64,000 nt of DNA from Spirochaetaceae bacterium (GTDB lineage Bacteria > Spirochaetota > Spirochaetia > DSM-2461). The DNA lies in NCBI GenBank assembly GCA_051531975.1, contig JAOPTT010000009.1:128001-192000 (forward strand), given 5' to 3'. A program made the position numbers and the translations under genes. Shown here in pieces: positions 1 through 64,000 of this stretch (position 1 is its first letter; each line of letters starts with the position of its first letter). Below the pieces are notes generated by a model that had not been told where the DNA came from, ran no database searches, and saw only the letters and a list, made by a program, of their open reading frames with translations.

Positions 1-1238
1 ATTGGAGGTTTATTAAAAGCTATTAAGAGTGTTATTCCCATTACAGATCCAGGAACAATATATGGAACCATGGATACTGTATCTATGATCTTAGTTAATA
101 TTCCTGGTCGTCTAACAGAGATATAAGCTATTAAAACAGCTAAAAACAGTATGAAAATAAGAGCAACACCGGGAATAATCATTGTATTGGTTATTGCATT
201 CCCAATTCTGCTAAAGGCATTTTTGTAACTCATAAAGGAGTATCCTGAAGCAAACATTGTTCCTTTTGTATTTTTAAAAGATGTATAAAAAATGTATATC
301 TGAGGCATTATAGAAAAACCTACTAATATATATGTATAAGCATGTATTAATACTTTTGTAATTCCCTTTGCTTCAACTGGCCTAATTTTGTTTATTGTTG
401 TCATAGTAAAGGATTTTTTAGATGAAAAATATTTTTGAACTAAAAATATAAGAGTCGTAATTATGATTGCAATTATTGATATTGCTGCAGCAAAACCATC
501 ATCACCACCCATTTCACTTATAAACTCGTTAAATATAGTTACTGGGAAAGTTCTATAACCCTCTCCAATTAACATTGGTGTACCAAAATCTGCTAAAGAA
601 CGCATAAATACAAGTAGTCCACCAGCTAAAAGGGTTGGTATTATCAGAGGAATTACAACAATGAAAAATCGTCTGATTCCAGAACAACCCAGATTTTCAC
701 TGGCCTCTAATAGAGAGTTATCTACATTCTTTAGTGCCCCAGAGATATATAAAAATATCAGTGGATAGAGCTGTAATGTAAGTACTAAAAGTATTCCTGA
801 GAAACCATATATCGTTGGGATCTGAATACCAAGTACATTTTTACAAAAAGCTGTGATTACACCACCACGACCTAATAATAATATCCATGAATAAGCTCCA
901 ATAAATGGTGCAGACATTGAAGATAAAATTATTAAAACTCTAAATAATTTTTTTCCTTTAATATGGTATCTTGTAAAAATGTAAGCTAATGGAGTCGCTA
1001 ATACTACAGTGAATATTGTTACTAATATTGTAACTTTAAAACTATTTAACAGGGTATTTAGGTAGTATGGTTTACTAAAAAACTTAATAAAATAAGCTAG
1101 TGTAAACCTTCCTGTTTCTTTATCCCTTACTGCTTGAATAAGAAGATTAAAAAGTGGGAATAGTAGGAAGATTCCATACCCTATAAGAAGCCCTAGAGTT
1201 ACTATAACCCAGAAATCAAAACGTATTTTAGTTTTCAT
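1..1238 (-). CDS. Fe3+/AfuB-FbpB-type ABC transporter permease (3' end runs off window)
   Basis: Manual translation from ATG at 1238: MKTKIRFDFWVIVTLGLLIGYGIFLLFPLF...; multiple TM segments and EAA loop (SLLEASENLG); directly downstream of the ABC ATPase. Confidence 0.88.
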   Translation of the reverse strand, partial: MKTKIRFDFWVIVTLGLLIGYGIFLLFPLFNLLIQAVRDKETGRFTLAYFIKFFSKPYYLNTLLNSFKVTILVTIFTVVLATPLAYIFTRYHIKGKKLFRVLIILSSMSAPFIGAYSWILLLGRGGVITAFCKNVLGIQIPTIYGFSGILLVLTLQLYPLIFLYISGALKNVDNSLLEASENLGCSGIRRFFIVVIPLIIPTLLAGGLLVFMRSLADFGTPMLIGEGYRTFPVTIFNEFISEMGGDDGFAAAISIIAIIITTLIFLVQKYFSSKKSFTMTTINKIRPVEAKGITKVLIHAYTYILVGFSIMPQIYIFYTSFKNTKGTMFASGYSFMSYKNAFSRIGNAITNTMIIPGVALIFILFLAVLIAYISVRRPGILTKIIDTVSMVPYIVPGSVMGITLLIAFNKPP

Positions 1239-1244
1239 ATGGTT

Positions 1245-2327
1245 CTAGTCCTCTCTTCTTAGGTTTTGCTCTCCATCTTCTGAAAAGATGTTGATTTTTT
1301 TGTCTTTAATTGTAAGACCTACATTCTCTCCTGGGTCAAATGTATTCTCAAAAGATGACTCATGAATTATCTCTACTACCTGTTTATTAAAAGCTAGTTC
1401 CACAATTATATGGGTACTTAATCCAAGGAATATTGAGTCTTTTACAGTTCCCTGAAGTTGTCCTGTGTTCTCTTTGGATATAATAAAATCCTCTGGTCTA
1501 ACAGAAAGTATCACTTTTGAGTCTGATCCTTGTAATATATTTTCTGCTGGGAAGTTAAAATCCCCAAGGTCAATAATTTTTTTATCTGATATATAATTTG
1601 CATCTAAAAAGTTTGTTCTACCAATAAATGTAGCTACAAATATATTTCGAGGTCTATGGTAAATATCTTGTGGTGTTCCTACATGTTGTATTATTCCATC
1701 TTTCATAACAGCTATCCGGTCAGAAATTGCCATAGCCTCTTCTTGGTCATGGGTTACATATACAGTTGTAATCCCAACCTCTTTTTGCACATCCCTTATA
1801 ACCTGACGCATCTCTAGTCTTAACTTTGCATCTAAATTCGATAGTGGTTCATCCATTAATAGAACATCTGGTTTAATAACCAGAGCTCTAGCTAGTGCAA
1901 CCCTCTGTTGTTGCCCACCTGATAACTGCTCAGGCATTCTGTCTCTGTAGTCATATATTTGCATAAGTTTTAAAAATTTATCTGTTTCTTCTTTAACAAC
2001 CGCTTTCGTTAACTTTCTGTTTTTAAGACCAAACTCAACATTTTGCCTAACAGATAGGTGAGGGAATATTGCGTAATTCTGAAATACCATACCGATATTT
2101 CTCTTACTTACTTCCACATCATTAATTAACTTTTCGTTAAAACTGAATTCTCCACCTTCTATTGTATTAAAGCCTGCTATCATTCTTAAAAGAGTTGTTT
2201 TTCCGCAGCCTGATGGGCCTAAAAGAGTAAACAACTCTTTCTTTTTAATATCAACAGAAAGATCCGGTATAATTGTTAGATCCCCATATTTTTTCATTGC
2301 TTCTTTTATTGTTATGTTAACGCTCAA
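1245..2327 (-). CDS. ABC transporter ATP-binding protein (FbpC/AfuC/PotA family)
   Basis: Walker A GPSGCGKT, signature LSGGQQQR, Walker B LLMDEP, H-loop VTHDQEEA, C-terminal TOBE-like region. Confidence 0.93.
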   Translation of the reverse strand: MSVNITIKEAMKKYGDLTIIPDLSVDIKKKELFTLLGPSGCGKTTLLRMIAGFNTIEGGEFSFNEKLINDVEVSKRNIGMVFQNYAIFPHLSVRQNVEFGLKNRKLTKAVVKEETDKFLKLMQIYDYRDRMPEQLSGGQQQRVALARALVIKPDVLLMDEPLSNLDAKLRLEMRQVIRDVQKEVGITTVYVTHDQEEAMAISDRIAVMKDGIIQHVGTPQDIYHRPRNIFVATFIGRTNFLDANYISDKKIIDLGDFNFPAENILQGSDSKVILSVRPEDFIISKENTGQLQGTVKDSIFLGLSTHIIVELAFNKQVVEIIHESSFENTFDPGENVGLTIKDKKINIFSEDGEQNLRRED

Positions 2328-2350
2328 TTATCCGTACCTTCCTACTGTTT

Positions 2351-3391
2351 TTATTTTAGATCTACAAAAATATCTTTAAAGTGATCTTGTAATGCACCTT
2401 TGTTTTTGTAAACATACTCCATATCCTCTTTAATAAGTTTGATTTGTGATATATTTGTCATAAAATCTGGTGTTGCTACATTAGACATAACAGGTCTGTT
2501 TGTTAATGTCGTTCCGTAGGTATTTTGTATATCTGCTGAAGTTATAAAGTCTATAAATAGTTTTGCATTTTCTAAGTTTTCTGCACCACTAATAATTCCT
2601 GCACCAGCTGGTAAATATACAACACCTTCTTCCATATATATTACTTCTACATCTGCACCATCTCGGACTAAGGTTACACTAGGATCTTCGTATGATAGAC
2701 CAACAGCATATTCACCATCTCTAACACCTTTCCAAACGGAACTAGAACTTCCTATTACAACTGTATTAGAAAATAGATCTTTAACAAAGTCCCACGCCTC
2801 AGCACTTTCATAGTCACCTTTACCAACTGCATTTAAGATATTTGTTAAATGAGCATAAGCACTTGAAGAAGCTGTTGGATTAGCTGATACAATTTTGCCT
2901 TTTAAATCTGGGTTTAATAGATCTTTATAACCTTTAATTCCTAAATCTCCAGCTAAAGTTTTATTAACTAAGATAACACTACCATCTAATACATATGGAG
3001 TAATAAATCCTGTTGTATTTCTATATAAGTCTATTAGATTTGAATCGTTTTTAGATTTATAATCTTGGAATAGATCTTTATTAACCATATATGTCGCAAA
3101 TGCTCCACCAAACGCTACATCTGCATAAGGTGCATTTTTTTCACCTTGTAATCGCTTAAATAGTTCTCCAGTTCCTGCTGAAATAATTTCAACCTTTACT
3201 CCATACTTCTCTTCAAATGGTATTATAGTTGAATTAAGTAATCCATCACTATTTGGTGAATAAACTACTAACTTATCACTTTTAACAACCTCTACAGGTT
3301 TCTCTGCAGCCATAGGTTCAGCTTTCTTTTGACATGAAACTATTGTTAGTATTAACGCAAAACCAACAATAACTTTTAATAATTTCGTCAT
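2351..3391 (-). CDS. ABC transporter substrate-binding lipoprotein (FbpA/AfuA-like)
   Basis: Start taken at ATG 3391 after AGGAG; lipoprotein signal (LTIVSC); motifs LVVYSPN, AGTGEL, AKLFIDFI. Confidence 0.88.
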   Translation of the reverse strand: MTKLLKVIVGFALILTIVSCQKKAEPMAAEKPVEVVKSDKLVVYSPNSDGLLNSTIIPFEEKYGVKVEIISAGTGELFKRLQGEKNAPYADVAFGGAFATYMVNKDLFQDYKSKNDSNLIDLYRNTTGFITPYVLDGSVILVNKTLAGDLGIKGYKDLLNPDLKGKIVSANPTASSSAYAHLTNILNAVGKGDYESAEAWDFVKDLFSNTVVIGSSSSVWKGVRDGEYAVGLSYEDPSVTLVRDGADVEVIYMEEGVVYLPAGAGIISGAENLENAKLFIDFITSADIQNTYGTTLTNRPVMSNVATPDFMTNISQIKLIKEDMEYVYKNKGALQDHFKDIFVDLK

Positions 3392-3522
3392 ATTGTTCTC
3401 CTTTTTGTTATATGTACGTATTATATAAGTATATTGCAACGAGAAGCAAAATCAATTATTTTTCATAGAATGATAAAAAAAATGGTGTTTTTTAATTCTG
3501 TATGAGCATATATAATTAATAT

Positions 3523-4014
3523 ATGAAGTTGAAATTATTTAAACAAACAGATATACAGGAATTCTTAGGGTTAATTTCAAATATAGATGAGAAATTTCTA
3601 TTACAGTTTGCTGGTCCAAGATATAGTTTTCCACTTGATGAAACACAATTAAAAGATTCATTAAATGACCCCACTTATATTCTTTTTAAAGCTATTAATG
3701 AAGACGACAAAATGGTTGGACATTGCCAATTAATGAGAATTGATTTAATTAATAAAACCGCCTCTATTGGTCGTGTATTTGTAGCGAATAAAAAACAAGG
3801 TCTTGGATATGGGACTAAAATGCTAAAATTACTTTTAGATTATGCAAAAAATGAACTAGATTTAGAACGTTTATCTTTAAGGGTTTTTGACTTTAATGTA
3901 TGGGCGATAAAATGTTACATAAAATTGGGTTTTATAGAGGTTAATGCCGAGACCTTTGAAGCCATTAAATTTAATGAAAAATGGGAATGCATAACAATGA
4001 ATTATAATTTATGA
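3523..4014 (+). CDS. GNAT family N-acetyltransferase (RimJ/RimL-like)
   Basis: Acetyl-CoA motif QGLGYG; LRVFDFNVWAIKCYIKLGF. Confidence 0.85.
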   Translation: MKLKLFKQTDIQEFLGLISNIDEKFLLQFAGPRYSFPLDETQLKDSLNDPTYILFKAINEDDKMVGHCQLMRIDLINKTASIGRVFVANKKQGLGYGTKMLKLLLDYAKNELDLERLSLRVFDFNVWAIKCYIKLGFIEVNAETFEAIKFNEKWECITMNYNL

Positions 4015-4020
4015 TTAACC

Positions 4021-6261
4021 ATGTATAAAAAACTTAAAGATTTAAGAAAAGAAGATTATATAGTCTATGGTGTAAAAGCAGCAAACCTAGGGGAGATGAT
4101 ATTTCATGGATTACCAGTTCCTAATGGATATGTTTTAAATATTGATAATTTATTTGACAGTTCTACTCAAAAAATATTACAAGAAATATTCAAAAACTTA
4201 ATAACTGAATCTAACCCAGAACTTGCTGTTCGTTCTTCTTCATTATGTGAGGATTCCAAAGAACTAAGTATGGCTGGAGTTTTTGACTCTATTGTTGGAA
4301 TTAAAACTTTTACTGAAATGTTAAATGCTATAGAACAATGTATTCAATCCCTTTTTTCTGATAAAGCAAAATCCCTATATCTTGAGCATAATATTTCTGA
4401 AGATAGACTTAAAATGCCAATAATAATTCAATCTTTTAAAAGAGGTAGACCCTCTGGTGTTCTTTTTACAATCGATCCAGTAAAAATGGATAGTTCAAGT
4501 ATAATCATTTCTGGTGTAAATAGTATTTGTCAGGACTTTGTAAATGGTAATATGGAAACGTTTAGAGACAAGATTATTAGAGAAGATTATAAGAATAGCA
4601 AACATTCTGAATTAATAGAGAAGTCCTTAGAAATAGAAGAGTTATTTGAATGTCCTCAGGATATAGAGTGGACTAAAACTGATGATGAATTATGGATGCT
4701 ACAAGCTAGACCAATAACAAACCTTAAAATTGCCCCACCAGAACTTATTTATAATAATGAAGGTGATGAAAAATATACATGGAATCTCTGTTTAGAGGGG
4801 ATAAAACCATTAAACCAAGAGATTGCAATATTGTCTAATGCTGCCTATTCAAAGGGCTGTGAAGTATCTGGTCTATCATTTTTTTACGAAGATATAATGT
4901 TTTATGGAAATGCTAAATATCTTAGGAAAAAAAAACTTAAAAATGCTACTGGGTTAATGGATGCCTTTAAAGAAAACTTAAATAGATTAAAAGATGATGG
5001 TCAAAATATTTTTACAGATATTGTATTACCTAATTTATTAGAAAAGAAAAAAATAGTAGACACTTATGTAGATAAAGATTTAACGGCTACAGAGATTATA
5101 GAATTTTTAGAACTAGGTTTAGAATATAGGTTAGAAGCTGAAAGTTACCATTGGCAGGTAGTCTTTGGTGCTGCTGATGAAGGGGTTCTAAAAGAGTTTA
5201 AAGATACATATTCCCTATCAACCCTTGAGGCTGTTGAGCTGATATCTTCTGAAACTTTATTAGGTGAACAAAGACGTCTATTTCAGAATATTGCTGATAC
5301 AGTCATTCAGAGCCCAGAATTAACAAATTTGTTTAACAGTTGTAAATATAATAATTTATTATTGGAAAAGATTAAGAATTCAACACTAGCAAAAGAATTA
5401 CTGAGTCAAATTAAAGCTCAAATTAAAAAATATGGTTTAAATGTTTTAACTTGGGACTCATTTCAGATATTAGAAGAGAGACCAGAGAAGCTAATTGAGT
5501 TTTTAAGGTATCATGTAGGTTTAGCACAAAAAGGAAATGATCAAGTTTCTACTACTCTGGACTCTAGGAAAATAGAAAATAGAGTTTTAGATTCTTTAAA
5601 TGAAACAAAAAAGTTGATTTATCATAATGAAGTGAAATATCTAAAAAAGGCGTATTTAGTTCGAGATGACCACGCTTTTTATATCGATATTGGTGCTCCA
5701 GGATATTTAAGGAAAGCTATAATTACAGCTGGGGAACATCTTGTTTCAAAAGGTCTATTAGAAGTGTACTCCGACATTGAGTTTTATAGTCTTTTAGAGA
5801 TTAAAGAACTATTAATTGGTAATATAGATACATCGGATTTAAACGAACGAAAGAGCGTTTGGAAGTATAATTATAACCTTCCAAAACATATCGGTTTAAA
5901 ACCAAAAGTCAATGATTTTAAACCTAGCTCTAATGATGTTATAGCTAGTACTCAAATCTCTGGGCTTTCTGGTTTTGTTGGCAAAGTCAGTGGGAAAGTA
6001 GTAAAGGGTTCTGAAATTGATAAGGCCGAGGGAACTAATCTAATATTAATTTTAGGTGATATTCGCCAAATGGATCCTGAGCCTTACATTGGGAAGATTG
6101 CTGGAATAATCTTTGAAAATGGTTCTCCATTAGAGCATGTTGGGATATGGGCCAGAGAAAAAAACCTACCTACTATTTTTAGTGTTATAGGAGCTAATAA
6201 AATTATTTCTGGTAATACAGTCATGATTGATGGAGATAAGGAGTGTGTAGAAATACTATGA
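4021..6261 (+). CDS. PEP-synthase/rifampin phosphotransferase-like protein (ATP-grasp + central helical domain + phospho-His swivel domain)
   Basis: N-terminal GVKAANLGE, LAVRSS..ED...SMAG, SGVLFT.DP, PQDIEW, LQARPIT; C-terminal SPLEHVGIWARE. Confidence 0.8.
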   Translation: MYKKLKDLRKEDYIVYGVKAANLGEMIFHGLPVPNGYVLNIDNLFDSSTQKILQEIFKNLITESNPELAVRSSSLCEDSKELSMAGVFDSIVGIKTFTEMLNAIEQCIQSLFSDKAKSLYLEHNISEDRLKMPIIIQSFKRGRPSGVLFTIDPVKMDSSSIIISGVNSICQDFVNGNMETFRDKIIREDYKNSKHSELIEKSLEIEELFECPQDIEWTKTDDELWMLQARPITNLKIAPPELIYNNEGDEKYTWNLCLEGIKPLNQEIAILSNAAYSKGCEVSGLSFFYEDIMFYGNAKYLRKKKLKNATGLMDAFKENLNRLKDDGQNIFTDIVLPNLLEKKKIVDTYVDKDLTATEIIEFLELGLEYRLEAESYHWQVVFGAADEGVLKEFKDTYSLSTLEAVELISSETLLGEQRRLFQNIADTVIQSPELTNLFNSCKYNNLLLEKIKNSTLAKELLSQIKAQIKKYGLNVLTWDSFQILEERPEKLIEFLRYHVGLAQKGNDQVSTTLDSRKIENRVLDSLNETKKLIYHNEVKYLKKAYLVRDDHAFYIDIGAPGYLRKAIITAGEHLVSKGLLEVYSDIEFYSLLEIKELLIGNIDTSDLNERKSVWKYNYNLPKHIGLKPKVNDFKPSSNDVIASTQISGLSGFVGKVSGKVVKGSEIDKAEGTNLILILGDIRQMDPEPYIGKIAGIIFENGSPLEHVGIWAREKNLPTIFSVIGANKIISGNTVMIDGDKECVEIL

Positions 6262-6638
6262 ATAAAAACATTTTTTATATTGGAGAGGTTGGGGAATTAA
6301 CTGGTGCCTCTTCAAAAGCAATTAGAATGTACGAAGAAATGACAATTATCCCAATTCCAAATAGAAATAAGAGTGGGTATAGAGTTTATACATTGGGGCT
6401 AATAGAGAGAATTAAAGTAATTAAAACTGCACAGAATCTTGGATTTAAACTTTCTGAGATCAAAAGTATTTTACATGATTCAACTCTTGTCTGCACCACA
6501 ACTCCTTGGGATAACATCATAATGTTAATACAAGATAAAATAATAAATAATAACTCAAAAATTGAAAATTTAAAGAAAGAAAATATTGGCTTAAATGAGT
6601 TTTGCATAGAAATAAAGAATCATCATATGCTCACTTGA
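6258..6638 (+). CDS. MerR family transcriptional regulator
   Basis: YIGEVGELTGASSKAIRMYEE..PNRNKSGYRVY..AQNLGFKLSEI; ATG 6258 overlaps upstream TGA (ATGA). Confidence 0.9.
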   Translation: MNKNIFYIGEVGELTGASSKAIRMYEEMTIIPIPNRNKSGYRVYTLGLIERIKVIKTAQNLGFKLSEIKSILHDSTLVCTTTPWDNIIMLIQDKIINNNSKIENLKKENIGLNEFCIEIKNHHMLT

Positions 6639-6666
6639 CCTTACCCCATAGGGCAAGCTTTATATT
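6635..6666 (+). promoter_or_regulatory. MerR-type promoter/operator (long spacer with dyad)
   Basis: TTGACC (6635-40), 19-20 bp spacer, TATATT (6661-66); dyad CTTACCC-CATA-GGGCAAG inside the spacer, as in CueR/ZntR-class promoters. Confidence 0.8.
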
Positions 6667-6685
6667 TAGGTATAAAGGAGAAAAT

Positions 6686-7678
6686 ATGATCAAGAATTAT
6701 ATGAATGCTATTATTCTTAAAGGTTTTGGTGGTGCTGATCTCATGAAAATCGAAACTATTAAAACCCCCACGCCTAATAAAAACCAGGTACTCATTAAAA
6801 TATATTCAACATCTATAAACCCCCTAGATATATTAAGACGAGAGGGGCGGTTATCATTTTTTACTGGAAAAAAATTTCCAATAATCCTTGGTAATGATGT
6901 TTCTGGGGAAGTGGTTTCATTAGGTTCTGATGTGAAAAAGTTTTCTCTAGGGGATAAAGTCTATGGAATGATAGATGTGAATAATACTTTATCTAAAACG
7001 GGTTTTTCAAAAAGTGGTTCATATGCTGAATATTGCGTAACAAGAGAGGATACTATAGCGTTAATCCCTTCTAATTTAGATGTAATAGAAGCAGGAGTTA
7101 TTCCTTTGGCTGGATTAACAGCATATCAAGGATTAGTAAATGAAGCGAAAGTTGTTAAAGGGCAAAATATCTTAATAAATGGAGCATCAGGAGGTGTCGG
7201 AATAATGGCAGTTCAACTAGCATTAAAATTTGGTTTAAATGTAACAACTGTTTCATCTAAGAAGAATATGAATATCTTAAGTAAACTAGGTGTTTGTAGA
7301 ACATTAGACTACAATTGTGATGATTTTACTAACATAGATACAAAATATGATATAATTTATGATGTTAAATCTAATAGCTCATACAAAAAATGCAAACATA
7401 TATTAACGATCACAGGGATATATTTATCTAATGTTGCAACGATTTCAACAGTACTAGGGCGGAGATTTTTACCTATAAAAAAGTTGTTTGGTTATCAGAA
7501 AAGAAATAGTCATGTTTGGGTTCTCCCAAGTGCTGATGATTTAGAAGTTTTAGGAGAATTAGTTAAGCCAATTATAGATAAAAAGATTTTGATAAAAGAT
7601 ATTGGATTTGCACATAAATATTTTCAGAACAATAGCGTTATGGGTAAGGTTCTATTACTCTCCATATATCATAAGTAA
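6686..7678 (+). CDS. NADP-dependent oxidoreductase (MDR/quinone oxidoreductase family)
   Basis: ATG 6686 after AAGGAG; SINPLD, ILGNDVSG, GSYAEY, LTAYQGL, INGASGGVG. Confidence 0.88.
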   Translation: MIKNYMNAIILKGFGGADLMKIETIKTPTPNKNQVLIKIYSTSINPLDILRREGRLSFFTGKKFPIILGNDVSGEVVSLGSDVKKFSLGDKVYGMIDVNNTLSKTGFSKSGSYAEYCVTREDTIALIPSNLDVIEAGVIPLAGLTAYQGLVNEAKVVKGQNILINGASGGVGIMAVQLALKFGLNVTTVSSKKNMNILSKLGVCRTLDYNCDDFTNIDTKYDIIYDVKSNSSYKKCKHILTITGIYLSNVATISTVLGRRFLPIKKLFGYQKRNSHVWVLPSADDLEVLGELVKPIIDKKILIKDIGFAHKYFQNNSVMGKVLLLSIYHK

Positions 7679-7699
7679 TAATTCTGTTAATATATATTT

Positions 7700-8569
7700 A
7701 TGGGTATATTAACGCTTAAAAACGATTCACTTTTTGTCGAAATCTTAGCTCCAGGAACAGAGTATTGTAGATCTCGTTTTGATTGGACTGGTATTGTAAA
7801 ACAGGTATCGATAGGTAATACAACCTTTTTGGGAACAGAGGCAGATAACATTGGTTATGCAGGAACTGAGGGTATCGGTTTGTCCACAGAGTTTGGAATA
7901 TCAACACCTATAGGATATTGGAAGACAGTACCAGGTCATAACTTTATGAAAATAGGTATTGGTGCACTTAAAAGGAAATCAATTTTTCCATACTCTTTTT
8001 TTAAAGACTATCCAATTTCTACATTTAATACTGATATTAAAACTTATGAAAACAAAATTGAATTTATTCAAAATGGGTGTGAAGTAGGATCTTATAAATA
8101 TGATTATACAAAAACAGTTAGTATAAAGGGTTTTAATCTAAAAATTAATTATAAACTTAAAAATATCGGAAAATCTACAATAAAGACAGAGGAATATTGC
8201 CATAACTTTTTACGCCTTGGTGACTCTGATGTAACAGACCAGTTTGTAGTAGATACTAATCATGAAATAAGAACCACTAAACTAGTTGGTGATTTAGATA
8301 TTAAGACTAATCAGATTCTTTTTCCAAGTAGTCCGTTGGATACTTTTTATTCCTGTAGTAATTTTAAAGATGAACCAAGAAATTTTTACTGGGAAATTAC
8401 AAATAAAGAAAATGGAACAAGGGTTAAATGCACTGAAAATATTCCAGTTAGTAAGTTTGCATTATGGGGGATGAAACATGTTATATCTCCAGAAAGCTTC
8501 TACTCTTTTACTTTAAAACCAAACCAGGAATTAACATGGAGTCGTAATTATGAATTTTGTAAGAGTTAA
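7700..8569 (+). CDS. Hypothetical protein, probable galactose mutarotase-like beta-sandwich
   Basis: 289-aa ORF; RFDWTG, YKLKNIG...YCHNF, SPESF pattern typical of aldose-epimerase-like folds. Confidence 0.55.
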   Translation: MGILTLKNDSLFVEILAPGTEYCRSRFDWTGIVKQVSIGNTTFLGTEADNIGYAGTEGIGLSTEFGISTPIGYWKTVPGHNFMKIGIGALKRKSIFPYSFFKDYPISTFNTDIKTYENKIEFIQNGCEVGSYKYDYTKTVSIKGFNLKINYKLKNIGKSTIKTEEYCHNFLRLGDSDVTDQFVVDTNHEIRTTKLVGDLDIKTNQILFPSSPLDTFYSCSNFKDEPRNFYWEITNKENGTRVKCTENIPVSKFALWGMKHVISPESFYSFTLKPNQELTWSRNYEFCKS

Positions 8570-8649
8570 TTAAGTAAAATAGATGATTTATACACTGTTT
8601 TCTTTAATACTTTTGCAAAATCTTTAATTTTATATTTTAATTAGATAAT

Positions 8650-10923
8650 ATGGACAATAAAAAAATCTACCGGAATTCTATAAATTCTCAAAAAATATAT
8701 TTTTTATATAATGCTATGAGAAGTAGCGTTATTGCTAATCTACTAGCATGCCTAATTGTAAGCTTTTTCCTATGGAATAAAATCCCAACAAAAAACCTAA
8801 TTATATGGGCAGGATCAATATCCTTTATCACTATCATTAGGTTAATAACTTATTACTTATTTAAAAACAGAAGTAATATTAACTTAAATTTTTTCTATAA
8901 ACTATTTTTTGTTTTAATGATAATAACAGCACTTTTATGGGGTTTTTCAGGGTTTATTATTTTCTCAACAAACAGTACTACAAATAGTGTTATTTTAATC
9001 TGCATTTTGGGTATATCTTTAGGATCAATATCTTCTCTTTCAAGTGATTTATATGCAATATATTCATATCAGACAGCACTTCTGATTCCAATTTTATTTA
9101 GACTTATTACATATAATAATGATCATAATACAACTTTGGCAGCACTAATATCTCTTTTTTATATTTTTATATTAGTTATTGGTACAAAGATTCAAAAAAC
9201 TATATTCCAAAATATTATGTTTAAAGAGAGGCATAAAAAAAATATTGAAGAACTACAGATCAGTGAAAGCAAATTTAAAACAATTTTTAACCATGCTCCT
9301 GTTGGTATTTTTTATTTTAATTCTGACCTTATAATATATGACTGTAATATGGAATTTTGTAAGATATTAGAGGCACCTAAAGAGAGTCTAATTGATTTAG
9401 ATATGCATAATCTAAAAGATAAAAGAGTCTTAAAAGCTATGAAAGATACTTTTATCTTTACAACAGGCTCATACGATGGTGAATATGTTACAACTTTAGC
9501 AGATCATAAAATATGGATTACTCTAAATTGCTCCCCTTCTTACGATGAAAATAACAATATTGTTGGAGCTGTGGGTATCGTTCAGGACAGAACAGAGATG
9601 CAACTTGCAGAAGAGAGAGTTTTACATTTAGCTTATCATGATAATTTAACGGCTTTACCAAATAGACTTTTATTAAAAGATCGAATCAAACAAGCATTAA
9701 CTCAGAATAAAAGAAGTAATTTTTATGGTGCTATTCTATTTCTTGATCTAGATAAATTTAAGTCAATAAACGATACATTAGGCCACTATATTGGGGATTT
9801 AATTTTAAAAGAGACTGCAGAAAGATTAAAATCCATCCTACGAACCGAGGATACTGTTGCAAGAATAGGTGGAGATGAATTTGTTATTTTATTACCTAAA
9901 TTACATGAGAGTGTGGATTCATCAATTGTTTCTGTTAATTTAGTTGCAGATAAAATACATAAAGTAATTAAGCAGCCATTTTACCATATTGAGAAAACAC
10001 TTTATACCTCAACAAGTATTGGTGTAAATATATTTTCCAATGATGAACAAACAATAGATGATCTTTTGAAAAATGCTGATACGGCTATGTATGAAGCAAA
10101 AAGTAATGGCAGAGGTAGTACCCACTTTTTTAGTAAAGAGATGAATGTTGAACTATCTAGAAGATTAGAATTAGAAAACAACTTAAGATTAGCTCTTGAA
10201 AACAATGAGTTAAAAACATTTTTCCAACCAATATATAACGGTATTACTCGTGAATTAGTAGGGGCTGAAACACTACTTCGTTGGGAGCATCCAGTAATGG
10301 GTATGATATCTCCAGTTGATTTTATACCATTAGCTGAAGAGACTAATTTGATTATTCCTATTGGTGAGTGGATAATAGAGCAGGTATGTAAAAAAATTGA
10401 TGAGTGGAGAGGGAAGTTTGTAAAAAAACTGAAATATATATCCATTAACGTATCAGTTAATCAACTAAGACAGGACAATTTTGTAGATATCATGCTTAAG
10501 TATACAACGTTATATAATATTCCAACAGAAATGATACTTCTAGAGATAACTGAGAGTATTTTGATTGGAAATTTTAACTTTGCAGCAAAAACTATCTCTA
10601 AACTTAGAAGCGAAGGTTTCCGTTTTGCATTAGATGACTTTGGAACAGGTTATTCATCTTTAACTTATTTAAAAAAATTAGAAATAGATGTAATTAAAAT
10701 AGACCGGGCATTTGTGCAAGATATTAATAACAACAAAAATGATGTTGCCCTTGTTGAGGCTATTTTATCTTTAGCTAATAACTTTAATATGGGTATTGTT
10801 GTAGAAGGTGTAGAAGAGACAAAACAGTTAAAGTTACTAACTTCCATGGGATGTACATATTTCCAAGGGTACTACTTTAGTAAACCTCTGCCAGCAAATG
10901 ATTTTCAGATATTATTAAATTAG
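8650..10923 (+). CDS. Membrane-bound PAS-GGDEF-EAL c-di-GMP metabolising protein
   Basis: N-terminal TM helices, PAS, HDNLTALPNR, DLDKFK, RxxD I-site, GGDEF, ETL(L)RW, DDFGTGYSS, EGVE. Confidence 0.93.
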   Translation: MDNKKIYRNSINSQKIYFLYNAMRSSVIANLLACLIVSFFLWNKIPTKNLIIWAGSISFITIIRLITYYLFKNRSNINLNFFYKLFFVLMIITALLWGFSGFIIFSTNSTTNSVILICILGISLGSISSLSSDLYAIYSYQTALLIPILFRLITYNNDHNTTLAALISLFYIFILVIGTKIQKTIFQNIMFKERHKKNIEELQISESKFKTIFNHAPVGIFYFNSDLIIYDCNMEFCKILEAPKESLIDLDMHNLKDKRVLKAMKDTFIFTTGSYDGEYVTTLADHKIWITLNCSPSYDENNNIVGAVGIVQDRTEMQLAEERVLHLAYHDNLTALPNRLLLKDRIKQALTQNKRSNFYGAILFLDLDKFKSINDTLGHYIGDLILKETAERLKSILRTEDTVARIGGDEFVILLPKLHESVDSSIVSVNLVADKIHKVIKQPFYHIEKTLYTSTSIGVNIFSNDEQTIDDLLKNADTAMYEAKSNGRGSTHFFSKEMNVELSRRLELENNLRLALENNELKTFFQPIYNGITRELVGAETLLRWEHPVMGMISPVDFIPLAEETNLIIPIGEWIIEQVCKKIDEWRGKFVKKLKYISINVSVNQLRQDNFVDIMLKYTTLYNIPTEMILLEITESILIGNFNFAAKTISKLRSEGFRFALDDFGTGYSSLTYLKKLEIDVIKIDRAFVQDINNNKNDVALVEAILSLANNFNMGIVVEGVEETKQLKLLTSMGCTYFQGYYFSKPLPANDFQILLN

Positions 10924-11020
10924 AAATGCTACAGTTTATAACGTTAATATAATAGTAGTCCATTAACTAGAGTTTATTTACAAAGGTTCGGGACTCATTA
11001 AATAAATACAGGAGTTTTAT

Positions 11021-11437
11021 ATGAAGTTTTTACATACAATGATTCGGGTATTAGACCCTATTAAAACTATAGAGTTTTTTGAACTTTTAGGTTTAAAGGA
11101 GACAAGAAGAAAAGACGTCCCTGGAGGTAAGTTTACTCTTATCTTTTTAGCAGTATCTCCAGGAGAACCAGAAATTGAGTTAACCCATAATTGGGATCAG
11201 ACAAAAGAGTATACTGGTGGAAGAAATTTTGGACATTTAGCATTTGCAGTTGATAATATTTATGAAACTTGTCAGAGACTTAAAGATAGTGGTGTAGAAA
11301 TTTTAAGACCACCAAGAGATGGACATATGGCATTTGTACGTTCCCCAGATTTGATATCTATAGAGATATTACAGGAAGGTAAAACTTTAGAACCTATAGA
11401 GCCATGGTTAAGTATGCCTAATCAAGGTGAATGGTAA
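11021..11437 (+). CDS. gloA: Lactoylglutathione lyase (glyoxalase I)
   Basis: [34 protein letters not shown]. Confidence 0.9.
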
Positions 11438-11529
11438 TTAAAAATCTTGTAGAATATATGTAACCTTTAATTTCCCTATTTGTATTGACGACAAAACAAA
11501 CTGAAGTTATTATGACTTAGGAGTTTTTA

Positions 11530-12468
11530 ATGAGTAATAATAAACCAATGTTTGTGTCTTTTGGATTTGACGATAATGGCTTTTCAGGAGTTTCAGCCCC
11601 TAATGATGTAGGTGGTGTAAAATGGGCATCAGAACTATTTAAAAAATATGGAAGTGCTTCATTTTTTTTAGCGACTCATTTCATAACCGGGGAAGTTCCG
11701 GATTCTGAACCAGCAGAACTTGTTTTAGAGCAGTGGGAATGTTTATTAAAAAATGGTCACGATGTAGGGAACCATACACATTCACACTCCTATGGTACAG
11801 ATTACTCTCCAGAACAGTGGGAAGCAGAGATTTTAAAGTGCGAAAACTTATTAACTTCAGCTCCTCCAGTGGGAATAGGTCATAAAAAAGAGAACCTTAT
11901 TGGTTTTAGAACTCCTTATTTAGCAGAGAACAGACACACACTACCTACTGTAGAAAAACTTGGTTATAGATATGACTGCTCTTTAGAAGAAGGTTGGGAC
12001 AGTGAATTTGATGGTACAAATTTCGAATGGCCATCTAAGATCGGTAAAATGTGGGAAATGCCATGTTATCCAGTTATCATTCCCCCAGATGAATTATGTG
12101 AAAAGTATGGCGTGGAGAAAGGTTTTAGGGCATCAAAGGATGGAATAGGACCAGATGATGAACCATTTGATGTTGAAGACGGTAAAATTACAGGCCTAGA
12201 TTATAACATGTTAGTCTCCTTCAAAATGAATAAAAAAGAGTTTTTAGCAACCTTAAAGTATACTTTCGACTTAAGGATAAATGGAAACAGATGCCCTATG
12301 CTAATTGGAGCGCATACAGATTTTTATGTTCCATGTTTTGATTTGGCACCAAATATAAATGCAAAAGAGATGAGAGATGTTATTGAAGAGTTTTTAGCCT
12401 ATGTAAAAACATTTAAAGATGTGCAAATTATCTCGTTTAGGGATGTTATCAGTTGGATGGAAAAGTAA
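11530..12468 (+). CDS. Polysaccharide deacetylase family protein (NodB-like)
   Basis: FGFDDNG, GNHTHSH, GFRTPYL, YDCS motifs. Confidence 0.85.
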   Translation: MSNNKPMFVSFGFDDNGFSGVSAPNDVGGVKWASELFKKYGSASFFLATHFITGEVPDSEPAELVLEQWECLLKNGHDVGNHTHSHSYGTDYSPEQWEAEILKCENLLTSAPPVGIGHKKENLIGFRTPYLAENRHTLPTVEKLGYRYDCSLEEGWDSEFDGTNFEWPSKIGKMWEMPCYPVIIPPDELCEKYGVEKGFRASKDGIGPDDEPFDVEDGKITGLDYNMLVSFKMNKKEFLATLKYTFDLRINGNRCPMLIGAHTDFYVPCFDLAPNINAKEMRDVIEEFLAYVKTFKDVQIISFRDVISWMEK

Positions 12469-12618
12469 AAATACTTCGCTGAAACTAATAATATACTAAG
12501 GTGTAAATAATAAATATTTAACATATAAAAAGAGGAATCATAAAAGTTATATATTTTTTATATTAGTTTCTTTATATATTTCTTTGAATGTGTTGGCTTT
12601 AACACCTATAATGACTGT

Positions 12619-14145
12619 ATGACAGACTTTGATTCAACATATAATTATAATAAAAACAAATATAATCCCCACATCCCTCCTCTTAAAAATAAACTAAAAA
12701 GAGCAGGGATTTTCCCTTATTTGTTTATAGAAAAAAAGAAGATAAAAAAGTGGAACAAAAAAGCTGGTTTCATAGATTTTACTTCTCTAAGCACAAAGTT
12801 GACACTTAATAGAGAGTTTAAGGAACAATTTGATAAACTATTTCTTGACCACTTATTTCAAATATCTAAACATCTAGATGAGATTTTAAAAAATGGTTGG
12901 AAATTAAAATTTATCTCTATCTGGGAATACAATGTTATGGTCAATTTTAAAGACTTTTATGACAAGTTTTACCAGGTAATAAAGGAAGAGGAGATTTTAA
13001 AAGAGGATTTTTTAAGGCTTGAAAGAGCATATGTTAAAATTTCATACCGGGGAAGTTATTCTGATACCATAATATCCGTATTTGTTAGATACCTTAAGAG
13101 ATATAACAAATTCTACGAAGATAGTCAGGAAAAGTATGATAATATTTTAGCCAGACTAGAATTGTTCTTTAAAATTGATCCATCAGTTAGCTCGTTAAGA
13201 GAATTAATACTTACATATAATATTGTGAAATATAGGGTCGGTTATAAGTGGGGAGATGTTTTTCCACCTCTTGGTCATGATATTGTACAAAATGAGTGGT
13301 ATAACTGTAGTAAAGAAGTTTTCGAGAATATGTTTGGTTATTATAAAAGTCTTAAAAAGACTATTAAAGAACTTAAAGTTGAGAATGAAGAACTATTACG
13401 TTTCAAGAATAACTGTAACATTGATAAAAGTAAGACTCCACCAATACTAATGGAATATTATGAAGAGTTAGGTCATAGTTGGGATAAAGATAAGTCTAAT
13501 TACCATTTAATGTTTCTATTTTTAGCAGAAGGAATAATTAAAGACTTAGATTCCCTAATATTTAAGTCTTGGTATCTTCTAAAAGAGAATGAAGTTGAAG
13601 TCCATCAGCGTCTTATATCCGATAATGAACTACCTCAACTTCATCGAAATCTTGATAGAGAGTTTAAAATGGCATTTAACTATTTTGATGCAGATACTTC
13701 GGTTGGAATATCTGTTGATGTATTTAAGAAACTTGATAGTCCTGAACTAGCTACAAACTCTACAAAACAGAAGAAGATGCTTATTTGCTTCACAGAAATA
13801 CTAAAAATAATATTTGAAATATCACAAATACTTCTTTCTTATGGTGATGTTGCTATAGAAACTAACTATGCTAACTTCCCATACTTAAAATATATGTTAA
13901 ACGCTCCTAAATTATGGACAGGTAAGCCAGTTTTTGCCCTATTTAATTACAATATTGAACTGTTGTGGACCTTTTGTTCATTTTTTCGCCATAATACATT
14001 CGATAATTTAGAACATCGGTTAATAGAAATTAGTAAAACTCTAAATAACTTAACTGAAGAGAAAAAGAGAATAGATACATATAATATTATTGATAATGCA
14101 ATTAACCCAAAGACCACCCCTCAGGATCCTAAAAGTGATAAATAG
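12619..14145 (+). CDS. Hypothetical protein (508 aa, helical)
   Basis: Long ORF preceded by TTGAAT-17-TATAAT; no recognised motif. Confidence 0.7.
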   Translation: MTDFDSTYNYNKNKYNPHIPPLKNKLKRAGIFPYLFIEKKKIKKWNKKAGFIDFTSLSTKLTLNREFKEQFDKLFLDHLFQISKHLDEILKNGWKLKFISIWEYNVMVNFKDFYDKFYQVIKEEEILKEDFLRLERAYVKISYRGSYSDTIISVFVRYLKRYNKFYEDSQEKYDNILARLELFFKIDPSVSSLRELILTYNIVKYRVGYKWGDVFPPLGHDIVQNEWYNCSKEVFENMFGYYKSLKKTIKELKVENEELLRFKNNCNIDKSKTPPILMEYYEELGHSWDKDKSNYHLMFLFLAEGIIKDLDSLIFKSWYLLKENEVEVHQRLISDNELPQLHRNLDREFKMAFNYFDADTSVGISVDVFKKLDSPELATNSTKQKKMLICFTEILKIIFEISQILLSYGDVAIETNYANFPYLKYMLNAPKLWTGKPVFALFNYNIELLWTFCSFFRHNTFDNLEHRLIEISKTLNNLTEEKKRIDTYNIIDNAINPKTTPQDPKSDK

Positions 14146-14536
14146 GTATAAACTTAGCAGCTTATACTCTTTTACTAAGATATTAGTGGTAGATGATGTT
14201 TTTTATCTGAAGCGTACTATATCTAACATTTTGACAGATGCTGGTTATTTCGTTTTATCAGCATCATCTGGTACTGAAGCAATAGAGAAGTTTAAGAAGT
14301 ACAGCCCAGATTTTATTGCCACAAGTGAAACATTATGTGATATGACAGCCTTAGATCTGATTTTAAGGATTCGGGAAGAAGAAGAGGTAAAAAGAACTAG
14401 GTTTATATTTGTCTCAGCTAGAAAGGACACTGATAGACTTAGACCAGAACTCACCGATCTTATAGATATTATTGCAACAGTTCCAATTAACAAGTTTGAG
14501 TTAGAGTTGTCTATTAAGGATTTTTTACCTAAATAA
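14135..14536 (+). CDS. Single-domain receiver protein, atypical (pseudo-receiver)
   Basis: KILVVDD..L..AGY.V..ASSG.EA receiver fold; phosphoacceptor position reads FIATS; start inferred at GTG 14135. Confidence 0.7.
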   Translation: MINRYKLSSLYSFTKILVVDDVFYLKRTISNILTDAGYFVLSASSGTEAIEKFKKYSPDFIATSETLCDMTALDLILRIREEEEVKRTRFIFVSARKDTDRLRPELTDLIDIIATVPINKFELELSIKDFLPK

Positions 14537-14650
14537 AACAGACTTATCAATATAATCTAGACCTACAAGATAGCAATCAAACATATATTAAAATTATATG
14601 TTTATGCAATTTTAATATCTTTTTCTGAAGTAATCTGTGATAATAAATCT

Positions 14651-15868
14651 ATGAAAGTTTTACACACCTCGGATTGGCACTTAGGTCGTTCATTATATGG
14701 AAAAACTAGGTATAAAGAGTTCTCAGATTTTTTAGACTGGTTAATTGAAACTATTACATCTGGGGATATCGGTATTCTGTTAGTTGCAGGGGATATTTTT
14801 GATACTACAACTCCAGGAAATAGAGCCCAGGAGCTTTATTATAATTTTCTATTTAATATATCTAAAACATGTTGTCGGCACATTGTTATAACAGCAGGAA
14901 ATCATGACTCTCCATCTTTTTTAAGTGCTCCTAAATCTCTTTTAAAGTTTTTAAATGTACATGTAATTGGATCATTAACTTCTGATATTAAAGATGAAGT
15001 AATACAGTTATACGATAAACAAAATAATTTAGAAGCTATAATTTGTGCAGTCCCATATTTAAGAGATAAAGATATAAGAACAGTTGAACTTGCAGAGAGT
15101 TCAGATGATAAAAATAGAAACCTAATTAATGCAATGTTAATACACTATAAAGATGTTTGTGATTATGCATTAACATTAAAAAAGATCAATACTCCAATTA
15201 TTGCAATGGGACATCTTTTTGCAACAGGTGGTAAAACTCTAGATGGTGATGGAGTTCGAGAACTCTATGTTGGTTCTTTAGCTCATATTGGTGCCGAACT
15301 GTTTCCAAGTTATTTAGACTATGTTGCCCTTGGACATCTACATGTACCACAGAAAATTGGTGGTTTAGAACACATTAGATATTCAGGTTCACCTATACCT
15401 ATGGGGTTTGGGGAAGCGGCTCAACAGAAGATTGTATTAGTTGTCGACTTTAAATCTTCAGAGAGATTAATAAATAAGATAAATGTTCCATGTTTTCAAC
15501 CATTAAAAAGAATTACAGGAAACTTGGAAAAGATAATATCTGGAATTACAGAACTTAAAGATCTACATAATGACGCTTGGTTAGAAATCGAGTTTACAGG
15601 AACAGAGATTGTTCCAAATATTCAGGAGCTATTAGAAGAAGCCATAACCGGCAGTAAAATGGAAATAAGGTGTATTAAAAACAGACGTTTAGTACAAAGA
15701 GTTATGGATATCCAAGATATAAATGAGACCCTAGATGACCTGAATACCACGGATGTTTTTAACAGATGTTTAAATGTTCATAATATTACTGCTGATGATA
15801 AAGTTTTACTATCAGAGCTATATTCCCAGATTATTACCTCTATAGAAGAGGAGGATGTTAACCTATGA
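14651..15868 (+). CDS. sbcD: Exonuclease SbcCD subunit D
   Basis: HTSDWHLG, AGDIFD, AGNHDS, ALGHLH, RYSGSP. Confidence 0.95.
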   Translation: MKVLHTSDWHLGRSLYGKTRYKEFSDFLDWLIETITSGDIGILLVAGDIFDTTTPGNRAQELYYNFLFNISKTCCRHIVITAGNHDSPSFLSAPKSLLKFLNVHVIGSLTSDIKDEVIQLYDKQNNLEAIICAVPYLRDKDIRTVELAESSDDKNRNLINAMLIHYKDVCDYALTLKKINTPIIAMGHLFATGGKTLDGDGVRELYVGSLAHIGAELFPSYLDYVALGHLHVPQKIGGLEHIRYSGSPIPMGFGEAAQQKIVLVVDFKSSERLINKINVPCFQPLKRITGNLEKIISGITELKDLHNDAWLEIEFTGTEIVPNIQELLEEAITGSKMEIRCIKNRRLVQRVMDIQDINETLDDLNTTDVFNRCLNVHNITADDKVLLSELYSQIITSIEEEDVNL

Positions 15869-18800
15869 AAATATTAGGATTGCGTTTTAAAAACCTAAAC
15901 TCTTTATATGGTGAATGGTCCATTGATTTTACTGATGAAGAATATATATCTAACGGTATTTTTGCAATTACAGGACAAACTGGGGCTGGGAAATCCACAA
16001 TTTTAGACGCGATCTGTTTGGCTCTGTATGGTTCAACACCAAGGCTTAATTTAATTACTAAAAGTTCCAACGAGATAATGTCTAGACAGACAGGGGATTG
16101 TTATGCAGAGGTTATATTTAAGGTTAACGATGGCATTTTTAGATGTCATTGGAGCCAACATAGAGCTAGAAAAAAAGCTGATGGAAAACTTGGAGATTCA
16201 GTACATGAAATATCCGATGTTAACACTGGAAAAGTACTAGAAAGTAAAAAGAAAGATGTTGCCCGTGCTGTAATTGAAAAAACAGGAATGGATTTAGATC
16301 GATTTACAAGGTCAATTTTATTAGCTCAAGGTGGATTTACGGCTTTCTTAAAGGCAACCGCCGACGAGAGAGCACCTATTTTAGAGCAGATAACTGGAAC
16401 TGAGATCTACAGTACGATCTCTATAAAAATACATGAGAAACAAAAATCTGAACAAGAGAAACTTACAATTTTAGCAGCGGAAACTAAGGGTATAACTTTT
16501 TTAACCTCCGAGGAAGAGGTTGCATTAAACCAAGACCTAGAAGGTAAGATTACTTTAGAAAGCAAAGTCTCAGCACATCATAATGAACTTAATAGAATGA
16601 TTAATTGGTTAACCGGTATAGATTCTCTAAGAAATGAGTCTAAAATCTTAAAAACCGATTATGAAAAAGTTAAAACAGACATCGAGATCTTTAAGCCTAA
16701 TAAAAACCGACTGTTATTGGCCAATAAAGCTTCTGAGTTAGATGGAATTTATACAGAATTAACTACATTAAGACAACTGCAGGATCATGATACAAAGTTC
16801 TTAAACAATAATTTAACCTTTATTCCTAAACTAAAATCTACTGTAAAAGAAAAAACTACAAAACTTGAAGTCAATGAGCAAAAGTTAACTAAACTACAAG
16901 AAGAGTACAAACTTGAGCTTGGTTTAATAAACAGGGTTCAAGAGCTTGATATAAAAATTGACCAGAATGTAAGTAGTCTTAAGATAACTAATAATGAGTT
17001 AAAAGAGATTGTAGATCGGGTGAACTTAAATAGAGAAAATGTAAAAAACATCAGTCTTAAAAAAGTTGGTCTACAAAAAGAGTTCGAGGATATTAATAGT
17101 TTTTTAGAAAAGTTTGATTATAGTATATTAAATCAAAAGCTAGGTGGAATTAAGTTATTATCAGACGGTATCACAAATATAAAAACAGATTTAATTAACA
17201 AGGAATTAGTTTCTAATAAGTTAAATATATCTAATGGTCAAATAAATAGTAAATTCCAGACTGAAATGGTTATTTTAAAAGGTCTTGAAAGTCAGAAAGA
17301 AGAGTATATCCTTGCCATAAAAGATCAAAAAAAATCAATGGAAGATCTTCTAAATGGTAAACTTTTACGTGAGTATCAAAACGAATTAAAATCTTTACGA
17401 GAGAAAAGGTTGCTTCTTGCTAAAATATCATCTTTAGAAGTTGCTAGGGATCAGTTAAAAGATGGCTTAGAGTGCCCACTATGTGGTTCTAAGGAGCACC
17501 CTTTTGCAGTAGGTAATATACCAGAAGTTAGTTCTGTTGATGGTGAAATAAAATCTATAGAACTACTAATTTATAATCATGAGGAATTTGATACAAAGCT
17601 AAAAGATCTAGAAGTTAAACTTACAGGGATTACAAATAAAATAACTGATGCCGAGAAGAACTTAATAAAAACTAAAAGTGAACAGAATGAGATAGAAAAT
17701 AACTTAAAAAGGGAGCAGTTAGAACTTTCAGAGTTAAAATCTCGCTTTAATTCCAGTTTTGAGGCTCTAGGGATAGAATTAAAACCATATGATATCGAAT
17801 TAAAAGAAGTTGATGATACGACTGCTACTGTTTTAGACCTTAGCCAAAGGGTTTTTAAATGGCAAACCAGTAAAGAGAAGTTTGATAGTTTTACATCTAA
17901 GACTCTAGAGTTAAATAGTAAAATAGATCAGTTAGAAGCTGTTTTTAAAACAGAGGAAACTAGTCGATTAAAAAAAGAACAATCCTTAGAGATAGTTAAA
18001 ATAGAGTTAAAAGATAACCAGAATAATCGTAGAGAGTTATATGAAGATAAGGTTCCAGCTAGAGAGCAAAGTCAATTTGAAACATTGATAACTCAGGCAG
18101 AATCAAATATCAAAACTTCAAGGGATTCTAAGGTTTTGGAATCAAATAAACTTTTAGAATTAGATACTCAAAATAGATCGTTGAATAATCAAATATCTGA
18201 CAGGGAAGATGCTTTAAGGGAGAAAGAACTTGTATTTTTGGAAGAGTATAAATCTAGAGACTTTCTAATAGAATTAGACTTCGTTAACGTTAGATTAAGC
18301 AGTCAGGAACGGGAACATTTATTGTCTAAAGATAGACAATTAGAAAACCTTTTTAATACAACTTCAACTAGAATAAAGGATAGAGAAGAAACCCTACAAA
18401 AAGAGTTAAAAAGAGAGTTAACCACACTATCTATGTTAGAGCTTCAGACAGAGTTAATTGTTAATTCTACTGATGTTAAAAAACTAGGTGGAGAGATAGG
18501 TGCTATTAAAGAGAGACTAGATAATAATGCTCTAGCTATTAAACGATTAGATCAAAAAAGAGAGTTTATAGAACAGCAGCAATTAATAGTAGAAAAATGG
18601 TTAAAACTCCATAGTTTAATTGGTTCTGCCGACGGTAAAAAGTTTAGAAATTTTGCCCAAGGTTTAACTTTTGAACTTATGGTTTCCCACGCAAATAAGC
18701 AGTTAATAAGTATGACTGATAGATATATTTTAGTACGGGATAAAGAGAAGCCTTTAGAACTAAATGTAATAGATAACTATCAGGCAGGAGAGGAGAGGTC

Positions 18801-19110
18801 TACTAAAAACCTATCTGGAGGGGAGAGTTTTATTATTAGTTTATCCCTGGCTTTAGGTCTCTCTAATATGGCTAGTAACCGAGTAAAAGTTGATTCTCTG
18901 TTTTTAGATGAAGGCTTTGGTACATTAGATGAGGAAGCCTTAGAGACAGCTTTAGAAACCCTGTCTGGGCTTCATCAAACTGGTAAGTTAATTGGAATAA
19001 TTTCTCATATTCCAGCATTAAAAGATAGAATTAGCACCCAAATTCAGGTGTCTAAGGGTTCTGGTGGCCGAGGGACTATAAGTGGTCCTGGTTGTAAAAG
19101 GGTGGAGTAA
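15865..19110 (+). CDS. sbcC: Exonuclease SbcCD subunit C (SMC-like ATPase)
   Basis: GQTGAGKS, coiled coils, zinc hook CPLCG, LSGGE, LFLDEGFG; overlaps sbcD. Confidence 0.95.
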   Translation: MKILGLRFKNLNSLYGEWSIDFTDEEYISNGIFAITGQTGAGKSTILDAICLALYGSTPRLNLITKSSNEIMSRQTGDCYAEVIFKVNDGIFRCHWSQHRARKKADGKLGDSVHEISDVNTGKVLESKKKDVARAVIEKTGMDLDRFTRSILLAQGGFTAFLKATADERAPILEQITGTEIYSTISIKIHEKQKSEQEKLTILAAETKGITFLTSEEEVALNQDLEGKITLESKVSAHHNELNRMINWLTGIDSLRNESKILKTDYEKVKTDIEIFKPNKNRLLLANKASELDGIYTELTTLRQLQDHDTKFLNNNLTFIPKLKSTVKEKTTKLEVNEQKLTKLQEEYKLELGLINRVQELDIKIDQNVSSLKITNNELKEIVDRVNLNRENVKNISLKKVGLQKEFEDINSFLEKFDYSILNQKLGGIKLLSDGITNIKTDLINKELVSNKLNISNGQINSKFQTEMVILKGLESQKEEYILAIKDQKKSMEDLLNGKLLREYQNELKSLREKRLLLAKISSLEVARDQLKDGLECPLCGSKEHPFAVGNIPEVSSVDGEIKSIELLIYNHEEFDTKLKDLEVKLTGITNKITDAEKNLIKTKSEQNEIENNLKREQLELSELKSRFNSSFEALGIELKPYDIELKEVDDTTATVLDLSQRVFKWQTSKEKFDSFTSKTLELNSKIDQLEAVFKTEETSRLKKEQSLEIVKIELKDNQNNRRELYEDKVPAREQSQFETLITQAESNIKTSRDSKVLESNKLLELDTQNRSLNNQISDREDALREKELVFLEEYKSRDFLIELDFVNVRLSSQEREHLLSKDRQLENLFNTTSTRIKDREETLQKELKRELTTLSMLELQTELIVNSTDVKKLGGEIGAIKERLDNNALAIKRLDQKREFIEQQQLIVEKWLKLHSLIGSADGKKFRNFAQGLTFELMVSHANKQLISMTDRYILVRDKEKPLELNVIDNYQAGEERSTKNLSGGESFIISLSLALGLSNMASNRVKVDSLFLDEGFGTLDEEALETALETLSGLHQTGKLIGIISHIPALKDRISTQIQVSKGSGGRGTISGPGCKRVE

Positions 19111-19928
19111 TGAAAAAGAGAGTTGCAGTAATTATGAGTCAAAGTTCTAGTGTTTTAAAGTGTGTAAAACATTATAAAGACGATGTGGATTTTATACTTA
19201 TCGGTAATATTCTAGAGACAAAAGAAAAAGCAAAATCTTTAGACCTGGACCTTAACAGCTTTGAACTAATTAATGAGTGTAATGATACCCATGCTTGTGA
19301 TTTAGGCTCTTCTTTAATAGTTAATAACAGAGCAGATATAATAATGAAAGGAATTGTTCATACAGGGACTTTTATGAAATCTCTTTTTAGTCATAAAACA
19401 TCCTTAATTAGTCTTGTTTCCAGGTTTGAAATACCTACATATCACAAACCACTGTATATTACAGATGCTGGTATTAACATATCTCCAAATCTAGAACAAA
19501 AAATACAAATACTTCAGAACTCAATAGATGTTGTTAAATCTTTAGGAGTTATTAATCCAAAAGTTGCATGTATATGTCCTGTTGAAGTTGTTAATAGTAA
19601 GTTACAAAGTACAGTTGATGCAAAAGCACTATCAGATATGGAATTTACTAATACTATTGTAGAAGGGCCAATATCCTTTGACATTGCTGTATCTAAAAAA
19701 GCTGCTGATATAAAAGGATTTAACAGTGAAATATCCGGGGATGTAGATATACTTTTAATGCCAGATTTAAACTCATCAAATCCACTTTATAAATCTTTAA
19801 CACTCTTTGCAAATGCTAAGGTTTCAAGTGTTGTTGCAGGGCTTAGTTTTCCTGTTGTTTTAACTTCCAGAGCGGATAGTACTCAGGTTAAAATTGACTC
19901 TTTAAAGTTAGCTTTAGATATGAAATAG
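19110..19928 (+). CDS. ptb: Phosphate butyryltransferase / phosphate acyltransferase
   Basis: IMKGIVHT, ITDAGINISP, VEGPISFD, VLTSRADS. Confidence 0.82.
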   Translation: MKKRVAVIMSQSSSVLKCVKHYKDDVDFILIGNILETKEKAKSLDLDLNSFELINECNDTHACDLGSSLIVNNRADIIMKGIVHTGTFMKSLFSHKTSLISLVSRFEIPTYHKPLYITDAGINISPNLEQKIQILQNSIDVVKSLGVINPKVACICPVEVVNSKLQSTVDAKALSDMEFTNTIVEGPISFDIAVSKKAADIKGFNSEISGDVDILLMPDLNSSNPLYKSLTLFANAKVSSVVAGLSFPVVLTSRADSTQVKIDSLKLALDMK

Positions 19929-19990
19929 TAAAAATTAAATTATAAAATAAAGTGCTGTATTAGATTTAAGAATTAATATACTGTGTATTG

Positions 19991-20791
19991 ATGAAAAAAA
20001 TAAGCATAATAATTTTAACCTCAATATTAAATTTAACCTCTCTTTTTGCTGCTAATAGCGAACTTGAAATAGAGTCTTTAACAGGTATAGATCTTGTTTT
20101 AGTTGAAGCCGGAACCTTCTATATGGGTTCAGAAAATGGTCAAGAAAATGAAAGACCAGTTCATATAGAAACAATATTAAAAGATTATTATATTGGTAAA
20201 TACGAAGTTACTCAGAAACTCTGGCAAAAAGTAATGGGGAATAACCCTTCTCAATTTAAAAATGATAATTCTCCGGTTGAAAAGGTCTCTTGGTATGAGA
20301 CTTTAGAGTTTTGTAATAAACTAAGTGAAATAGAAGGATTAACTCCAGCATACAATTTAGATGACGGACTTAATGATAAAAAGATAACTATAATTCCTAA
20401 TTCCACCGGTTATAGACTACCAACAGAAGTACAATGGGAATATGCGGCCAGAGGTGGAAATAAAAGTCTAAGATTTAAATTTTCTGGTGGCAATAATGTT
20501 AATAACGTTGGATGGTACGAAGGTAATTCTAAAAATATAACTCATCCCGTAGGATCAAAACAACCAAATGAACTTGGAATATATGATATGACTGGAAACG
20601 TATTTGAGTGGTGTTATAATTTCCTTAATTCTTATAAGAGAGGATTTCCAGATAACCCTTTTGACCATGCGATTAGAGGTGGAAGTTGGTACTATCACTC
20701 AAGTTATATGCATGTCTCATTTAGGTTTCCATTTAGTCCCCATGGCAGAGGTAATAACATAGGGTTTCGAATTAGTCGGCCTGTGAACTAG
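19991..20791 (+). CDS. Exported formylglycine-generating-enzyme (SUMF1/FGE-sulfatase) domain protein
   Basis: Signal peptide; FYMGS, EVTQ, RLPTEVQWEYAARGG, NELGIYDMTGNVFEW, RGGSW, GFR. Confidence 0.88.
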   Translation: MKKISIIILTSILNLTSLFAANSELEIESLTGIDLVLVEAGTFYMGSENGQENERPVHIETILKDYYIGKYEVTQKLWQKVMGNNPSQFKNDNSPVEKVSWYETLEFCNKLSEIEGLTPAYNLDDGLNDKKITIIPNSTGYRLPTEVQWEYAARGGNKSLRFKFSGGNNVNNVGWYEGNSKNITHPVGSKQPNELGIYDMTGNVFEWCYNFLNSYKRGFPDNPFDHAIRGGSWYYHSSYMHVSFRFPFSPHGRGNNIGFRISRPVN

Positions 20792-20861
20792 TTTAATAAT
20801 AATATATAGGAACTTCAGATTTATTTATGTAAACTTTAAGGCTTAAAACTTATGTTATTGA

Positions 20862-20917
20862 TAATATATTAGCGATACTATATTATTGTATTGGTTAATG
20901 GTAATATATTAGCGATA
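20862..20917 (+). promoter_or_regulatory. Tandem candidate operators upstream of hipB
   Basis: TAATATATTAGCGATA at 20862-20877 and 20902-20917 (40-bp period), each containing the palindrome TAATATATTA. Confidence 0.6.
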
Positions 20918-20935
20918 GTATAGGGAGGCCATATT

Positions 20936-21235
20936 GTGAGTTTTTCTTTGTTAACAACAACCGAAGTTGCAAAAAACTTATCTTTTAGGCTTAAACAACT
21001 TAGATTATTAAAAAAATGGAAAAGAACGACCCTTGCTAAGCGATCAGGAGTAACTGTATCATCTTTAATAAGGTTTGAGCAGGAATCTAAGATATCTTTA
21101 GACAATTTACTCAAGTTACTATTAGCCCTTGGCAGATTAAATGAGATTGAAAAACTACTTGAGCCACCAAAAGCTATGTCTATTGATGATCTTGATAAGA
21201 AAAACAGTGATCTGTCTAAAAGAGGTTTAATTTGA
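20936..21235 (+). CDS. hipB: XRE/HTH antitoxin (HipB-like)
   Basis: LKQLRL...LAKRSGVTVSSLIRFE..SKISLDNLL; GGAGG SD; overlaps hipA. Confidence 0.82.
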   Translation: MSFSLLTTTEVAKNLSFRLKQLRLLKKWKRTTLAKRSGVTVSSLIRFEQESKISLDNLLKLLLALGRLNEIEKLLEPPKAMSIDDLDKKNSDLSKRGLI

Positions 21236-22449
21236 AACGGCTAAAAGTCTATTTAACCTTTAATAAAAATAGTGAAACGCTTGTAGGTGAATTAGCAGAG
21301 AATAATCACACAATATATTTCCAGTATGATTCAAGTTTTGTTGATAGTCCCTATAATTTATCCCCATATAAGCTTCCTCTAACCACTGAACTTATAGAAT
21401 TCAAAGATCTGGATTTTGGTCCTATTTTTGGCCTATTTGATGACTCTCTTCCTGATGGCTGGGGGCTTATGCTTATGGATAGATATCTTAAAAGTAAAGG
21501 GTTCACTATAGAAGAGTTATCTATTTTAGATCGCCTGGCTTTTATTGGAAATAATACTATGGGAGCTTTAACATATAAGCCCGTACTAGAAGTTAAAGCA
21601 GAAAATTCAGATAGTTTTAATCTTCATAATTTATTTATAGAATCACAAAATATTATAACAGGTAAAACTGAAACTGTTTTAGATGAGTTAATGAGAGTTG
21701 GTGGAAGCCCTGGAGGTGCTAGACCAAAAGTTTTAGTTGGTGTTGGTAATAATTGTCTAATTTCAGGCGAGGGGATATTACCTGACATCTATGAACATTG
21801 GATAATAAAATTCTGTGGTCAAGGTGATTTAAAAGAGTCAGGGCTTATAGAGTATGTATACTCGTTTATGGCAAAAGAGTGTGGCATTGATATCCCTGAA
21901 ACTAAGCTATTTACAACCGATAAAGGAGATATCTTTTTTGGTATTAAGCGATTTGATAGAGGGCCCCATAACAGTAGATATCATACACATACATTAGGGA
22001 ATCTTATACATTCTAACTTTAGAATACCCTCTTGTGATTATGAGACATTATTTAAAGTTATAAGTAGTTTAACAAATAACTATCAGGATCTACTTAAAGG
22101 TTTCAGGCAGATGGTTTTTAATGTTTTTACCCATAATAGAGATGACCATGTTAAGAATTTCTCATTTATAATGAACCAGAAAGGGGTGTGGTCTCTATCC
22201 CCAGCATATGATCTAACTTTTTCCAACGGCCCTAGAGGTGAACACTCTATGACCATAGATGGGGAGGGTAAATCTCCAACTATAAATAATATGTTAAATG
22301 TAGGTAAAAATGCAGGAATCAAAAAAAATGATTGTGAAACAATTATAAAACAGATAACCAAGGTAGTATCAAACTGGCCAAAATATGCAAAAAAATATGA
22401 TATTAGTAGTAAAACTATAGATATTATAAGTGGAAAGATTATTAAGTAA
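21232..22449 (+). CDS. hipA: HipA family Ser/Thr kinase toxin
   Basis: Couple_hipA N-terminus (DSLPDGWG), GSPGGARPK, KRFDR, NRDDHVKNFS, LSPAYD. Confidence 0.93.
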   Translation: MKRLKVYLTFNKNSETLVGELAENNHTIYFQYDSSFVDSPYNLSPYKLPLTTELIEFKDLDFGPIFGLFDDSLPDGWGLMLMDRYLKSKGFTIEELSILDRLAFIGNNTMGALTYKPVLEVKAENSDSFNLHNLFIESQNIITGKTETVLDELMRVGGSPGGARPKVLVGVGNNCLISGEGILPDIYEHWIIKFCGQGDLKESGLIEYVYSFMAKECGIDIPETKLFTTDKGDIFFGIKRFDRGPHNSRYHTHTLGNLIHSNFRIPSCDYETLFKVISSLTNNYQDLLKGFRQMVFNVFTHNRDDHVKNFSFIMNQKGVWSLSPAYDLTFSNGPRGEHSMTIDGEGKSPTINNMLNVGKNAGIKKNDCETIIKQITKVVSNWPKYAKKYDISSKTIDIISGKIIK

Positions 22450-22706
22450 TATTTACACAAAATATAAATAATAATCGGCGATTTTCGATTATTGTAGAGA
22501 TATCTTATTTGACTGGAACAGAAGTGGTGCTAGAGGATTATATACATAATTTTGTGAAATCTTATTTATGTTTTATTGTAATACAATTGTAAATGAATAA
22601 TTTGAACAGCAATATTAAATGTTTGACAAACGTCAAATTTAAAATATATAGTAATTATTATTAAAAAGTAAATTATGTAATATAAAATCCTTTAAGGAAG
22701 TTTATC

Positions 22707-25532
22707 ATGAAAAAAAATCTTTCACTAATTTTTATTTTCTTACTCATTAGTATTTCTTTATATTGTCAAGAACCACCTAGTAACGCTATTTTAAGACCGA
22801 ATCTTTCAATGCATTCATCTAGAATTTCAAGAATTGATACTAATGGACAATTTATTGTAACTGCTTCTGACGATAAAACAGCTAAGTTATGGGATGGGGA
22901 AACAGGAGAATACATAAGGACATTTAGAGTTCCAATCGATCAGGGGCGTGTTGGTGAAATTTATGCATGTGCAATTTCTCCAGATGGAAACACCGTAGTA
23001 GTCGCAGGTTATTCTGAATTTGATACAATATACTTTTTTAATACTTATACGGGTAAAATGATAAGTAAAATAGATGGTATGGGTAATGTTATTAAAGATT
23101 TAGAGTATTCAAAAGATGGAAGATATATTGCAGCGGCAATACATGGTAAAAATGATGTTAGAATATTTTCTGCAACAACGCTCAAACTTTATAAATCCTT
23201 AAGTGGAAATGAAGCGTCAATAATTAATGTTGATTTTGATAATACAGGTCGATTTGCAACAGTATCTGATGATAGGTATATCAGACTATATGATAAAAAT
23301 TTCAATCTATTAAAAAAAATAATTACTACAGGGGGTAATGAACCTTCAAGCATATCATTCTCCCCAGTAGGGGGAAAAATAGCTATAGGTTATTTTGATT
23401 CATCAAAGATACAAGTGTTAGATAGTCTAAGTTTAAAATTACTTTATGAACCAGATAATAGTAAAACATATAGGGATTCAGCATTTTCGGTTGTGTGTTG
23501 GTCAACAGATGGGGAATTTCTATTTGCTGGAGGTACACATAATAAAGTTATTGATAGCGAAAGGGTCTATTATATTAGAAAATATAATGATGGAGGAAAA
23601 GGTCCATGGGTCGATTTTAAAACTAGTTATAACACTATAAAAGAAATTAAATTAATATTTAATGATATTGTATTTGCAACAACTAAACCTAACATGGGAA
23701 GGATGGATTATTACGGAAATGTTAAATATGATAATTTAGCAAATATTTTAAATTTTAATAATTATCAAGATAAGTTCTTTAGCTTATATCCTAATAGCAT
23801 AAGTTTTGGACCTCGTGGCATCAGAAATTATACCTTCAATGTTAAAGACCAAAAATTAAGTTTAGGTAATAATGGAGGGAATTTACCCAAAAGTAGTAAA
23901 AATAGTATATCAATAACTAATTGGAGAGATCAGACACATCCTAAAATAAATGGTAAAAGGATTACTTTTCAAAAAAAATATGAAATATTTCGAAATGTTT
24001 CAATTACTGATAAAGATACTATTATATGGGGTACTTCTTGGAATATATATCACACAGATAAAGAGGGAAACCTCCTATGGAAAAAAGCTTCAAATGGTGA
24101 GGCTTTTGGAGTTAATACTCTAGATAATATTGTCGTTGTATCTTCAGCTAATGGAACCATTAGTTGGTATAGGTTATCTGATGGTAAAGAACTTATGACA
24201 CTTCTAGTAAACAATGATATGAAGCGTTGGGTCTTATGGACACCTGAAGGTTATTTTACATGTTCTCCCGGAGGACAAGATCTTATTGGTTGGCATAAAA
24301 ATAATGGAGTAGATCATGAGGCAGACTTCTTTCCTGCTTCTAGATTTGCTGAGAGATTTTATAGACCAGATATTCTATCACTTGTGCTTAAAGCTATGGA
24401 TACCACAAAGGCAATAGTACAGGCAAATTCCATTAAAAATATAAAAGTTGTTCACACAATAAATGATAGTTTACCTCCAGTTGTTCAAATATTAGATCCC
24501 TCTAGTGGAGTTATTTCTAAATCTAAAGATATTTCCTTCACTGTTTCAATAAAATCATTTGAAAATTCTCCAGTTACAGAGACTAAAATATTATTAAATG
24601 GTCGAATTTATGAAGGTGGAGAAAGAGGGTTTATTGTAAAGGCACGAGATGACATTAATAAAAGTTATAATGTCAGTTTAGAGCCTGGCGAAAATAAAGT
24701 ATCCTTCTTAGCTAAAAATAATAGTGGGTGGAGTGAAGCTTCAACTGTAAATGTAATATATAAATATAATAAAAAGAATATAAATGATAAACCAAAGTTA
24801 TATATTCTCGCAGTTGGTGTATCAGATTACGCAGATAGAGCTTTAAAACTAAAATACCCTGCTAAAGATGCTAATGACTTTACCAATGTTATGATGAAAC
24901 AGATAGACAAAGTTTATAGTGGCGTCGAAACTAAATTAATAACGAATGCGAAAGCAACAAAAGATAACATCTTAGATGGGTTAGACTGGATTCAAAAAGA
25001 GACCACATCAAAAGATATTGCCATGATTTTTGTTGCAGGACATGGAATGAATGATGAATCAGGTTATCTTTATTATCTTCCTCAGGATGTTGAATTAGAT
25101 AGATTAAGAAGAACAGGACTACCAGCAGAAGAAATAACTAGAACAATCTCTTCTATTCAAGGGAAAGTTATTTATTTTATGGATACTTGTCACAGTGGTA
25201 ATTTGAAAATTAAAGGAAAAGAAGATGTATTAGTAGATACAACAAAAGTTGTTATAGAACTTACAAGTGCAGAAAATGGAGCAATTATATTTGCTTCTTC
25301 AACTGGAAGGCAATATTCTCTTGAGAGTGATAAATGGCAAAATGGAGCTTTTACTAAAGCACTCGTAGAAGGTTTAAGTGGAAAAGCTGATTATACAGGT
25401 AGAGGAAATATTTCTTTTTTAATGCTAGATTTATATTTATCTGAGAGAGTTAAAGAGTTAACGGGTGGATCTCAAACTCCTACCTCAGCAAAACCTGACA
25501 TGATTAGTGATTTCTCATTGGCTATTAAATAA
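22707..25532 (+). CDS. Exported WD40-repeat / Ig-like / caspase (peptidase C14) domain protein
   Basis: Signal peptide; WD40 repeats (VTASDDKTAKLWD); C-terminal LYILAVGVSDY, FVAGHG, MDTCHSG, GAFTKAL. Confidence 0.88.
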   Translation: MKKNLSLIFIFLLISISLYCQEPPSNAILRPNLSMHSSRISRIDTNGQFIVTASDDKTAKLWDGETGEYIRTFRVPIDQGRVGEIYACAISPDGNTVVVAGYSEFDTIYFFNTYTGKMISKIDGMGNVIKDLEYSKDGRYIAAAIHGKNDVRIFSATTLKLYKSLSGNEASIINVDFDNTGRFATVSDDRYIRLYDKNFNLLKKIITTGGNEPSSISFSPVGGKIAIGYFDSSKIQVLDSLSLKLLYEPDNSKTYRDSAFSVVCWSTDGEFLFAGGTHNKVIDSERVYYIRKYNDGGKGPWVDFKTSYNTIKEIKLIFNDIVFATTKPNMGRMDYYGNVKYDNLANILNFNNYQDKFFSLYPNSISFGPRGIRNYTFNVKDQKLSLGNNGGNLPKSSKNSISITNWRDQTHPKINGKRITFQKKYEIFRNVSITDKDTIIWGTSWNIYHTDKEGNLLWKKASNGEAFGVNTLDNIVVVSSANGTISWYRLSDGKELMTLLVNNDMKRWVLWTPEGYFTCSPGGQDLIGWHKNNGVDHEADFFPASRFAERFYRPDILSLVLKAMDTTKAIVQANSIKNIKVVHTINDSLPPVVQILDPSSGVISKSKDISFTVSIKSFENSPVTETKILLNGRIYEGGERGFIVKARDDINKSYNVSLEPGENKVSFLAKNNSGWSEASTVNVIYKYNKKNINDKPKLYILAVGVSDYADRALKLKYPAKDANDFTNVMMKQIDKVYSGVETKLITNAKATKDNILDGLDWIQKETTSKDIAMIFVAGHGMNDESGYLYYLPQDVELDRLRRTGLPAEEITRTISSIQGKVIYFMDTCHSGNLKIKGKEDVLVDTTKVVIELTSAENGAIIFASSTGRQYSLESDKWQNGAFTKALVEGLSGKADYTGRGNISFLMLDLYLSERVKELTGGSQTPTSAKPDMISDFSLAIK

Positions 25533-25565
25533 TTAAGAGTTATTTCAAATACAAAATATTTAATA

Positions 25566-26708
25566 TTAAAGAGATAACTCAATAATTTGATATAACTCAT
25601 CTTCAGTTAACAGTATTGTATTACCCTTCATGGAACTAGAATCCTTAGACATTAAAACAATGTTATCTATATCCTCTTTCTTAATTCCAAACTTACTTAG
25701 ATTAGGGATATTAAGTTCCTTTGTTAGGTCTTCTACTATTTTTATTGCTAAGTTAGGATCATCATGTCCTGTTAAGATGGTTGCAAGTTCCTTAAACTTA
25801 TTTAATTGCTGCACTGTTCCACGTTTTATAACAGCATAGTAGTTAACTTTTAATACCCTAGGTAGAAGAATTGCACAAATTAGACCATGGGGAATGTTAT
25901 ATAGACCTCCCATTGGACCTGCAAAACCGTGAACTGCACCTAGTTTTGCATTTGCTAAGGCTAAGCCACCAATTAGACTAACATAAGACATATCTTCTCT
26001 AGCTTTTAAGTCCTGAAGGTTCTTATTTAGGTCTTTAAGAGCTGGAACCGCTTTTAATATAGCATCTTTACAAAGTAGGTCAGTAAAGTGATTACTCTGG
26101 TTAGATAAATAAGGTTCAATTACCTGGGTTAATGCATCCATCCCTGTGTAGAAAGTTACATCTTTTGGAACTGTTAGCGTTAGTTCTGGATCAATTATAA
26201 CAATCTCTGGGATCATGAATGGACTTCGCATACTTACTTTTCTATTGTGCTCCACAGATTTTAACACAGAGTTTTTGGTAACCTCTGAACCAGTACCAGA
26301 AGTTGTTGGAACAGCAATGCAAGGAATTGACGGATCGTATAAAGTTTGACCACCACCTATAACTTCTAAGTAGTCTAAAACAGTTCCTGGGTTTAAAAGC
26401 ATGATACTAACAGCTTTAGCTGTATCAATAACACTTCCTCCACCTAAAGCTAAAACCAAGTCTGTTGATTTTGATCTTGCTAGATCTACTGCAGTATCAA
26501 CATCTTCAATTAGAGGTTCCTGGCCTACATTAAAAACAGTGCATTTAATACCGTTCTCTTCTAGGTTATCTAGAATGTAAGTAAACCTATTAGATTTACC
26601 TGTAATTACTATAATATTATCTGTTAATGGTTTTATTATATTTAATAACTCTTTAACTTTACCTGAGCCAAAGATTATTTTTGCTGGGCTTTCAAAATTA
26701 AAGTTCAT
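25566..26708 (-). CDS. Iron-containing alcohol dehydrogenase
   Basis: ALGGGSVIDTAK, PTTSGTGSEVT, DPEL, GAVHG, HGL; start at ATG 26708. Confidence 0.92.
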   Translation of the reverse strand: MNFNFESPAKIIFGSGKVKELLNIIKPLTDNIIVITGKSNRFTYILDNLEENGIKCTVFNVGQEPLIEDVDTAVDLARSKSTDLVLALGGGSVIDTAKAVSIMLLNPGTVLDYLEVIGGGQTLYDPSIPCIAVPTTSGTGSEVTKNSVLKSVEHNRKVSMRSPFMIPEIVIIDPELTLTVPKDVTFYTGMDALTQVIEPYLSNQSNHFTDLLCKDAILKAVPALKDLNKNLQDLKAREDMSYVSLIGGLALANAKLGAVHGFAGPMGGLYNIPHGLICAILLPRVLKVNYYAVIKRGTVQQLNKFKELATILTGHDDPNLAIKIVEDLTKELNIPNLSKFGIKKEDIDNIVLMSKDSSSMKGNTILLTEDELYQIIELSL

Positions 26709-27009
26709 AGTTTGTATCCTTAGTATATATTTGTGAATATTTTTCATTAGTTCGTGGTTTTTCCATCATATCAGCAACAGTATCTCTCCACTTTTTATAA
26801 TGTTCTGTTTCTTTATGAAGTGCTGGTGCATCTAATGTTTTGTAGACTTCAACTAACATAAATTGCTTAGGGTCAGCAATATTTTGTATAATGTCAAAAC
26901 GAATAATTCCATCCTCTTTATTACTTCCATTAGCATTCTCGACTGATGCATTAATAAAATCCTGAATGTTTTCCTCTTTTACGTATACTTTTACATTTAC
27001 TGTTAACAT
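26698..27009 (-). CDS. Antibiotic biosynthesis monooxygenase / LsrG-like cofactor-free enzyme
   Basis: E.G..RFD.IQ, FMLVEVY, HKETEHYKKWR. Confidence 0.85.
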   Translation of the reverse strand: MLTVNVKVYVKEENIQDFINASVENANGSNKEDGIIRFDIIQNIADPKQFMLVEVYKTLDAPALHKETEHYKKWRDTVADMMEKPRTNEKYSQIYTKDTNYEL

Positions 27010-27159
27010 ATAATTATCCTTTTTATCTATGTGTAGTTTAATTATGAAGTATTATTCTTTAAAAAAAAAGATTAACATAAAATTATATAGAAAATTATCA
27101 TGGTTGTAATTACTTAACCTATATGGTATTTCTATCAGAACTTAAGGAGATAGTGTTAT

Positions 27160-28488
27160 ATGAGTCATGATAAACATATTTTTAAAGGCGATTTCCCTTT
27201 TTCAGTCAAAAAAATACCATTTTATTATGGTTGGATTATATTAGTTGCAGGTGCTTTAGGTATACTGTTCAGTATCCCAGGTCAAACTATGGGTGTCTCT
27301 GTTTATACTGATCATTTAATTAAAAACTTAACTTTAACAAGAATTCAAATATCTACAGCATATATGATAGGAACATTAGCAAGTGCTCTTGTTATGACTA
27401 ATGCAGGACTTTTTTACGATAAATACGGAGCAAGAATAACTGCAGCTGGAGCCTCATTTTTTCTCGGGTTATGTATAATTTTCCTTTCTAAATCAGTAGT
27501 TATTACAGGATTTATATATAATTTAACAAAACTTCCACCACAGGGAATAGCTTTTGTTTTAATGGTTTTAGGTTTTTTTGGTATACGTTTTTTTGGTCAA
27601 GGTGTATTAACCTTAGTATCCCGTGGAATGGTCATGAGATGGTTTGATAAACATAGAGGTTTTGCAGCAGCTATAATGGGTATCTTTACGTCTTTTGGAT
27701 TCTCATATGCTCCAAGGATTTTACAAGCTTTAATTGATATGTCTAGTTGGGAAAAGTCTTGGTTAATTATAGGTATTGTTTTAATGGTAGCTGTTCTTCC
27801 TTTTATACTTTTAATTTTTAGGGACAGCCCTGAAGATTGTGATATCGAGATGGAAGCTGGTGTTAAAATTAAAACAGGGAGTAAACATAAAAAGGCTGAA
27901 GTAGAGAAGAATTTTACATTAGCACAGGCTAAAAAAGACCCACAGTTATGGTTTTATTTGGCAATCTTATTTTTCTGGGCAATGTATAATACAGCTTTTA
28001 CATTCCATGTTACATCTATTTTTGGAGCCTTAGGTAAAAGTCCGTTACAAGCGGTGGCAATATTTTTACCAATATCAATAATATCCGTAATAGCACGGTT
28101 TTTAGGTAGTTGGTTAAGTGATATTATTAAAATGAAATATATCTACTTTTCACTAATTATCTTTACATTTTTAGCATCTTTCTCGGTAGCAATACCATTT
28201 AATTCTGTAACAAATATACTTCTTATAGTTGGTATGGGAATGGCTTCGGGGATATTTGGAGTTGTTACATCTGTTACTTGGCCAAAATTATATGGAAGGG
28301 AACATTTAGGTGCGATTTCAGGCTTGGCAATGAGCTTTATGGTTGCAGGAAGTGCTGTTGGACCCTGGATGTTTAGTTTAATGGAAAGTATTTGGGGACA
28401 TTATAGATATACAGGTGTTGTTGGTATGGCTATGGTCTTAATAATTGGTCTTACTAGTCTACCTATAATATTGAAATCTGATTCATAA
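27160..28488 (+). CDS. MFS transporter
   Basis: About 12 TM segments; PFYYGW, PGQT, motif-A-like GLFYDKYGAR, YGREHLGAISG. Confidence 0.9.
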   Translation: MSHDKHIFKGDFPFSVKKIPFYYGWIILVAGALGILFSIPGQTMGVSVYTDHLIKNLTLTRIQISTAYMIGTLASALVMTNAGLFYDKYGARITAAGASFFLGLCIIFLSKSVVITGFIYNLTKLPPQGIAFVLMVLGFFGIRFFGQGVLTLVSRGMVMRWFDKHRGFAAAIMGIFTSFGFSYAPRILQALIDMSSWEKSWLIIGIVLMVAVLPFILLIFRDSPEDCDIEMEAGVKIKTGSKHKKAEVEKNFTLAQAKKDPQLWFYLAILFFWAMYNTAFTFHVTSIFGALGKSPLQAVAIFLPISIISVIARFLGSWLSDIIKMKYIYFSLIIFTFLASFSVAIPFNSVTNILLIVGMGMASGIFGVVTSVTWPKLYGREHLGAISGLAMSFMVAGSAVGPWMFSLMESIWGHYRYTGVVGMAMVLIIGLTSLPIILKSDS

Positions 28489-28545
28489 AATATTTTTTTA
28501 AAATTTTGATGTGCAAACTGAACTAAGGGGAATTATAATAATTAT

Positions 28546-30564
28546 ATGAACTTTAAAATAAAGCTCTTTATATACATTTTTTTTATAATAAATATCTCAC
28601 TATTCTCTGAAGATTATTCTGAAATTGATTTTAAATATGACACTGTGGAATTAAGATGTTGTGCTGATTTTTATTGGGATCAAATCATCTATCCTACTGA
28701 TGCCTTTCCAGAAAGCAGTAAGAAGGTTACTTTCCCATACGATTGGAGTACAGATCCTGATTGCTCAGAGTGGGGCGAGGGTACATTTAAAACGACAATA
28801 AAAGTACCAAGAGAAAATTATAAACTAGGTATAAAACTATTTTATACTTTTAATAGCATAAGACTGTTTGTTAACGGAGATCTTGCCCTAGAATATGGTA
28901 TAAAAAATGGTGAAAATATAGAAAGTCATCAGCGTCAAGGTTCTGTCATTGTAGAGCTCCCAGATACTGAAGAAATAGAACTTATTTTTCATGTATATAA
29001 TTATGATGATAATTTTGGTGGGATATTAAAAGCTCCAGAGATTGGTCGGTATGACATTTTAAGTAAAAATCAGAATAGCACTATTATTTTTGAGGCATTT
29101 TTATTTGGAATGTTATTAATTACTGGGATGTTATACTGTAGCTTTTATATAAGTAAAAAGGACGATCCCTCGGCACTGTTTTTTGGACTATTTGCCATAG
29201 TTTTAGCATTTAGAACAGCTCTATATGGCGAGCATATTTTTGCACGAATTTTAAGTGATTTTCCACAAGAACTTGAAGCCACGTTAGGGCATCTTACATT
29301 CTATTTAGCTATTCCACTTTTTATAAAATTTATAGCAGAAGCATATACGTTTAGAAGATCTAAAATTATGGTCTACGGTATAAGTATTGTTAGTAGTATT
29401 TATATAGTTTTAGCAATAACAACTCCACATAGTTTCTATATTCAGTTTTTATCTATCTACCAAATTATAAGTATGTTATGTACCTTTTTTGCTGTTTATA
29501 TAATAATTAAAAGAGCCATAAAAGGGAATCAAGATGCTATCGTTACTCTTTGTGGTCTCACAGTATTGGTCTTAGCTGCAATTAACGATATTCTGTTTTC
29601 TCAGCAAATAGTTACTACATTTCATATGACTCCTGCGGGTATGATAATATTTGTAATGTCACAGGCACTTCTTCTAAGTTGGAATATAGCAAAAGCGTTT
29701 TCTAAATCTGAAAAACTTGCAGAAGAATTAACTTTTGCAAATATATCTTTTAAACGATTTGTTCCAGAAGAATTTCTTAAAATATTAGATAGAACCCAGG
29801 TTTCAGAAGTTGTATTAGGTGATCATACTCAACTTGAAATGACAATAATGTTTTGTGATATCAGAGACTTTACAACTCTTTCCGAAAAAATGTCTCCTAA
29901 AGAGAATTTTATGTTTATTAACTCATTTTTAGAGAGAATAGGTCCAGTTATTAGAAAAAATGGTGGGTTTATAGACAAATATATGGGGGATGGAATAATG
30001 TCCCTATTCCCTGGAGGGGCTGATACAGCAATAGATGCAGCTCTTTCAATGTTAGATGAATTAGAGGTATATAATAAACACCGTGGAAACTCAGGATACG
30101 ATAGTATTAATCTAGGAATAGGAATAAATACTGGTTCTCTAATGCTTGGGACAATCGGCGAGAATGAGAGAATGGATGGAACAGTTATATCGGATGCTGT
30201 TAATATATGTTCTAGAATCGAGTCTATAACTAAAGAGTACGGTTTAAGCATAGCAATAAGTGAAGAAACTTATCTGAGTCTAAAAGATAAAGAGAGACTA
30301 GAAGTAAGAAATATAGGTAAGATTTTATTAAAAGGTAAAAAGAAAGTAGTCTCTGTATTTGAACTTTTTAGCCATAACCTTCCTGAAATTGTAAAATTAA
30401 AAAAAGAGTTTAGACCCGCATTTGAGTCCGCTATAGAACTTTATGAACACAGCCATTTTAGTGATGCAAAAAAAATATTTGAAGAAATTCTTGCTAAGTT
30501 CCCAGAAGATTTTACCTGTAAAAGTTATATTGAAAAAATCAATTTTAACCTAAATTTAGTTTAA
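28546..30564 (+). CDS. Class III adenylate cyclase with extracellular sensor and 7TM-DISM-like membrane domain
   Basis: RFVP, MFCDIRDFT, DKYMGDG, TVISDAVNICSRIES; N-terminal signal plus TM bundle. Confidence 0.9.
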   Translation: MNFKIKLFIYIFFIINISLFSEDYSEIDFKYDTVELRCCADFYWDQIIYPTDAFPESSKKVTFPYDWSTDPDCSEWGEGTFKTTIKVPRENYKLGIKLFYTFNSIRLFVNGDLALEYGIKNGENIESHQRQGSVIVELPDTEEIELIFHVYNYDDNFGGILKAPEIGRYDILSKNQNSTIIFEAFLFGMLLITGMLYCSFYISKKDDPSALFFGLFAIVLAFRTALYGEHIFARILSDFPQELEATLGHLTFYLAIPLFIKFIAEAYTFRRSKIMVYGISIVSSIYIVLAITTPHSFYIQFLSIYQIISMLCTFFAVYIIIKRAIKGNQDAIVTLCGLTVLVLAAINDILFSQQIVTTFHMTPAGMIIFVMSQALLLSWNIAKAFSKSEKLAEELTFANISFKRFVPEEFLKILDRTQVSEVVLGDHTQLEMTIMFCDIRDFTTLSEKMSPKENFMFINSFLERIGPVIRKNGGFIDKYMGDGIMSLFPGGADTAIDAALSMLDELEVYNKHRGNSGYDSINLGIGINTGSLMLGTIGENERMDGTVISDAVNICSRIESITKEYGLSIAISEETYLSLKDKERLEVRNIGKILLKGKKKVVSVFELFSHNLPEIVKLKKEFRPAFESAIELYEHSHFSDAKKIFEEILAKFPEDFTCKSYIEKINFNLNLV

Positions 30565-30646
30565 TCTGAGTATCATTATTAGAACCTGAAACCCTTTATA
30601 TTTGTTATCTTTTAATTTAAAATAACTTTAAGAGTGAGGTATTAAT

Positions 30647-31198
30647 ATGAGAGATGGACTAACACTGCCCTTGGTTATTAAAGATAAGAGTGGACAGGTG
30701 ATTTTTGCATTGTTAATTAACGAAAAAGGTTACAGAAAAACTATAGAGAATAATGAATTATGGATAATTAACTCAGATACAGAACGACTTTTACCCTATG
30801 AAGGTGAAGGTCAATATATATCAATAGAGGGACATGGTACTTGGTATAGTGCTGTTCTGGATATTGAGACAGATGAAAACGAATCAGATAATGATAAAAG
30901 TAATACTGTTATATCCGAAGATGAAATACCTGCAATTTTAACACACCTTAGAAACGTTATACATCAGAGAAAAATTGATATGCCGGAAGGTTCTTATACC
31001 ACACATCTGTTTGAAAAAGGTCTAGAAAAGATTAAGAAGAAGACAGGAGAAGAGGCTATTGAGCTTATTCTTGCGGTAGATAGAGAAGAAATAGTTTATG
31101 AAGCTGCAGATTTAATTTATCACATGATGGTTTTATTAGAAGAACATGGTGTAAATATCGATGAAGTTTTAGCAGAACTAAAAAGAAGAGAAGGTTAA
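30647..31198 (+). CDS. hisE: Phosphoribosyl-ATP pyrophosphohydrolase (HisE) with degenerate HisI-like N-terminus
   Basis: GSYTTHLF.KG..KIKKKTGEEAIE..EAADLIYH. Confidence 0.85.
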   Translation: MRDGLTLPLVIKDKSGQVIFALLINEKGYRKTIENNELWIINSDTERLLPYEGEGQYISIEGHGTWYSAVLDIETDENESDNDKSNTVISEDEIPAILTHLRNVIHQRKIDMPEGSYTTHLFEKGLEKIKKKTGEEAIELILAVDREEIVYEAADLIYHMMVLLEEHGVNIDEVLAELKRREG

Positions 31199-33009
31199 TG
31201 GATAAGTTAAATTATTTAGATAAAGTCGCCAATGGTATAACTCTATTTGATGGTGCAATGGGAACGATGCTCTACGATAGAGGTGTATTTATTAATCGGT
31301 GTTTTGAAGAGATTAATATTACATCTCCTAACCTAGTTTCTGACATATATAAAGAATATGTAGATGCAGGCGCTCATGTTTTAACAACAAATACTTACGG
31401 TGCTAATAAAATAAATTTGGGTGGTTATAATCTTGCAGATAAGGTCACAGACATTATTAATGCTGGTGTAAAACTTGCTAGAGAAGCCGCAGGAGAGACG
31501 ATTTTTGTTGCAGGCTCTATTGGCCGAGCACCTGAAGGTTCAGATCGATCTTTAGAAATTGAAGCCTTAACTGATCAAGCCAAACAGCTTATAGATGCTG
31601 GTGTAGATCTTATTTTATTTGAATCATTTTCAGATATCGAACTACTTTTAGAGATGTGTTCTATCGTAAAGGCAATTAAAGATATTCCAGTACAGGCACA
31701 ATTCACTCTGCCTCCAGTTGCTCCATCTGAATATAAAAAACTTGGAAGACTTTATGCCCAGAAACTAGATATCTCAAAGTTTACCGATGTAATTGGTATT
31801 AACTGTACAATGGGCCCTGGAGAGATGTTAGAGATACTTCAGGATACTATAAACTTTATACATAAACCTTTTGCAGTGATCCCTAATTCTGGACATCCTA
31901 AAGTAGTTGATGGCCGTCAGATATACCTTTCAACTCCTGAGTACTTTGCAGAGTATGCAAAACGATTCTTAGATGGAGGAGCCTCTGTTATTGGAGGATG
32001 TTGTGGTACAACACCATTACATATTAAAAAAATGGCAGATGCTGTCTTAACTTTAGATCGAGGTTATAAGCATATTGAACTAGCCGGCTTAGATGAAGGT
32101 GTAAAACTCGAAATGGCAATGCCATTAGAGGATAGATCAGATTTAGGTAACGATCTAAAAAACAGAAGATGGATTGAAACTGTAGAGCTGGTATCTCCAA
32201 TGGGATCTGATATAACAAAATTTATGGAAAAAGTAGTAGCCTTAGAAAAAGCTGGTATTAAATATATAAATATCCCAGATGGTCCAAGAGCTTCTTCTAG
32301 AATGTCCGCTTTAGCAACTGCAATACATATAAAAAATGACACAACTTGTGAACCAATACTTCATGTGTGTGGAAGAGATAAAAATTTAATAGCAATGCAA
32401 GCTGACTTTTTAGGTGCTGAATCATTTGGATTAAGAGATATGTTGTTAGTTACAGGAGATCCTCCAAAAGTTGGAAAGTATCCAAATGTTACAGGTGTAT
32501 TTGATGTAGACTCTATTGGAATGTTATCCATGGTAACTAGATTAAATGGTCGAGTTGATATTGGTGGTTCTGCTCTAACATCGGGAACATCCTTTGTTAG
32601 TGGGGCAGGTGTTAATCCTGTTGCTCCTTTTATCGAAAGAGAAGTTGAGAGAGCATACCAGAAGGCAGAAGCTGGGGCAGAATATTTTATATCCCAGCCT
32701 GTTTACGATATTGAACTTTTAGCCTCGTTTATTGATAAATTAAAAGATACAGGAATTCCTACAATTATTGGTGTATGGCCTTTAGCTTCTTATCGGAATG
32801 CATTATTTCTTCAGAATGAAGTTCCTGGTGTGGATATTCCAGAACATATAATGAAACGTATGGAAAAACATACAGATAAAGAATCTGCTAGACAGGATGG
32901 AGTTTTAATTGCCAGAGAAATTATCGCGTCTCTAAAAGATAAAATTGGAGGAGTGCAAGTTAGTCCTCCTTTTGGTAATATTAATACGGCATTAGAGGTT
33001 TTAAAATAG
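31198..33009 (+). CDS. yitJ: Bifunctional homocysteine S-methyltransferase / methylenetetrahydrofolate reductase (YitJ-like)
   Basis: FDGAMGT, GINC, IGGCCGTTP; MTHFR half with DGPRA, RDKN, TGDPP, AGAEYFISQP. Confidence 0.9.
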   Translation: MDKLNYLDKVANGITLFDGAMGTMLYDRGVFINRCFEEINITSPNLVSDIYKEYVDAGAHVLTTNTYGANKINLGGYNLADKVTDIINAGVKLAREAAGETIFVAGSIGRAPEGSDRSLEIEALTDQAKQLIDAGVDLILFESFSDIELLLEMCSIVKAIKDIPVQAQFTLPPVAPSEYKKLGRLYAQKLDISKFTDVIGINCTMGPGEMLEILQDTINFIHKPFAVIPNSGHPKVVDGRQIYLSTPEYFAEYAKRFLDGGASVIGGCCGTTPLHIKKMADAVLTLDRGYKHIELAGLDEGVKLEMAMPLEDRSDLGNDLKNRRWIETVELVSPMGSDITKFMEKVVALEKAGIKYINIPDGPRASSRMSALATAIHIKNDTTCEPILHVCGRDKNLIAMQADFLGAESFGLRDMLLVTGDPPKVGKYPNVTGVFDVDSIGMLSMVTRLNGRVDIGGSALTSGTSFVSGAGVNPVAPFIEREVERAYQKAEAGAEYFISQPVYDIELLASFIDKLKDTGIPTIIGVWPLASYRNALFLQNEVPGVDIPEHIMKRMEKHTDKESARQDGVLIAREIIASLKDKIGGVQVSPPFGNINTALEVLK

Positions 33010-33076
33010 AAAAGATATAAATGAGTAAATATTTATAGTAATGGGGTTCCTTTGAATCCCATTTCTAATTTAATAT

Positions 33077-34147
33077 ATGAATGTGAACAAAATCCTTATA
33101 TCTTTTATCTTTTTAATATCTTTTAACTTATATTCTGAGTCATTCTTTACTAAAGACAACCTGGATATAGAAAGTCGTATGGACTTTTTTAATGTTCCAG
33201 GTGTTAGTATCGCAGTTGTTGAATCAGGTGAAACAAGTTGGTCCGAGGGTTTTGGTACTGCAAACACAGACTCCCTGTTTCAAGCAGCATCTATTAGTAA
33301 ATCTATAACAGCTCTTGGTGTATTAAAACTTGTTGAAGACGGGCTATTAGATCTTGATAAAAATATAAATAACTACCTAAAAACATGGCAACTAGAAGAT
33401 ACAATACACACTAGAAATAGAAAAATTACAACAAGAATGTTATTAACACATATGTCTGGAATTAGTGAATCTGGACTTAAAGGATATGACCTAGAAGAAG
33501 AACTACCTACTTTAGACGACTTATTAAATGGTAAAGGTCATAAAGTATCACCAAAGCCACATTATTTCCCTGGATTAAAAAGACGATATTCATGGAGTGG
33601 ATATACCATAATACAAAAAATAATAGAGGATGTTAGCGGTTTAAGTTTTGAGGAATACCTTAATAATAATGTATTAAAACCCATAGGAATGACTGATAGC
33701 CATTTAAAGCAACCATTACCAGAAAACTTAAAAGATAGAGCTATAGAGGGACATGACCTATTTGGAGAACCAATAGAAGGTGGATGGAGAAGTTATCCTG
33801 AGTTAGCCGCTGCTGGGATGTGGTCAACAGCTACAGACATAGCCACATTTACAATAGAGATACATAAAATATTAACTACTGATTACGAAGGAATCCTATC
33901 TAAAAAAAGTATTGAACAAATGCTGAGTTATAATGATGGAGGCTGGGGATTAGGTGTATCCTTAAAGTTTGACAAAAAAGATCTGATTTTTAGACATAGT
34001 GGTAAAAACTCGGGTTATACTAATTATTATATTTCTAAAGCTTTTAAAGGCGAGTCAATTGTTATAATGACCAATGGAGATAATGCTTGGAAATTAATAA
34101 TGGAGATATTACACTCTATCGAAAATTATAAATCTTGGGGTATATAG
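33077..34147 (+). CDS. Serine hydrolase, beta-lactamase class C/esterase family, exported
   Basis: Signal peptide; FQAASISK (SxxK), LLTHMSG, YSW, HSG. Confidence 0.88.
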   Translation: MNVNKILISFIFLISFNLYSESFFTKDNLDIESRMDFFNVPGVSIAVVESGETSWSEGFGTANTDSLFQAASISKSITALGVLKLVEDGLLDLDKNINNYLKTWQLEDTIHTRNRKITTRMLLTHMSGISESGLKGYDLEEELPTLDDLLNGKGHKVSPKPHYFPGLKRRYSWSGYTIIQKIIEDVSGLSFEEYLNNNVLKPIGMTDSHLKQPLPENLKDRAIEGHDLFGEPIEGGWRSYPELAAAGMWSTATDIATFTIEIHKILTTDYEGILSKKSIEQMLSYNDGGWGLGVSLKFDKKDLIFRHSGKNSGYTNYYISKAFKGESIVIMTNGDNAWKLIMEILHSIENYKSWGI

Positions 34148-34154
34148 AGTTTTT

Positions 34155-34790
34155 ATGTTTAAAAACAGACATGTTTTATTATCATTTTTTATATTTATTA
34201 TCTCTTGTGGAATTTACTCTTTTAATCCATATACATATTTCGACGTGGGAAATTTTGGTGTTGAAATAAGCAGTGAAGAGTGGCTTGAACTACTTACTTG
34301 GAATGCATCCCTACCTTCTATCTATATTAGAGATAGAGATTCTGACTTTGGAATAGGAATTCAGAGTCTGCTTTATACATCTGACTTTTCTTTAGAGGAG
34401 TCTTCATTTTCTGTTTTTGATACCCACCTCTATTGGTCTCCTATATTAGATGATGAATTAAATGTTTTAGGACCGTTTGTAGGTTTTAGTATAAATGATA
34501 TAGAAAATATGGATTTCACACTGCACGTTGGTCTGAAGTTCTCCCATTTCTCAACTATTCTAGATAAAAGATTTCCCTCAAAATTTGTCTATAGACCCAT
34601 AGATGTTGAAATTGCTTATTCGTTTTTTGATAATGATTTTCATATAGGGTATAAACTTGATATGTCATTTGGATTCCAAATGTTTTTAGAAAGACTGAAG
34701 CTAGAATTTCCAGATGAGGTAGAAGTTATAGAAGCGATAGAAGCAATAGAAGAAATAGATGAGATAGATGAGATAGAAAACTTGCTATGA
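34155..34790 (+). CDS. Hypothetical exported/outer-membrane protein with acidic repeat tail
   Basis: N-terminal signal/lipobox-like segment, beta-strand-rich body, C-terminal (E/D)xI repeats. Confidence 0.6.
   Translation: MFKNRHVLLSFFIFIISCGIYSFNPYTYFDVGNFGVEISSEEWLELLTWNASLPSIYIRDRDSDFGIGIQSLLYTSDFSLEESSFSVFDTHLYWSPILDDELNVLGPFVGFSINDIENMDFTLHVGLKFSHFSTILDKRFPSKFVYRPIDVEIAYSFFDNDFHIGYKLDMSFGFQMFLERLKLEFPDEVEVIEAIEAIEEIDEIDEIENLL
34713..34775 (+). repeat. Degenerate 9-bp tandem repeat, 7 units (GAWGNNRTA)
   Basis: gatgaggta gaagttata gaagcgata gaagcaata gaagaaata gatgagata gatgagata. Confidence 0.8.
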
Positions 34791-34827
34791 TAATTGTAAT
34801 GAACTATATTTTATAACGGAGAATTAA

Positions 34828-36093
34828 ATGATTGTTTTACATGCTGATATAAATCGCCTTGATCTAAATGTTATAAGTAGCTTAGAAAACTCTTATGATG
34901 TGGTATATAACTGTCTAGATACTGTTTCTGAAACAGTTGATTATCTAAATGATAATGATGTCTCTTTATTAATAGTTGGTGAATCACTTAATGGTGGAAC
35001 CGGTTTAGAACTTATAAAACTGATAAATGAAACCAATATTAATATGGTGCAAATTATTTATGTTGTGGAAGACCCCAAAAACCCACATCTTGAAAACTAT
35101 ACAACTCTAGGTGTCGTGGATTGTATATTAAGATCAAAAGTTTTAGAGAATAGTTTAAATAAATTTCTTAACATGATTACAATGCAGAAATCAATAGAAC
35201 AAAGCATGAAATCTTTGTCTGTGGCAGTAATTGATGATAGTAAAGTCTCTTTAAAGGCTGTTGAATCTATTTTAACTGAAGAGGGACTGACAAATATTCG
35301 TTTGTTTAATGACCCTATGGATTTATTAGCAAATTTTGAATATTTTGATGTTTTTTTTGTTGATCTTATTATGCCAGGTATTACAGGGGATAAACTAGTC
35401 GCTATGATTAGAAGTATGTCTTCCAATAGTATAATAATAACAATGTCATCAATAGATAATGTAAATACAATATCAAATGTTCTAAGTGCAGGATCGGATG
35501 ACTATGTTGTAAAACCATTTAATAAAGTTGAACTTCTTGCCAGACTTAGAACAAACTATAGATCCTTTGCTCTTTTAAAAGAGCTTGAATGTAAAAATAT
35601 TGAGTTAGATAGATTATCAAAAACAGATAGTTTAACAGGTGCATTTAATCATGGGCATATATTTCGTAAAGTAGAATTAGAAATTGAAAACTCTAGGTTA
35701 ACTAATAACCCTGTATCTATGTTATTGCTGGATCTAGATCTATTTAAAAATGTAAACGATAAATATGGTCATGGAGTTGGTGATAATGTTCTAATAGCTC
35801 TCTCTAAACTTTTTATTACAAAATCTAGATCAATGGATTGTTTTGGACGTTATGGTGGTGAGGAATTTATACTGCTCATGTCAAATACAAGCTTAGAAAA
35901 AGCAATTTCCATTTCTAATAGCCTTAGTCGAACGTTTTCTAAAACTATTGTTGATGGAATGGATAGACCTGTTACATTTAGTGGTGGACTTGTATGTTGG
36001 GATGGATCAGAAACTGATAAAACCTTTATGAAACGAGCTGATGACCTCCTGTATGAAGCGAAAAAAGCTGCTCGAAACAAAATAATGCATTAA
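34828..36093 (+). CDS. PleD-like response-regulator diguanylate cyclase (degenerate REC + REC + GGDEF)
   Basis: VIDDS..VDLIMPG..KPF receiver; DSLTG, DLDLFK, RSMD I-site, GGEEF. Confidence 0.9.
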   Translation: MIVLHADINRLDLNVISSLENSYDVVYNCLDTVSETVDYLNDNDVSLLIVGESLNGGTGLELIKLINETNINMVQIIYVVEDPKNPHLENYTTLGVVDCILRSKVLENSLNKFLNMITMQKSIEQSMKSLSVAVIDDSKVSLKAVESILTEEGLTNIRLFNDPMDLLANFEYFDVFFVDLIMPGITGDKLVAMIRSMSSNSIIITMSSIDNVNTISNVLSAGSDDYVVKPFNKVELLARLRTNYRSFALLKELECKNIELDRLSKTDSLTGAFNHGHIFRKVELEIENSRLTNNPVSMLLLDLDLFKNVNDKYGHGVGDNVLIALSKLFITKSRSMDCFGRYGGEEFILLMSNTSLEKAISISNSLSRTFSKTIVDGMDRPVTFSGGLVCWDGSETDKTFMKRADDLLYEAKKAARNKIMH

Positions 36094-36108
36094 TCTCTAA
36101 AAATATAT

Positions 36109-36137
36109 TTGACAAAAACTACAAATAGAATTAACCT
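36109..36137 (+). promoter_or_regulatory. Sigma70 promoter of the TetR/ABC operon
   Basis: TTGACA (36109-14), 17 bp, TAACCT (36132-37). Confidence 0.7.
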
Positions 36138-36149
36138 TTACCTATACTA

Positions 36150-36164
36150 GACCGACGGTCGGTC
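36150..36164. promoter_or_regulatory. TetR operator (perfect 7-1-7 palindrome)
   Basis: GACCGAC-G-GTCGGTC, GC-rich in AT-rich DNA, just downstream of the promoter. Confidence 0.8.
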
Positions 36165-36187
36165 GGGTGTTGTTTTAGGAGATGTCT

Positions 36188-36865
36188 ATGAATGTAGAGA
36201 TAAGCAAAAAACAAGAACTCATAAATATTGCTGGTGAACTATTTTATACCAAAGGTTATAGCAAAACATCTATTCAAAATATAATCGATAGAGCTAATAT
36301 CGCTAAAGGTACATTTTATCACTACTTTAAATCTAAAGAAGATCTATTAACTAGCTTTACTGATACCCAAGTCTCTGCACTGTATGTTTTGGTTAATAAA
36401 ATTTTAGAAGAGGACATCCCAGCTACAAACAAGTTCTCAAAATTATTCCAGTCAGCATCAAACTGGAAAAATCAAAATGCAGAATCCATTCGGTTTTTAA
36501 TGAAAATTATGACTTCTGAATCAAATTTAATATTAAGACATAATATGCTTCAGCAACAGATAAAAAAGCTAGCTCCTATATATAAATCAATTATAGATCA
36601 GGGAATCGAAGAGGGAAGCTTTATTGTTAATGATAGCGAATATACAGCATCTTTTTTATTAAACTCATTTTCTGGGTTTGGAGATATGGTATATGGGATC
36701 TTAGATGCTCCTGTATATACAGGGGAAATTTTAGATCAATTTAGAGTTCTCATGAAGAATTTTGAGGACTCATTAGAAAGATTATTAGGAATTAAAGAAG
36801 GAACCATACATGTAGTAGATGATGTGGTATTGGAAGAGTTACTTAAAGGTTTATTGGAGGCCTAA
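36188..36865 (+). CDS. TetR/AcrR family transcriptional regulator
   Basis: ELFYTKGYSKTSIQNIIDRANIAKGTFYHYFKSKEDL; ATG 36188 is spaced correctly from AGGAG (ATG 36182 is an alternative). Confidence 0.93.
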   Translation: MNVEISKKQELINIAGELFYTKGYSKTSIQNIIDRANIAKGTFYHYFKSKEDLLTSFTDTQVSALYVLVNKILEEDIPATNKFSKLFQSASNWKNQNAESIRFLMKIMTSESNLILRHNMLQQQIKKLAPIYKSIIDQGIEEGSFIVNDSEYTASFLLNSFSGFGDMVYGILDAPVYTGEILDQFRVLMKNFEDSLERLLGIKEGTIHVVDDVVLEELLKGLLEA

Positions 36866-36867
36866 AA

Positions 36868-37548
36868 ATGATAAAGATTAAGAATTTAGTAAAGGATTAT
36901 CAAGCAGGGGACAATGTTGTTCACGCATTAAAAGGTATCTCTGTTGATATAAGTGCTGGAGAGTTTACTGCAATTGCAGGTCCATCTGGTTCAGGTAAAA
37001 CCACAATGTTAAATATTATAGGTTGTATCGATAGCATGGACAAAGGAACTGTAACAATTGGTGAGCAGGAAGTATCCGCGATGGCAAAGGTTGAGAAATC
37101 ACTATTCAGACGAGAAAATCTAGGTTTTATATTTCAGTCATATAACTTAATTCCTGTTTTAACAGCTTTTGAAAATGTTGCTTTTCCACTTAACCTTCTA
37201 GGCATTCCAGAGAAAGAGATAAAAGTTAGGGTTATGGATATTCTTAAAGAGGTTGGACTTGAGGGAATGGAGCATAGAATACCTTCTAAACTTTCAGGTG
37301 GACAGCAACAGAGGGTATCAATTGCAAGAGCACTTATTAAAAATCCTCAACTTGTATTGGCTGATGAGCCTACTGCAAACCTGGACTCCCATACAGGACA
37401 CGATATTTTAGAATTGATGAAAAATATGAATAAAAAACACAATACAACTTTTATATTTTCAACCCATGATCAGATGGTTATGGATTGCGCCAATAGACTG
37501 CTTTATCTACACGATGGTGAGGTAGTTAAAGACGAAAGGAGAGAGTAA
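36868..37548 (+). CDS. ABC transporter ATP-binding protein (LolD/MacB-like)
   Basis: GPSGSGKT, LSGGQQQR, LADEPTANLD, STHD. Confidence 0.93.
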   Translation: MIKIKNLVKDYQAGDNVVHALKGISVDISAGEFTAIAGPSGSGKTTMLNIIGCIDSMDKGTVTIGEQEVSAMAKVEKSLFRRENLGFIFQSYNLIPVLTAFENVAFPLNLLGIPEKEIKVRVMDILKEVGLEGMEHRIPSKLSGGQQQRVSIARALIKNPQLVLADEPTANLDSHTGHDILELMKNMNKKHNTTFIFSTHDQMVMDCANRLLYLHDGEVVKDERRE

Positions 37549-38810
37549 TGTTTTTAATTAAGTTATCCTGGAAGAACTTAACCAGGCATAAAAGAAGAAC
37601 AATAATTACTGCCTTAGCTCTGGCTTTTGGACTGATGATGTACATTTTAATGGATTCATTATTAATTGGGATATTAAACCAGTCAAATACAGTTCTGATT
37701 GAAGCAGAAACAGGTCATGGAAAAATTATTACAAATGAGGCTTTTGATGATCTGAAATTTCTACCTCTAAGCAATCGGGTAAAAAATCCTGATAAGATTA
37801 TGGATATTGTAGAGAGTATAGGTGCTAAAGCTTCTAAAAGGATTAGCATTCATGGAGAGATGATTTATACAGATGAGTACTTTCCAAAATCCGGTTCAAC
37901 TGCAATTCTATTTGTTGGTATTGATAGAGCAACAGATAGCAATGTATTTAATGTTTTTGATCAGAAGTTTCTTGTGGAAGGCCGGTTTATGGAAGAGGGT
38001 GCAGATGAAGTTGTACTTGGTTCATGGCTAGCAGAAGATGTAGGTGCAGACGTAGGTGACTGGTTTACCTTAGCTGTAAGAACAGCATCCGATGGGGACG
38101 ATCCCGGATATTTTCAGACAATAGATGTTGAAGTTGTAGGAATTATAAAAGTTGAAAGCCCTATGGTTAATAGACGTGTTGTCTACTTCCCCCTTGATAT
38201 GGCCGACTACTACCTTGAACTAAATGGTGATGTTACAGAAGTTTCTGTGAAAATGCCTTTTGGTGATACTTTAGACTCTATAAAAGAAAAAATAGATCCT
38301 AAACTTCCTAGTGGTTTAGAGTTTTATACCTGGAGAGCTCTTTCTCCTGACTATTTGGCTCTGACTGAAGCGAAAAGTGGAGGTTCAGCAGTTATTATAT
38401 TTCTACTTGTTCTGATCGCTTTAGTTGGTATTACAAATACTATGTTAATGACCATAAATGAGAGACAAAAAGAACTTGGAATGATGAGAGCATTGGGAAT
38501 GACTGATAGAAATATAAGGCGTTCATTTATTATAGAAGCAGCTGGAATCGGAATAATAGGTTCAACACTTGGAGTTATTTTTGGTTGCCTGGCTAATATT
38601 CCTATGGTAAATACGGGGATTGATTATTCTGAAATGTTAAGGGATGCGGATATGGGATATAGGGTTAGCTCTATAATGAAAGGTATGTGGAATATAAAGA
38701 CTATTATTATCGCTTTTATACTTGGAGTAATTATTCCTGTAGTTGTCTCTATCGCACCTACAAAGAAAGCTATTAAAAAAAGTATCCCGGATTGTATAAA
38801 TGGGCGTTAG
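37548..38810 (+). CDS. ABC permease, FtsX/LolC-E/MacB-like (copy A1)
   Basis: SWKNLTRHKRRT, periplasmic domain, NTMLMTINERQKELGMMRALG. Confidence 0.9.
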   Translation: MFLIKLSWKNLTRHKRRTIITALALAFGLMMYILMDSLLIGILNQSNTVLIEAETGHGKIITNEAFDDLKFLPLSNRVKNPDKIMDIVESIGAKASKRISIHGEMIYTDEYFPKSGSTAILFVGIDRATDSNVFNVFDQKFLVEGRFMEEGADEVVLGSWLAEDVGADVGDWFTLAVRTASDGDDPGYFQTIDVEVVGIIKVESPMVNRRVVYFPLDMADYYLELNGDVTEVSVKMPFGDTLDSIKEKIDPKLPSGLEFYTWRALSPDYLALTEAKSGGSAVIIFLLVLIALVGITNTMLMTINERQKELGMMRALGMTDRNIRRSFIIEAAGIGIIGSTLGVIFGCLANIPMVNTGIDYSEMLRDADMGYRVSSIMKGMWNIKTIIIAFILGVIIPVVVSIAPTKKAIKKSIPDCINGR

Positions 38811-38819
38811 GAGGTCATT

Positions 38820-40049
38820 ATGAATTTAAGAAAAATTGCAATTAGAAATTTAAAGAGAAACAGTAAAAGATCTCTTCTATCCATTACAGCAACTATGATT
38901 GCAACATTTTCTATAGTCTTCCTGTTTGCCTTCATTGGTGGATTAACATTGGATATGGAAGATATTGCTGTTAATTATGTAACTGGAGAGGTTCAGATCC
39001 GGCATATAGATTTTGACGATAAATCGTTTTCGTTAGATAGAGCTATAGATAACTACAAAGATGTTTTGACTCTACTGAAAAAAGAGCTGCCGGGCGCAGA
39101 ATTCTCACCAAGAATAAAATTCCCATCCACAGTTTTTGATAAAAAAGACTATGATAAAAGTTATGTGAGTTTTGGTGTTGGAGTGGACTTTGAATCTGAA
39201 GAGTCATATTTAGGACTGACTGATAAAATAATAGAAGGTGAAATGCCAACTGATCCCAGAGAGGTAATTATGGGGCATGGTTTAGCCACTGAGTTAAACT
39301 TAAAAATTGGAGATAAATTTACTCCTATAACTTCAACCAGAAAAGGTGCCAGTGCCGGTATTACTTTCAGGATTGCAGCGTTAGCACAGTTTTCAGACTC
39401 TGCATTTACAAATAAGACTTTTATAGTCTCCCTGGAGGAGCTTCCTAAAATGTTAAGAATGGAAGGGGCTGTTTCGGACATCCTGATAAAAGGATTTGGT
39501 AAACAGGATCTGTCTATTGTTGAAGAGAATATTAAAAGTATCCTGATAAGTAATGGATATGATAACCTGGATACCATTTCATGGAAAAGTAGTGGAAGTT
39601 ACGAATATATTGCGATGGCGGAAGGTATATATGGAATAATGGCTTTCTTCTTCTTCATTATGGCAAGTTCTGTTATTGCAAATACAATGTTAATGGTTGT
39701 TTTTGAGAGAAGAAAAGAGATTGGAACAATTACAGCAATGGGTATGACAAGCTGGGAAGTAATAAGGCTATTTTTTATAGAGGCATTTTTCCTTGGTCTG
39801 CTCGGAGCAACAGCAGGGGTTATACTGGGGATTATTGTAATATTACCATTCTCCTACATCGGTATTGATATGTCTTCCATGGCTGGAGAAGTTGATTTTG
39901 GAGCATCGTTTAATATATTCCCTCAATTGAATATTAAATCTACTGTTGTGGTTTTTATCTATTCGGTATTTGTAGCTTCATTTATATCATTCTTCCCATC
40001 TCGGGGAGCAGCAAAAGTTGATCCAGTAGTGGCATTAAGAGCGGAATAA
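38820..40049 (+). CDS. ABC permease, FtsX/LolC-E/MacB-like (copy B1)
   Basis: AIRNLKRNSKRS, NTMLMVVFERRKEIG, AAKVDPVVALR. Confidence 0.9.
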   Translation: MNLRKIAIRNLKRNSKRSLLSITATMIATFSIVFLFAFIGGLTLDMEDIAVNYVTGEVQIRHIDFDDKSFSLDRAIDNYKDVLTLLKKELPGAEFSPRIKFPSTVFDKKDYDKSYVSFGVGVDFESEESYLGLTDKIIEGEMPTDPREVIMGHGLATELNLKIGDKFTPITSTRKGASAGITFRIAALAQFSDSAFTNKTFIVSLEELPKMLRMEGAVSDILIKGFGKQDLSIVEENIKSILISNGYDNLDTISWKSSGSYEYIAMAEGIYGIMAFFFFIMASSVIANTMLMVVFERRKEIGTITAMGMTSWEVIRLFFIEAFFLGLLGATAGVILGIIVILPFSYIGIDMSSMAGEVDFGASFNIFPQLNIKSTVVVFIYSVFVASFISFFPSRGAAKVDPVVALRAE

Positions 40050-40060
40050 GGAAAGAGAAA

Positions 40061-40774
40061 ATGAAGAAAATTATATTAGGACTGTTATTAGTATGTGGTT
40101 TTGGGTTATTTTCCCAAAGTGCAGAAGATATTATTAGAAAGGTTGATGAAAATAGTACTTTTGATACTTATAGAGCATCAGGAAAAGTAGTTATAGAAGG
40201 TAAATACGGTAAAAGAACTAGTGATTTTATTGCATATGCTAAAGGAGCAGACGACAGTATTATAGAGTTTACTTCCGGTGAAGAAGAGGGGCAGAAGATC
40301 TTTAAAACCGAAGATGACCTCTATATAAAGTACCCTTATGCAGAAGAGATTCAGAGACTTTCCAGGAAAAAAACTTTAGGTGCTGTTTCCTATGACGAAA
40401 TGTCTGGAGAGAGAAATACTCTTAAGAACTATAAGGTTAAAATAATTAGAGAAGAGAAGTTTGATGGTGCCGATGTATGGGTAATACAGATGATTGCAAA
40501 GACATCTAAGGTTGCCCACTATAAACAGGACGTTTTTGTAGATAAATCAAACTTTGTTCCTGTTAAGATTCTATACTACTCAAAATCTGGGAAGTTAACT
40601 AAGGAGATGGTCGCTTTAAGGGTTGAGAAAATTGGTAATAAGTTTATGGCAACAAACTCTTTAATAACTGACAAGCTTAAAAGGAATAACTCTACAGAGA
40701 GTTTTATAGATGATATTGAAATTGATATAGAGTTAGACGATGACCTGTTTAGTCTGGATGAACTATCATGGTAA
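40061..40774 (+). CDS. Outer-membrane lipoprotein-sorting (LolA-like) periplasmic protein
   Basis: Signal peptide; AEDIIRKVD, YYSKSGKLTK, C-terminal DDLFS..EL pattern; context in ABC operon. Confidence 0.8.
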   Translation: MKKIILGLLLVCGFGLFSQSAEDIIRKVDENSTFDTYRASGKVVIEGKYGKRTSDFIAYAKGADDSIIEFTSGEEEGQKIFKTEDDLYIKYPYAEEIQRLSRKKTLGAVSYDEMSGERNTLKNYKVKIIREEKFDGADVWVIQMIAKTSKVAHYKQDVFVDKSNFVPVKILYYSKSGKLTKEMVALRVEKIGNKFMATNSLITDKLKRNNSTESFIDDIEIDIELDDDLFSLDELSW

Positions 40775-41856
40775 AAAGAGTTATCCTTGGTGCCGGAATG
40801 TTTTTTCTGGCAATCACATCTCTGTTCTCAGAGGTTGATATAGACACATCCTTATCAGCATTAATTACAGCTGGAATGGTTGGAGATGAGGATATTACAT
40901 CCTCTGGTCTAGCCACAGGGTTATTCTCGGTAAAATCGGTGGGGAATAAAAATGTAAAATCCCAATTAACACTAGATTTTACCTCTATAAGAAGCCTTGG
41001 GACTTTATCTATTAGTAAGGCATTTATTAAGTTTCGTTACCCTGATATTAGAGCAACAATTGGTAAAACCAGAATTACCTGGGGTGACGGAGCCGCTTTT
41101 AATGCTGGAGATGTTATCTTTGATGATTATATAGCACCAGGAGGGGAGGTCGAAAATGTTGATCTAACCGCCGATGAGTTAAAATCTATGAACAGAACTA
41201 TGGTTTTATTAATCTATCCATTAGGACGTTTTACATTTTTAGAAGGTATATATCTTCCATACGACTTTTTCTCTGTAGATGATTTAGGACTTATTGCGAC
41301 AGGTGAACTTCCTGAGGATGAGGAGTTAGACCAACACAGCATTGGTGGGCGTTTTGTATCAAAAGCTGGTGGAATAAAATTAGAAACTGGCTATATCTAT
41401 AATGGATTTTCAGAAGTTCATAAACCATATGTAAGTTTTAATGGAACAATGTTTTTAGATTACCACTTATCTGCATCTGTAAATATCACAAATGGTGAAA
41501 CAGATTTTGATGATTGGGATGAAACATTAAAAATTACTACAGGGCTTTTTTATCTATTTGACTTAGAAAATGATATAACACTTACTACAAGGTTAGAAGC
41601 ACAAATTAAACCATATGCTGATTGGGATTCTGATGCATTGTTACTCTATCCTGAAATTGCTTTTGTCCCAAATGAAGAGTTATCTCTATTTGTAAGGGCT
41701 ATTATTAACCCTCTTGATGTAAGTACTGAGAGCTCTTTAGGGCTTAATTGGAGAACCTACCAAGGTTTTACTATAGGTTCATTTTTGACTGCTGATTTTG
41801 TAGAGGATGAAGATACTGAATTGGCATTAACAATTATGGTGACACATAAATTTTAA
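40768..41856 (+). CDS. Probable outer-membrane beta-barrel protein
   Basis: Signal peptide, alternating beta-strands, IGKTRITWG, C-terminal Phe (VTHKF). Confidence 0.65.
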   Translation: MVKRVILGAGMFFLAITSLFSEVDIDTSLSALITAGMVGDEDITSSGLATGLFSVKSVGNKNVKSQLTLDFTSIRSLGTLSISKAFIKFRYPDIRATIGKTRITWGDGAAFNAGDVIFDDYIAPGGEVENVDLTADELKSMNRTMVLLIYPLGRFTFLEGIYLPYDFFSVDDLGLIATGELPEDEELDQHSIGGRFVSKAGGIKLETGYIYNGFSEVHKPYVSFNGTMFLDYHLSASVNITNGETDFDDWDETLKITTGLFYLFDLENDITLTTRLEAQIKPYADWDSDALLLYPEIAFVPNEELSLFVRAIINPLDVSTESSLGLNWRTYQGFTIGSFLTADFVEDEDTELALTIMVTHKF

Positions 41857-41870
41857 AAAAAGGGGAGTAG

Positions 41871-43133
41871 ATGTTTTTAATAAAGTTAGCCTTTAAAAAT
41901 CTTACCAGGCATAAGAGAAGAACTATTATTACCTCTTCGGCACTAGCTGTTGGTTTAATAATGTTTCTGCTTTTAGATTCTCTATTAGTTGGAATGTTTG
42001 AAGCTTCAAATACAAACTTAAAGGACTCAGAAACTGCAGAAGGTAAAGTTTTAACTACTGGAGCATTTGAAGATATAAAATTTCTCCCTTTTAATAATCG
42101 AGTAAAAGATCCAGATTCAATAATGGAAATAATAGAAGAGTTAGGTGGTAAAGCTTCAAAACGTGTTGTCATAAATGCGGATATGATCTTTACCGAGGAA
42201 TACTTTCCATTAGCAGGTTCTACCCCCATACTTTTTACATCTGTTGATTTAAAAACTGATAACAACGCATATAATGTTTTCAGAAATCGATATTTAGTTG
42301 ATGGTCGGTTTATGGAAGAAGGATCCGATGAAGTTGTAATGGGGTCATGGTTAGCAGAGGATATTGGAGCAGAAGTTGGTGATTGGTTTACCATCTCTAC
42401 TAGAACAGCCCCAGATGATGACGATCCAGGATATCAACAAACAATTGATGTCGAAATTGTTGGTTTAGTAAAGGTTGAAAACCCAATGATAAATAGACGT
42501 GTTGTCTATTATCCTCTTGATATGTCCGATTATTACTTAGATCTTTATGGATCTGTAACAGAGGTCGCACTTAGAGTTCCCTTTGGTGAAACATTAGAAG
42601 AGTTTCAAGATCGAATTAATCCAAAATTACCTAAAGATCTGAAATATTATACCTGGAAAGAGGTTGCTGCTGACTACGTAAAATTATTAGAAGCTGAGAC
42701 TGGAGGAAGTGCAGTTATTTTGTTTCTTATTGTTTTAATAGCATTAGTAGGTATTACAAATACAATGTTAATGACTATAAATGAGAGACAGAGAGAACTT
42801 GGAATGATGAGAGCTTTAGGAATGTCAGGTAAAGATATTAGATTAGCTTTCCTCTACGAAGCTGCGGGAATAGGAATAATAGGTTCTGTTATTGGTGTTC
42901 TACTGGGAGTATTACTAAATATACCAATGGTAGAGTATGGTATAGATTACTCCTCCTATATGAGAAACACAGATATGGGGTATAAAATTAGTGCAATCAT
43001 GAGAGGGTCATGGAATATACCGTCATTTTTTATCGCTTTCTTCTCAGGGATTATTATTCCAGTTCTTGTCGGTATTATTCCTACAAAAAAAGCGATACTT
43101 AAAAGTATTCCAGACTGTATAAGTAGTAGGTAG
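41871..43133 (+). CDS. ABC permease, FtsX/LolC-E-like (copy A2, paralog of 37548-38810)
   Basis: Same length (420 aa) and long shared blocks with A1. Confidence 0.9.
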   Translation: MFLIKLAFKNLTRHKRRTIITSSALAVGLIMFLLLDSLLVGMFEASNTNLKDSETAEGKVLTTGAFEDIKFLPFNNRVKDPDSIMEIIEELGGKASKRVVINADMIFTEEYFPLAGSTPILFTSVDLKTDNNAYNVFRNRYLVDGRFMEEGSDEVVMGSWLAEDIGAEVGDWFTISTRTAPDDDDPGYQQTIDVEIVGLVKVENPMINRRVVYYPLDMSDYYLDLYGSVTEVALRVPFGETLEEFQDRINPKLPKDLKYYTWKEVAADYVKLLEAETGGSAVILFLIVLIALVGITNTMLMTINERQRELGMMRALGMSGKDIRLAFLYEAAGIGIIGSVIGVLLGVLLNIPMVEYGIDYSSYMRNTDMGYKISAIMRGSWNIPSFFIAFFSGIIIPVLVGIIPTKKAILKSIPDCISSR

Positions 43134-43193
43134 CCTGGTCGGAACACATATGTATGCACATTGCCTGCTCAGCTAGGTAACCAAGGAGATAAT

Positions 43194-44417
43194 ATGAAGC
43201 TTAAAAAAATAGCCATAAGAAATATTAAACGGAATAAAAAGAGATCCATGTTATCGATTATAGCTACAGCAATTGCAACTTTTGCTATTGTATTTATGTT
43301 CTCATATATTAAAGGTATGGAACTTGATATGAAGGATATGGCATACCATTACGATACTGGTGAAGTTCAAATTAGAAATAAAAAAGTAGATGAGAAGATA
43401 TTCTCGTTAGACAGAGCAGTAGATGATTATAAAAATATAATTTCGATTATACAAAAAGAGTTACCCCAATTGGAAATATCTCCAAGACTTCGGTTTCCAT
43501 CCCAGGTTCTAAAAGATGATAGAACGTTTACATGTTTTGGAATTGCAGTAGATTTTGAAACAGAACAAAAGTATTTAAAACTAGAAGAGAAGATTATAGA
43601 GGGGCGACTTCCAAAATCTCCTAGGGAAGTTTTTATGGGCATCGGTTTAGCCCAGGAGTTAGGACTGAATATAGGTGATAAATTTACCCCAATAACCATG
43701 ACTAGAAAAGAAGCTAGCTCCGGGATTACTTTCAAAGTTGTAGGTTTTGGGAAGTTTTCTAATAGTGCTTTTACAAATAAAACTTTTTTAGCACCATTAA
43801 CAGATATTCCTACAATTTTAAAAATGAAAGATGCAGTCTCTGAAATACTATTTAAAAACATAGGTGATGATTATTGGCTTTCTACAGCTGACGAGATAAA
43901 TAAAATCTTAGAAAAAAACGGTTATGATCAAGTAGAAGCTCTTTCCTGGACTGTTGTTGGATTAAACTATGGAATGTTAGAGATGGCGGATATTGCATAC
44001 TCAATTATGGCTCTATTCTTTTTTGCATTAGCCAGTACTGTTATTGCAAATACTATGTTAATGGTTGTATTTGAGAGGAAGAAAGAGATTGGAACGATTA
44101 CAGCAATGGGAATGACAAGCAATGAAGTAATTAGACTATTTTTTCTTGAAGCATTAATGTTAGGTATTTTAGGTGCTGGTTTGGGAGTTCTATTAGGTGT
44201 TATTCTAGTAATTCCTCTCTCATATATCGGTATGGACCTCTCATCTATGGCTGACTCTGTAGACTTTGGTATCTCATTTCTAATCTACCCTCAGTTAACA
44301 CTAAAATCCACAGTTTTTGTATTTTTCTATTCGGTTTTTGTTGCCTCATTTGTCTCTTTTTTCCCATCAAGAAGTGCAGCAAAGGTAGACCCTGTAGTAG
44401 CATTAAGAGCAGAATGA
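43194..44417 (+). CDS. ABC permease, FtsX/LolC-E-like (copy B2, paralog of 38820-40049)
   Basis: ATG 43194 after AAGGAG; ends AAKVDPVVALRAE like B1. Confidence 0.9.
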   Translation: MKLKKIAIRNIKRNKKRSMLSIIATAIATFAIVFMFSYIKGMELDMKDMAYHYDTGEVQIRNKKVDEKIFSLDRAVDDYKNIISIIQKELPQLEISPRLRFPSQVLKDDRTFTCFGIAVDFETEQKYLKLEEKIIEGRLPKSPREVFMGIGLAQELGLNIGDKFTPITMTRKEASSGITFKVVGFGKFSNSAFTNKTFLAPLTDIPTILKMKDAVSEILFKNIGDDYWLSTADEINKILEKNGYDQVEALSWTVVGLNYGMLEMADIAYSIMALFFFALASTVIANTMLMVVFERKKEIGTITAMGMTSNEVIRLFFLEALMLGILGAGLGVLLGVILVIPLSYIGMDLSSMADSVDFGISFLIYPQLTLKSTVFVFFYSVFVASFVSFFPSRSAAKVDPVVALRAE

Positions 44418-44435
44418 TTTATATTAGGAGATAAA

Positions 44436-45023
44436 ATGAGTCCAGTAAAAGTCCCTACAAGAGATGAAGCTTTAGAGCTTTTTAAAAAATATAATAAAAC
44501 AGAGAGCCTTTTAAAACACGCTCTATCCGTAGAAGCTGTAATGCGATATATTGCAGCAAAATTAGGTGAGGATGTTGAACATTGGGGTATTATTGGCCTT
44601 GTTCATGATATTGATTACGAAATGTATCCAGATAAACATTGTATAAAATGTGAAGAGATACTAAATAAAAATAGTTGGCCAAAAGAGTATGTTAGATCAG
44701 TTGTTAGCCATGGTTGGGGCATTTGTTCTGATATTAAGCCAGAATCACTATTAGAAAAGTATCTATATACAATAGATGAACTTACAGGTCTTGTTGCAAC
44801 AACATCCCTTGTTAGACCTTCTAAAAGTGTATTGGATACCAAAGTTAAATCTGTAAAAAAGAAATGGAAAAACAAAAACTTTGCTGCAGGTGTTGATCGA
44901 TCTATAATTGAAAACGGAGCAGCTATTCTTGAACTTGAAATAGCAGATGTCATTGATCTAACTATAATGGGTATGAGAACAGCTGCAAAAGAGATTGGAC
45001 TAGAAGGAAATGTGGATATCTAG
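44436..45023 (+). CDS. HD-domain hydrolase (HDIG)
   Basis: LLKHALSVE, GLVHDIDYE, VVSHG, DELTG. Confidence 0.88.
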   Translation: MSPVKVPTRDEALELFKKYNKTESLLKHALSVEAVMRYIAAKLGEDVEHWGIIGLVHDIDYEMYPDKHCIKCEEILNKNSWPKEYVRSVVSHGWGICSDIKPESLLEKYLYTIDELTGLVATTSLVRPSKSVLDTKVKSVKKKWKNKNFAAGVDRSIIENGAAILELEIADVIDLTIMGMRTAAKEIGLEGNVDI

Positions 45024-47365
45024 TCCTTTTTTTTACCTCTGAATGTAGATATATAGTAAAGAATTATTAATATATCTATTTTTAGTATTTCGTCAGTAGA
45101 ATTTTCTGAATACTCCTCAGCCTGAGTTGTAAACCACCACCAGATTCCAGTCTTTTGATCCAGAGGAAATAGATGTTCTAAGTATGTCATCTCTTTATCA
45201 GAACTGTCCTTATCTAAGATGGTTCTGACTATAGTGATACTTGATATTTTAAGCATAGCAAAACATTCACTGTATTTATTTTCATCTAATAAAGCTTCTA
45301 TTTTTTTGAATCTTAAAACCAATCTTTTTCTGTTTTCTGCACTAAGTGAATTAGAACTACATTTAGATATCAGCTTTTCTGTATTTTTAATAACATCCGT
45401 AAATAGATGTTTAATATGTGTAGTTCTATTTGAATCTTTACCAGTTATATATTTATAAAATTCCCCAGGTTTCCCTAATAAGTTACCAATAGAAATAGCT
45501 AACTGCCTGGCTAATACTGGATTTAAAGAGCAGTGCATTTTGGGAATAATATCCCATACCGCTTCTAAAACACCAAGCTGAGATATTGCAACAGCTCCAG
45601 TAGCAGCAAGTTTATCAGATTTATTTTTGAATATATTTAATAAGTTCTTTATTGATTCATCGCTTCCTAACATCCCTAATGCTTTAACTGCAGCGGTTTG
45701 AAGTTCTTCGGATTCTGAATCTAAAGCTGAAAAAAGAACAGGTAGTGCACTCTCTGCACCTATCTTACCTAGGGCTAACGCAGCTTGACTTCGGATTGTT
45801 GAATTTTCATCCTTTACCTCGTTCATTAATGGTTCAACGGCCTCAAGGCTTCTAATTCTACCTAACGCTCTTGCTGCTTCCTCTCTAACTTCTGAGTCTG
45901 GATCGTATAGTCTACTTAAAATATCATCTAGAGCTATATCATCTGAATCACCATCTATTGCTCTTAAAGTTTTCTCTATTTTATTGGAACTTGTTGTACC
46001 ACTTAAAGTACCCATATTTGAGAAAGTTCTAAAAACACCAGGTCTAACAACACGACTTACAACAAATTTCAGAGGTTTACTCTTATTCTCTTTTACACTA
46101 GAAATTATTAACAGACCTATAACTATTAAAAATAGTGATAACAGAAGAATGATATGAATATTATTAACATGGAAACTATTAAAAATGGTTAGATCAATTC
46201 CCTCTGTCTTATCTTTTAACATCCCTCCGAAATAAGCTCCACCAGCTGATATTACCCCAACTATTGTCATATTCCAAGCAACAAAAGCTGTTCTGTTTTT
46301 ATCTGGAGTTAGGCTTAACATCATCTGGTTTATTCCATCCCATAAAGCAGGTGCTAATAAACCACTAGAGATAGCAATAAGTGGTAAAATAAATGTGTAG
46401 TTATTTGAAGTTAAAATAAAATAAAAAAGATTTGCAAAAGCAGATAAACATCCAATCATTAACACTGGTTTTCGACCAAACTTATCCATTATTAAACCCC
46501 ATGATGGAGATACTAATATCCAGGTTAACTGGGAGATTACAAACATTATACCTAACCATGTATTAGGTGCTGCTATAGCATCTTTAGCTGTAATATAAGG
46601 AGCTGTAAAAGGAGCAAATACTATAACTGCAAATACTGTAACACCTACTCCAACTGAAAAGAGTATGAAGTTTTTATTGGCTAATGGTTCTAAAAAATTA
46701 GTAAGAGACAATTTCTCTTTCTGTTTCTGTAAAGGTTCTGGAACAAATATAAACGCGATCATATCTGCTATTCCAGCAACTGAAGCTATTGAAAAAATTA
46801 CCCCATAGACAACAAAGATATTAACACTTGTCCATGTATCTAGAGCAACTGAACAACCCATAAACCAGATTATATTAACTATGTTTGATATAGATGAACG
46901 TTGGCCAAAAAATGTGGCTCTAATATTATCAGGGATAAGGTCCGCCATCCAACTCCACCAACCAGCACTACTTGAACTTGATAAAATATTACTAATAGCG
47001 GCACCTAAAAATACTATTTTTATGACCATGCTACTATCATTTGATCTAGCCATATAAAAACTGGTTATAGCTAACAACACACCTAAAAGTCTATGAATAA
47101 GATGCATGATTATAAAGTATTTTTTCCGTGTTTTTAGTTTTCCATAAACAATAATTCCCAATAAATTAAATAGAGTTGATAGCTGTACTATTCCAATTAA
47201 AATTCCTAATTGGCTAGAAGTTGCACCTAAATGATTTGTGAAAAAAACATTAAAAATCGGTTGTGGTGAACATACTGCAAACCAGATTGTAAACGCCCCA
47301 CCTCCAAATAAGTTTAACTTTAAAGATCTATTAAATTCTTTTTGTGAAATATTATTATTGTCCAT
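45020..47365 (-). CDS. MFS transporter fused to C-terminal HEAT repeats
   Basis: About 12 TM (WGLIMDKFGRK motif A), then repeats DPDSEVREEAARALG / DENSTIRSQAALALG / SESEELQTAAVKALG. Confidence 0.85.
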   Translation of the reverse strand: MDNNNISQKEFNRSLKLNLFGGGAFTIWFAVCSPQPIFNVFFTNHLGATSSQLGILIGIVQLSTLFNLLGIIVYGKLKTRKKYFIIMHLIHRLLGVLLAITSFYMARSNDSSMVIKIVFLGAAISNILSSSSSAGWWSWMADLIPDNIRATFFGQRSSISNIVNIIWFMGCSVALDTWTSVNIFVVYGVIFSIASVAGIADMIAFIFVPEPLQKQKEKLSLTNFLEPLANKNFILFSVGVGVTVFAVIVFAPFTAPYITAKDAIAAPNTWLGIMFVISQLTWILVSPSWGLIMDKFGRKPVLMIGCLSAFANLFYFILTSNNYTFILPLIAISSGLLAPALWDGINQMMLSLTPDKNRTAFVAWNMTIVGVISAGGAYFGGMLKDKTEGIDLTIFNSFHVNNIHIILLLSLFLIVIGLLIISSVKENKSKPLKFVVSRVVRPGVFRTFSNMGTLSGTTSSNKIEKTLRAIDGDSDDIALDDILSRLYDPDSEVREEAARALGRIRSLEAVEPLMNEVKDENSTIRSQAALALGKIGAESALPVLFSALDSESEELQTAAVKALGMLGSDESIKNLLNIFKNKSDKLAATGAVAISQLGVLEAVWDIIPKMHCSLNPVLARQLAISIGNLLGKPGEFYKYITGKDSNRTTHIKHLFTDVIKNTEKLISKCSSNSLSAENRKRLVLRFKKIEALLDENKYSECFAMLKISSITIVRTILDKDSSDKEMTYLEHLFPLDQKTGIWWWFTTQAEEYSENSTDEILKIDILIILYYISTFRGKKKD

Positions 47366-47417
47366 ACATCTTTTTTAAACTCTTAAAAGCTATTAGTCTA
47401 TAGCTATTGGAGATTTT

Positions 47418-48320
47418 ATGACAAAAAAGAGTTTACTCATTATTTTCTGTTACTTAGCTATCTACCTAATTTGGGGAACTACATATTATTTCATAGCAAA
47501 AGCTGTAGAAACAATACCACCAAGTGTTGTGGTTTCTTTTAGATTTTTAGTAGGTGGACTTGTTATATTTTTAATACCAATACTCAGTGGGAAGATTAAA
47601 AGATTACCTACAAAACAAGAGGTTGGGACTTCAATATTTTTAGGATTTTTTCTACTTATTATGGGAAATGGAATAGTAACCTTTGCAGAGCAAACAATAG
47701 ATAGTTATATTGCGTCTCTAATAATTAGCACTGTTCCATTAATTATTGCTCTTATGAATATGATTATATTTAGAACAAAATTAAATTATAAACAGATCTT
47801 AGGTTTTTTTATCGGTTTTACTGGTGTTGCATTTTTACTCTATAACGATACTCCAAGAGATCCTGCAGAATTTCAGGGTATTTTGTTGCTGTTTTTAGCA
47901 ATTTTTTGCTGGGGTTTTGGAACAGTTTGGTCAAAAAAACTTACTCATCATTACGATACTTTTTTTTCCACTGGAATGCAGATGATTTTTGCAGGAATAA
48001 TAGCTTTTATTGTAACTATAATTCAGGGAGAAGATCTTAACCTCATTTTAAACAATAGCAGCCAACTCTCAATGTTCTCTGTACTGTTTTTAACCTTTGT
48101 TGGTGGTTCTGCTATTGGTGCTTATAATTATTTGTTAAAAAATCAACCAACAGGAAGGATCTCTAGTTACGCCCTAGTAAATCCGTTAATTGCGACTATT
48201 GTTGGACTATATATCGGTGGAGAGCAGCCAGCTAAGTATTTGTGGATAGGAATAATCCTTATTTTAACTGGCTTAGTATTCATGCTCTATTTAGCTAGAG
48301 TTAAAAAGCCTAAACTCTGA
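47418..48320 (+). CDS. EamA/DMT family transporter (YedA-like)
   Basis: AIYLIWGTTY, about 10 TM, SYALVNPLIA. Confidence 0.9.
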   Translation: MTKKSLLIIFCYLAIYLIWGTTYYFIAKAVETIPPSVVVSFRFLVGGLVIFLIPILSGKIKRLPTKQEVGTSIFLGFFLLIMGNGIVTFAEQTIDSYIASLIISTVPLIIALMNMIIFRTKLNYKQILGFFIGFTGVAFLLYNDTPRDPAEFQGILLLFLAIFCWGFGTVWSKKLTHHYDTFFSTGMQMIFAGIIAFIVTIIQGEDLNLILNNSSQLSMFSVLFLTFVGGSAIGAYNYLLKNQPTGRISSYALVNPLIATIVGLYIGGEQPAKYLWIGIILILTGLVFMLYLARVKKPKL

Positions 48321-49771
48321 TATAGTTCAAGAACTCTGTTATTTAATTCTTTATATAAATCTGTATTAAAACCTCTGGTTAGTTGGTTTGCAATATCGGA
48401 AATCAGGGAGTGTAAATCTTCATTCTGGTTAAAAAGAGGAATATAAATTTTATTTATAGTATTTGGTTGAGCAAAAGATTTTGCACCTTCTTCGTTTAAT
48501 AAATTAAGTTGACTTTTAAATATTTTAGAATTCATAATACCACAAAGGAAGTGTCCCTCTAGTTCTGTCTCTGTTGGAATATAACAATTCATGGACTGAT
48601 TTGGTATTGTATCGGTTGTAAGTGCTGCAACTAACTCTTTGGCTCCTAAACCTCTCCATACAACTTTATATTTTGCGCAAGTATATGGCCCAACTCCAAA
48701 TAGAGAGTACCAACACTTTTGGGCAAATCTAGATTTCCTATGTTCTAATTTTTCTCTAAAACCTGATAAATAATTATATGCAATAGGGTAGTTTGCCATC
48801 AAAGTTTCTTCAGGTATAAGTTTTCCATTTTTATACGGATATAATATCTGGTAACTAGGTTCGTAATTAAAGGGGTTTATATCAGAACTTTTTAGAAGTG
48901 GTTTTAATAATTTTGATTCGAAGGCTGGCTTTTCTTTAAAAAAGAAAACACTGTTTGCACCTAAGGTATTAACACCTTGTCTAGCTTTATATTCTGATGT
49001 TTGTAATATTGTCTGCCCTTGCTCTACTAAATCATCCCCAGCTTTTACTAATTTAATTATCCTGTTATTTACAATATACTTTATAGGAAACTTAGTTTTA
49101 CCACCATTTTTAGCTAAAATATAGAAGCAATTACGTGTTGTATTATTAAATGGATTATCATCACTAATATCGACAATGGACTCTACGACAATGTTTTGAA
49201 ATTTTCTAAAACCAGCAGATGCTGAATTACCTTTAATTAATGAGTTAGGAAGGATAACTCCAATTCGTCCACTGTTTTTTAAATATTGTTTTACTGTGAA
49301 TGCAAAAATTAATTGTGAAATATCCCCTCTACTATCACCTAGTAACATTTTAAAACCTTTTGATTCAGGAAAGTAAGATAACCATATAGGTTTTATCTTT
49401 TCTCGGTAATCTTCATCTAAGTCTGAAAAATTAATAAATGGAGGATTCCCAATATATAAATCACATTTTGGTATAGGGAATTTATCTAATAATATATCCC
49501 CTTTAAAGTAGTGTAAGTTTTTAATTCCTTTTATATCTTCTAGGACATTATTATAAATGGTCTCATTTTTTTCTATACCATAAAATTCAATTTCTTGGTT
49601 TTTTTTTGCTAGATCTATTAAAAAATTACATGAGCCTGCTGCAGAATCTATTACATGTTTAACATTATTAAGTTTAAAGTGAGAAGTTATTTTATTAACA
49701 ACATGAAGCTTAGTAAAAAATATCCCTTGCTTTAATCTAGTCTTTGAATCTATTTGGTTCTCTATATCCAT
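48287..49771 (-). CDS. DNA amino-methyltransferase (N6-adenine, gamma class; TaqI/Eco57I-like)
   Basis: GIFFT, motif I IDSAAGSCNF, motif IV IGNPPF, C-terminal TaqI_C-like target-recognition region. Confidence 0.82.
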   Translation of the reverse strand: MDIENQIDSKTRLKQGIFFTKLHVVNKITSHFKLNNVKHVIDSAAGSCNFLIDLAKKNQEIEFYGIEKNETIYNNVLEDIKGIKNLHYFKGDILLDKFPIPKCDLYIGNPPFINFSDLDEDYREKIKPIWLSYFPESKGFKMLLGDSRGDISQLIFAFTVKQYLKNSGRIGVILPNSLIKGNSASAGFRKFQNIVVESIVDISDDNPFNNTTRNCFYILAKNGGKTKFPIKYIVNNRIIKLVKAGDDLVEQGQTILQTSEYKARQGVNTLGANSVFFFKEKPAFESKLLKPLLKSSDINPFNYEPSYQILYPYKNGKLIPEETLMANYPIAYNYLSGFREKLEHRKSRFAQKCWYSLFGVGPYTCAKYKVVWRGLGAKELVAALTTDTIPNQSMNCYIPTETELEGHFLCGIMNSKIFKSQLNLLNEEGAKSFAQPNTINKIYIPLFNQNEDLHSLISDIANQLTRGFNTDLYKELNNRVLELYQSLGFLTLAK

Positions 49772-49846
49772 CGGTGTTATTATAATAGAAATAGAATTTC
49801 ATGAATACCACTATGAAAAGGAACAATTTAGGACGATAATAAAATC

Positions 49847-50482
49847 ATGATAGAGTACATATACGAAAATAATATTGATGATAGAGCAATTCGAAAGGCT
49901 TGTTTTATCCTGGATAAGGGTGGTTTAGTTGCATTTCCAACAGAGTCTAGTTGGTCCATTGGCTGCAGTATTAACTCAAAAGAGGGTCTAAAAAAGCTAA
50001 AAACCTTAAAAGGTGATAAAAAGATTAACTCCATAAGTATTTTGTGCTCAAATATTCAGCAGATACAAGAGATGGCTAATCTATCTAATAGTAACTTTAA
50101 ACTTATAAAACAGCATACTCCTGGACCATATGTATTTATTCTTCCCGCTAAAGCTAGAATAGAAAAAGTAATTAATATGAAAAGAGCAGAGGTTGGAGTA
50201 AGAATTCCTGGAAATAAAATTCCTTTTGCTCTGATTGCCCAACATGAACATCCACTATTTGTTATAACTGCAGCTAGAGAGATGACCGAAGGTGATAGTT
50301 GGGACTATACGTTTACAAGAGAGAATCTCTATACCCATGGTTGGGAAGTTGAAGATATCCCTGGTCTTGATCTGGTTTTAGATACTGGAGAAGAACTACA
50401 TACATATTTATCTACAGTGGTAAGACTTACAGAGGATGAACCAGAAATTATTAGAGAGGGAACGGGTTTTACTGAACTTTGA
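49847..50482 (+). CDS. yciO: Sua5/YciO/YrdC family protein (YciO-like)
   Basis: VAFPTES, TPGPYVFILPA, VGVRIPG, STVV, IIREG. Confidence 0.85.
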   Translation: MIEYIYENNIDDRAIRKACFILDKGGLVAFPTESSWSIGCSINSKEGLKKLKTLKGDKKINSISILCSNIQQIQEMANLSNSNFKLIKQHTPGPYVFILPAKARIEKVINMKRAEVGVRIPGNKIPFALIAQHEHPLFVITAAREMTEGDSWDYTFTRENLYTHGWEVEDIPGLDLVLDTGEELHTYLSTVVRLTEDEPEIIREGTGFTEL

Positions 50483-51855
50483 AAACATTTAAATTATTTC
50501 TTCTAATATTCATTATTTTTTTAATTGGAACTATGGGTTATGTGATAATAGAGGATTGGAGTGTATTTGACTCTTTTTATATGACTGCTATATCGATAAC
50601 CACCGTTGGTTTTGGTGAGACGAAACCCCTATCTGAAACGGGTAAAATTTTCACTGTTATATTGATATTTGTTGGACTTGGAGCAGCGGCTGTTTTTGCC
50701 TCCCATTTAGCTAAGGCATTTTTAGAAAATCATTTCAGAAACTTTTTTGGAGCAAGTAAAATGTTAAAAAAGATAAACCGATTAAAGGATCATTATATTA
50801 TATGTGGATATGGCGGTGTTGGTAGTGCTATTTGTACTACATTAAGCGATGCTGGAATAAAATTTGTTGTTGTAGAACAAGATGAGGATACAGCTGGATG
50901 GGCTGAGAAACGAAATTACATGACTGTTATTGGTAAAGCTACATACGATTCAACTCTTATTCAAGCAGGAATTAAAAACGCCAAAGGCATCGTTGTTAGT
51001 ATGGGAGACGATTCTCTTAATATGTTTGTTTCTTTAGCAGCAAGGGAGCTTAATCCTGATATATTTATTATTGCTAGAGGGTATAAAGCGGGAATTGAGG
51101 GCCGACTTGTAAGAGCTGGTGCAAATACTGTTGTTTATCCTATAAAAATGGGGGGAGAGCAGATTGCTCACCTAATAAAAAGACAACTTCACTCCACTGA
51201 TATTAAAGTTGAAGCTACTGGCCTAAGTAGCTCTGTAATGGGGTATAATCTTAAACTTTATAAACACTATAACGAAGATGAAGCAACAATAGCTGATGTT
51301 GTCAAAAGAATGAAAGCCTTAAATGCGGTCTCCTTAATTAAGAAAGGTCAAACCGATGAGATTACCAAACCAGAAGATGACTTAATTGTTCATCAGGATG
51401 ATAATGTTTTATTAGTAATCGAAGAGTACCAGAAAGAGGATCCAAAAGTTAAAGCGAACTCTCTGTTTTTCTGGAAAGAGAAATATGAACTTGGTTTAGA
51501 CCAGACTGATCTGGAACATAAAGAACTCTTTAAGATTAGTGCAGAATTTGTTGAAGCCGTTAAAAGTGGGGCAGAGAAAGATATTGTAACTCGATGTTTT
51601 AATAGATTATTAGATCAAACTATTGAGCACTTTGATAACGAAGAAAAACTATTTACACAGTATAATTATGATGATAAAAAGCATCATCTAATAACTCATA
51701 AAAAGTTATTAACTAGTTTAAATAGTATAAATAAAAATAGAGATTATAACTTTAGTTTAGGTGTAGAGGAGTTCTTGTTTAAAAACCAGGTTTCTCATAT
51801 TCTAGAAGAAGACAAAAAATTTGTAGATTATGTAAAGGAGAATTTCCATGGCTAA
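50479..51855 (+). CDS. 2-TM potassium channel with RCK (TrkA-N) domain and C-terminal bacteriohemerythrin domain
   Basis: Filter TTVGFGE; HYIICGYGGVG; C-terminal W...Y.LG...D.EH, HFDNEE, HLITH, HILEED. Confidence 0.9.
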   Translation: MKTFKLFLLIFIIFLIGTMGYVIIEDWSVFDSFYMTAISITTVGFGETKPLSETGKIFTVILIFVGLGAAAVFASHLAKAFLENHFRNFFGASKMLKKINRLKDHYIICGYGGVGSAICTTLSDAGIKFVVVEQDEDTAGWAEKRNYMTVIGKATYDSTLIQAGIKNAKGIVVSMGDDSLNMFVSLAARELNPDIFIIARGYKAGIEGRLVRAGANTVVYPIKMGGEQIAHLIKRQLHSTDIKVEATGLSSSVMGYNLKLYKHYNEDEATIADVVKRMKALNAVSLIKKGQTDEITKPEDDLIVHQDDNVLLVIEEYQKEDPKVKANSLFFWKEKYELGLDQTDLEHKELFKISAEFVEAVKSGAEKDIVTRCFNRLLDQTIEHFDNEEKLFTQYNYDDKKHHLITHKKLLTSLNSINKNRDYNFSLGVEEFLFKNQVSHILEEDKKFVDYVKENFHG

Positions 51856-52108
51856 TGTTGTTATGTATTCAAAAAAAGTATGTCCATATTGTGTTAGAGC
51901 AAAAGGATTGTTAAAAGCTAAAGGTGTGGAAGTTGTAGAGATTTCTATAGAAGGCGATATTTCAAAAAGAGAAGAGATGTTATCAAAATCTAATGGTGCT
52001 ATGACAGTTCCACAAATATTTATTGATGATTTTCATGTTGGTGGATGTGATGATCTATTTGCCTTAGAAGCTAAAGGTGAGCTTAATAAACTACTTTCCG
52101 TTTCTTAA
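51848..52108 (+). CDS. grxC: Glutaredoxin 3
   Basis: CPYC, TVPQIFI, GGCDDL. Confidence 0.95.
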   Translation: MANVVMYSKKVCPYCVRAKGLLKAKGVEVVEISIEGDISKREEMLSKSNGAMTVPQIFIDDFHVGGCDDLFALEAKGELNKLLSVS

Positions 52109-52865
52109 AAATCTGTGTAAAAAATCGTAAAAAGACTTTTCTATTTGTAAGCCATTGAATTGAGACACCGTTTTTACTGTTTTTTAACATGGCTTTAACT
52201 AGAAATAATGAAACATCTTCTACCCTATCTGCTAGGATGTTATATATTTTTATTACTTTATCTTTCTCATTTTTATCTTCAGGTAGAGAGGATAAAAGTA
52301 GATCGGTAACTACCATTCCCGGACTTAACAGACCTATTTTTACATTGCTACCTTTGACCTCTTTTGCTGCAGATTTTGTAAAGTAGGTTAGTGCTCTTTT
52401 TGTCATACCATAGAAGCTCATATTAGCTGTCATCATGTCGTTACTTCCATAACCTTCCATATTATAGATATAACCACCTTTTTCTGACATTCCTCTGCTG
52501 GCTATTTGTGTTCCATAAAGAACAGCCTTAATATTTAGATCTATTATCTGATTCATTTTATTAAGATCATGGTCAGTTACTGACTGTCTATTTTGACTCA
52601 TCCCTGCATTATTAATCCAGATATCTACAGAACCAAAATATCTATTTGCTTCCCAAAACATTCTAGATACAGAGTTATAACATGTTACATCACAGGCGTA
52701 AACATGAATAAAGTTACCTGGGAATTCGGTACTTAGTTTCCCTGCAACTGTGGATGCAACCATTCTATCTCGGCCATTAATCAGAACATTATGACCATGT
52801 TTTAAGAACTCTCTAACAAGTCCTAAACCAATTCCTCGGGTGCTACCAGTAATTACTACATTCAT
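52083..52865 (-). CDS. Short-chain dehydrogenase/reductase
   Basis: TGSTRGIG, WINNAG, YGMTK. Confidence 0.92.
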   Translation of the reverse strand: MNVVITGSTRGIGLGLVREFLKHGHNVLINGRDRMVASTVAGKLSTEFPGNFIHVYACDVTCYNSVSRMFWEANRYFGSVDIWINNAGMSQNRQSVTDHDLNKMNQIIDLNIKAVLYGTQIASRGMSEKGGYIYNMEGYGSNDMMTANMSFYGMTKRALTYFTKSAAKEVKGSNVKIGLLSPGMVVTDLLLSSLPEDKNEKDKVIKIYNILADRVEDVSLFLVKAMLKNSKNGVSIQWLTNRKVFLRFFTQIFKKRKVVY

Positions 52866-53076
52866 ACTAACTCCTACTATTAACTATATGTTCAAAACTA
52901 TAATTAGTAAAACTGTTTTTGATACTACTTTGTATAGCTTTAAATGGATCTTATTAAAAATTATTGACTACTACTTTAATCACAATTATGAATTATATAT
53001 AGGATATGAAAAAAGTTTGATTAAAAGAGAGGAATATAAAAACAGTATTAACATACATAAAACATGGAGAGTTCAG

Positions 53077-54438
53077 ATGAAAAAGTTCGATATTATAATA
53101 ATAGGTACAGGTCAGGCAACAGGTATAATAATGCCAGAACTATTAAAAGGAAATCTAAATATAGCAGTTATTGAATGTGATAAAGCTGGGGGTACATGTG
53201 TTAATTGGGGTTGTACACCTACAAAAACTTTAATTGCTAGTTCCAGGGCTGCCTATATGGCAAAAAGAGGAGCCGATTTTGGTGTTGATATCAGTGAGTT
53301 TAAGATTAATTTTACTAAGGTAATGCATAGAGTGAACAGTATAAGAGTTCCAGCTACTGATGGTTATAAAAGCTGGCTTAGTTCTGTTGCAACCTATTAC
53401 CAATTTGAAGCAAAATTTGTTGATGACCATAAAATACAGGTTGGGGAAGAGATAATCTATGGAGATAAAATAATTATCCACACTGGAACTAGGTCTAGAG
53501 TTCCAAAAATACCTGGTATTGATACTGTGCCATGGTTAGATAATAAGGGTATATTAGCATTAAAAGAGTTACCTAAACATCTTATTGTTATTGGTACTTC
53601 TTACATCGGTTTAGAGTTTGGTCAGGCTTTTTCTAGGTTAGGAAGCAAAATCTCAGTTCTTGGAATAGGAGGTAGAATACTATCTAGAGAAGATCCAGAT
53701 ATTAGTAGTATAGCTTATGATATACTAAATGATGAAGGTTTAGAGTTTCATCTAGAATCAAGTATACAATCAATGGAGAAATCCTCCATAGGGGTAAAAA
53801 TCCACTATATTCAAGATGGTATAGATAAAGTTATGGAGGGTTCACACATCCTCTTTGCCATTGGTCGAGTTCCTAATAGCGATGGTTTAGATCTTCCTAA
53901 AGCTGGAGTAAAAGTTGATAAAAGAGGTTTTATAGAAGTTGATGACTATACTCAGACAAATATTCCACACATTTATGCAATAGGCGATGTAAATGGCCAG
54001 GGTGCTTTTACCCATACGTCTGTACATGATGGCCAGGTTTTTACTGAACACTTAAGTGGAGGAACTAGAAAAATAAGTGATAGGATTCCTATTCATTCCA
54101 TGTTTATGGATCCACCTTTAGCCAGGGTTGGGTTAACCCAAACGGAAGCTATGACTACAGGGAAAAATGTAATGATGGCTACTAAAAAAATGAGTACTAT
54201 TAGTAGAGCACAAGAGAAGGATGAAACAAAAGGACTTATTAAACTATTAATAGATGTTGATACCAAATTAATACTAGGAGCCACAATTTTAGGTGTTGGA
54301 GGGGATGAGATAATAGGTATGGTTGCCCTTGCTATGATAGCCAAACTTCCTTATACCGTTTTACAAGAGACCGTTTTACCACATCCAACTGTATCTGAAC
54401 TAATACCATGGATATTTAACGATCTACAAAAAGTATAA
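53077..54438 (+). CDS. Class I pyridine nucleotide-disulfide oxidoreductase (MerA/RclA/Lpd-like)
   Basis: ATG 53077 after GGAG; IIGTGQA, GGTCVNWGCTPTK, AIGDV, HPTVSE; no C-terminal Cys pair. Confidence 0.88.
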   Translation: MKKFDIIIIGTGQATGIIMPELLKGNLNIAVIECDKAGGTCVNWGCTPTKTLIASSRAAYMAKRGADFGVDISEFKINFTKVMHRVNSIRVPATDGYKSWLSSVATYYQFEAKFVDDHKIQVGEEIIYGDKIIIHTGTRSRVPKIPGIDTVPWLDNKGILALKELPKHLIVIGTSYIGLEFGQAFSRLGSKISVLGIGGRILSREDPDISSIAYDILNDEGLEFHLESSIQSMEKSSIGVKIHYIQDGIDKVMEGSHILFAIGRVPNSDGLDLPKAGVKVDKRGFIEVDDYTQTNIPHIYAIGDVNGQGAFTHTSVHDGQVFTEHLSGGTRKISDRIPIHSMFMDPPLARVGLTQTEAMTTGKNVMMATKKMSTISRAQEKDETKGLIKLLIDVDTKLILGATILGVGGDEIIGMVALAMIAKLPYTVLQETVLPHPTVSELIPWIFNDLQKV

Positions 54439-54531
54439 TGTAAGCAACAATCTCTACTACTTTAGTATTGTTTTATGGTGATAATATTAAATTTAATTGA
54501 CTAGAATATTAATCTGCATTACCAATAATAT

Positions 54532-55275
54532 ATGAAATATAAAGTAGTTAGTTTAAAAGAGAGATACGACCTATTTGAGAAATCAGATGAACTGAATATG
54601 GAAGCCTGGGATGAGTTTATGTTACACGACCCAGTAGCAGATGAGAACTGGATGACATTTATTGATGCATATAAAGATTATCAACTTATTATTTTAGATG
54701 AAAATGATGAGATGGCAGCAAGTATGGTTTCTGTACCAATAAAATATGATGGTGATATAAAAGATCTTCCTGATGAGGGATGGGATTGGGCTGTAAAAAA
54801 ATCAATATCTGATCTTAATGATGGATTAATAGCAAATATATTAGTTGGTCTTCAAATTGTTGTATATGACAAATACCGAGGTAAGGGGTTAAGCTCCATT
54901 GCAGTAAAAGAGATGGCAAAACTTGGTAAAGAAAAGGGCTTTAAAAATCTAGTAATACCTGTAAGACCTAGTGATAAACACAAATATCCTTTGGTTGATA
55001 TGGAACAGTATATCACTTTTAAAAACGATAAAGATCTTCCATTAGATAACTGGTTAAGAGTTCATGTAAAAGCTGGAGGTAACATTATTAATGTTTGTAC
55101 ACATGCAATGGAAATACCTGGGACTATAAAGGATTGGTCTGAATGGACTGGACTTAAATTTCCAATTAGTGGTCCATATATAATAAAAGGTGCACTGAAT
55201 CCCGTTCTGTTTAATGTAGAGAAAGACAGTGGGATTTATATAGAACCAAATGTATGGATTTTACATAAGCTATAA
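54532..55275 (+). CDS. GNAT-like acetyltransferase
   Basis: YRGKGLS, PVRP..K..YP, DNWLRVH..GG, YIEPNVW. Confidence 0.75.
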   Translation: MKYKVVSLKERYDLFEKSDELNMEAWDEFMLHDPVADENWMTFIDAYKDYQLIILDENDEMAASMVSVPIKYDGDIKDLPDEGWDWAVKKSISDLNDGLIANILVGLQIVVYDKYRGKGLSSIAVKEMAKLGKEKGFKNLVIPVRPSDKHKYPLVDMEQYITFKNDKDLPLDNWLRVHVKAGGNIINVCTHAMEIPGTIKDWSEWTGLKFPISGPYIIKGALNPVLFNVEKDSGIYIEPNVWILHKL

Positions 55276-55300
55276 GGGGAGGGGGGATCTCCCCCCTATA
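55271..55300. terminator. Probable bidirectional terminator hairpin between convergent genes
   Basis: G/C-rich inverted repeat tataaggggag...ctcccccctata. Confidence 0.55.
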
Positions 55301-55305
55301 TGGAA

Positions 55306-55758
55306 CTATCCTATTAGATTTCGTTTTGCGATACCTTTTAAAGGTTCTGTTACAAGTAATAAAAATACAACTCCATAGAAAATTGATATGCAAACAACTC
55401 CAGTATTTCTTCCAACAGAGGAAATATCTTCTAAGTTAGCCATCATACCAATAACTCCTATAAATACTGCAACAATTGCACCAACAATAGTTAAATTTCT
55501 AAGCAGGGAATAATATGATACTGCTTGTTCCAATGACTTTTTATCACCTGTACCTATAGGTTTAAATATCTCCTTATTAAACTCTCTTTGGATTTTAAAG
55601 GGATAGATAAAAGATGATATAAAAAATGGTAAGATTGGAACAAATATTAGTGTTGGGATATCTAGGTATAGAAGTATTGAATTTCCTCCAGAAATTATCC
55701 CCCAAAAAACAATAATTAGTGCAAATAATAATGATATAAAATACTTTGTTTTAGTCAT
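55306..55758 (-). CDS. Small membrane protein related to the MotA/TolQ/ExbB channel family
   Basis: YLDIPTLIFV and IGVIGMMANLEDISSVGRNTGVVCISIFYG resemble MotA/PomA TM segments. Confidence 0.6.
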   Translation of the reverse strand: MTKTKYFISLLFALIIVFWGIISGGNSILLYLDIPTLIFVPILPFFISSFIYPFKIQREFNKEIFKPIGTGDKKSLEQAVSYYSLLRNLTIVGAIVAVFIGVIGMMANLEDISSVGRNTGVVCISIFYGVVFLLLVTEPLKGIAKRNLIG

Positions 55759-56038
55759 TAGACTCTCCTTTGTTTTGCATATAGTAGGCAGAATTAAGAA
55801 TTACCCGGGTAAAACTCTCCTTAAAACTATCTCTATAATATTTTGATATCCCTACTTTTCTTATTTCTGAATCATAAGAACTAGGTAGAGATACTAATAC
55901 CATGGAAGCAACAGCCATAGCCGTTAATAAGATATTATCCCATGGTTTATTAACCTTTTTACTATTAAAAGTAGGCATAGGAGGAGTTGTTATATTTAGT
56001 ACTTCGTTTTCATAATAGTTTTTAATACTGTCTTTCAT
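55751..56038 (-). CDS. Small single-TM protein, probable anti-sigma factor
   Basis: One TM (ILLTAMAVASMVLVSL); overlaps the ECF sigma gene; ATG 56038 after GGAG. Confidence 0.55.
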   Translation of the reverse strand: MKDSIKNYYENEVLNITTPPMPTFNSKKVNKPWDNILLTAMAVASMVLVSLPSSYDSEIRKVGISKYYRDSFKESFTRVILNSAYYMQNKGESND

Positions 56039-56552
56039 ATTTCCCACTCCTTTCCATTATACTTTTAATTTTTTTTCTAGAACAGGACATTCTGAATTTC
56101 AATGTTCCTATTGGTACTCCTGTGATCTCAGAGATCTCTCTATAGTTTTGTTCCTCGTAATAATAGAGGTATATAAGTTCTCTATCGTAAGATTTTAATT
56201 CACCTATAGCATGTCTAATAGTGTTCTGATCATACTCCCTCATAAACAGAGTTTCAGGTGTCTCATCTGTCGGTATTTCATGATCATCAATATCCACACT
56301 TTGAATTGAGATCTTTCTAATTTCATCAATTTGGGTATTTCTAGCTATTGTATATATCCATGTGGAAAATGCGTATTTAGGATTGTATTGGTCTAGTTTA
56401 GTGAATACTTTTAATAAAATCTCAGAGACTTTATCTTGGGTATCAGTAATGTAAGGGAAGAGTTGTTTGAGGTATACCTGAAGTTTAGGGTGATAAGTCA
56501 CCCATATATCTTCCTGTATCCTCGCTCTGTTTTTGTTATTTATTTTTTCCAT
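56022..56552 (-). CDS. ECF RNA polymerase sigma factor
   Basis: Region 2 FSTWIYTIARN..ID; region 4 YREISEITGVPIGTLKFRM. Confidence 0.9.
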   Translation of the reverse strand: MEKINNKNRARIQEDIWVTYHPKLQVYLKQLFPYITDTQDKVSEILLKVFTKLDQYNPKYAFSTWIYTIARNTQIDEIRKISIQSVDIDDHEIPTDETPETLFMREYDQNTIRHAIGELKSYDRELIYLYYYEEQNYREISEITGVPIGTLKFRMSCSRKKIKSIMERSGKYERQY

Positions 56553-56597
56553 TCACCTATATTATGCGTATAAATGTAGAAATGGTTGGAACTTTTT

Positions 56598-57518
56598 TTA
56601 ATTATTTTTTATATAGTGACCGAATAGCAGTTCTACTTCTGGATATATAGATTTAAATTCCATTATCTGATCAAAATACTCTTGAGCTTTTTCTACATCT
56701 CTAGAATACATACCAGGTCCAACACCAGAAGTTATATTGTCTATAAAGTTAACTTGATCTCCAGTCATAAGGTAGGGTCCATTGGTACTATTTATTAAAT
56801 AACTAACATGTCCAGTAGAATGCCCATTTGTATTTATTGCATATATAGAACCATCGCCAAATACATCTAATACGCTACTAAATGGGTATAAGGCCTTCCC
56901 TTGTTCAAAGTCTAGCTCTTTTATTTCTGTAACTTTGTCTAAGTGGGTAGTTCTATAAAGAGGCGGTAGGTCAATGTCATCCTCTGATTTCCCTACAACA
57001 ATTGGAAAGGTTGGTTCTAGATCACTTAGTCCTGCAGAGTGATCAAAGTGAAGGTGTGTAAAAAACATTCCATCTAATTTTATGTTATTGTCAGATAGAC
57101 GTTTATATATACTTTTATTTGTTGCATTTTGCCCATCTGGAGTAAAAAGTGGCTTTAATAGACCTTTTACATTTGTATATTTATTTTTTTCATAGGACTT
57201 ATCTAGACCAGAATCTACTAAAAAAGTTCCATTATCTTTAGATTTGATAAGATATACAGGTACATCTACAAACATCTTTTTACTTTCATATTTAGGTGCG
57301 TCTTTATGTTTTAAATTAATTATGCCTTTAATAACAACCTCTAGTTGTCCTGTATTCCATGTCTCTACAGTTATATCTTTTGGTCTACTAAATATTTCAT
57401 CCCAGTTGTCAACTTTTGGTGATTCAGCTGAATAGTTTGATCTTTTATGAGGTGTAGAACAACCCATAACCACGATTGAAAGTAGTATGAATAGTACAAC
57501 TTTATTATTTAATTTCAT
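56598..57518 (-). CDS. Metallo-beta-lactamase fold hydrolase, AHL-lactonase-like, probable lipoprotein
   Basis: ATG 57518 after AAGGAG; lipobox-like VVMGC; THLHFDH, GHSTGH, GD, GH. Confidence 0.85.
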   Translation of the reverse strand: MKLNNKVVLFILLSIVVMGCSTPHKRSNYSAESPKVDNWDEIFSRPKDITVETWNTGQLEVVIKGIINLKHKDAPKYESKKMFVDVPVYLIKSKDNGTFLVDSGLDKSYEKNKYTNVKGLLKPLFTPDGQNATNKSIYKRLSDNNIKLDGMFFTHLHFDHSAGLSDLEPTFPIVVGKSEDDIDLPPLYRTTHLDKVTEIKELDFEQGKALYPFSSVLDVFGDGSIYAINTNGHSTGHVSYLINSTNGPYLMTGDQVNFIDNITSGVGPGMYSRDVEKAQEYFDQIMEFKSIYPEVELLFGHYIKNN

Positions 57519-57531
57519 GTTAATCTCCTTA

Positions 57532-57549
57532 ATACCGACTGTTCGGTAT
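57532..57549. promoter_or_regulatory. TetR operator (perfect 7-4-7 palindrome)
   Basis: ATACCGA-CTGT-TCGGTAT just upstream of the MBL gene SD. Confidence 0.75.
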
Positions 57550-57568
57550 GTTTTAATGATAAAAAAAA

Positions 57569-58156
57569 TTATTTTAATCCTTTTACTATAAGTGTTGAGA
57601 TCGAATCCCAACTACTAACCTCATCTATTTCTACAGCGCCTAAAATCTTCTGTTTTACAATTCCCATCACTGATATATTTAATAGATTTGCTAATGATGC
57701 ATTATCCATAGTTTTATTGTTGTAATAATTTAATAACTTTTCTGCAAAATTAAGTAAGAAGTTAAATACTAAATTATGAGAGGTTGATAATGCATCGTTC
57801 ATCTCACTATTTTTATATGTCTCTATCTCCATCATGTGCAAAAACTTAACCTTAGATCTGTTTTTAAGGCTACTACTAATAAATAGATGTCCCATTTCTC
57901 TTATGGTATTTTCAGTTATCGTTATATTTTCTAGATTCTCCCATACATCTTGCTGAGAATTACACTGTGTCTCAACTAGTATGTCTAATAACTGTTTTTT
58001 AGAGTCAAAATGCCAGTAAAGTCCACCCTTTGTTATTTTAGCTTTCTTACAAATATCATCAATACTTGTTCCTGAGTATCCTTTATGTGTAAAGCAATAA
58101 AGTGCAACATCAAGTATCTCTTGACGCCTTACTTCTTTAGGTTTATTTTCTGCCAT
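57569..58156 (-). CDS. TetR/AcrR family transcriptional regulator
   Basis: ILDVALYCFTHKGYSGTSIDDICKKAKITKGGLYWHFDSK. Confidence 0.93.
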   Translation of the reverse strand: MAENKPKEVRRQEILDVALYCFTHKGYSGTSIDDICKKAKITKGGLYWHFDSKKQLLDILVETQCNSQQDVWENLENITITENTIREMGHLFISSSLKNRSKVKFLHMMEIETYKNSEMNDALSTSHNLVFNFLLNFAEKLLNYYNNKTMDNASLANLLNISVMGIVKQKILGAVEIDEVSSWDSISTLIVKGLK

Positions 58157-58162
58157 ATAGCA

Positions 58163-58191
58163 AACATACTGCCTGGTCGGTATTTTGTCAA
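58163..58191 (-). promoter_or_regulatory. Sigma70 promoter of tetR with embedded second operator
   Basis: Minus strand TTGACA-17-TATGTT; operator ATACTGC-CTGG-TCGGTAT at 58166-58183. Confidence 0.7.
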
Positions 58192-58245
58192 TAGAAAGAA
58201 TTCCTCTTAATAGTAATAATTACCATTAAATCGATCTAAAAGGTG

Positions 58246-58274
58246 TTGCAAATAAATAAATTAGGTTGGATAAT
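58246..58274 (+). promoter_or_regulatory. Candidate sigma70 promoter of the suf operon
   Basis: TTGCAA-17-GATAAT upstream of the AAGGA SD. Confidence 0.5.
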
Positions 58275-58298
58275 TAAAGTTAGGCAAGGATAATAGTA

Positions 58299-59726
58299 AT
58301 GGATAACAATATAGATAAACATATATCCGGTGAATATAAACTCGGATTTGAAACCAACGTAGAGTCTGAAACATTTCCAGTAGGACTAAACATAGACGTT
58401 ATAAAAAAGATATCAGAAAAGAAGGATGATCCAAAGTGGTTATTGGATTTTAGAATTAAATCATATAACAAATGGTTAACCCAGGTTGAGCCTAATTGGG
58501 CGAACTTAGAACATGACCCAATAGATTACCAAAATATAAGTTATTTCTCTAAACCTAAAAAAAAGTTAGATAGCTTAGATGAAGTTGATGAATCAATTTT
58601 AAAAACATACGAGAGGTTAGGAATTCCTTTAGAGGAACAAAAAATACTCTCTGGTGTTGCTGTAGATGCTGTTTTTGATTCAGTTTCAGTGGTTACTACA
58701 TTCAAGGAACATTTAGAAGAGAAAGGAATTATATTTTGCTCAATAAGTGAAGCTGCAAAAAACCATCCAGAACTGATACAGAAGTATTTAGGTTCAGTCG
58801 TTCCTTATAATGATAATTTTTTTGCTACATTAAATGGTGCGGTTTTTACAGATGGCTCATTTGTATATATTCCTAAAAATACAAGATGCCCAATGGAGTT
58901 ATCAACATATTTTAGGATTAATGCAGAAAATACAGGGCAATTTGAGAGAACCCTAATTATTGCGGATGAGGGTAGTTATGTTTCATATAACGAAGGTTGT
59001 TCCGCGCCACAAAGGGATGAAAATCAGCTACATGCTGCTGTTGTTGAATTAATTGCACTAAAGGGTGCCCATATTAAATATTCAACAATTCAGAATTGGT
59101 ACCCAGGGGATATTAATGGTAAAGGTGGTATCTATAACTTTGTAACTAAAAGAGGAATATGCCACGAAGATGCAAAGATTTCCTGGACTCAAGTAGAGAC
59201 CGGATCAGCACTGACCTGGAAATATCCAAGTTGTATTTTAAAGGGTGATAACTCTGTAGGAGAGTTCTATTCTGTAGCGCTTTCTACTCTGAAGCAACAA
59301 GCTGATACTGGAACAAAAATGATCCACATAGGTAAAAATACAAAATCAACAATTATTTCTAAAGGGATATCAGCATTAAAAGGTAAAAATAGTTATAGAG
59401 GTCTGGTTAAGTTTAATAAAAATGCATCAGGGGCAAGAAATTTTTCCCAGTGTGACTCCTTATTAATTGGTGAAGAGTGTAGTGCTCATACGTTTCCATA
59501 TTTAGATACAGCAAATCAAGACTCAATAGTTGAGCACGAAGCTACAACATCTAAAATAAGCGATGAACAGCTTTTTTATATACGACAAAGAGGAATAAAT
59601 CCAGAAGATGCAGTTAGTATGATAGTTAATGGCTTTTGCAAAGAAGTATTAAATGAATTACCAATGGAATTTGCAGTAGAAGCCAGAGAATTATTGAATA
59701 TTAGTCTGGAAGGGAGTATAGGTTAA
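58299..59726 (+). CDS. sufB: Fe-S cluster assembly protein SufB
   Basis: [42 protein letters not shown]. Confidence 0.97.
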
Positions 59727-60481
59727 TGGAATTACTAAAAATAGAAAACCTGAAAGTAGAGGTTGAAGATAAAAAGATTATTAATGGTCTTAATTTAACA
59801 ATTAATAGAGGTGAAGTTCACGCTTTAATGGGACAAAATGGTTGTGGTAAATCAACATTAGCCAAGGCAATTACAGGACATTTTGCTATAAATATTAAAG
59901 GTGGAAATATCTCTTTTAAAACCCATGATCTTTTAGCCATGGAACCTGAAGAGAGGGCAAATAGAGGAGTTTTTATGAGCTTCCAAAGTCCTAGAGAGAT
60001 CCCTGGAGTTAATAATATGTACTTCCTAAAAACATCTCTTAATTTAAAGAGGGAGTTTTATGGAAAAGAAGAGTTAACATCTGCCCAAATATTAAAGAAG
60101 ATTAAATCCTTAACAAAAGAGCTTGGAATAGATAATGAAATATTAAAAAGATATGTAAATGATGGGTTCTCCGGTGGAGAAAAAAAGACTAATGAGCTTT
60201 TACAAATGTCTCTATTAGAGCCAGATTTAATAATTTTAGATGAAATTGACTCCGGGTTAGATATAGATGCATTAAAAAGAGTTGGAGAGGGAGTTAATAA
60301 ACTATTAGATGGTAAACGATCAGTTTTAATAATCACACATTATAAAAGAGTTCTAGACTATATAAAACCAGACTTTGTACATGTTATGTCAGAGGGTAAA
60401 ATAGTCAAATCAGGGGATATCTCACTTGTAAATATTTTGGAAGATAAAGGTTATAAGGGTATCGATTATGTATCTCCCTGA
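59726..60481 (+). CDS. sufC: Fe-S cluster assembly ATPase SufC
   Basis: GQNGCGKS, GFSGGEKK, LDEIDSGLDIDAL. Confidence 0.96.
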   Translation: MELLKIENLKVEVEDKKIINGLNLTINRGEVHALMGQNGCGKSTLAKAITGHFAINIKGGNISFKTHDLLAMEPEERANRGVFMSFQSPREIPGVNNMYFLKTSLNLKREFYGKEELTSAQILKKIKSLTKELGIDNEILKRYVNDGFSGGEKKTNELLQMSLLEPDLIILDEIDSGLDIDALKRVGEGVNKLLDGKRSVLIITHYKRVLDYIKPDFVHVMSEGKIVKSGDISLVNILEDKGYKGIDYVSP

Positions 60482-61532
60482 ATTAAACCTGAATAGTATT
60501 GAAGAGTTTAAGAGCTTTAATATCGACGAACTCTTTAAAATAGATTGTTTAACAAAAACAGTTCCGGTCGTAGAATTAAAAAAGGTTGATGGCTTTATAC
60601 AGATTGATATTGTTGATGGAGTACCTAGGACTAATAATTTGACAGAAGGTATAACTATTTCTTCTGTCAAAACTAAAAAAGTTGATAGTTTTAATCCCCT
60701 AATTAATCTTAACACTACAGAGACATTTAAAATTATTTTTAAAACTAGCCCAAATAAACCAGTTGCCATAGTTAATCACATTACTGGGAAATTTTCATTT
60801 ATATCATCTAATATCACTTATGTTGTATTAAACGAAGTAAATGTTGATATTTTAGAGACCTCAAACTTATATAACGAGAATGAAGTATTTGTTAATAATA
60901 ACCGGGGATTTAATATAGAGTATTCAAATGTGTCTTACTCTAGGGTAGAAGAATTAAGTAACAAACATAACCTGATATATAATTATAATGGTTTTGTAAA
61001 CTCTGGATCATTAGATGTTGTTACCCTGAACCAGAGTGGGAATATCTGTATGAATATATGGGATATGGATCTGTTTAATGAAGGAACTTGTAATGTTAAT
61101 GGAGTAATCTCTCTTAAAGATACAATGAAACACGGAACAATATGTAAAATAAACCATAAAGATAGAGAAACTATAAGTAATCAAGAATTTAGACATGTAT
61201 TAGATGGTAGAAGTTTTGCTATGTACGATGGGGATAGTATTGTTTTAAACAACGCCAAGGATTCAAATACATCCCAACACTCTAAGGCCATTATGTTATC
61301 AAACGGTGCTAGAATATTAAATAAACCAAGGCTTAATATTTTTACTTCAGAAGTTAAAGCAGCCCATGGAGCCTCGGTTGGAAAGTTAAACTCTGAAGAT
61401 ATATTTTATCTAAAGCAGAGAGGGTTTCCTGAGGTTACAATTAAAAAATTATTAATAAATGCTTTTGTTACAGATGTAATAGATAGAATTAAATCCGATA
61501 TAGTTAAGGAGTTCTTTAATGAGAAAAAATGA
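60468..61532 (+). CDS. sufD: Fe-S cluster assembly protein SufD
   Basis: KPRLNIF..EVKAAHGASVG, FYLKQRG; operon position. Confidence 0.9.
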   Translation: MYLPELNLNSIEEFKSFNIDELFKIDCLTKTVPVVELKKVDGFIQIDIVDGVPRTNNLTEGITISSVKTKKVDSFNPLINLNTTETFKIIFKTSPNKPVAIVNHITGKFSFISSNITYVVLNEVNVDILETSNLYNENEVFVNNNRGFNIEYSNVSYSRVEELSNKHNLIYNYNGFVNSGSLDVVTLNQSGNICMNIWDMDLFNEGTCNVNGVISLKDTMKHGTICKINHKDRETISNQEFRHVLDGRSFAMYDGDSIVLNNAKDSNTSQHSKAIMLSNGARILNKPRLNIFTSEVKAAHGASVGKLNSEDIFYLKQRGFPEVTIKKLLINAFVTDVIDRIKSDIVKEFFNEKK

Positions 61533-62703
61533 CTTTCCTTATTTTAAAAACAATCAAGTTTATTTAGATAATGCTGCAACAACTCAAAAGCCTCAATCGG
61601 TAATTGATGTAATCACCCAGTATTACACCGATTATTGTTCCAATACACACAGGGGTAGTTACAAAAATGGAAATAAGGCAACTACAGTATTTGAACATAC
61701 TAGGATTTTTGTACAAGATTTTATAGGAGCAAAAAGCAGTAATGAGATTATATTTACAAAAGGGGCAACAGAGGGTGTAAATATGGTAGCTTCAAGTTTT
61801 GTGAAGAACCGATTTAAAACAGTTATAATCTCCTCTTTGGAACATCATTCTAATATTGTTCCATGGCATATGATGGGTCGGACCATTGGGGCAGGACTTG
61901 AAGTTGTAAAATACAGGGATAATCTAGAATTTGATATGGTTCACTTCGAGGAGTTATTAAAAAATAATCCAGACTCTTTTGTATCCATAACCCATGTTTC
62001 TAATGCCTTTGGTGTGATTCATCCTGTTAAAAAAATAGTAAAACTAGCCCATAAATATGGGGCAAAAGTTCTAATAGATGGCGCCCAGGCTATATCTCAC
62101 TTTAAGGTAGATGTAAAAGATATTGGTGCAGACTTTTATCTGTTTTCAGGTCATAAAATATATGGTCCTACAGGAGTTGGAGTACTATATATAGATGAGA
62201 ATTCTATAGATGATTTTGATACATATCAGACTGGAGGGGCAGTTGTAGAGAAGGTTACATATGACAAAACAACTTTATTAGAATCACCACTGAAATTCGA
62301 AGCTGGGACCCAAAATATTGCTGGAGTTATCGGTTTAGGAGCGTCTCTTAATTATATTTATGATGTTGGTTATGAATCAATAGTAGGACATGAAGCTCTG
62401 TTAACAGATATAATATATAAAAGATTAAATAGTATAGAAGGTATACAACTTTATACAAAAAACAGTGAGTGTGTTGGTAATATAAGTTTTAATATAGAAG
62501 GTATATTACCAATAGATATAGGTCTTCTGTTAGATAAACAAGGAATCTCAGTTAGAGCTGGTCACCACTGTGCAATGCCAATTATGGATGCTCTAAATAT
62601 AGATGGTACAATTAGAATTAGTATTGGTATCTATAACGATTTAGAGGATATTGATAAGTTTTTTAAGGCTTTAGACAGAGCTATAGATATTATAAAAGGT
62701 TAA
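61519..62703 (+). CDS. sufS: Cysteine desulfurase SufS
   Basis: YLDNAATTQKP, EHHSN, SGHK, RAGHHC. Confidence 0.95.
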   Translation: MRKNDFPYFKNNQVYLDNAATTQKPQSVIDVITQYYTDYCSNTHRGSYKNGNKATTVFEHTRIFVQDFIGAKSSNEIIFTKGATEGVNMVASSFVKNRFKTVIISSLEHHSNIVPWHMMGRTIGAGLEVVKYRDNLEFDMVHFEELLKNNPDSFVSITHVSNAFGVIHPVKKIVKLAHKYGAKVLIDGAQAISHFKVDVKDIGADFYLFSGHKIYGPTGVGVLYIDENSIDDFDTYQTGGAVVEKVTYDKTTLLESPLKFEAGTQNIAGVIGLGASLNYIYDVGYESIVGHEALLTDIIYKRLNSIEGIQLYTKNSECVGNISFNIEGILPIDIGLLLDKQGISVRAGHHCAMPIMDALNIDGTIRISIGIYNDLEDIDKFFKALDRAIDIIKG

Positions 62704-62704
62704 G

Positions 62705-63118
62705 ATGATGATAAAAGAACGAATAGCTGAATTAGTAGAAGATTTAGAACTTTTTGACCAGGATATTGAAAAATATGAGTACATAGTTGATCTTGGTAAA
62801 AAGCTTAGACCACTTAGTGCGGATCTGCAAAAAGATGAATTTTTAGTTCAGGGTTGTACTTCCAAGGTTTGGTTAATATCAGAATATATCGATGGAAAGA
62901 TTATATATAAAGCTGATAGTAACTCTGTCATAGTTAAAGGATTAATATCCATCCTTGTATCAATATTCCAAGAGTTAACTCCAGACCAAATATTAGACTA
63001 CGATATAAAAGGCTTAGAAGACTTAGGTTTAACAGAGATAATAAGCCCAACAAGGCAAAACGGTGTATTCCACATGGTAGAAAAAATAAGACATTATGCC
63101 AAAGTATACGGAGGATAA
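62705..63118 (+). CDS. sufE: Sulfur acceptor SufE
   Basis: YEYIVDLGK, VQGCTSKVW, SPTRQNG. Confidence 0.93.
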   Translation: MMIKERIAELVEDLELFDQDIEKYEYIVDLGKKLRPLSADLQKDEFLVQGCTSKVWLISEYIDGKIIYKADSNSVIVKGLISILVSIFQELTPDQILDYDIKGLEDLGLTEIISPTRQNGVFHMVEKIRHYAKVYGG

Positions 63119-63120
63119 TA

Positions 63121-63441
63121 ATGAATTTAAGAGAGACTGTAATAGATAAATTAAAAAATATATATGACCCAGAAATCCCAGTAGATATTTATAACCTAGG
63201 ATTAATATACGATGTAAGTTTCGAAGAGTGCAGCAAAGGATATTATTGTAATATTCTAATGACTTTCACATCACCAAACTGCCCAGTTGCAGACTTCTTA
63301 GTTGACTGCGTAGACCGATCTGTAAGTAAAATAGAAGAAGTATTTAAAGTAGAAATCAAGATAACCTTTGATCCCCCCTGGGATAGAAGTAAAATAAGTG
63401 ATGAGGGTAGGGAGCTATTTGAGATGGAGAATGTCATGTAA
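63121..63441 (+). CDS. sufT: DUF59 / SufT Fe-S maturation factor
   Basis: YDPEIPVDIYNLGLIY, MTFTSPNCP, FDPPW. Confidence 0.92.
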   Translation: MNLRETVIDKLKNIYDPEIPVDIYNLGLIYDVSFEECSKGYYCNILMTFTSPNCPVADFLVDCVDRSVSKIEEVFKVEIKITFDPPWDRSKISDEGRELFEMENVM

Positions 63442-63869
63442 CAGATTACAATTATAATCTAATCCGACACTATTTAAATCTAAATAGAATGATACAAAAT
63501 ACAAATAGTATAACTACAAAACAAGTGGTGTAAAACAGTGAAGTCAGGATAAATATGTTATGTACACGGGATACACATGATGTAACCTTCAAGTACATGT
63601 TTTGGCTATTTATGAACACGAAAACTACCGTATGTCCCAAAATTATGATAATATGTACTTATGAGTGAAATAGCAAATAATAAGTTATAAAAATTACCAC
63701 CAATCATGTATTGTTTAAGCTACTTTAAATAAAGCTACCCACTCTAAACTCACAAGAGCCAAAAAATTATTACTAATACTATTACAATTCCTTTATCATT
63801 ATATTTTTACTAAAATTTAATTTTATTTAAATAAGTTGTAACTTTTTGAAAGTTGAGTTGTCTTATTAG

Positions 63870-63941
63870 ATATACAACGTAATAATTTTCGTTTAAACGT
63901 ACTCCTTTTTTCGGATCCTGCTACTAGCAGGGTCTTTTTTT
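63870..63941 (+). ncRNA. Candidate ~70-nt small RNA
   Basis: ECF-like promoter TGTAAC-N16-TGTC (63837-63862), no ORF, ACTCCTTT motif, strong terminator. Confidence 0.35.
63914..63941 (+). terminator. Rho-independent terminator
   Basis: GATCCTGCT-ACT-AGCAGGGTC stem-loop followed by T7. Confidence 0.85.
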
Positions 63942-64000
63942 ATTATAAACTATCTTCTAATCATTCTAACAACGACCCAAATACTCAAAGATATAATATA

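Follow-up and report, generated by a model that had tools for sequence, protein, structure and literature searches.

A single gene in the DNA analysed here codes for a potassium channel which carries its own bacteriohemerythrin. The window (the whole stretch of 64,000 nucleotides that was analysed) comes from a Spirochaetaceae bacterium, and the gene joins in one polypeptide a two-transmembrane (2TM) pore, an RCK domain and a C-terminal hemerythrin (Table 1). The analysis confirmed this as a conserved design with all seven iron ligands. A preliminary description of the DNA had called for a census of the architecture; the same three parts recur in 103 of 120 retrieved homologues when hemerythrin is scored with a family-specific HMM (97 of the 120 listed homologues carry PF01814, PF02254 and PF07885), which is far beyond chance. 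The fused homologues belong to several phyla (Spirochaetota, Desulfovibrionaceae, Fibrobacteria and one Myxococcales MAG), and the selectivity filter, the Rossmann glycines and the iron ligands are almost invariant among them.

The fusion might in principle be an artefact of assembly or gene calling, in which two distinct genes, one for a channel and one for a hemerythrin, were run together. The window is from a metagenome-derived assembly, and a search of sequencing runs found a single run holding the stretch, possibly its own source, and no RNA run; almost none of the sequence words of the stretch occur in the RNA run of that sample. The gene is a single open frame, however, and numerous independent sources contain the same fusion, complete chromosomes and cultured, named species among them. 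The artefact was rejected on these grounds and we give it virtually no credence.

We read the protein as an RCK-gated channel of the MthK/GsuK architectural class, a tetramer selective for K+, in which the C-terminal hemerythrin serves as a built-in O2/redox sensor; we put its probability at roughly 0.6. By analogy with other hemerythrin fusions it is well-founded to suppose that O2 or the redox state would gate the pore, and the design probably lets some anaerobic bacteria turn changes in O2 or redox state directly into ion flow.

Table 1. Features of the channel gene and of its two neighbours; positions are those of the window.
Feature	Position	Strand	Remarks
Upstream gene, YciO/TsaC-type L-threonylcarbamoyladenylate synthase family	49847..50482	+	TGA stop overlaps the TTG start of the channel gene
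Whole gene, 2TM K+ channel - RCK - bacteriohemerythrin fusion	50479..51855	+	458 aa, TTG start, stop 51853-51855
Outer transmembrane helix TM1, residues 2-25	50482..50553	+	Helix H2-25 in AF2 model; Ion_trans_2 match 9-81
Pore helix and selectivity filter T41-T-V-G-F-G-E47	50563..50619	+	Motif read in the sequence, conserved in homologues
Inner helix TM2 and cytoplasmic extension, residues 53-100	50635..50778	+	Helix H53-100 in AF2 model; contains Gly66
Candidate internal translation start	50749..50763	+	GGAG 50749-50752, 8-nt spacer, ATG of Met95 50761-50763
RCK N-lobe, Rossmann fold, residues 105-238	50791..51192	+	TrkA_N E 3.9e-29; best PDB sequence matches GsuK RCK2 and MthK
G110-x-G112-x-x-G115 in RCK N-lobe	50806-50823	+	
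E133 of the RCK nucleotide motif	50875-50877	+	
RCK C-lobe, peripheral subdomain, residues 252-315	51232..51423	+	Beta-rich fold, pLDDT 87-92
Linker, residues 316-331	51424..51471	+	Variable and of low confidence; pLDDT <50 at residues 318-320
Bacteriohemerythrin domain, residues 332-455	51472..51843	+	N-terminal loop with W332, four-helix bundle; TIGR02481 match
Predicted Fe ligand H347	51517-51519	+	
Predicted Fe ligand H384	51628-51630	+	
Predicted Fe ligand E388	51640-51642	+	
Predicted Fe ligand H403	51685-51687	+	
Predicted Fe ligand H407	51697-51699	+	
Predicted Fe ligand H440	51796-51798	+	
Predicted Fe ligand D445	51811-51813	+	
Downstream glutaredoxin 3	51848..52108	+	ATG overlaps the last codons of the channel gene by 8 nt

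Reading frame, pore and RCK domain

The gene is one intact open frame and the longest ORF at its locus. The public gene call (P0002, 440 aa) begins at Met19 and would remove TM1; we prefer the TTG start because the homologues align from residue 1. An AGGAG lies within the channel gene in front of the glutaredoxin 3 ATG, and this together with the overlap indicates that glutaredoxin 3 is probably co-translated with the channel. The linkage is confined to the nearest relatives, namely the window and, loosely, locus L001; it is absent in L002 and in nine further loci. Across the 12 loci there is no conserved gene neighbour and none that indicates a physiological role; the neighbours vary from an amino acid permease-Usp pair, CheX with a receiver, and MFS to DNA alkylation repair, TetR, HD-GYP-type and GGDEF proteins.

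The pore matches Ion_trans_2 (PF07885, 59.1 bits against a cut-off of 22.5, E 4e-16). The AF2 model of the whole protein (mean pLDDT 86.6, pTM 0.52) shows the fold TM1 - pore helix - TM2 as three helices, the pore helix being H29-41. The filter TTVGFG of the preliminary description was found at T41-G46, and it is kept in the 120 homologues (T42 119/120, G44 120/120, F/Y45 120/120, G46 114/120, E47 120/120). By residue count on the MthK alignment Gly66 aligns with the hinge Gly83 of MthK, and this glycine is kept in 119 of the 120.

The RCK/TrkA-N domain with a GYGGVG motif which had been read from the sequence was also recovered. The TrkA_N profile (PF02254) matches residues 106-221 with 101.7 bits (cut-off 23.8), the model shows alternating beta and alpha elements at residues 106-238, and GYGGVG spans G110-G115. 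The nucleotide motif is nearly invariant, G110 and E/D133 being found in all 120 homologues, G112 in 117 and G115 in 116. The "short RCK-C-like stretch" of the same description stands as far as the presence of a C-lobe is concerned, but by its fold it is probably not short: with beta strands at 256-315 it would be a full C-lobe, and a Foldseek alignment of some 322 columns to full-length MthK (6oly) spans it. It is recognised by fold only, Pfam and NCBIfam giving no meaningful match on residues 220-334. In NCBIfam the RCK part matches KefC and KefB weakly.

The term "MthK-like" has to be divided. MthK, the Ca2+-gated channel of Methanothermobacter (PDB 1lnq, 6oly), shares the 2TM pore, the TVG[YF]G filter, the hinge glycine and a single RCK per subunit with N- and C-lobe, and full-length MthK is the best fold match of the whole model (Foldseek E 2.5e-17, identity 21-23%). 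The architecture thus agrees, apart from the C-terminal hemerythrin that is added here, whereas the Ca2+ triad D184/E210/E212 is absent: the query has S174, R200 and Y202. The protein might be thought an ordinary Ca2+-gated MthK orthologue with an extra tail, given this fold match and the strong PDB sequence match to MthK. Among the 120 homologues, however, the D184 position holds C or S in 115, the E210 position R or Q in 116, and the E212 position is acidic in only 14, being mostly Y, S or T; and the family has the Rossmann GxGxxG motif, which MthK lacks. Ca2+ gating through the MthK site was therefore rejected, and an MthK orthologue with a tail is a very unlikely description of the protein.

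The best PDB sequence match (E 2e-22) is to the second RCK domain of GsuK, the multi-ligand K+ channel of Geobacter sulfurreducens (PDB 4gx0, 4gx2). Both carry GxGxxG...D/E, the motif which defines a nucleotide-binding subclass of RCK domains such as GsuK RCK2, KtrA and TrkA; GsuK RCK2 binds ADP and NAD+, and both activate the channel (PMC3510474). From this motif the fused channel probably takes in and integrates a nucleotide signal as well. GsuK differs in that each chain has two RCK domains in tandem and lacks a hemerythrin, where the present channel has one RCK plus, probably, a soluble copy.

The hemerythrin domain and its likely signal

Between the RCK and the domain lies a linker which is poorly conserved and varies from 9 to 45 residues (median 17 among the 103 homologues with hemerythrin), and the whole model shows no rigid coupling path between hemerythrin and RCK. 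The preliminary description placed the start of the hemerythrin at about 51466, i.e., residue 330, and the profile match indeed begins at residue 332: TIGR02481 (NCBIfam) covers residues 332-451 with 73.8 bits against a cut-off of 51.75. Whether the C-terminus hits hemerythrin profiles had been put forward as a check. Besides TIGR02481, PF01814 (residues 340-450) scores 24.2 bits in the whole protein, just below its cut-off of 25.3, and 28.1 bits, above it, with the C-terminal piece alone; the bacteriohemerythrin profile NF033749 gives 75.3 bits, below its cut-off of 84. Modelled alone the domain reaches pLDDT 93.1 and pTM 0.86, and the top 14 matches in a PDB fold search are all hemerythrins, with DcrH-Hr in the lead (2avk/2awc, TM 0.84-0.85, rmsd 2.0-2.3 A) and McHr among them (4xpx, TM 0.85).

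The seven ligands that had been read in the sequence are all in place (EH347KE, H384FDNE388, H403LITH407, H440ILEED445), one set per helix: H347 in helix 341-362, H384/E388 in 367-394, H403/H407 in 400-416 and H440/D445 in 429-455. They are conserved in nearly all of the 103 hemerythrin-bearing homologues (H347 102, H384 103, E388 100, H403 95, H407 102, H440 101, D445 101), with Gln in place of H403 in seven, and all seven are invariant in 12 of 12 genomic loci. The surface of the domain also bears a loop, LNxx[KR]xYxF, which is peculiar to the family.

Several hemerythrin fusions have been characterised, and the comparison with them relies on the available part of a 2022 review (PMC9388753), to which all statements below from this source refer. 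As characterised there, hemerythrin sensors are regulated by redox state, and two features of such a sensor are found together in the present protein: the ligands are conserved, and one polypeptide also contains a functional domain to which the hemerythrin is fused. The review further lists a large substrate tunnel, rapid autoxidation and a redox-dependent output as features of these sensors. The closest relative in sequence (E 3.6e-8) and in fold is the hemerythrin of DcrH, a chemoreceptor of Desulfovibrio vulgaris (PDB 2avk, 2awc, 2awy), with the same seven ligands. DcrH, too, is a membrane protein with which an anaerobe signals, and its bacteriohemerythrin likewise forms the cytoplasmic C-terminus; the output is there a chemoreceptor signalling domain acting via CheA/CheY and here an ion pore. 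The N-terminal loop of DcrH-Hr differs between the met and deoxy forms (PMC9388753). In Bhr-DGC of Vibrio cholerae and Bhr-HD-GYP of Ferrovum the hemerythrin is likewise fused to an output domain and acts as a redox switch, which is reversible: there is activity with the iron diferrous, and much less or none with the iron diferric (PMC9388753); in these proteins, however, the hemerythrin comes first in the chain and the output domains are c-di-GMP enzymes, which are soluble.

The domain might respond to another signal, e.g., cytoplasmic iron availability or nitric oxide, so that K+ flux would be coupled to iron or NO. Hemerythrin-type sensing of iron availability is known from FBXL5, and the sequence by itself cannot separate O2, iron and NO as ligands. 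The only characterised hemerythrin-type domain on a membrane ion-transport protein that the available part of the review describes is that of the P1B-5-ATPases, and it regards the choice between O2/redox and iron sensing as undecided for them (PMC9388753). These proteins are ATP-driven metal pumps, whereas we have a channel, and their ligands follow H-HxxxE-HxE-HxxxxD whereas the present domain has the canonical O2-binding motif H-HxxxE-HxxxH-HxxxxD. Its nearest relative in sequence and fold is the O2-reactive DcrH domain, and most of the carriers are anaerobes, for which O2 suggests itself as the signal. Iron or NO sensing is on this evidence improbable, and O2 or redox sensing is preferred.

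That the host is probably an anaerobe had been suggested earlier and agrees with its genome, which is anaerobe-like: PFOR, rubrerythrins and cytochrome bd are present, and no heme-copper oxidase was found in it. The preliminary description also knew of no characterised channel with this architecture. Our literature search found no paper on a hemerythrin-fused K+ channel, although the list of 56 architectures in the supplement of PMC4919030 may include it, and the available part of the 2022 review lists as characterised only fusions to MCP, GGDEF, HD-GYP and P1B-5-ATPase (PMC9388753). New here are the absence of the MthK Ca2+ triad together with the GsuK-type RCK motif, the internal Met95 with its GGAG, and sister proteins with a receiver domain.

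Distribution and history of the fusion

Judged by Pfam, 10 of the 12 full-length loci have the three-domain gene intact; in L001 the hemerythrin falls below threshold and L035 is split. The fusion is rare and the hemerythrin-less channel is far commoner. In the Spirochaetota sample the channel occurs in 67 of 300 other genomes and the fusion in none of the 300; in the Desulfovibrionaceae sample 85 of 151 genomes have the channel and 7 have the fusion (6 of 150 other genomes), and each of these 7 also has a hemerythrin-less paralogue.

In the channel tree hemerythrin-less forms nest inside the fused clade. The sample for this tree was ranked by full-length score and is biased towards fused forms, so we read it as nested loss in the clade of the query only and not as the ancestral state of the family. 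A hemerythrin clade of 14 members (SH-aLRT 95) consists of the hemerythrin-bearing members of a 21-row channel clade, bar the truncated P0012. The two halves of the protein share a history, but their pairwise identities correlate only moderately (Spearman 0.40). The channel evidently works without the hemerythrin domain, since the forms lacking it are commoner and nested in the fused clade. Two sister proteins (P0120/P0121) have on the same chassis a receiver domain at residues 337-450, where the hemerythrin would be, which marks the C-terminus as the site of an input module; this suggests that signal modules in general can be plugged into the channel chassis there. Given the variable linker and the loss in nested lineages, the hemerythrin looks like a modulatory add-on and not an obligatory gate.

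The same observations could be taken further: gating might essentially be controlled by the nucleotide site of the RCK (NAD+/NADH, ADP/ATP), with the hemerythrin as a passive partner that removes O2 locally and so protects channel or membrane, aids oligomerisation, or is a relic. The almost invariant GxGxxG...D/E motif would fit, as would the common hemerythrin-less relatives coexisting as paralogues, the variable linker and the nested losses. Against it, proteins from different phyla retain all seven ligands although their overall identity is 25-70%, and this points to selection for a functional metal site; the receiver, found at the same position in the sister proteins, is a dedicated signalling module; and every fused hemerythrin characterised so far, as far as the available part of the review goes, regulates its partner (PMC9388753). 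We consider a passive hemerythrin unlikely and retain the built-in sensor as the preferred reading.

A proposed model for gating by oxygen

Translation may also begin inside the gene. The predicted product from Met95 (50761-51855) is a soluble RCK-hemerythrin. Met is found at position 95 in 109 of 120 homologues, and GGAG stands 8-10 nt upstream of the internal Met in 9 of 12 genes, against a background of 0.06-0.20; the three without it are Desulfovibrionaceae genes. MthK starts its soluble RCK at the internal Met107 (PMC2154359), and Met107 and Met95 are both 10 residues away from the HxxICG strand that follows them. A soluble RCK-hemerythrin subunit may accordingly be co-translated, and a channel may have up to eight di-iron sites.

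In the model the gating ring would consist of eight RCK-hemerythrin units, four tethered and four soluble, the latter made from Met95 with its GGAG as MthK makes them from Met107. In the reduced, anoxic cytoplasm the di-iron sites would be diferrous. A redox-dependent ordering of the N-terminal loop of the hemerythrin, which directly follows the linker from the RCK C-lobe, would alter the seating of the domain on the ring, and the ring would shift between closed and open shapes. The second input would be an adenine nucleotide of the NAD+/ADP type, bound at GxGxxG...E133 as in GsuK RCK2. Exposure to oxygen or oxidants would then produce a K+ flux and a change of the membrane potential within seconds. 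We lean slightly towards the oxidised state raising the open probability, but this direction is a guess. The membrane-potential change could feed motility and aerotaxis or a Kef-like protective response. In this complete form, a direct O2/redox-gated K+ channel with eight di-iron sensors on four tethered and four internally initiated subunits, integrating an NAD+/ADP-type signal and answering O2 entry with rapid K+ flux and membrane-potential change, the model is tentative and the odds are somewhat against all of it being right.

The proteins of the Kef systems are of the antiporter type, and glutathione adducts gate them. KefC/KefB and YugO of Bacillus subtilis share with the present channel an RCK/KTN-regulated K+ flux as a stress or signalling response; YugO, as described in the available parts of PMC3667857 and bioRxiv 553305, lacks a metal sensor domain.

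How ion channels sense O2 is a long-standing question, and in animals the sensing of O2 by the known O2-sensitive K+ channels appears to be indirect. In a small bacterial channel with a covalently attached, O2-binding and spectroscopically visible di-iron domain the redox state of the sensor could be set and read during channel recording, both redox states would be open to structure solution, and it could be asked how an RCK ring reads a protein-borne signal as against a small ligand. The homologues in named Maridesulfovibrio and Desulfovibrio species should open the idea to direct test. If it is true, ion flux and membrane potential would join chemotaxis, c-di-GMP turnover and possibly metal pumping as outputs of hemerythrins (the latter as given in the available part of PMC9388753). 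Anaerobes would have a fast, transcription-independent response to O2. Those that are motile, e.g., spirochaetes and Desulfovibrionaceae, would have an electrical path to aerotaxis or to the signalling of oxidative stress, beside the chemoreceptor route of DcrH. The host genome also has two MCP-CZB chemoreceptors with hemerythrin.

The channel gene and its product

The TTG that opens the channel gene is the first start codon past the preceding in-frame stop. A public gene call for the same protein (P0002, 440 aa) begins at Met19, and most of TM1 (window 50479-50535) is gone from it. Since the homologues align from residue 1, translation more likely begins at the TTG (50479), overlapping the upstream stop, than at Met19. 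The motifs quoted in the preliminary description are all found where it placed them (T41TVGFG46, G110YGGVG115, H347, H384xxxE388, H403xxxH407 and H440xxxxD445). It had also proposed a profile check for pore, TrkA_N and hemerythrin; Ion_trans_2, TrkA_N and the NCBIfam hemerythrin-domain model TIGR02481 (73.8 bits, cut-off 51.75) score above their cut-offs, and Pfam Hemerythrin on the whole protein falls slightly under. The C-terminal 131 residues scored separately reach 28.1 bits with Pfam Hemerythrin; the narrower NCBIfam model NF033749 gives 75.3, below its cut-off of 84.

Features of the channel, its neighbours and two chemoreceptors (aa, residues of the 458-aa channel protein)
Feature	Position	Strand	Remarks
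YciO/TsaC-family gene	directly upstream of channel		stop overlaps the channel's TTG start
Channel-RCK-hemerythrin gene	50479..51855	+	single open frame, 458 codons
Ion_trans_2	9-81 aa		Pfam E 4e-16
TrkA_N	106-221 aa		Pfam E 3.9e-29
Hemerythrin (Pfam)	340-450 aa		whole protein 24.2 bits, gathering score 25.3
TM1	2-25 aa		AlphaFold2 model
Pore helix	29-41 aa		AlphaFold2 model
Inner helix, long	53-100 aa		AlphaFold2 model
RCK N-lobe, Rossmann-type	106-238 aa		AlphaFold2 model
RCK C-lobe, beta-rich	about 252-315 aa		AlphaFold2 model
Linker	between RCK C-lobe and hemerythrin		AlphaFold2 model, low confidence
Four long helices (hemerythrin)	341-455 aa		AlphaFold2 model
Glutaredoxin 3	from 51848, directly downstream of channel		ATG overlaps the channel's last codons, AGGAG ahead
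Divergent SDR, then class-I FAD disulfide oxidoreductase	beyond glutaredoxin 3, within 51848-54438		
MCP signalling + CZB zinc-binding + C-terminal hemerythrin	G000 (window's genome): L005 25-1923, L006 337-1902	+	genes or fragments, ORFs open 5'

A search of solved structures matched GsuK to the protein's N-terminal two thirds (E 2e-22, with RCK2 as the best stretch), MthK to residues 5-231 (E 5e-20) and the DcrH hemerythrin domain to the tail. The whole-chain AlphaFold2 model, which rests on an alignment of 41 homologues, has a mean pLDDT of 86.6; its pTM is low (0.52), and how it places the domains relative to one another is therefore unreliable. Its top Foldseek match is full-length MthK (6oly, 322 columns, E 2.5e-17), with GsuK and KtrA next. 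By fold, the stretch described earlier as short and RCK-C-like thus appears to be a complete peripheral subdomain, and no library profile matches it. The hemerythrin domain modelled alone has a pLDDT of 93.1 and a pTM of 0.86, and its best 14 PDB fold matches are all hemerythrins, headed by DcrH-Hr (2avk, TM 0.84, rmsd 2.0 Å; 2awc, TM 0.85) and the Methylococcus bacteriohemerythrin 4xpx (TM 0.85).

Spread and history of the fusion

A search of the protein collection gave 656 relatives at E<=1e-5, and the following counts are for the best 120. The three Pfam domains occur together in 97, and a family-specific HMM finds hemerythrin in 103 (P0002 left out). Of the other 17, 15 are short (295-348 aa) and end past the RCK C-lobe, and two (P0120 and P0121), sister channels of otherwise like build, have a response-regulator receiver domain at residues 337-450, precisely the hemerythrin position; these two would apparently be K+ channels gated by two-component-system phosphorylation. 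The selectivity filter (T42 in 119/120, G44 and E47 in 120/120), the Rossmann glycines (G110 120, G112 117, G115 116) and the acidic residue ending the second strand (E/D133, 120/120) are strongly conserved. Among the 103 hemerythrin-bearing proteins, some with incomplete rows, the iron ligands are kept at H347 in 102, H384 in 103, E388 in 100, H403 in 95, H407 in 102, and H440 and D445 in 101 each. Seven of the 103 have Gln at the H403 position and may form a subgroup in which the chemistry of the metal site is altered.

Species-representative genomes contain 12 loci where the match extends into the hemerythrin part, in Spirochaetia/Spirochaetales/Sediminispirochaeta, Maridesulfovibrio, Desulfovibrionaceae, Humidesulfovibrio, Fibrobacteraceae and a Myxococcales MAG. 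The seven iron ligands are invariant in all 12, and 10 are intact three-domain genes by Pfam. In L001, the closest relative, Pfam hemerythrin is below threshold, yet every iron ligand is present; the Humidesulfovibrio locus (L035 3857-5339) has two overlapping frames of 221 and 303 aa split within the RCK domain, evidently a frameshift or sequencing error. The longest fused-channel ORF of the Myxococcales MAG (L020 3200-5485, +) has 761 aa; its ~270 additional N-terminal residues have no Pfam match, so that either the ORF is drawn too long or another domain is present there. An assembly artefact would be missing from relatives; with hemerythrin in 103/120 homologues and at 12 genomic loci, the fusion is real and conserved.

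The sequences are already public under generic names ("bacteriohemerythrin" or "voltage-gated potassium channel"), the sources among the matches listed being Maridesulfovibrio salexigens, M. zosterae, M. ferrireducens, Desulfovibrio inopinatus, and Spirochaetales and Fibrobacteria MAGs. A full-text literature search found no published account of the architecture, which bears out the initial statement that no such channel had been characterised. A 2022 review gives MCP, GGDEF, HD-GYP and P1B-5-ATPase as characterised hemerythrin fusions, and the words "channel" and "potassium" are absent from it (PMC9388753). In a 2016 survey of hemerythrin architectures the fusion goes unmentioned in the main text, and the S2 figure might list it (PMC4919030). 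The protein would count as an RCK-gated K+ channel whose sensor is new or, just as well, as a hemerythrin sensor whose output is new; it is uncharacterised and readily testable.

Compared with the plain channel the fusion is rare. Among 300 other Spirochaetota genomes, sampled evenly, a channel-RCK match at E<=1e-40 occurs in 67, and in none does it reach into the hemerythrin. Among 151 Desulfovibrionaceae genomes, the centre genome included, 85 show a match at E<=1e-60; seven carry a full-length fusion, each of them alongside a hemerythrin-less paralogue; one in-frame stop is reported in three of these seven full-length matches. The positive controls gave a full-length match in 5/5.

A pore-RCK tree places the channel in a well-supported clade of 21 rows, 15 fused and 6 hemerythrin-less, the latter nesting beside the homologue P0014. 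An independent hemerythrin-domain tree has a 14-row clade (SH-aLRT 95) made up of these fused members, except for the truncated P0012. Since the trees agree and the short forms are nested, the two halves were co-inherited within this clade, and its short forms are most simply secondary losses; the sample, ranked by full-length score, favours fused forms, and the direction of loss is read for this clade only. Some short forms come from contigs 118 kb to 3 Mb long. Between the two halves, pairwise identities show only a moderate correlation (Spearman 0.40). One branch, with weak support (62), separates the fused hemerythrins from six further hemerythrin domains encoded in the window's genome.

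RCK type and possible gating

The term "MthK-like" holds for the architecture and not for the Ca2+ ligands: in the sequence alignment MthK D184, E210 and E212 are replaced by S174, R200 and Y202. Across the 120 homologues the D184 column is C/S in 115, the E210 column R/Q in 116, and the E212 column acidic in only 14. The RCK domain shares the GxGxxG...D/E motif of GsuK RCK2, which there holds the adenine of ADP and NAD+, each of which activates GsuK (PMC3510474). Because the MthK ligands are missing and this motif is present, the channel should be grouped with the nucleotide-type RCK channels.

In MthK an internal start at Met107 yields four additional soluble RCK domains which complete the octameric ring (PMC2154359). 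Met107 is 10 residues ahead of the His in the HVVICG strand, and Met95 of our channel has the same spacing to His105 in HYIICG. Position 95 is Met in 109/120 homologues (otherwise L 5, V 4, A 1, I 1), and GGAG precedes the Met95 codon with an 8-nt spacer. Such a GGAG lies 8-10 nt upstream in 9/12 genes, whereas chance alone gives 6-20% of these genes' codon positions a motif of this kind; it is absent in three Desulfovibrionaceae genes, and in L019, L020 and L063 it is spelled through differing amino acids. A soluble RCK-hemerythrin protein is thus probably co-produced from Met95, and the complete channel would therefore hold eight di-iron centres.

In the hemerythrin sensor domains of bacteria O2 binds at Fe2, autoxidation is fast, and control is by redox state rather than ligand binding; the N-terminal loop of DcrH-Hr is ordered in the met form and disordered in the deoxy form (PMC9388753). 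The corresponding loop of our protein begins at the invariant W332 and adjoins the linker from the RCK C-lobe. From these two observations we suppose that di-iron oxidation would change how the hemerythrin is held against the gating ring, and the changed seating could bias the ring to one of its conformations, with nucleotide input to the RCK acting alongside. We lean slightly, as a guess, to the oxidised state being open, since the ligands that open GsuK, NAD+ and ADP, are the "oxidised/low-energy" ones. The output might, speculatively, be a shift in membrane potential affecting flagellar motors driven by proton-motive force, spirochaete chemotaxis (membrane potential reportedly takes part in that of Spirochaeta aurantia), or a protective K+ movement like that of Kef. 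The coupling is weakest at the linker, which is variable (9-45 residues) and poorly modelled, and the gating proposal in that many relatives dispense with the hemerythrin domain. A further weak point is that the hemerythrin-like domain of P1B-5-ATPases may itself serve either O2/redox or iron sensing (PMC9388753).

Gene neighbourhood and host

Glutaredoxin 3 is probably translationally coupled to the channel, and 51848-54438 may be a thiol-redox locus. The best model for the FAD disulfide oxidoreductase is PRK06370-type, below cut-off, and its longest ORF has ~80 extra N-terminal residues. Glutaredoxin and SDR are also near the channel in L001; they were not found near it in L002 or nine further loci, which have no common channel neighbour. 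With no neighbour shared beyond the nearest relatives, the protein has the look of a one-component device that is complete in itself.

Nine more hemerythrin-region matches are present in the genome (5.46 Mb, 29 contigs, 98.5% complete), including the two chemoreceptors in the table, which are of DcrH type and have a CZB besides. The genome also has one Slo-like RCK channel, which is unrelated. Cytochrome bd is represented by subunit I, several rubrerythrins and a PFOR of 1197 aa are encoded, and no heme-copper oxidase was found; the host, proposed to be a probable anaerobe, fits an oxygen-exposed one.

Upstream in the window, 48287-49771 (-) encodes a 494-aa N6-adenine DNA methylase that matches Eco57I-type and TaqI_C specificity domains, and this gene overlaps the end of an opposite-strand EamA transporter gene by ~30 nt. 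The 781-aa protein of 45020-47365 (-) has the unusual pairing of an MFS-type membrane domain with C-terminal HEAT/PBS-lyase-type repeats.
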